NCBI GenBank assembly: GCA_964426185.1
Contig: CAYRPF010000001.1
Coordinates: forward strand, 1 to 24,720
Length of the DNA stretch: 24,720 nucleotides
DNA from: an uncultured archaeon
GTDB lineage: Archaea; Asgardarchaeota; Lokiarchaeia; Sigyniarchaeales; Promethearchaeaceae
Direction: 5' to 3'
Of the stretch, positions 1 to 24,720 are shown piece by piece. The translations under genes and the position numbers were made by a program. The notes beneath the pieces were generated by a model. That model was not told the DNA's origin, did no database searches, and was given only the letters and a program-made list of their open reading frames with translations. Every line of letters starts with the position of its first letter. The first letter of the stretch is position 1.

Positions 1-54
1 AGATGGAATAAAAAAAAGGAGTATCCAAATTGATCCTTGAATTTTGAAATTCAT
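1..54 (-). CDS. Possible 5' end of a gene running off the window edge (secreted or membrane protein)
   Basis: Minus-strand ATG at 54 reads MNFKIQGSIWILLFFIPS, open to base 1, resembling a signal peptide/TM start. It diverges from the amidohydrolase. Only 18 codons are visible. Confidence 0.3.
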   Translation of the reverse strand, partial: MNFKIQGSIWILLFFIPS

Positions 55-122
55 CGAAATATCCAATATTATCCTTTTTAACAATGTGAAAATTTAAAAG
101 TTTCAATGGCGAACAATTATGT

Positions 123-1496
123 ATGACGAAGGACAGAATTTTTGATATCAGTTCGCGTGAAATTATTTCTCGAGTTCCCTCTTCCATTCAAAATGCGGAG
201 CTTTTTGACTGTCATATGCACACTTTTGATTATGAATGTGTTCCAGATAATTTTTTTCCCAAGTGGTTAATGAGTTTTGCAAAAAATCATCTTTCTGTAT
301 TTATAAAAATAATGAAAAAGTTATCGCGGAGATGGGAAGATTCCAAATTGAAACGAATGGCAACTTTTGCCAGTGCTTTTAATAAAACACAGTTAGAAAT
401 CCTTGATTCATTATATAAGGAAGTAAATCAGAAACTTGGGCTTAAAAACATGCATTACCTGATTCTCATGATGGATATGAACTTTATGGATCGAGGAAAT
501 TGCCCAAAATCCTTAAGAACCCAGCTTCAAGAATTGATTCAAATTCGAACCATGCCAAAATATCAAAACCTTATTTATCCATTTTTAGCTGTAGATCCTC
601 GAAGAGAAATCAAAGAATCCGAGCCAAATTTGAAACTTTTACCCCTTTTTGATGATTTTAAGAACGATATTTTCGGATTGAAACTTTACTGCGGATTGGG
701 TTATTTTCCAGTGGGAAAATGTGAAGGAATAGATAAATTAAAGAGGGATTTACAACAACATCCAAGAAAATTCAACAGATTTGAACGCAAAGTAGCAGAA
801 GAAATTATCGCTGAGTCCGAAATCATGGATATGGTCTATAAAATTGCTAATGATCGAAAATTACCAATAATCACACACTGTGGTATCTATAATGCTGTAT
901 ATACTAATATGCCTCGCCGAAAGATGATTACCAAAATAAAAATCGGAATTAAGTATTTATGGGATAAACACACTTTCGAAGAAGTAGGGTTAGTTCCCAG
1001 TAAACGCCGATTCTTTCAAAATTTCACCCGTACCCATTATTGGAAGAAAAAGAGATATCTGGCAAATTTCTTTTTCCTCCCACAAAATTATCGTTCTGTG
1101 TTAAAGAATTATCCAAACTTAAAACTTTGTTTCGGCCATTTTGGCGGCCAAGATGAATGGGATCGTCACTTTGGGCATCTTCCAGCCAAAGGAAGGAAGC
1201 ATTTCTTTAAGCCCAAACAGGATTGGATGTTGACAATTATTGAATTGATGAGAGAATTTGATAATGCTTACGCAGATTTGGCATATAATATGTGCTTTAC
1301 CCAATTATACGCGGATTTAAACGATCTTTTGAGCAATACTGATATTGGAGATAGAATATTATATGCGACAGATTATTTCTTCAACGAAGGAGAGCAATCT
1401 GCTTTCCAATACAATCAAAATATCATAAATAGGATGAAAGAATCTATGTTTCTTCAAATTGCACAGAAAAATCCTAAGAAATTTCTGTTTGGATAA
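123..1496 (+). CDS. Amidohydrolase superfamily protein (Amidohydro_2-like metal-dependent TIM barrel)
   Basis: DCHMH (HxH metal motif), GLKLY, IITHCG, LCFGHFGG, AYADLA, RILYATDY and terminal NPKKFL occur in the canonical order. Confidence 0.85.
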   Translation: MTKDRIFDISSREIISRVPSSIQNAELFDCHMHTFDYECVPDNFFPKWLMSFAKNHLSVFIKIMKKLSRRWEDSKLKRMATFASAFNKTQLEILDSLYKEVNQKLGLKNMHYLILMMDMNFMDRGNCPKSLRTQLQELIQIRTMPKYQNLIYPFLAVDPRREIKESEPNLKLLPLFDDFKNDIFGLKLYCGLGYFPVGKCEGIDKLKRDLQQHPRKFNRFERKVAEEIIAESEIMDMVYKIANDRKLPIITHCGIYNAVYTNMPRRKMITKIKIGIKYLWDKHTFEEVGLVPSKRRFFQNFTRTHYWKKKRYLANFFFLPQNYRSVLKNYPNLKLCFGHFGGQDEWDRHFGHLPAKGRKHFFKPKQDWMLTIIELMREFDNAYADLAYNMCFTQLYADLNDLLSNTDIGDRILYATDYFFNEGEQSAFQYNQNIINRMKESMFLQIAQKNPKKFLFG

Positions 1497-1530
1497 TAAC
1501 ATTTTAAGAAAGAAAAAGTTAAAAATTAAA

Positions 1531-2151
1531 TTATTCACCTAAATCTACCAGTGGAATTCTTTCAGTGGTGACTTTATCCTTGGTGATCACCATGATATCC
1601 ATTGCATTTCCTGCCATGGCATCACGTTTCACAGCATTGCGCATAACTTTTTTCATCAATTCTGTCCCCTTTTTTACTGTCAAATCGGGGGAATATTCTG
1701 CTTCTAGTATGCCTACTGCGAACGTAGCTGATGAACCTGCTACACCGTATTCTTCTTCTGATAGAGAACCGATTGCATCCATGGTAAATACTGCAGGACC
1801 TTTCTCATCTACACCCCCAACTAACACGTTAGTGTATAAAGGAGCCATTTTTCGTTGGTATAGATAATTCGCCACGGTTTTCGCCATAGCTTTAACGGAT
1901 ATTTTATGATCTTCTCGGAGTTCATATATATTTGCTTGAGCTAACATTACTCGGCTGAGCGCTTGGAAGTCACCGATTAAACCATAACAACTCATCGCAA
2001 CTCGGCCATCTTTGGTGATAGGGAAAATTTTTGCAACATTTTTATTATTTACAGTATAACCCCAAGTACTTCGGGTGTCATTGGCCAGAATTACGCCATC
2101 TTTGCACCGCATTGCTACTGCGCAAGCTCCAGGAATCCAGATTTGACTCAT
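1531..2151 (-). CDS. psmB: 20S proteasome beta subunit, probably non-catalytic type
   Basis: KDGVILANDTR, KIFPI, GLIGDFQAL, LVGGVDEKGPAVFTMDAIGS, GSS..FAVGILEAEY and KRDAMAG match the archaeal beta subunit. The Thr1 position is Ala (PG-ACAV). Confidence 0.93.
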   Translation of the reverse strand: MSQIWIPGACAVAMRCKDGVILANDTRSTWGYTVNNKNVAKIFPITKDGRVAMSCYGLIGDFQALSRVMLAQANIYELREDHKISVKAMAKTVANYLYQRKMAPLYTNVLVGGVDEKGPAVFTMDAIGSLSEEEYGVAGSSATFAVGILEAEYSPDLTVKKGTELMKKVMRNAVKRDAMAGNAMDIMVITKDKVTTERIPLVDLGE

Positions 2152-2215
2152 GATTTTTCAACTTTGGTAAGGTAAATTTTAACTATGTTAATGAACAATT
2201 GGAACCCTTTAATTT

Positions 2216-2250
2216 TTGTGGATTCATTAATTATTAATTGTGGATTCATT
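2216..2250. repeat. Perfect 13-bp direct repeat TTGTGGATTCATT (2216-2228 and 2238-2250) in a divergent promoter region
   Basis: Read directly from the sequence: 22-bp period, spacer AATTATTAA. Confidence 0.85.
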
Positions 2251-3430
2251 CACAGAAAATTCGCGAGACTCAAACATGTCAGGTATTCATATTTTTCAAA
2301 AATCTTTTAAGTACTTAACGAACCACGTTCGTTCTACTATAGAAAATTTAGATAGAAGCAAATTATTACGAATATTTGAAATTTTAATTCAAACTCGTAA
2401 AGATCAAGAAAGCAATATTAATCGCATGATAATTGTAGATGGACAAGGTCGCTCGCTTCAAAGTCTCCTACTTACTGAAGATTGTTTGGAACATAACGGT
2501 TTCAACATTATTTTACCTGTTTCAAATGCAAATTTACGACCTTGGAAAACCGGAGATGTTTTTATTTTTAATACAGGTTCTGGTTCTGGCTCTCCATTGA
2601 CTCATGCACGCGCTGCGAAAGACAACGGATTACATGTAATTGGGATGAGTTATAATCCTGAAATGGGAAAAGAATTTGAAAATGTCCTCATTCTGCGCCG
2701 AACAGTTAACCGAAATAAACAATTGGCACCATTAGGCACCGAATTTGAAATTGCATCGGCAATAATTGGGGTTTGTTTAGCTTATTCCATAAAAGATACT
2801 GCTGAAGAGTCATTGCATGAATTTGAAAGAAGCACGAGTAAAATTATAAAATTGTATGAAGCAACTTATGATTATCTCGAAGAAGAAGTTGAATCTCTTA
2901 TGGCTTTTATAAATATAATCAGCGAGTATGTTCCAGCCGAAAATCAAAATAAAGTTTATTTTTTGGGAGTTGGCCGTAATGAAATCATTAACCGTATAGC
3001 TGCTATTCGCTATGGACATTTACATAAAGAGCCCAGCTATGATATAACAGTAATATATGAAGGACATTGGGATCTACGGCAAAAAGATGATCTTGCCATA
3101 GTACTATCTGGATCTGGTGCGACTTCTCAAACTTTGACATTTGCAAATCAAGCCTTCATTTCTGGGATGCGAATTTTTGGAGTTACTTCATTCCAAGAAT
3201 CTGATTTGGCTAATTTTACGAAACGGGTTGATGGATGTTTAGTTTTACCTGGTAGGGAAGATTTTGTGTCAATGTATAATCAACCGGTTCATAGACGCCA
3301 TAACTACTTTCCAGCATTTGAATTGAATACTTATATTACTTTTGATGCATTACTAGCGCAAATTGCATATAATTTTAAAATAAAGGAAGAAGATATGAAA
3401 GCAAGTCATAGACCAAAAATTTTAGAGTAA
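2240..3430 (+). CDS. Tandem SIS-domain protein resembling two fused 6-phospho-3-hexuloisomerase (PHI/HxlB) units; start probably ATG 2276
   Basis: Unit 1: IIVDGQGRS, GDVFIFNTGSGS, LAPLGTEFE. Unit 2: VYFLGVGRN, DDLAIVLSGSGATSQT, GVTS, PAFE and a PHI-like end EEDMKASH...LE. Confidence 0.8.
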   Translation: MDSFTENSRDSNMSGIHIFQKSFKYLTNHVRSTIENLDRSKLLRIFEILIQTRKDQESNINRMIIVDGQGRSLQSLLLTEDCLEHNGFNIILPVSNANLRPWKTGDVFIFNTGSGSGSPLTHARAAKDNGLHVIGMSYNPEMGKEFENVLILRRTVNRNKQLAPLGTEFEIASAIIGVCLAYSIKDTAEESLHEFERSTSKIIKLYEATYDYLEEEVESLMAFINIISEYVPAENQNKVYFLGVGRNEIINRIAAIRYGHLHKEPSYDITVIYEGHWDLRQKDDLAIVLSGSGATSQTLTFANQAFISGMRIFGVTSFQESDLANFTKRVDGCLVLPGREDFVSMYNQPVHRRHNYFPAFELNTYITFDALLAQIAYNFKIKEEDMKASHRPKILE

Positions 3431-3508
3431 TTTTGGTAATATTATCTTTTTAATCATTTTTTTCTTTTTACTTAAATGTTATAAAGTTCGCACACTAACT
3501 TATGTAAT

Positions 3509-4291
3509 ATGGTACACCATAATTTATCTGAATTCGAGAGTATTGGAGAAAAATATGCTCATATTCTGTATTCTACTATGAAAATAAAAACCGTAGATGA
3601 TTTTGAGCGATATTCTATCGAGGATATTCATAATAGAACAGATATAGATTTAGAACGAATTAAGCAATGGAAAGATCTAATTGATCTTTTTCGCGTGCCA
3701 AATTTAGGGGCGCGTGAGTGTGAACTGCTTTATTTTGCTAATATTAATTCGGTAGAAGAACTTTCTCATCGCCAATCCCTTCGTATATTTTATAAACTTC
3801 GAGAGATCGATGAAGAAACCCGTTTCATTGTACTCACATTTCCCTCATTTGCCCAAATTGACGATTGGATATTCTTTGCTAAACACATGAATAAACGCAT
3901 AAAATACGGGTTGAATGTGCCCTTAATTCTGTTTCCCATGGTCAATTTAGATGTAGCCAGCGAATTTAAGAAGTTTAACATCTTTACCGTGGAACATTTA
4001 TTAGAGAAAGTAGATCAAATTAACCATCTTCATCGAAAAGTGCATTTAAGAAAAAAAGATTATAAAATGTTTTTAGAAATGATAAATTTTATACGTATTC
4101 CAGGAATCGATATTAAAATAACGAATTTACTGTTCCAAGCAGGAATTGATAGTCTGGAAAAGTTCAAAAAACTATCGCCTGATGAAATTTTATCTCAAAT
4201 TAATCAAATATCCGAAATTCCCGCTAATTTACGTAAAGAGTTAACTTCTGAAACTATAAAAGAGTTTCAAAAATATCAGGAAGGTGAATAA
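3509..4291 (+). CDS. DUF4332-type helix-hairpin-helix repeat protein (two tandem units)
   Basis: Four HhH-like motifs: ESIGEKYAHIL..KIKTVDDF, RVPNLGARECELLYFANINSVEEL, FPMVNLDVASEFKKFNIFTVEHL, RIPGIDIKITNLLFQAGIDSLEKF. Confidence 0.75.
   Translation: MVHHNLSEFESIGEKYAHILYSTMKIKTVDDFERYSIEDIHNRTDIDLERIKQWKDLIDLFRVPNLGARECELLYFANINSVEELSHRQSLRIFYKLREIDEETRFIVLTFPSFAQIDDWIFFAKHMNKRIKYGLNVPLILFPMVNLDVASEFKKFNIFTVEHLLEKVDQINHLHRKVHLRKKDYKMFLEMINFIRIPGIDIKITNLLFQAGIDSLEKFKKLSPDEILSQINQISEIPANLRKELTSETIKEFQKYQEGE
4283..4287 (+). promoter_or_regulatory. Shine-Dalgarno GGTGA inside the upstream gene end, serving ATG 4294
   Basis: GGTGA lies 6 nt before the ATG; only 2 bp separate the upstream stop from this start. 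Confidence 0.6.
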
Positions 4292-4293
4292 TT

Positions 4294-7200
4294 ATGGAAC
4301 AAATGGATTGGATACTTTTAGGGATTTATGGATTTATTTTTCTGATTACTTTCTTAATCGGATTTTTTATGGTCAGGCATAATTTAGGAGAAATCAATCG
4401 AATTGAAAAAGAAAAGTTTGATCTGGGAGATTATGCCGCTATGATTGGATTTGGTGTAATGTTCGGGCTTTCTCTTTTGTTTATTTGTGATCTCACCTTA
4501 GAAGCCATACAGCCCGGAGTTTATTTTAGTGTAGCAAGTTATGTGTTAACAGCAATGTTAATAATATTGGTTATATACCCCCTTTGGGAAGCCATCTTTT
4601 TGGGGAGACCTACTAGTGATTCCGTTCATGATTTTCATAAATTTTTGGAATCAAAATTTTTAGATAAATTCAAAGGAAAAGCGGCTTATTTAATATCTTT
4701 TTTGATATTTATTGTAATTTACATCGTTCCAATATTCCTAATCTGGTATTTTTCTGCGATTTCTCTGGCTCAAGTCGCGTTCATGTGGTTTTTAGTCTTT
4801 CCACTTTTCTTTTTGAACTATTTCGCTTCCCAAGGTCAGGTGAGTGGAATTATTCAAGCAACATATCGTCGTAGTATTCCGAAGGAAGTTATTCACAATT
4901 CCAACCTGGGAAAAAGCAAATTGAAACAGATTATGAATATTCTTTTTATTTTAATTGCGTGGGCACCCTTTATCCTCTCCTTTTATAATTTTCTAAATCC
5001 GATTATCAAGGCGATCAAAGGATACACCTTTACTGAAAAGGATAAAATGATGGGATATGTATCGATCCTAACTACTGTGCCATTTGGAATCAAAGGATTC
5101 TTCCAAAAATTCTGGAATAAAAAAGCCAAGACCAAAACTATTGACTATCTATTTGGAGGATATATTTTTATTGCAATAGGAGTCAACATGTTGTTAAACT
5201 TTGTCCAAATTGAAAAGGGAGTTGTGGAATCAATTTTTACTTCCAATATATTGCTAAAACCAATCCAACCGATATTTGAAAATTATGGGATTTTAGTACC
5301 TTTGATTGTAATTCAATCATTTATCACCATTGTTTTTGGAACATATACGCTGTTGCAAGGAAATTCTGACTTTCATTCAGATATTAGGTTGCAAGCTACT
5401 GCCTTAGCCTACGGTGATTTTGCAATTGAAGAAATTATAAAATCAAGACAGTCAGAAATCGACCGCAAAAGCAGGAGTGAAAAAGATATTGAAAGGGATT
5501 TAGCCCATCAAGAAGAAAAGGCAGAAAATGGAATAAAAAAAACCAAAATAAGAAGTAAAAAAGAAAAAAATAAAGTAAAAGTAAAAATTAAACACGATAT
5601 CCTTACGTTATACAAGTCACTACTTTTAGCGCCAGTTTATAGTGTTCATGGAGTTGATCTGAATGAACAGATAAGAATTAAAGCGGCACAATACTTGAAC
5701 ATGATAGCTGTAGAAGATAAAAACGAAGCAGAAAAAATTGTGTCTTTTGTTTTCGTTACATGCTTAAATGAAGAGAAAAAGCAGATCAACAATCATGATA
5801 TTTTCAATAGTAAAGAAGCTCTTGAACTTTTAGGTGAAATTGGAACCATATATCCAGAAATCGTGCTAGAACGCCTTATCAAAGCACTTTCTTATAGTGA
5901 TATTCGAACCCAGCGCAATATTTTAGATGCATTAGGAGATATTGGAGAAACTAAAGAAAATCTACTGTTAATATTAGAAAAAATCAAACCCTTATTGATT
6001 GACCAAAGAACTGAGGTCAGAACTGCCGCGTTCCAAGCAATTACAGAAATGATTCTGGAGGGGCAAAACCAAGATGAAGCCTTTGTCCAAGAGATTCTGA
6101 AAGTAATTTATTCCATTCTGAAAGAAGAATACAGAAATCCAGAAGCAATTGACTCAGCATTCGAAGCTTTAGTCCAAATGAGTGCAAAAATTGCAGATAA
6201 TCTCTCCATTGATAAAATTGTGCCATTTCTGGATTACAATGAAGGTTCTGATGAAGAAACTATCGAGTACATATTGCAAAATGCAATTATAGTGCTTTCT
6301 TACATGGTTTATTACAACATCGATTCTTTTCCCTTGGAAAAAGTTAGATCCTTTTTAAAAGATGACCGAGCCTTTTTACGGTATGCTGCCGCCGATGCAG
6401 TAGGAAATTACATTTTAAAAGGCCCGAAGGAGGCGAAAGAGGAAATCTTAGTGGATCTAATGATTTTGGCGCTACATGATCCCGATATAGATGTAGTTCA
6501 AATGTGTGCCGAAAGTATTGCGGAATTTCTTATTATGAATAAGGGATATGAACCAATCATTGATGGAAAAAGAATCTCGATCATTGATTATTTCACCCAT
6601 GCTATGACCTCTTCTGACACCAGTGTAGCAGAAAACGCTTCAGAATCTTTGAAATTAATCTCCCCTATGTATGATGATGTTAACATATACCCTCAACTCG
6701 AAATATATCTGAAAGGAGAAAATTTGGAATTAATCAGGAATTGTTTGCATGTAATTGCACTATCCGATAGTGAAGAGCATAAAAGCGCGGACTTAAACCT
6801 TCTATATCAATTAAGCCGACATCATGATGCTAGCATTCGGGATAAAGCAGTATTCACCTTGGGAATGATTGCGGAAGATCGACCGGAGATTGACGAAAAT
6901 GTATTGTTCGAGCGTTTAGATGATGAGGATCCTCAAGTTCGCCAAGAAGCAATCTTTTCATTGGGGAAAATTGGAATTCAAAAACCATTGGTTGTTACCA
7001 CAGAATTAATTCAACGTTATTTCCAATTGGATAAGGAATCGGAAAAATTTGTTTCTGAAATCGAACTCTATGCGGAATCTTTAGGCGTAATCGGAGCACA
7101 TCATCCTTCCAACGAAATTGTGATCTCTCTTCAAGCCACTTTGATGGGAGACACCAATGTATTCGCTAAAGATGTAATTGCCCGAGCTTTAGGTGCAATA

Positions 7201-7935
7201 GGGAATGGAATGATAAAATCTGGTGCAACAATTCGTCGAATTGAGGATGAAGCATTTTTAAATCGGATTTCTTGGTTGAAAGTAATCAAGAAAAAAGAAT
7301 TTACCATCGGAAATTTAATAATTTTCTTGATTGAAGCCCTCCAATTAAAAGGAATACCTAATAGCGTGATGAATGAAATTAGCGATTCTATTCAAGATCT
7401 TCTGCCAGTATTTCTTTTTGCCAGAGAAGAAGGGGAAGATCCAAAAAGTAATAAAACATTAGAAATAATTAAAAAACTGCTAGCCCAAGCATATTATGCC
7501 AATTATAATAATGAAATATTGGAAACCATTGATAGAATTGATTCTTTGATTAGTTTTAAGAAATTTTTTGAAGAAGAAGACCCTCGTATTAAACAACAAT
7601 TTATCTTCTATTCAAAACAGTATACGCCTGATGGAAAACAATTCTACGATCAAGGGGTGCTTTTCACGATATTAGCAGAGCAAGATCCCTCATACCTTCC
7701 ATACGCACTGGAATCATTTGAAATAGCAGTAAATTTAGCGCCTTATGAATATTTCACTCCTAATTGCTTACTAAATATGGGAGAAATCTATTCGAAAAAC
7801 AAGAATTATCAAGCTGCGGAGGAGCATTTAGCAGAAGCTTTAGAATTATTTTCATCGATGGATGATGTAGATATGATGAAAAAAGTAGAAGAAAAATTGT
7901 CAATTGCCCGTAAATTAAGAGCAAATGCACCATAA
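4294..7935 (+). CDS. Polytopic membrane protein (about 8-9 TM) fused to a HEAT-repeat solenoid and C-terminal TPR
   Basis: Hydrophobic helices over aa ~5-355 and a K/E-rich linker at ~380-435. HEAT repeats include LIKALSYSDIRTQRNILDALGDIG, LLIDQRTEVRTAAFQAI and LDDEDPQVRQEAIFSLGKIG. TPR: CLLNMGEIYSKNKNYQAAEEHLAEALEL. Confidence 0.85.
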   Translation: MEQMDWILLGIYGFIFLITFLIGFFMVRHNLGEINRIEKEKFDLGDYAAMIGFGVMFGLSLLFICDLTLEAIQPGVYFSVASYVLTAMLIILVIYPLWEAIFLGRPTSDSVHDFHKFLESKFLDKFKGKAAYLISFLIFIVIYIVPIFLIWYFSAISLAQVAFMWFLVFPLFFLNYFASQGQVSGIIQATYRRSIPKEVIHNSNLGKSKLKQIMNILFILIAWAPFILSFYNFLNPIIKAIKGYTFTEKDKMMGYVSILTTVPFGIKGFFQKFWNKKAKTKTIDYLFGGYIFIAIGVNMLLNFVQIEKGVVESIFTSNILLKPIQPIFENYGILVPLIVIQSFITIVFGTYTLLQGNSDFHSDIRLQATALAYGDFAIEEIIKSRQSEIDRKSRSEKDIERDLAHQEEKAENGIKKTKIRSKKEKNKVKVKIKHDILTLYKSLLLAPVYSVHGVDLNEQIRIKAAQYLNMIAVEDKNEAEKIVSFVFVTCLNEEKKQINNHDIFNSKEALELLGEIGTIYPEIVLERLIKALSYSDIRTQRNILDALGDIGETKENLLLILEKIKPLLIDQRTEVRTAAFQAITEMILEGQNQDEAFVQEILKVIYSILKEEYRNPEAIDSAFEALVQMSAKIADNLSIDKIVPFLDYNEGSDEETIEYILQNAIIVLSYMVYYNIDSFPLEKVRSFLKDDRAFLRYAAADAVGNYILKGPKEAKEEILVDLMILALHDPDIDVVQMCAESIAEFLIMNKGYEPIIDGKRISIIDYFTHAMTSSDTSVAENASESLKLISPMYDDVNIYPQLEIYLKGENLELIRNCLHVIALSDSEEHKSADLNLLYQLSRHHDASIRDKAVFTLGMIAEDRPEIDENVLFERLDDEDPQVRQEAIFSLGKIGIQKPLVVTTELIQRYFQLDKESEKFVSEIELYAESLGVIGAHHPSNEIVISLQATLMGDTNVFAKDVIARALGAIGNGMIKSGATIRRIEDEAFLNRISWLKVIKKKEFTIGNLIIFLIEALQLKGIPNSVMNEISDSIQDLLPVFLFAREEGEDPKSNKTLEIIKKLLAQAYYANYNNEILETIDRIDSLISFKKFFEEEDPRIKQQFIFYSKQYTPDGKQFYDQGVLFTILAEQDPSYLPYALESFEIAVNLAPYEYFTPNCLLNMGEIYSKNKNYQAAEEHLAEALELFSSMDDVDMMKKVEEKLSIARKLRANAP

Positions 7936-7965
7936 TAACTTTTTTCAACCATTTTTTTCTACTTT

Positions 7966-10293
7966 TTGATAATAACCATTACCTTCAAATACTTCTATTT
8001 ATCAAATATGTTTATTGTTGGAGATGTAAAGCTGAAATTGAAGAAAACTCAAATTGTGAGAAATATACTTATATTTGTCTTGATTATCTCAATTTTCGTA
8101 CCTTTAATTGCTAAACCTACAAATGCGAACGAAAATTTAAATTCAGAGCCAAGAAAACTAGATTTTGCTATACTTTTTCATGCTAATCAAGCAAATGTGC
8201 CGTATTCAGTGTTTGCAAATGAAGTAAATTATGCTCCCGTATTAGAGACCCTCCTGAATCACCCAAATTTGCCATTTCCCCTTCATTTTTCGGGGACTCT
8301 TCTAACTGATCTTGCTTTTTATGTTCCCGAGACATTGGATTTACTTCAAACCGGAATTGATAGAGGCCAATTTGAAATGGTAGGATCAACCTATGCTCAA
8401 AACATTGTCTATTCCTTAGAGTATGAATATGATCAAAATAATCAACTTGAGAAGCATTTAGAGACGTTAAACCAAACATTGAATGTTCGTCCCACAGGAT
8501 TCTGGAATCCAGAACGATGCTGGCGCCATTCCCAATACATTCCTTTGCTAGCCAATCATGGATATAAATACACCTTTTTAGAAGATCAAATTATTGCAAA
8601 TGCCACGAATTTTATGGGATACGAAGAATATCGCATAAGAAAGGCGATCAGTAACGAATCAAGTGTGTTAATTGTAGATGATGATAAAACCATAATAAGT
8701 TTGATGGATAACGTAGCTTTTTCTAATGGACTCCCTACAGATCTTAGCGTAGTTCATGCTGTGGATGAATTAATCAATTATCTTCACGATGTTTATGAAA
8801 ACGATACGAACGATGATTACCTTGTTTTTTATGGGCAAGATATGGAAGCATGGGGTTTATGGCAAGAAGAAGGCAATTTCGGATTGGATGATGATTATCA
8901 AAATGTGATATTGCGTTTAGATTATCTTCTGGATCGTTTAGAAGCAGAATCTGATTGGTTACAGCTGGTTACTCCCACGCAATTTATCGATAATTTACCT
9001 AACGATTATTCATTCGAAAATTTATATTATATTCCGGACGGACAGGCTGATTGGATGCAAATCCCCTGTCAAAATCAAGGATACAATGACTGGTTTGACT
9101 TTAATGCTAATAATACCGATTTGCAAGAATTTCGCAATGAATTCAGTAAGGTTAGAAATCGATTATTGGAAATCACGTCCAATATAGCAGCGAAACAAAA
9201 TGAAAATCGAAGACACGCGGCTGAAGAATTAATGAATTATGCGGAGTATGTATATGCAGCCAACCAATATGAATTTGGTTGCATCGGAGTTGAATTTGAT
9301 TGGTTTTATAAGGCTAAAAACGCACTCCTCTCTGCAGAAGCTGCAAATTATGCCTTAAATCCTTCCAGTAACTTAGTAATTGAAATAAATGATTTGGATT
9401 TAGATGGTAGGGATGAATATATCATGAAAGATGCGATGAATTATGTTGTTTTCTCACCAAATGGCGCCCGTCTTCTAAATTGGTATAATATAAGTAATGG
9501 AGATATTTACATGGCCAATGATATCCCTAATACATATGTCAATAAAATGGGAACAAATTATCGAGCCTTTGATGGCCTTTCAGCTCCTGTTGCGATTATA
9601 GAACCAGGAGATCAATGGGGAAGGAACGATCAAGCATTCCGGATTCGACCAAATTCTCTTTATGATTCATTTTCAGGTGAAGATAGCGAATATTTATGGC
9701 AGAATATATTTTATACAGCCGATATTTTTGAAGATTCGCTGGTATTTAATGTGGAATATTCTGATCGAGTAATTTCTAAAGTATTTTCTATAGATCAACA
9801 ATCCAATGCAGTAAAGGTAAAATATATCTATCAAAATCAGGATTCACAATCAATTTCCCCAAGAATTGGATTTTCCTTTTCTCCGAGTAATAAACAAATG
9901 CTTTTTGATGGAATCCAGAATATCCAATACAATTCAACTCATGGAAATTCAAAGCAGATCCATTCAATTTTCAACCAAAAAACGAATGTAGGTGTTTCGG
10001 TTATTTTCTCCGAAGATTCAAATGTGAATTTCTGCCTTGATACGTTGAACCCCATGTTTGCGGTAGGTGCCCATGCCAATTTACCAGAAATAATGCAGGA
10101 TGATTCGTTTCAATTGGAGTTTGTATTAAAAGGTGTGAATTCGATTCCAGCTAATGGTTCAAATACCGATGATGATAGTGATACCAATGGGCGTTTAACA
10201 AATCGAATATCGGGATATTCCCAATTTATTCTTCTATCGCTTGGTCTAATTGCAACAATTACCTTGTTTGTTAAACAAAAATCTCGTAAATAA
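7966..10293 (+). CDS. Secreted, C-terminally anchored GH57 glycoside hydrolase (alpha-amylase/4-alpha-glucanotransferase-like); true start probably 8008-8038
   Basis: GH57 regions FHANQ, HFSGTLL, FEMVGSTY, GFWNPERCW (nucleophile Glu) and YGQDMEAWG (acid/base Asp). C-terminal beta domain starts at DLDLDGRDE. N-terminal signal peptide KKTQIVRNILIFVLIISIFVPL; tail ISGY-TM-KQKSRK. Confidence 0.85.
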   Translation: MIITITFKYFYLSNMFIVGDVKLKLKKTQIVRNILIFVLIISIFVPLIAKPTNANENLNSEPRKLDFAILFHANQANVPYSVFANEVNYAPVLETLLNHPNLPFPLHFSGTLLTDLAFYVPETLDLLQTGIDRGQFEMVGSTYAQNIVYSLEYEYDQNNQLEKHLETLNQTLNVRPTGFWNPERCWRHSQYIPLLANHGYKYTFLEDQIIANATNFMGYEEYRIRKAISNESSVLIVDDDKTIISLMDNVAFSNGLPTDLSVVHAVDELINYLHDVYENDTNDDYLVFYGQDMEAWGLWQEEGNFGLDDDYQNVILRLDYLLDRLEAESDWLQLVTPTQFIDNLPNDYSFENLYYIPDGQADWMQIPCQNQGYNDWFDFNANNTDLQEFRNEFSKVRNRLLEITSNIAAKQNENRRHAAEELMNYAEYVYAANQYEFGCIGVEFDWFYKAKNALLSAEAANYALNPSSNLVIEINDLDLDGRDEYIMKDAMNYVVFSPNGARLLNWYNISNGDIYMANDIPNTYVNKMGTNYRAFDGLSAPVAIIEPGDQWGRNDQAFRIRPNSLYDSFSGEDSEYLWQNIFYTADIFEDSLVFNVEYSDRVISKVFSIDQQSNAVKVKYIYQNQDSQSISPRIGFSFSPSNKQMLFDGIQNIQYNSTHGNSKQIHSIFNQKTNVGVSVIFSEDSNVNFCLDTLNPMFAVGAHANLPEIMQDDSFQLEFVLKGVNSIPANGSNTDDDSDTNGRLTNRISGYSQFILLSLGLIATITLFVKQKSRK

Positions 10294-10339
10294 TTTATTT
10301 TTTTAATAAAATTTAATATCACCGATCTCTTTATAATAG

Positions 10340-11920
10340 TTGGAAGTGAACGGTGTGGACCCCCCAACTCTAACACGAAGCGCAGGGATATTACTTCATC
10401 CTACGTCATTTTATACTCCATATGGAATTGGAGATTTAGGTCCACAAGCTTATTCCTTCGTAAAATTTTTGAAAAAGGCCGGTCAACGATTTTGGCAAGT
10501 TTTACCCTTAGGACCTACTGGTTATGGTGATTCTCCATATCAAGCTTTGTCTGCATTTGCGGGTAATCCTCTATTAATTTCTCCAGATGAGTTAATACGT
10601 AAAAAAATTCTTTCAAAGGATGCGTTAATCGAGATATTAGCAGCAAATCCTCATGATTCCGACCAGAAAGTTAAGATAAAATGGAGTCAGCCGAATAAAG
10701 TTGACTATGCATATGTTTATTCCATCAAAGATGCCATTTTACGGCATACATTTCAAAATTTCAAAAATAATCCTGCAAAATTCCAAAAATTAATCAAAGA
10801 TTTTCACGATTTCTGTCAAACAAACGCTGACTGGTTGGATGATTTCGTGTTATTTTATTCTCTTAAAAATTCCCATGATCTTCGCGCTTGGGTTGAGTGG
10901 CCTAGGGAGTACAGTAATCGAGACACTACTGCTTTATCGAAATGGACATCTGAACATCAAGACGAGTTAGAGTTCTTGAAATTTGTACAATGGTTGTTTT
11001 TTTCTCAGTGGGAAAAACTGAAGAATTTTACCAATTCCAATGGAATAGAAATCATTGGAGACATGCCAATTTTTGTTGCACATGATTCTGCAGATGTCTG
11101 GGTTAATCGGCACCTTTTTACTGTAGACGAAGATGGCCAGTTGCTTTATCAAGCTGGAGTTCCTCCAGATTATTTTTCAAAAACAGGCCAATTATGGGGG
11201 AATCCTCTCTATAATTGGAAATCCATGGCTGAAAATAACTACCAATGGTTTATTAAGCGGTTTAAACAAATTTTTAAGTTGTGTGATTGGATTAGAATTG
11301 ATCATTTCCGAGGTTTTCAAGCATACTGGAAAATACCTGCATTCGAAAAAACAGCAATTGATGGTAAATGGGTAATCGCTCCTGGAGCAGACCTTTTCAA
11401 GGCTGTAACAAAATCCTTGGGAAAATTACCTATCATAGCAGAAGATCTGGGTGTCATAACTTCTGAGGTTACGGCCTTACGAAATCAATTTCAATTTCCT
11501 GGAATGAAGGTTTTACAATTTGCTTTTACATCTGATGCATCTAACCCCCATCTTCCACATAATATTTCCCAAGATACCATTGTTTATACCGGAACACATG
11601 ATAATGATACCACCTTAGGATGGTGGCAAAATCACGCTACTCTGAAAGAAAAGCAATATCTTGAAAAATATATCGGACGAAAGCCTGATAATATTGTAGA
11701 GATTATGATTCGGCTTGTATATGCTTCCAGAGCAATTGTGGCAATTATTCCTATACAAGATCTATTGGGTCAAAACAGTGAAGCAAGGATGAATATCCCT
11801 AGTACGACTAGTGGCAATTGGCAATATCAAGTGGGATATAGTATGCTTACTGATGAAAAAGCCAAATGGTTGAAGAATTTAACTAAAATTTATGGCCGAG
11901 AGCTCCATTTATCTGATTAA
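10340..11920 (+). CDS. malQ: 4-alpha-glucanotransferase (amylomaltase, GH77)
   Basis: RSAGILLHPTS, WQVLPLGPTGYGDSPY, GVPPDYFSKTGQLWGNP, RIDHFRGF, IIAEDLG and YTGTHDNDT; the catalytic D/E/D residues are intact. Confidence 0.97.
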   Translation: MEVNGVDPPTLTRSAGILLHPTSFYTPYGIGDLGPQAYSFVKFLKKAGQRFWQVLPLGPTGYGDSPYQALSAFAGNPLLISPDELIRKKILSKDALIEILAANPHDSDQKVKIKWSQPNKVDYAYVYSIKDAILRHTFQNFKNNPAKFQKLIKDFHDFCQTNADWLDDFVLFYSLKNSHDLRAWVEWPREYSNRDTTALSKWTSEHQDELEFLKFVQWLFFSQWEKLKNFTNSNGIEIIGDMPIFVAHDSADVWVNRHLFTVDEDGQLLYQAGVPPDYFSKTGQLWGNPLYNWKSMAENNYQWFIKRFKQIFKLCDWIRIDHFRGFQAYWKIPAFEKTAIDGKWVIAPGADLFKAVTKSLGKLPIIAEDLGVITSEVTALRNQFQFPGMKVLQFAFTSDASNPHLPHNISQDTIVYTGTHDNDTTLGWWQNHATLKEKQYLEKYIGRKPDNIVEIMIRLVYASRAIVAIIPIQDLLGQNSEARMNIPSTTSGNWQYQVGYSMLTDEKAKWLKNLTKIYGRELHLSD

Positions 11921-12035
11921 TTTTCTATTTATTAAGAATACAAATTCAAGAAATTCAGTATTTCTTTATTTAACCTATAATATCTCCATTTATAATTACC
12001 ATAACTTTTAATTATCCATATTGCGTTATAAAATA

Positions 12036-12041
12036 GAGGAG
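12036..12041 (+). promoter_or_regulatory. Shine-Dalgarno GAGGAG before TTG 12049
   Basis: GAGGAG lies 7 nt upstream of the TTG start; a TATA-like TTTTAATTAT lies at about 12006-12015. Confidence 0.6.
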
Positions 12042-12048
12042 TTTAGAA

Positions 12049-13494
12049 TTGACGGAACAACCCCCAGAAAATTCGACAAAATCGAATGAACCCCCCAGTA
12101 ATTTAGAACATTCTCAAGAGCCCCCGCATTTGACTCTCACAAAAGAATTTTTGCCCCATGAAAATTCTCCTTCTATAAGCGAACATTTTCCACCTTCCGA
12201 TCTATTTAGCAATCAATCATTTTTGGTGGATGAATCTATATATTGCTCATTTTCAAACTATTTTAACCCTTTCCTTGAACAACTAAACAGTATTAACCAG
12301 TATTTTCCCGAATACCAACCACTCTTTACTTATCTAACATTTTGTTTATCAAAGATTCCAACGATATCAAATGAGAAAGAAGTTCCAGAACAACCAAGTA
12401 AATCTCCAGAAGATGCTGCATCTAAGAAAAATTTGAAAGAAGGATCAATTTCTAATAATTTTGATGAAATACCTTTTCCACTTTCACGCCGTGTTTTGAT
12501 ATTTGCTCCTTCTGGACATGGATTATCAGATTTTTTTAGTCTATATGGAAAATTATATCATATTCAAATTTTTCACCTTGATGTTTATGTTTCTAATGAG
12601 ATTTCGAAGATACCACCTAATTATTCTCTTTCACACCATCTTAACACCCGTCTCCCTATTGAAATGGAAGGAAATGTTGTTCTTTCCGTATATATCCATT
12701 TTACAAATTCTTCATCAAGAATTTCCCCTCAAAATTCTCACACACTAAGCCTTACAACCTTGATTCAAACTATAATAAGAGATCTTTTCACAGGTTTTAA
12801 CAAAAATCATTTTCCAATTCTTATTGTTTTAGAAAAATCTTTGACTAATGAAATCTCTCCTTCTCTAATTTCCCAAAGCGATTTTGTATTTAATTTTAAT
12901 TTACCTTCTTATCAAACCAGAGTGCAATTTTTAAAGGCTTTACCTTCTTTGATCCCTAAAAATTCACTTGACATGGAGCACATTGCACACCAGATGGATA
13001 ATTGGAACTTTGATCATATAGTGAATTTCTACAAATCGTGTCAACAATACTTTGTTATGGAAAATTGGGATAAAAAATGGAAAAAGAAGGAAATCACTAC
13101 TGAATATATCCTTAATGTTTTAGAAAGCGGTATTTTTCAACCAGATATTAAGCAAAAGTCTAATATTTCTGAATCTCTTCTCACATCATCTTCATCGCTT
13201 TCATCCCAATTAAATGAAAGCGATTTTTATTTCCTTCAGAGAGAGAGAACAGGCTATTACAATCCAGATTTTGTCAACCAACTATTTCAAGAGATTGCCA
13301 GTTTTAATTACAACGAAATTACTTTAATTTTGGATAAATTACAGCGCGGCATTAAATTGCATAAGGATGAATTATCAATATTAGGGAATTATCCGTTTCT
13401 CTTGAAATTTCAACCCAAAGATGCATTAAATCGACTACAAAAGGCTAAGCAGCGGCTTTCTCAGATCGAAAAAATAAATATTCAACCTAAGTGA
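12049..13494 (+). CDS. Degenerate (probably inactive) classical-clade AAA+ domain protein
   Basis: RVLIFAPSGHGLS is an eroded Walker A lacking Lys, with no recognisable Walker B DE. PSLISQSDFVFNFNLPSYQTRVQFLK and LDMEHIAHQMDNWNFDHIVNF match the SRH/lid pattern of CDC48/FtsH-type AAA proteins. The N-terminus is P/S/E-rich and likely disordered. Confidence 0.65.
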   Translation: MTEQPPENSTKSNEPPSNLEHSQEPPHLTLTKEFLPHENSPSISEHFPPSDLFSNQSFLVDESIYCSFSNYFNPFLEQLNSINQYFPEYQPLFTYLTFCLSKIPTISNEKEVPEQPSKSPEDAASKKNLKEGSISNNFDEIPFPLSRRVLIFAPSGHGLSDFFSLYGKLYHIQIFHLDVYVSNEISKIPPNYSLSHHLNTRLPIEMEGNVVLSVYIHFTNSSSRISPQNSHTLSLTTLIQTIIRDLFTGFNKNHFPILIVLEKSLTNEISPSLISQSDFVFNFNLPSYQTRVQFLKALPSLIPKNSLDMEHIAHQMDNWNFDHIVNFYKSCQQYFVMENWDKKWKKKEITTEYILNVLESGIFQPDIKQKSNISESLLTSSSSLSSQLNESDFYFLQRERTGYYNPDFVNQLFQEIASFNYNEITLILDKLQRGIKLHKDELSILGNYPFLLKFQPKDALNRLQKAKQRLSQIEKINIQPK

Positions 13495-13513
13495 ATTATT
13501 TTTGGTGTAAAGA

Positions 13514-16500
13514 ATGTCTAAATCTGATGAAAAAACAAGAATTGGTCCTAATTTAGCAATTACTTCAAAGGAAATTCGGGATCAAAATATATCATCAGAT
13601 ATTTTGCAACAAAGACCTCCTTCTGTAGTTGTAGAAAAAATTCTTTTACAGAACTTTCTTTCGTTTGAAAACGAAGAAGTTGTTTTTGATCCAAATTTTA
13701 CTATAATTATTGGACCTAATGGTGCGGGTAAAAGTTCGATTTACCAAGCGTTAAAATTCGCATTAGGATCTAATGATTATGATGGTCGATATAACAAGTG
13801 GTCCGATTTTATTCATACGGGCGCGGAAAAGGCAGTAGTGCAGATTCACATTAAATGGAATCAAGAAGAATTTCTGATTCAACGTGTTGTTAATCAACAT
13901 GGTGCTCCAAAGTTCTTTCTAAAGAAACCAAATGATAAAAAATTAAAAAATGTCTTAGGTCATAAAATACAAGAATTTCTTAAAAAGATACAAATAGATC
14001 CTAATAATATTTTTTCCTTTATGTCTCAAGGAAGTATAGATTCCTTGAAAGATTTCAAAGAAGAGAGACTTTGCTATTTTGTAGAAAAAGGTTTAGGTCT
14101 AAACGTTACACGTGAGCAAATTATTGAAATTAAAAGAGATATTTGCCGATTAAATAAAGAAGAGCAGACTTTACTTGCAGAAAGGGAGAATATGGCTTAT
14201 AAATTAGCCGAATTACAACCTTTAATAGAACAACTAAAACACAAAAAGGTTCTTACTTCTAAATTGGAAGAAGTCCAATTTGAGTTAATTCTATCACAAA
14301 AAGTTGATATAGAAAATAAAATTCGTGATTTACAGCACAAAAAACTTTTATTTTTAGAGAAAGTACGATCATATGAGTTAAAAATTGTAGAAATAGAACA
14401 TCAATTATCTCAAAAAGAGCAGGAAAAGCAAAAAAACTCTATGAAATATAAGGATTTAATTGAAAAACGAACTCAACTTCAAGAGAGATACGACCAAATT
14501 AACAATCAAATCAAAGAATGGACTGTTGAGAAAAATCAGCTTGCCCTTCAAATCCAAAAATGGGAACAAGAAATTGTAGACTTGGATAAAGATTTAAAAC
14601 AAATAAACTCTGAATTATCTTTTCAGACCACTAAGCAAATTACTATCCAAGATCAAATAGCAAACATTAAAATAAAAATCAAAGAGATAGATGAAAAGCA
14701 GCGTAAACTAGAAGAAGATATGCAAAGTTATCGCTCTTCATTAATAAAATTGGAATCCGAGCAAGAAATTGCGTCAATATTGCATTCCCAGATTGAAGAA
14801 TATCGAAGTAATTATAAGACTCTTGAGCAAGAAATAATGAAAAAAATCGCTGAAATTGAAAAAATTAAGCGGAATTTTCGGCAATATCAGTGGTTTTTAA
14901 AAAACCCAACCCCAAATTTACCTTCTTTAATGCGGCAAGAAAAAAAAAATATTGAAAAGCGATTGGAAGAACTACAAAATGTCTTAAAGGATCTTCAAAA
15001 TCAATATGAAGAGAAAACTCACAAAATAGATAAAATCAAGAGTTCAATCATCGATAAAAGTTTTCCGAAACCTCGGGCTATAAAATCTCTACTGGATGAA
15101 GTTCAAGAAAGGAAATTGAATTGTTTGGGGCCCTTAATTGATTATATTACATATGATGATATATATCGTTCTGCAGTGGAATCTATATTTGGTTTTTCAG
15201 TTTTATTTAGTTTCATTGCTAAAGATAGAGAAACTTTTCATTTACTAACTCAATTAGTAAAAAAACACGGTGCTCAATGTAAAATTTACAAAGAACGCCA
15301 TAATACAATTAATCCTCTTCCATCCATCACCCCTGATCCTTCTTCTGGTATTTTTGGATATTTGGCAGAAAAAATTCAACCTATTAATGCGGATCAAGCA
15401 ATAAAAAAGGTTATTTACACCGTGGCTAATAAAACTTTAGTAGTTAAGGATCAACTGATTGGAGAACAGTATATAGAACGTTACCACTGGAATTTTTGGG
15501 TGGTTACACTTGATGGTGATCAAATAAGACCTAAAAAATTGGTATTAGAAGCAAGACCCCGTATCTATAATTCTAATCGTCCAAAATTTCATAGTGTCGC
15601 TCACGCTAAACAAGAAATTGATAAACTTATAGCTGAAATGGAGCAAAATCGAGAACTTTTTTCTCAACGAGAGCTGATTTTGAAGAAAACTCGACGAAGA
15701 TTGGTTATTTTAGAAGATCGTCTGCGCGATGTAGATCGGCTTGTTGCTGACTATAAATTGTTGGAAATTAAAACCACTCTGAAGAATAAAGCAGTTAAAG
15801 ATAAGACAGAGTTATATGAAAAAATAAAAGCCCAAGAACAGAGTTTGCAAAAAAAAGAGCATTTGATTAGTTCAATTAAAAAAACACTTCCCGATTCCTT
15901 GATGGAGCAAAAAAATATCTTGGATCAAATTCCCCAAGAAAAAGAACAATTGATGGAAACATTAGAAGAATATCGCGATACACTGAAAAACCTTCAAAAA
16001 TCTTGTGAAACTTCGAAACTTAGGAAAATTCAGCTTGAAACACGTATTGAAGACTTAATTAGTCAAAAAACACAACTACAGACCGATTTACAATCGAAAG
16101 ATAGTAATTTTTACCAACTTTTTCAACAGAGTATGCAGTTAAAAAAAGAGATTCAACAACAAAAGAATCAAGAAACTAATATTAAACATGATTTAGCCCA
16201 AATAGAAGAAGATATTAAGGATCTATACCGCAATAAACAAGAAATCGCTACAAAAAAGGAAAAAATTCAGCATCAATCATCAATAATTAATCAGGAAATA
16301 ACTGAAAATGAAGAAAAACTAAACCAAATTCAAAGATCACTGCAAAAAGTTGAAAAATTATCAATACCTCGCCCAATCGAAGAAATAGAAGCAGAAATTG
16401 AATATCTCAATCATCAAATCTCTTTATTCCATGTGGATGACAGTATTTTATTGGAAAAAGAAAATTTAGAATCAATTTTAGATCGCATTAGTGAAAAGCG

Positions 16501-17047
16501 TCAATCTCTTCAGCACGAAATCGAAGCTGCGAAAAAATCTCATAACAAGTTGGAATCCATATTTAAAACCAGTTTTTCTGAAAAAATCCGAATACTGCAG
16601 GATTTAACAAATGAGAAATTAAACCATATTAAACAAAACTTTAGCATTAACATAAAACTTAAAGGAGATATCGAATCATTACGACTTTCTGTAACCACTA
16701 CCACTAATCTTAACGAAAAGCCCGTTTCTTTTCCTTTACATGCAGTTAGTGGAGGGCAACGCTCACTTGTGGGGATATGCTTAATTTTATCCCTAACTCA
16801 TCTTAATCCTTCTCCCTTGAATATATATGATGAAATGGATATGTTTTTAGATGAGAAAAATGCGGAGGCAATTGCCAAATTAGTTAATACTCAAGCACAA
16901 AACGGTATTCAATTTATTTTGCTTATGCCCAGTAAGAATGTTGCATTGCTGAAATCGGCAAATCAAGTCATTGGAGTTAGTCGAAATGGTAAATTCGGGC
17001 CTTCTTCTGTTCATTATTCTCGGGTATTTTCTCCTAATGTGGGGTGA
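13514..17047 (+). CDS. smc: SMC-family ATPase, Smc5/6-like
   Basis: ILLQNFLSF, Walker A GPNGAGKSS, Q-loop FMSQG, long coiled coils, globular hinge (LGPLIDYI...AVESIFG...VVTLDGD), signature VSGGQR, Walker B/D-loop IYDEMDMFLD and QFILLMP. Confidence 0.92.
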   Translation: MSKSDEKTRIGPNLAITSKEIRDQNISSDILQQRPPSVVVEKILLQNFLSFENEEVVFDPNFTIIIGPNGAGKSSIYQALKFALGSNDYDGRYNKWSDFIHTGAEKAVVQIHIKWNQEEFLIQRVVNQHGAPKFFLKKPNDKKLKNVLGHKIQEFLKKIQIDPNNIFSFMSQGSIDSLKDFKEERLCYFVEKGLGLNVTREQIIEIKRDICRLNKEEQTLLAERENMAYKLAELQPLIEQLKHKKVLTSKLEEVQFELILSQKVDIENKIRDLQHKKLLFLEKVRSYELKIVEIEHQLSQKEQEKQKNSMKYKDLIEKRTQLQERYDQINNQIKEWTVEKNQLALQIQKWEQEIVDLDKDLKQINSELSFQTTKQITIQDQIANIKIKIKEIDEKQRKLEEDMQSYRSSLIKLESEQEIASILHSQIEEYRSNYKTLEQEIMKKIAEIEKIKRNFRQYQWFLKNPTPNLPSLMRQEKKNIEKRLEELQNVLKDLQNQYEEKTHKIDKIKSSIIDKSFPKPRAIKSLLDEVQERKLNCLGPLIDYITYDDIYRSAVESIFGFSVLFSFIAKDRETFHLLTQLVKKHGAQCKIYKERHNTINPLPSITPDPSSGIFGYLAEKIQPINADQAIKKVIYTVANKTLVVKDQLIGEQYIERYHWNFWVVTLDGDQIRPKKLVLEARPRIYNSNRPKFHSVAHAKQEIDKLIAEMEQNRELFSQRELILKKTRRRLVILEDRLRDVDRLVADYKLLEIKTTLKNKAVKDKTELYEKIKAQEQSLQKKEHLISSIKKTLPDSLMEQKNILDQIPQEKEQLMETLEEYRDTLKNLQKSCETSKLRKIQLETRIEDLISQKTQLQTDLQSKDSNFYQLFQQSMQLKKEIQQQKNQETNIKHDLAQIEEDIKDLYRNKQEIATKKEKIQHQSSIINQEITENEEKLNQIQRSLQKVEKLSIPRPIEEIEAEIEYLNHQISLFHVDDSILLEKENLESILDRISEKRQSLQHEIEAAKKSHNKLESIFKTSFSEKIRILQDLTNEKLNHIKQNFSINIKLKGDIESLRLSVTTTTNLNEKPVSFPLHAVSGGQRSLVGICLILSLTHLNPSPLNIYDEMDMFLDEKNAEAIAKLVNTQAQNGIQFILLMPSKNVALLKSANQVIGVSRNGKFGPSSVHYSRVFSPNVG

Positions 17048-17741
17048 TATTATAGAAGAAGCAAAAATAACATATCAGAAATTGCAAACCTTGTTGCATC
17101 GCTTGGAATACTTAGAGAATCAAGCAGAGGTTAATTCTGATCAATTGTTAGAAGAAAATTTAATCCCCATATTTCAAGAATTGACTTCTTTTCTCAACTC
17201 TGATGAACTTGATTTAGGTCTTTCAATTTTGAAAAGTGGAACTTCCATTTTAAGCTTAAAAATAGAAGCTATTAAGCATTATATCTTACTTCTTTCGCAA
17301 AATGAATTGATAACACAATTTATCGAAAATTGCCAGGATGATAAATTACTTTGTTCTTTAATAAATCAATCTTGGCAAACGCCATTTTGCTTAACCAGTA
17401 TCTCTTCTTCCTTCTTATTCCAAAGTTATAAAAATCTCGTTGCCAAAAAACATACAAGAAATCTTAATTCAGAAAAAAAGGCTCAAGAACTTACTTTTTC
17501 ATCAGAAAAGACCGAAAAGTTAATTCATACATCTTCGGAAGAATTTCATATCGAGTTACTTAATTTTTATAACACGATTATTCCATTGCTTCCTTGTCAG
17601 TTATCGAAATTACTACAACCTTTTTCAAAACCTTCCGAATATTTTCAATATTTTTCTTATATATTACATCTAACTCAAGAAGGGTTGATTCAGTATGATC
17701 CTTCTAAAAAAGAATTTTTTTTAACAGAAAAAGAAATGTGA
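17037..17741 (+). CDS. Kleisin-like subunit (ScpA/Nse4-like); ORF open from 16971, likely start ATG 17037 overlapping the smc stop
   Basis: N-terminal ELDLGLSILKSGTSILSLKIEAI resembles the kleisin N-helix (DL...G..L..A..LL..K). C-terminal LSKLL....PSEYFQYFSYILHLTQEGLIQYD resembles the kleisin C-winged helix (F..LL.L...G.I). Size and position directly after smc fit. Confidence 0.7.
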   Translation: MWGDIIEEAKITYQKLQTLLHRLEYLENQAEVNSDQLLEENLIPIFQELTSFLNSDELDLGLSILKSGTSILSLKIEAIKHYILLLSQNELITQFIENCQDDKLLCSLINQSWQTPFCLTSISSSFLFQSYKNLVAKKHTRNLNSEKKAQELTFSSEKTEKLIHTSSEEFHIELLNFYNTIIPLLPCQLSKLLQPFSKPSEYFQYFSYILHLTQEGLIQYDPSKKEFFLTEKEM

Positions 17742-17783
17742 GAATTTATCGAACAAGTTACAATTAAAAGGGATTGATCCTTC

Positions 17784-18365
17784 ATGAATGAATTCAGTAT
17801 TCTAACCCATTTACTCAGTGACTCACACAAGTTGGATGACTCGTTTGATCAGCCACCCATTATTGGGAGTACTGAAGCTCAGATAATGAAAGCCCTGGGA
17901 ATGCGCGGTAAATTTGCTAAACTTCACTTAGTAGAGTTGTTAAATACTTACGCGGATTCTATTCGAGTTTTTGGATTATATATTCGGAAAAATCCTCTTA
18001 ACCATCATTGGTTTCTAACCAAATCATCTGCAATATCGGATCTTATCTCCAGTAATCCTTTTCAAAATAGACCCCGCCTTGGTGCGACTCTAATGGTAAT
18101 TATCTCTGCAATTTTTACCTCTAAAAAGCCTGTAGATAAAAAATATGTCTTAAAACTTCGAAAAAAAGTTTCAATTGATCATGATCTTCAAGAATTGGAA
18201 GATATGCATTTCATCATAGTTTCTAATTCCACGGTATCTTTACATCCTTATTTGGGCTATTGTTTAGATTTAGAACATCTTTTTACCGCTTTGGAAAATT
18301 CTGCCTTGAATTTCGATTCAAATCAATCTTTATCTTCATCTTCTCCTTCATCCCCTACATCTTAA
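17784..18365 (+). CDS. KITE-like tandem winged-helix protein (ScpB/Nse1/Nse3-like)
   Basis: WH-A: LVELLNTYADSIRVFGLYIRKNPLNHHWFL. WH-B: LGATLMVII...KPVDKKYVLKLRKKVSIDHDLQELEDMHFI, which parallels ScpB (ETLAII..QPITRAEIE.IRG.....L..L.E..LI). It is about 190 aa, third in an smc-kleisin run, with a Ser-rich tail. Confidence 0.65.
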   Translation: MNEFSILTHLLSDSHKLDDSFDQPPIIGSTEAQIMKALGMRGKFAKLHLVELLNTYADSIRVFGLYIRKNPLNHHWFLTKSSAISDLISSNPFQNRPRLGATLMVIISAIFTSKKPVDKKYVLKLRKKVSIDHDLQELEDMHFIIVSNSTVSLHPYLGYCLDLEHLFTALENSALNFDSNQSLSSSSPSSPTS

Positions 18366-18447
18366 CTTATCGAAGAAATTTCACATCTTATATGCATCAT
18401 ACTCAAATATCATGAGAGTAATGATTCATTTTAAAGAAATAATCTAA

Positions 18448-18786
18448 ATGTTGTACCTTGAGAAAATGGGATTGTTTACACGTAAAACAAAAGAAACTTC
18501 TGAACCACAAAATGGACCCGAGAGTTTTTATATCAAACGCATTACATTGAATGGTGCTCGAGATTTTGTACTTCTTCAACAAAATCTTTTAGAAGGGAAT
18601 CTAATGATTGTGAATTTTCGCCCACTGGCTCGAACAGCACATCAAAGCAATTCAGAAAGTTCAATGTTGCATGATCAACTCCAGAGAATTAAAAAATATT
18701 GTTTACGGACAGGTGGAAGTGTTACGAAGTTAAAAGAATCCCTTTTGTTAATTACACCCAATAATTTATTTCGAATTGAGCGTTAG
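18448..18786 (+). CDS. sepF: Cell division protein SepF, archaeal type; likely start ATG 18466 (MGLFTRK)
   Basis: YIKRITL..ARDF..LQQNLLEGNLMIVNFRPL...LQRIKKYCLRTGGSVTKLKESLLLITP matches the SepF core; MGLF resembles the N-terminal membrane-targeting helix. Confidence 0.8.
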   Translation: MLYLEKMGLFTRKTKETSEPQNGPESFYIKRITLNGARDFVLLQQNLLEGNLMIVNFRPLARTAHQSNSESSMLHDQLQRIKKYCLRTGGSVTKLKESLLLITPNNLFRIER

Positions 18787-19236
18787 ATTTTTTATATCAT
18801 CAAACAGAGAGTTAGACGGCTTTTTTCCCAAATTTTCCAGTAAATCTATCAAATCCGAAAGATCTTTTAGTTTATCTTGCCATGAGGTTTCATCTACGTT
18901 TCTAATAAAGCCTTTTGGAAATTTTAGAGTTATATAGCTGACACCTTTAGTTTTCTTTATCAGCTTTGGCTCGATTCGAAGAGAGCTATCTGAAAATATA
19001 GGGAATGAATCAGTGAATACTTTGCCTTTTATGTCAAAATAGCGGAAGTTAAAAGCAACTGCCTTTCCTACACCAATGGCAAAAGAATGTTGATCGTTTA
19101 AGATTTCTTCCTTAATTACTAAAATTTCATCCCCATTTTCGGGAAAATCCACTCGAGTTCCTTTAGATAAAGCAGTAGATTTCAATCTGTCAAGAATCGG
19201 ACGGTAATCCATAATTTGTATTGCCATGCAAACCAA
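18766..19236 (-). CDS. Hypothetical protein (start may be a slightly downstream ATG)
   Basis: 156-aa ORF with protein-like composition fills the gap between sepF and csp; no motif recognised. Confidence 0.65.
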   Translation of the reverse strand: MVCMAIQIMDYRPILDRLKSTALSKGTRVDFPENGDEILVIKEEILNDQHSFAIGVGKAVAFNFRYFDIKGKVFTDSFPIFSDSSLRIEPKLIKKTKGVSYITLKFPKGFIRNVDETSWQDKLKDLSDLIDLLENLGKKPSNSLFDDIKNLTLNSK

Positions 19237-19260
19237 ATATAATTTTGGATCTTCAATACA

Positions 19261-19275
19261 AAAAAGATTTAAAAA
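19261..19275 (+). promoter_or_regulatory. Putative archaeal BRE/TATA promoter for the cold-shock gene
   Basis: AAAAAG-A-TTTAAAAA, about 110 nt upstream of ATG 19386; SD GAGGT at 19374-19378. Confidence 0.45.
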
Positions 19276-19385
19276 TGCGCAAATCGAACTTTATCTATCG
19301 ATCCATAACATGAAAATAGATCGAATTTCAGATATACAAGTAGATTTCTTGTAACCACAAATTAATAGGATAAGAGGTAGATACA

Positions 19386-19661
19386 ATGGAAAGAGGTACT
19401 GTAAAATGGTTCGATCCACGTTTAGGATTTGGATTTATCAAAAGGGACAGTGTACCAGAAGGAGAACCAAATCATGAAATTTTTGTTCACTTTTCTCATA
19501 TAAATATGGAAGGTTTCAAAACGTTATTACCGGATTTAAGGGTAGAATTCGAAGTAGTTCCAGGAAAGAAAGAAGGAAGTGTGGAAGCAAGGAATGTAAC
19601 TATTATTCCTCCTGATTTTGTATTAGAGAGACAAAAAGAAGCCAAAGAAAAAAAAACTTAA
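19386..19661 (+). CDS. csp: Cold-shock domain protein (CspA family)
   Basis: GTVKWF, RNP1 LGFGFI, RNP2 IFVHFSHI, GFKTL, VEFEV and ARNV; charged C-terminal tail. Confidence 0.95.
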   Translation: MERGTVKWFDPRLGFGFIKRDSVPEGEPNHEIFVHFSHINMEGFKTLLPDLRVEFEVVPGKKEGSVEARNVTIIPPDFVLERQKEAKEKKT

Positions 19662-19666
19662 TTTTT

Positions 19667-20731
19667 TCAGATTTTGGAGTTATCCCATAATATTCGAAGG
19701 ATTTGAGTTAAAACCAGCGGTTCGTATCGAAGAAAATTATGCCCTCCTTTCTTAGTAAGCAACCAATGTGAAAATTCTAAGTTGAGTTCATTTAAATTTT
19801 CCCAAAAATGGCTTACGGGAATAATGGCATCATTTTCTGCATGAATTAAGTTGAATTTTTCTTTGATGACTGTGTTCAATTGGGTATTTTTTTCGCCTTT
19901 TTTTGATCGAATTTGCAAAACAGGAGATAAAACAAAATTTATTTCCGGAATTGGATTAATTGGTACTCCAAAAAATGTATACCGGAGTAATAACCACCAA
20001 TTTTTTAAAAATGGCACAGGAGAAAATGGGATGGACTTCTTGTAATTACTCATGGTTGAAATAGCAATTATCTTACCACACCACTGTTGTGTCGCAAATT
20101 GTAGTCCTTGTCTTATTACTGCAATTGCTCCTAATGAAATTCCGATTAAATGCACGTCTAGATGGGAAAACCTAGAATCATGTCTAATAAACATGATAAC
20201 CTCATTAAGATCATTAACAATTTGAACAAACTGAGATTTTCGTCCTGCTTTTTTTGATTTCTTTGTTCCACGATTGTCATAAGCAATTACATTAAAGCCA
20301 GCTTGGGCCAAAGGAATGGTGTAATGACGGATATATACTGAATCGTCTGAAAATCCATGTACAAAGATTACAATTGGGGCATCATTACTAATATCATGGC
20401 GTCGTATCCATTCTCCCCCTAAATGTTTTTGATTCCTTTTAGCGATAATGGTCTCGTCATTATCTGGAGTGAAATTTAAGGGAATCGTGAGTGGGGTAAT
20501 TTCAATTGAAGTCCGATCTACTTCTTGACCGTACCATCGAAATTGCCAGAAGTCGCGGATTTCAAAATACAAAGACCAACAGAACCACCAAAGCAGAAAA
20601 GTAAATACCGACAAGTATAAGCAACTTCCAAACGTATTCCCATGAAAGAGGAAATAATTTACATAAAAGATTCCGCTCGAAAGTATAAAACCTAAAATTA
20701 ACAATAGATAATGCTTTGGTCGAATGATCAT
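19667..20731 (-). CDS. Membrane-anchored alpha/beta hydrolase
   Basis: Two N-terminal TM helices, FVHGF oxyanion motif, YDNRG, nucleophile elbow GISLG, IHAENDAII (Asp) and GGHNF (His). Confidence 0.9.
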   Translation of the reverse strand: MIIRPKHYLLLILGFILSSGIFYVNYFLFHGNTFGSCLYLSVFTFLLWWFCWSLYFEIRDFWQFRWYGQEVDRTSIEITPLTIPLNFTPDNDETIIAKRNQKHLGGEWIRRHDISNDAPIVIFVHGFSDDSVYIRHYTIPLAQAGFNVIAYDNRGTKKSKKAGRKSQFVQIVNDLNEVIMFIRHDSRFSHLDVHLIGISLGAIAVIRQGLQFATQQWCGKIIAISTMSNYKKSIPFSPVPFLKNWWLLLRYTFFGVPINPIPEINFVLSPVLQIRSKKGEKNTQLNTVIKEKFNLIHAENDAIIPVSHFWENLNELNLEFSHWLLTKKGGHNFLRYEPLVLTQILRILWDNSKI

Positions 20732-20753
20732 GGATGGAAATCAATATTATTTA

Positions 20754-23700
20754 TTATCTAAAAATTTTGGCAATTAACTTCTTAAATTGGTTGAGCATTT
20801 CAGGAGAGTATTTAAGGTTTGAGAATCGATTAAACCATGCTTCACAGGCTAAATATTCAGTTTCATCGGAGTATATACTCCCTCGTATTGTATTGTCAAA
20901 TTGAATAATATAAGAAATAAGCGGAAGTGGAAGCTGAAGCAAGATACCCAGTAAAAAATCTCCCAAATCTAAGAAGGGCTTAATTTGAGAAGAATTAAAG
21001 CGTTTACGTTTTGGATCATAATGCCTAAATAATAATTCCATCAAATTCATGCGATAGATGTTTAATATAGGTGCGAATTGAGTTAAAATGTCTGAATAAC
21101 CTGTAGGAAGGGGAAATGCAGATAAGATATCGCTATTCATATGCCTTCCATCACTGAAGATACGAAACCAAGTGTAAAATAAGGATGAATTGATTAAAAG
21201 CAAAACAAAATCGCGTATATAAGGTTTTGAAGAATTTATTGGTAAAAATGCTATCTGTGTACCAAAATATGGCAGTTTGTCCCAAGCATTATACCAATAA
21301 TTTCCAGAAATACGAATCCAAAGGCCAGTTTTTGAGCAATTTAGATATTTTTCATTAATTTCTTCTAACTTACTTTGGTTTTCACAAATAATTGAAGGGG
21401 ACAACCAGTTCCTTAAAGTTAAACCATTGTTTTCTTTCCAAGATTTAAATTTTGAAAGAAGCGAGGTTAGTTCATGAGTTCCAATTTTAGGAATTCTGTG
21501 AGGGGTATTAAAAGTAGAGCCAATGGTTCTTCCCAATAAATAGGAATTAGCAGATTGGAATTTCAAATTTGTAAAAGAAGGAAATGTTCGATACATAATT
21601 GTTGTGTACCAATTAGCTTCATTCTCTTTTTGAAAAGGATTTTTTAAATATCCTAAAAGAATGGAAACAGATTGAGTCATATTTTCAAATAACCGGCAGC
21701 GATCTCGGTCAAAAGTAGCTAAGAAGATATCTGTAAGTGTTCTCGTTAAATTTTGGCGCAGCGGGGATAATTTTTTATTGAAACAGATTGTATAAGAAGT
21801 TAAATATCCCAAACTGCCCCTCTCTTTAAGGAGTTGTGTTGCCCGAGATATAAACACGCTCGATATCTCATTATTAACTCCAAAATTGTCAGAAATAAGG
21901 TTAATACAGTTTTTTTCTTCAATTGAAAGAAGATCTCCATAAGGAGGGTTTCCAATGATGAGATCAAAACCAGGATTAAATTGAATACTTTTATTAGGAT
22001 GAAAAAAAGATGAAGGGGGGATAAAAAATTCCGGAAATTCTAGAATCCAATGAAATAATCGTAAATTTGTTGAATAAATATTTTGTTTTGGAAAATATTG
22101 GGTTTCAAACAAAGCATCTAGCAAATCCTGCAAATATTGTCTAATTTTTGTCATATTCATCGAAATTTCAACAAGTTCACTTGTATCATCGAATTTTTCT
22201 TTAGATTGATAAAAATCGATAAACATTTTAAAAAATGGGAGTAGATAATCTAATAACCGACTTAAATCTTTTCCAGGAAATATTTGGAGTACTTCTTCAG
22301 AAAGAGGGAACTTCTTGATTTTGGTAAAAAACTTCTGCCTTTTTAGAATTTTTATAAGTGAAAATAAATTAGAATATGTTTCCATGATTTTTTGATGAAT
22401 TCCCATAGGAACATTATGAGTTTGCACCTTACTTAAGACTATATCTAGATTTTCCCAAGAATTCCAGCCAAATAGTGCGTTGCCGTGCCGAATGTTCATT
22501 GAAAATTTAAAAATTTGCATATTATCTATTTCTTTAGCGGAACCATCATTTAATGCTCGAAGATAAAACCGCCATCGGGCAATAAAGCAAGCATTTACAT
22601 TAATATCTACTCCATAAAGCATTATTGGATAACTAACGAAATATCTAAACAGAAATTTCACTTCATCAAAGTCATCACATGTAGCTAAATCTAACACCTC
22701 TTCATTAATAACGTGAATTTTCAAAATGTCATAGAATTTTCGTTCTCTACATATCTGCCATAGATTTGAAGCGAATTGCAATATCACTTCATCCATTGCC
22801 AAAAGGAATTCACCAGTTCCTACCGCTGGATCAAGAATTCTACATTGAATCAATTCATGGTGCATGGTTCGAATAACTTTTTTTGCAATTTCGGCGTCCT
22901 CTCGACGAAGATAAGCATTTACTATATCAATAATTTTTTCTGCTTTTGAGGGAGTCCACTGCTCGATTTCTTTAAAAATTGCTTGATTATGGGATGTATT
23001 GAGCAATTTGGTACATTTTTGAAAAGAGGCGCTAAATATTCGGGGAAAAAGTAAATTTCTTGCAATAAATAAGCAAATATATGCTGGTGTATAAAATGCA
23101 CCAGTATGATTTTTTGTTTCTGTATGTAAAAAGCGTTCAAATAAATCTCCTAAGTCATTTTCGGTAATATTACTATATTTTTTCTCAAAGTGAAGACATG
23201 CATTAAAGATTGGTATTTCGAATTCAACATCTTTCCATTTTTTGATTTTTTCACCTGAAATAGAGATTTCTGCGTTATAAAGGCATTTGGATGGAATATT
23301 TGACAGAGAAATTAAAGAGATCTGACGCAATTTGTTGTCATGAAAAAGAAATGGGTCTATTTTAGTAGAAATTTCTATTTTTTCAATTTTCTTCTTGTTA
23401 TCGGTTAAAATAGGCATGAAATTATTCTTTTTCGGAATACTGTTCTTGAAATTAATTTGCTCGGAAATAGATTGATTGAAAATGCTATTATAAGAAGAAA
23501 ATGTTCGGAAAAAGGACTGTTCAATAAAATGTGCTAAAATTATTGGGTAATCGTCATGGGGAGAAATTTTTCGGTAAAGTGTGGAAAAAAAATCGAAGTC
23601 ACCAGATATCATTCCTTTTCTTTGCAATATCCATAAAAAAATTAAGAATAAGATGGTGTTATTTAGCTTTTCATTCTCCAATAATTGAAAACCCTCAAAA

Positions 23701-23819
23701 TTTCCCGATTTTTCTTCTCTCATAGAATGTTTTTGAAGTTCTTGAAAAATGTATTGCTTAACCCGGGTAAAAAGGTGGAAAAAATAAAGATGACGAGTAT
23801 TTTCTTTATTCCTTTTCAA
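20754..23819 (-). CDS. N6-adenine DNA methyltransferase, Eco57I/type IIG-like (gamma class), with no evident nuclease domain
   Basis: GAFYTP, motif I ILDPAVGTGEFL, LYGVDIN, NIRHGNAL, FHWILEFPE, motif IV FDLIIGNPPY, and a TaqI_C-like segment LINSSLFYTWF...FPLP. Confidence 0.9.
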   Translation of the reverse strand: MKRNKENTRHLYFFHLFTRVKQYIFQELQKHSMREEKSGNFEGFQLLENEKLNNTILFLIFLWILQRKGMISGDFDFFSTLYRKISPHDDYPIILAHFIEQSFFRTFSSYNSIFNQSISEQINFKNSIPKKNNFMPILTDNKKKIEKIEISTKIDPFLFHDNKLRQISLISLSNIPSKCLYNAEISISGEKIKKWKDVEFEIPIFNACLHFEKKYSNITENDLGDLFERFLHTETKNHTGAFYTPAYICLFIARNLLFPRIFSASFQKCTKLLNTSHNQAIFKEIEQWTPSKAEKIIDIVNAYLRREDAEIAKKVIRTMHHELIQCRILDPAVGTGEFLLAMDEVILQFASNLWQICRERKFYDILKIHVINEEVLDLATCDDFDEVKFLFRYFVSYPIMLYGVDINVNACFIARWRFYLRALNDGSAKEIDNMQIFKFSMNIRHGNALFGWNSWENLDIVLSKVQTHNVPMGIHQKIMETYSNLFSLIKILKRQKFFTKIKKFPLSEEVLQIFPGKDLSRLLDYLLPFFKMFIDFYQSKEKFDDTSELVEISMNMTKIRQYLQDLLDALFETQYFPKQNIYSTNLRLFHWILEFPEFFIPPSSFFHPNKSIQFNPGFDLIIGNPPYGDLLSIEEKNCINLISDNFGVNNEISSVFISRATQLLKERGSLGYLTSYTICFNKKLSPLRQNLTRTLTDIFLATFDRDRCRLFENMTQSVSILLGYLKNPFQKENEANWYTTIMYRTFPSFTNLKFQSANSYLLGRTIGSTFNTPHRIPKIGTHELTSLLSKFKSWKENNGLTLRNWLSPSIICENQSKLEEINEKYLNCSKTGLWIRISGNYWYNAWDKLPYFGTQIAFLPINSSKPYIRDFVLLLINSSLFYTWFRIFSDGRHMNSDILSAFPLPTGYSDILTQFAPILNIYRMNLMELLFRHYDPKRKRFNSSQIKPFLDLGDFLLGILLQLPLPLISYIIQFDNTIRGSIYSDETEYLACEAWFNRFSNLKYSPEMLNQFKKLIAKIFR

Positions 23820-24657
23820 TTTCTTTCAATTCCACCTGTGGTTTGTCGCGTAGAATTGTGGGATGTGCCGCTTTTCGTTTCTCTTCTAAACTTAATTCAG
23901 ATTTCGTTTTAACTTCTGTATGTCGAAAAATTAATAGACCGGTCCATATGATTATTCCACATTCAGCTCCGGTAGCTAAGAAAATCCATAATTGATGGAG
24001 TAAAAGTTCCCAGCGGAGAATTTCATCCGGTGCATGAGCAAATAACCCAATCCCTTCTAAGATATAAATATATGCTCCAACAGCAATTGCAACTGTAAAA
24101 AATGATGCTGCAATTAAAAAAATACGTTTGGTAAGTAATGCTGATAAGAATTGAGAAAGGAAAAAGCCAATTGAAATAAATAGGATTATCCGAGAAACCT
24201 TAAACAGTTTATTGAAAGAATCTAAAGAAGTTCCATAAATCAACAGGGATTTTTGCCATCCAAACATTCGCATATTGTTAATTAGCAATGCAAGCATCAA
24301 TAAACACCCAATTGTTCCTAAAATCACAAAAATCAACATTGGAAGAGTCCGTTCTTCTTTATAGGTTCTCGGATCAATATTATCACCTAATAATAAATCG
24401 ATTTCTTTTTGGATTTTTAAGGGAATAACATCATCTAGGACAATAAACGAATATCCGAATTTCTGCACTACATCTTGGGCTAATTGTTGGCCTACAGCAT
24501 GATCTTTTATATCTGATTTTGGTCCTGCATAAAAGTAAACCTTCTTTTCGGTATTTTCAATCAATAGAGCTATATCGTGCAGAAAAAGATTTTCAGATTC
24601 GATCCAATCCATTTTTGATTTATCAAGAATATAACAGTAAATATTTGTTCCCTCCAC
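23806..24657 (-). CDS. N-terminal gelsolin-like domain fused to four TM helices
   Basis: LFLHDIALLIENTEKKVYFYAGPKSDIKDHAVGQQLAQDV follows the gelsolin-repeat pattern (L.S.D..ILD....IYVW.G..S...EK..A...A..I). Four hydrophobic helices span aa ~105-245, followed by a charged tail. GTG start. Confidence 0.55.
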   Translation of the reverse strand: MEGTNIYCYILDKSKMDWIESENLFLHDIALLIENTEKKVYFYAGPKSDIKDHAVGQQLAQDVVQKFGYSFIVLDDVIPLKIQKEIDLLLGDNIDPRTYKEERTLPMLIFVILGTIGCLLMLALLINNMRMFGWQKSLLIYGTSLDSFNKLFKVSRIILFISIGFFLSQFLSALLTKRIFLIAASFFTVAIAVGAYIYILEGIGLFAHAPDEILRWELLLHQLWIFLATGAECGIIIWTGLLIFRHTEVKTKSELSLEEKRKAAHPTILRDKPQVELKEIEKE

Positions 24658-24691
24658 AACTACGTGTTAATTGTATAACACTTGATTTTGC

Positions 24692-24708
24692 GAAAATATA
24701 ACTTTTTT
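24692..24708 (-). promoter_or_regulatory. Putative BRE/TATA for the minus-strand gene run
   Basis: Minus strand reads AAAAAAGTTATATTTTC, about 35-50 nt upstream of GTG 24657. Confidence 0.4.
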
Positions 24709-24720
24709 GAAAAATAAAAG

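What the first reader, a model, noticed from the sequence alone, without database searches (positions are those of the whole stretch)
12049..18365. Candidate complete prokaryotic Smc5/6-type complex operon: dead AAA+ / SMC / kleisin / KITE
Seen: four co-oriented genes with gaps of 19 bp, an 11-bp overlap and 42 bp, and an SD-led first gene. Established: SMC-kleisin-KITE is the core of Smc-ScpAB, MukBEF, Wadjet and eukaryotic Smc5/6, and Smc5/6-related SMCs have been reported in some archaea. Inference: the two small genes, which would normally be called hypothetical, are the kleisin and KITE, giving a homodimeric precursor of Smc5/6-Nse4-Nse1/3 with an extra AAA-derived subunit I do not know from any characterised SMC complex. 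There is no JetD-like nuclease, so its role could be chromosome maintenance/repair or Smc5/6-like restriction of extrachromosomal DNA.
Basis: partly seen in the sequence, partly recalled or inferred. Interest (0 to 1): 0.85.

Follow-up and report, generated by a model that had tools for sequence, protein, structure and literature searches.

The report
Asgard second SMC operon with dead AAA
This Lokiarchaeal operon encodes a second chromosome-handling SMC ring (SMC, kleisin, KITE) of a kind already reported in Asgard archaea, plus an apparently undescribed, always co-encoded, catalytically dead AAA protein that may be a fourth subunit.

Summary
Four co-oriented genes lie at 12049-18365 with a 19-bp gap, an 11-bp overlap and a 42-bp gap.

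- **What the genes are.** The 1177-aa gene is a divergent but motif-complete SMC with a hinge. The 234-aa gene has kleisin architecture and kleisin fold hits. The 193-aa gene is a confident tandem winged-helix KITE. The first gene is a CDC48-D2-derived AAA that has lost its catalytic motifs.
- **Not the housekeeping condensin.** The genome (genus Ca. Harpocratesius) also has a canonical Smc-ScpB locus and a long Smc-kleisin-ScpB locus.
- **Conservation.** The four-gene order recurs in Loki-, Thor-, Frey- and Baldrarchaeia. The KITE and the AAA tail domain are each single-copy, with almost the same distribution (141 and 142 of 301 Asgard genomes).
- **Prior work.** An SMC5/6-related SMC-kleisin-kite operon in Lokiarchaeia was published by van Hooff et al. 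(bioRxiv 10.1101/2024.01.07.573240), so the trio is not new.
- **Smc5/6 affinity.** My similarity tests do not show it. SMC2-4 outscore SMC5/6, and ScpB is slightly closer than Nse1. It rests on that paper plus elimination.
- **What seems new.** The dead-AAA partner is not mentioned in the papers I could search. Its binding to the complex is inferred, not shown.

The scan had already noted parts of this stretch separately.

The parts
11921..12048 (+). Upstream intergenic region with a TTATAAAA box and a GAGGAG Shine-Dalgarno-like site 8 nt before the TTG start. Likely operon promoter and leader.
   Evidence: Read directly. The upstream gene is an unrelated 4-alpha-glucanotransferase. Promoter function was not tested.
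12049..13494 (+). Gene 1: pseudo-ATPase. It has a low-complexity N-terminus (about 1-55 and 101-140), a degenerate classical AAA domain (about 141-380, large subdomain plus lid) and a family-specific helical C-terminal domain (about 385-481).
   Evidence: The family profile A3 hits the VAT/p97 D2 domain at 3e-36. Pfam AAA is found in 9 of 19 orthologues and AAA_lid_3 in 4 of 19, with no Pfam hit for the window protein itself. All Atlas structure neighbours of residues 141-380 carry PF00004. The Walker A lysine, Walker B glutamate, pore loop and sensor-1 Asn are absent. The C-terminal domain is found in only 109 clusters of 1.84 billion, always at the C-terminus.
13514..17047 (+). Gene 2: divergent SMC ATPase with an N-head, coiled-coil arm, hinge (about 538-651), arm and C-head. 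A paralogue of the genome's canonical Smc.
   Evidence: Pfam SMC_N 2e-22 and SMC_hinge 4e-5. TIGR02169 scores 175.5 bits against a cut-off of 729.4. Walker A GPNGAGKS, the Q-loop, SGGQR and the Walker B DE are present and conserved in the family. The H-loop position reads LLMPSK instead of ITH. The own genome has a canonical Smc on C3 at 828 bits.
17037..17741 (+). Gene 3: kleisin, with an N-terminal helical domain (about 1-112), a disordered linker (about 144-165) and a C-terminal winged-helix domain (about 167-230).
   Evidence: Profile A2 against PDB: three of the top four hits are the ScpA C-terminal WHD bound to the Smc head (4i99_C 0.036, 5xns_C 0.08, 5xg3_C 0.14). AF2 model pLDDT is 78.6. 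The Foldseek top 10 are all kleisin chains: Brn1, Nse4, MukF, RAD21. No Pfam ScpA or Nse4 hit.
17784..18365 (+). Gene 4: KITE subunit with two tandem winged-helix domains (about 1-80 and 97-153) and a C-terminal helix plus a Ser-rich tail.
   Evidence: AF2 pLDDT 89.2, pTM 0.75. The Foldseek top 10 are all ScpB (2e-4 to 3e-3), followed by MAGE, Nse1/Nse3 and JetB. Only KITE proteins align over both domains: ScpB Z 11.6 and 11.2, Nse1 Z 10.0 and 9.4. Five of 8 close homologues hit Pfam ScpB weakly, best 1.5e-6.

Best explanation
The four genes form one operon for a second, non-housekeeping SMC holocomplex of Asgard archaea.

Shown: a motif-complete SMC with a hinge, a protein with kleisin architecture, and a tandem-winged-helix KITE are encoded in the textbook order SMC-kleisin-KITE. 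Each occurs once per genome and is inherited vertically across at least four Asgard classes.

Inferred from what is established for Smc-ScpAB, MukBEF and Smc5/6: an SMC homodimer is closed into a ring by the kleisin. The kleisin N-domain sits on one neck and its C-terminal WHD on the other head's cap. A KITE dimer sits on the kleisin middle. The ATPase cycle entraps or extrudes DNA.

The first gene encodes a decayed CDC48-D2-type AAA protein that cannot hydrolyse ATP. Its best-kept parts are the lid and a family-specific C-terminal helical domain. I infer that it is a non-catalytic fourth subunit or dedicated regulator, such as a loader, targeting factor or ATPase modulator. That would be comparable in role, not in ancestry, to Nse5/6, ParB or MatP.

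By published phylogeny the trio belongs to the archaeal 'SMC5/6-related' lineage. The cellular role (repair, segregation, or control of extrachromosomal DNA) is open.
For: - **Gene layout and coupling:**
- **SMC motifs and hinge:**
- **Kleisin:**
- **KITE:**
- **Paralogy.** The own genome also has a canonical Smc (828 bits) with ScpB on C3. It has a 1487-aa Smc, a 382-aa protein and ScpB on C6. Thor- and Freyarchaeia have a canonical Smc (877-885 bits) as well as this one.
- **Synteny.** 17 of 20 loci fetched around KITE hits show the four genes, as do four loci of families f10 and f11.
- **Distribution.** KITE profile hits are in 141 of 301 genomes and the gene-1 tail-domain profile hits in 142 of 301, with near-identical tallies per family (f1 6/6 and 6/6, f2 64/69 and 63/69, f9 61/76 and 60/76, f21 6/6 and 6/6). 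There is one hit per genome, apart from two genomes where the kite match is split or fragmentary.
- **Spacing.** I compared 54 genomes where both hits lie on one contig. In 52 they are 4.2-8.5 kb apart on the same strand.
- **Translational coupling.** Gene 1 overlaps the SMC start by 4-11 nt in Thor and Baldr loci.
- **Gene 1 is an AAA and is dead:**
- **Taxon names:**
- **Literature.** An SMC5/6-related SMC-kleisin-kite operon is reported in P. syntrophicum, which has two ScpB-like kites plus one Nse1/3-like kite. This matches my finding that Pfam ScpB hits only the C3 and C6 kites here.
Against: - No physical evidence shows that any of the four proteins bind each other.
- Membership of gene 1 in the complex rests on synteny, phyletic pattern and translational coupling only.
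- The Smc5/6 affinity is not visible in my similarity tests.
- Orthology to the published P. syntrophicum genes was inferred by elimination, not by comparing sequences.
- In two Thorarchaeal genomes (G260, G206) the KITE lies 12-15 kb from the other three genes. In Freyarchaeum the SMC is only about 835-850 aa.
- No expression data could be obtained.
Confidence: 0.72

Rival explanations
1. The SMC-kleisin-KITE trio is a real complex, but gene 1's product is not a stable subunit. It would be a co-regulated accessory factor that acts transiently (an assembly or turnover factor), or on something else, and is kept in the operon only for co-expression.
For: No interaction evidence exists. Classical AAA relatives usually act transiently on substrates. 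The Freyarchaeum orthologue keeps a complete Walker A (GRSGTGKT) and is annotated as an ATP-binding protein. MoxR-type AAA and VWA genes also neighbour the operon in Thor- and Baldrarchaeia, which hints at an assembly or remodelling context.
Against: Every orthologue examined has lost the Walker B glutamate, and all but those of one family have lost the P-loop lysine. The Baldr forms have lost much of the ATPase subdomain yet keep the lid and tail. That pattern is typical of a structural role. The strict one-to-one phyletic pattern and the start-stop overlaps with the SMC gene favour stoichiometric co-assembly.
Confidence: 0.2
2. The cluster is an SMC-based anti-plasmid or anti-virus defence system of the Wadjet or Lamassu type, with the AAA-like protein as sensor or effector partner.
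For: The SMC head gives partial hits to LmuB (95.6 bits) and weak ones to JetC. A type II restriction-modification fusion gene lies 2.4 kb downstream on the other strand. Eukaryotic Smc5/6 restricts extrachromosomal DNA (established knowledge).
Against: The kleisin, KITE and gene 1 give no PADLOC hit, and there is no nuclease or other effector. Conservation is single-copy and family-wide with stable flanking synteny. That is unlike the patchy spread of defence islands. The hits to LmuB and JetC are generic head and coiled-coil similarity.
Confidence: 0.05
3. It is simply this organism's fast-evolving housekeeping Smc-ScpAB condensin.
For: The order SMC-kleisin-KITE is the same, and the KITE is structurally closest to ScpB.
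Against: A canonical Smc above the TIGR02169 cut-off, with an adjacent Pfam-positive ScpB, exists on contig C3. It also exists in Thor-, Frey- and some Lokiarchaeal genomes beside this operon. This SMC scores 175.5 bits against a cut-off of 729.4.
Confidence: 0.02

Closest known systems
Archaeal 'SMC5/6-related' SMC-kleisin-kite operon (van Hooff, Raas, Tromer, Eme, bioRxiv 10.1101/2024.01.07.573240; P. syntrophicum genes NZ_CP042905.1_495/_496/_497). Also the SMC5/6-related aSMC of Yoshinaga and Inagaki 2021, PMC8665677.
   Same: The class (Lokiarchaeia) and the order SMC, kleisin, kite on one strand are the same. It is a third kite beside two ScpB-like kites. It coexists with a condensin/cohesin-related set.
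   Different: The papers do not mention the AAA-derived gene upstream ('AAA' and 'Cdc48' give no hit as a protein name in the text or supplements). I could not compare sequences with the published genes directly.
Eukaryotic Smc5/6-Nse4-Nse1/Nse3
   Same: SMC plus kleisin plus KITE architecture. Nse4 (7qcd_F) is the second-best Foldseek hit of the kleisin. In the representative-wide alignment it is the only listed hit spanning nearly the whole model. Nse1 aligns over both WH domains of the KITE at Z 10.0.
   Different: There is one SMC gene and one KITE gene, so homodimers are presumed. There is no RING, Nse2, or Nse5/6. The profile scores SMC2-4 above SMC5/6. Pfam Nse4_C and MAGE do not hit these genes.
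Bacterial and archaeal Smc-ScpAB
   Same: Ring architecture. The kleisin C-terminal WHD profile hits the ScpA C-terminal WHD. ScpB is the best structural match of the KITE.
   Different: The SMC is far below the family cut-off. There is no Pfam ScpA hit. The genome has its own canonical Smc-ScpB. There is an extra AAA-derived gene.
CDC48/VAT/p97 D2 domain (classical AAA clade)
   Same: Gene 1's family profile matches the D2 large subdomain plus lid at 3e-36.
   Different: It has a single AAA module. The Walker A lysine, Walker B glutamate, pore-loop aromatic and sensor-1 Asn are lost. It has a private C-terminal domain found in only 109 protein clusters. The few of these that carry a source name, and all genome hits, are Asgard archaea.

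Membership tests
SMC-kleisin-KITE complexes (general) | SMC with Walker A, Q-loop, signature motif, Walker B, long arms and a hinge | tested here: met
   Pfam SMC_N and SMC_hinge. Motifs read. S1079-G1080-G1081 and D1106-E1107 are invariant in the family.
SMC-kleisin-KITE complexes (general) | Kleisin with an N-terminal helical domain, a flexible linker and a C-terminal winged helix | tested here: met
   AF2 architecture. ScpA C-terminal WHD profile hits. The Foldseek top 10 are all kleisins, with weak E-values of 0.013-0.2.
SMC-kleisin-KITE complexes (general) | KITE with tandem winged-helix domains | tested here: met
   pLDDT 89.2. ScpB, Nse1, Nse3 and JetB are hit.
SMC-kleisin-KITE complexes (general) | Kleisin binds the SMC neck and cap, and a KITE dimer binds the kleisin | not tested
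The core interfaces were not modelled.
Canonical Smc-ScpAB | SMC reaches the TIGR02169/TIGR02168 cut-off | tested here: not met
   175.5 bits against 729.4, and 170.9 against 567.
Canonical Smc-ScpAB | Kleisin matches Pfam SMC_ScpA (PF02616) | tested here: not met
   No hit for the window protein, for 19 orthologues, or in the whole genome.
Canonical Smc-ScpAB | KITE matches Pfam SMC_ScpB (PF04079) | tested here: inconclusive
   No hit for the window protein. Five of 8 close homologues hit weakly, best 1.5e-6.
Archaeal SMC5/6-related complex (van Hooff et al.) | SMC, kleisin and kite branch with Smc5/6, Nse4 and Nse1/3 in phylogenies | not testable with these tools
   No eukaryotic or TACK reference sequences could be obtained. 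Raw similarity does not favour Smc5/6.
Archaeal SMC5/6-related complex (van Hooff et al.) | A third, non-ScpB-like kite next to its own SMC and kleisin, beside ScpB-like sets | tested here: met
   Pfam ScpB hits only the C3 and C6 kites. The window kite family is distinct and sits in the order SMC-kleisin-kite. This matches the P. syntrophicum counts of two ScpB-like kites plus one Nse1/3-like.
Wadjet / Lamassu defence systems | JetA/JetB/JetD or LmuA/LmuC partners, a nuclease effector, and patchy distribution | tested here: not met
   PADLOC hits only the SMC head. There is no nuclease. Distribution is single-copy and family-wide.
Classical AAA ATPases (CDC48-like), for gene 1 | AAA fold (large subdomain plus lid) | tested here: met
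   Profile hit to VAT/p97 D2 at 3e-36. Atlas structure neighbours all carry PF00004.
Classical AAA ATPases (CDC48-like), for gene 1 | Catalytic Walker A GxxxxGK[ST] and Walker B hhhhDE | tested here: not met
   The window reads APSGHGLSDF. Thorarchaeia read GPPGTDF. Only Freyarchaeum reads GRSGTGKT. None of the orthologues examined has the Walker B DE pair: D-N, D-Q, Q-S or E-R stand in its place.

The most novel reading that the evidence does not exclude
The dead AAA protein is a true fourth subunit of the Asgard SMC5/6-related complex. It would be a CDC48-D2 module that lost catalysis and was kept as a structural loader or regulator. It would then be an SMC accessory subunit of a class not known from any characterised SMC complex. 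Together with the MoxR-type AAA and VWA genes that travel with SMC loci in Asgard genomes, this would point to AAA-assisted loading or remodelling of SMC rings before eukaryotes arose.
Probability: 0.35. Interest if true: 0.75.

Novelty: new variant of a known kind. Interest (0 to 1): 0.55.

Why it matters
Asgard archaea are the closest known relatives of the eukaryotic host lineage. How one prokaryotic SMC ring became cohesin, condensin and Smc5/6 is an open question.

The trio here is a clean, widely conserved example of the second archaeal SMC complex. It is present in both Loki- and Thorarchaeia and, by inference, in the cultured species. That makes biochemistry feasible.

The added value is the obligatorily co-encoded pseudo-AAA gene. 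If its product is a subunit, the complex has an accessory factor of a kind not seen in Smc-ScpAB, MukBEF, Wadjet or Smc5/6. Models of the ancestral Smc5/6-like complex would then need a fourth component.

If the product is not a subunit, the finding reduces to a good annotation of three 'hypothetical' genes that are already covered by a preprint.

Tried and rejected
- **Complex prediction.** I modelled gene 1 (residues 55-481) with the two SMC head halves and the kleisin C-part. The result was 'no answer', ipSAE 0.00 in both runs, and the controls were not run. This is no evidence either way.
- So I have no contig look-ups by protein and no expression data.
- **Pairwise BLAST.** The window kleisin and KITE against the genome's other kleisin-like and ScpB proteins gave nothing.
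- **KITE profiles against PDB by sequence.** Only single winged-helix regulators turned up, and no ScpB or Nse hits.
- **Pfam families in the own genome.** MAGE, Nse4_C and ScpA give no hit on these genes.
- **Representative-wide structure search of the kleisin.** It was dominated by generic three-helix bundles over residues 1-87. Nse4 was the only near-full-length row.
- **H-loop segment.** A 55-aa segment searched against PDB to test a recalled Smc5/6 'TPK' signature gave nothing usable. That signature remains untested memory.
- **The search for related loci in genome contigs.** It returned only the two nearest relatives. I could not fetch the P. syntrophicum locus by name.
- **SepF-like downstream gene as part of the operon.** Rejected. 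It is conserved only in the three loci from the window's own genus (the window and two genus relatives). In Thorarchaeia a different Zn-ribbon-wHTH gene takes its place.
- **HEAT/Cnd1 protein at 4294-7935 as a HAWK.** Not pursued.

Full report
**Observation.** The + strand carries ORFs at 12049-13494 (481 aa, TTG start), 13514-17047 (1177 aa), 17037-17741 (234 aa from the ATG; 256 aa from an upstream TTG) and 17784-18365 (193 aa). I read the junctions directly. There are 19 bp between gene 1 and the SMC. The SMC stop and kleisin start overlap by 11 bp (ATGTGGGGTGA). There are 42 bp before the last gene. GAGGAG lies 8 nt before the TTG, and a TTATAAAA box lies just upstream. The flanking genes are unrelated. 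Upstream are a GH57 enzyme and a 4-alpha-glucanotransferase. Downstream are a weak SepF-like gene, an unknown 156-aa gene on the other strand and a cold-shock protein.

**The SMC.** It has Pfam SMC_N and SMC_hinge, Walker A GPNGAGKS, a Q-loop, SGGQR and a Walker B DE. These are conserved in 17 orthologues. It reaches only 175.5 bits on TIGR02169, whose cut-off is 729.4. The genome (3.26 Mb, 92% complete) holds three full-length SMC genes.
- A canonical Smc of 828 bits on contig C3 is followed by a Pfam-positive ScpB.
- A 1487-aa Smc on C6 is followed by a 382-aa protein and a Pfam-positive ScpB.
- The third is the window's gene.

So this is a paralogous complex, not the housekeeping one.

**The kleisin.** It has no Pfam hit. 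With 19 orthologues aligned (A2), the profile's best PDB hits are the ScpA C-terminal winged helix in complex with the Smc head. These are 4i99_C at 0.036, 5xns_C at 0.08 and 5xg3_C at 0.14, and they align exactly to the C-terminal 60 residues. The AlphaFold2 model (pLDDT 78.6) shows long N-terminal helices, a disordered linker at 144-165 and a C-terminal winged helix. The ten best Foldseek matches in PDB are all kleisin chains of SMC complexes: Brn1, Nse4, MukF and RAD21, with E-values of 0.013-0.2. Each value is weak on its own, but the convergence is specific. I read it as a kleisin.

**The KITE.** The window protein has no Pfam hit, but 5 of 8 close homologues hit SMC_ScpB, best 1.5e-6. 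The model is confident (pLDDT 89.2, pTM 0.75) and shows two winged-helix domains in tandem. The Foldseek top 10 are all ScpB, followed by MAGE, Nse1, Nse3 and JetB. In the second-look alignment only KITE proteins cover both domains. ScpB gives Z 11.6 and 11.2, and Nse1 gives Z 10.0 and 9.4.

**Gene 1.** The window protein has no Pfam hit. The family profile (A3) matches the D2 AAA domain of VAT/p97 at 3e-36. Pfam AAA is found in 9 of 19 orthologues and AAA_lid_3 in 4 of 19. The Atlas model of residues 141-380 has only PF00004 neighbours.

The catalytic motifs are gone.
- Walker A reads APSGHGLSDF here and GPPGTDF in Thorarchaeia. It is intact (GRSGTGKT) only in Ca. Freyarchaeum.
- None of the orthologues examined has the Walker B DE pair.
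- The pore-loop aromatic and the sensor-1 Asn are also lost.
- In Baldrarchaeia much of the ATPase subdomain is deleted, while the lid and a roughly 75-aa C-terminal helical domain are kept.

That tail domain is rare. It occurs in 109 clusters among 1.84 billion representative proteins. It is always at the C-terminus, in proteins up to about 620 aa, many of them truncated fragments. The few members that carry a source name, and all genome hits, are Asgard archaea. 'Dead AAA+' is correct.

**Conservation.** A KITE profile found one match in each of 141 of 301 Asgard genomes. Two of them carry a split or fragmentary second match. The tail-domain profile found one in each of 142 of 301. The tallies per family are nearly the same: f1 6/6 and 6/6, f2 64/69 and 63/69, f9 61/76 and 60/76, f21 6/6 and 6/6. 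Both profiles found none in f7, f14, f16, f24 and f29.

Of 20 loci fetched, 17 show gene 1, SMC, kleisin and KITE in that order on one strand. Four more loci from f10 and f11 do too, with a shorter gene 1. I compared 54 genomes where both hits lie on one contig. In 52 they are 4.2-8.5 kb apart on the same strand. The other two are 12 and 15 kb apart. Gene 1 overlaps the SMC start by 4-11 nt in Thor and Baldr loci.

Source names place the window in the genus Ca. Harpocratesius. They identify f9 as Thorarchaeota, f21 as Ca. Freyarchaeum and f11 as Baldrarchaeia. Thor and Frey genomes have a canonical Smc as well.

**Literature.** Van Hooff et al. [quoted passage not shown] One is condensin/cohesin-related and one is SMC5/6-related. 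For P. syntrophicum they name genes _495, _496 and _497 as the SMC5/6-related SMC, Nse4-like kleisin and Nse1/3-like kite. That genome has two ScpB-like kites and one Nse1/3-like kite.

My genome shows the same pattern, with Pfam ScpB hitting only the C3 and C6 kites. By elimination the window trio is the orthologue. I could not compare the sequences directly. Neither that paper and its supplements nor the other papers I searched mention an AAA gene in this context.

**Smc5/6 affinity.** My own tests do not show it. The SMC family profile scores SMC2 at 227 bits, SMC3 at 214 and SMC4 at 212, above SMC6 at 171 and SMC5 at 159. Pfam Nse4_C and MAGE do not hit these genes. The KITE is slightly nearer to ScpB than to Nse1. 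These are similarity measures, not phylogeny, and Smc5/6 proteins evolve fast. The label therefore stays open here and rests on the published trees.

**Defence rival.** PADLOC hits only the SMC head (LmuB 95.6 bits, JetC about 20 bits or less) and nothing for the other three proteins. There is no nuclease. The vertical, single-copy pattern argues against a defence island.

**Mechanism.** The parts list and its conservation are shown. The ring model is inferred from the families: an SMC homodimer, a kleisin bridging neck and cap, and a KITE dimer on the kleisin. Gene 1's product as a non-catalytic fourth subunit or regulator is inferred from synteny, phyletic pattern, translational coupling and the pattern of decay, in which catalysis is lost while the lid and tail are kept. 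The one complex prediction I could run gave no verdict.

**Verdict.** This is a real and well-conserved operon. The SMC-kleisin-KITE reading is right but already published for Lokiarchaeia. The Smc5/6 label is plausible but not shown here. The dead-AAA partner is the new element and deserves a pull-down.

Noticed in passing
L017, L018, L020, L021, L023, L024, L029, L030, L037, L038 (Thor-type loci); L033 3978-7290 and L034-L036 (f10 and f11 loci; f11 named Baldrarchaeia); own genome C3:67254-70803 (L009 9246-12981): A MoxR-type AAA_5 ATPase (about 568 aa) and a VWA-like protein (about 560 aa) travel with SMC loci. They are divergent from gene 1 in Thorarchaeia. In the f10 and f11 loci they are co-directional with 4-nt overlaps, giving a six-gene operon. 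In this genome, in H. repetitus and in one other Lokiarchaeal genome (G144), they lie next to the canonical Smc instead (followed by ScpB in this genome). Three Lokiarchaeal genomes without a canonical Smc keep the pair elsewhere.
   Followed up: partly
L017 2084-2443, L018 2099-2470, L021 2114-2485, L023 2105-2467, L024 8511-8867, L030 8586-8957, L022 2114-2473: In Thorarchaeia a 120-aa TFIIB-type zinc-ribbon plus winged-helix protein directly follows the KITE gene. It does so even where the KITE is detached from the SMC (L022, L038). A zinc module next to a KITE recalls Nse1's RING, but this was not tested.
   Followed up: partly
window 18448-18786 (+): A 112-aa protein with a sub-threshold SepF match (17-18 bits, cut-off 27) lies 82 bp after the KITE gene. 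It is conserved there only in the three loci from the window's own genus. A second weak SepF-like gene lies at C66:2972-3190.
   Followed up: partly
window 3509-7935 (+): A DUF4332 plus helix-hairpin-helix protein is followed by a 1213-aa HEAT/TPR protein. The latter passes the Pfam Cnd1 (condensin CAP-D2-type) cut-off (50 bits, 3.9e-13) and lies 4 kb upstream of the SMC operon. The hit is likely a generic HEAT cross-hit.
   Followed up: no
window 20754-23819 (-): A 1021-aa Eco57I/MmeI-type methyltransferase fusion, probably a type IIG restriction-modification enzyme.
   Followed up: no
L019 4770-7277 (Ca. Freyarchaeum) and L020 3974-7080: In Freyarchaeum the operon's SMC is only about 835-850 aa, which suggests short arms. 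In one Thor genome it appears split into 797-aa and 239-aa ORFs.
   Followed up: no
Thor genus g49, e.g. G200:C205, G108:C43, G103:C9, G140:C8: The spacing between gene 1 and the KITE is 6.4-8.5 kb instead of about 4.5 kb. This suggests an insertion, such as an extra gene or an intein, inside the operon in this genus.
   Followed up: no
own genome C3:16969-17508: A 179-aa ORF gives a faint Pfam MAGE match (E 0.14) but has no SMC neighbour. Probably chance.
   Followed up: partly
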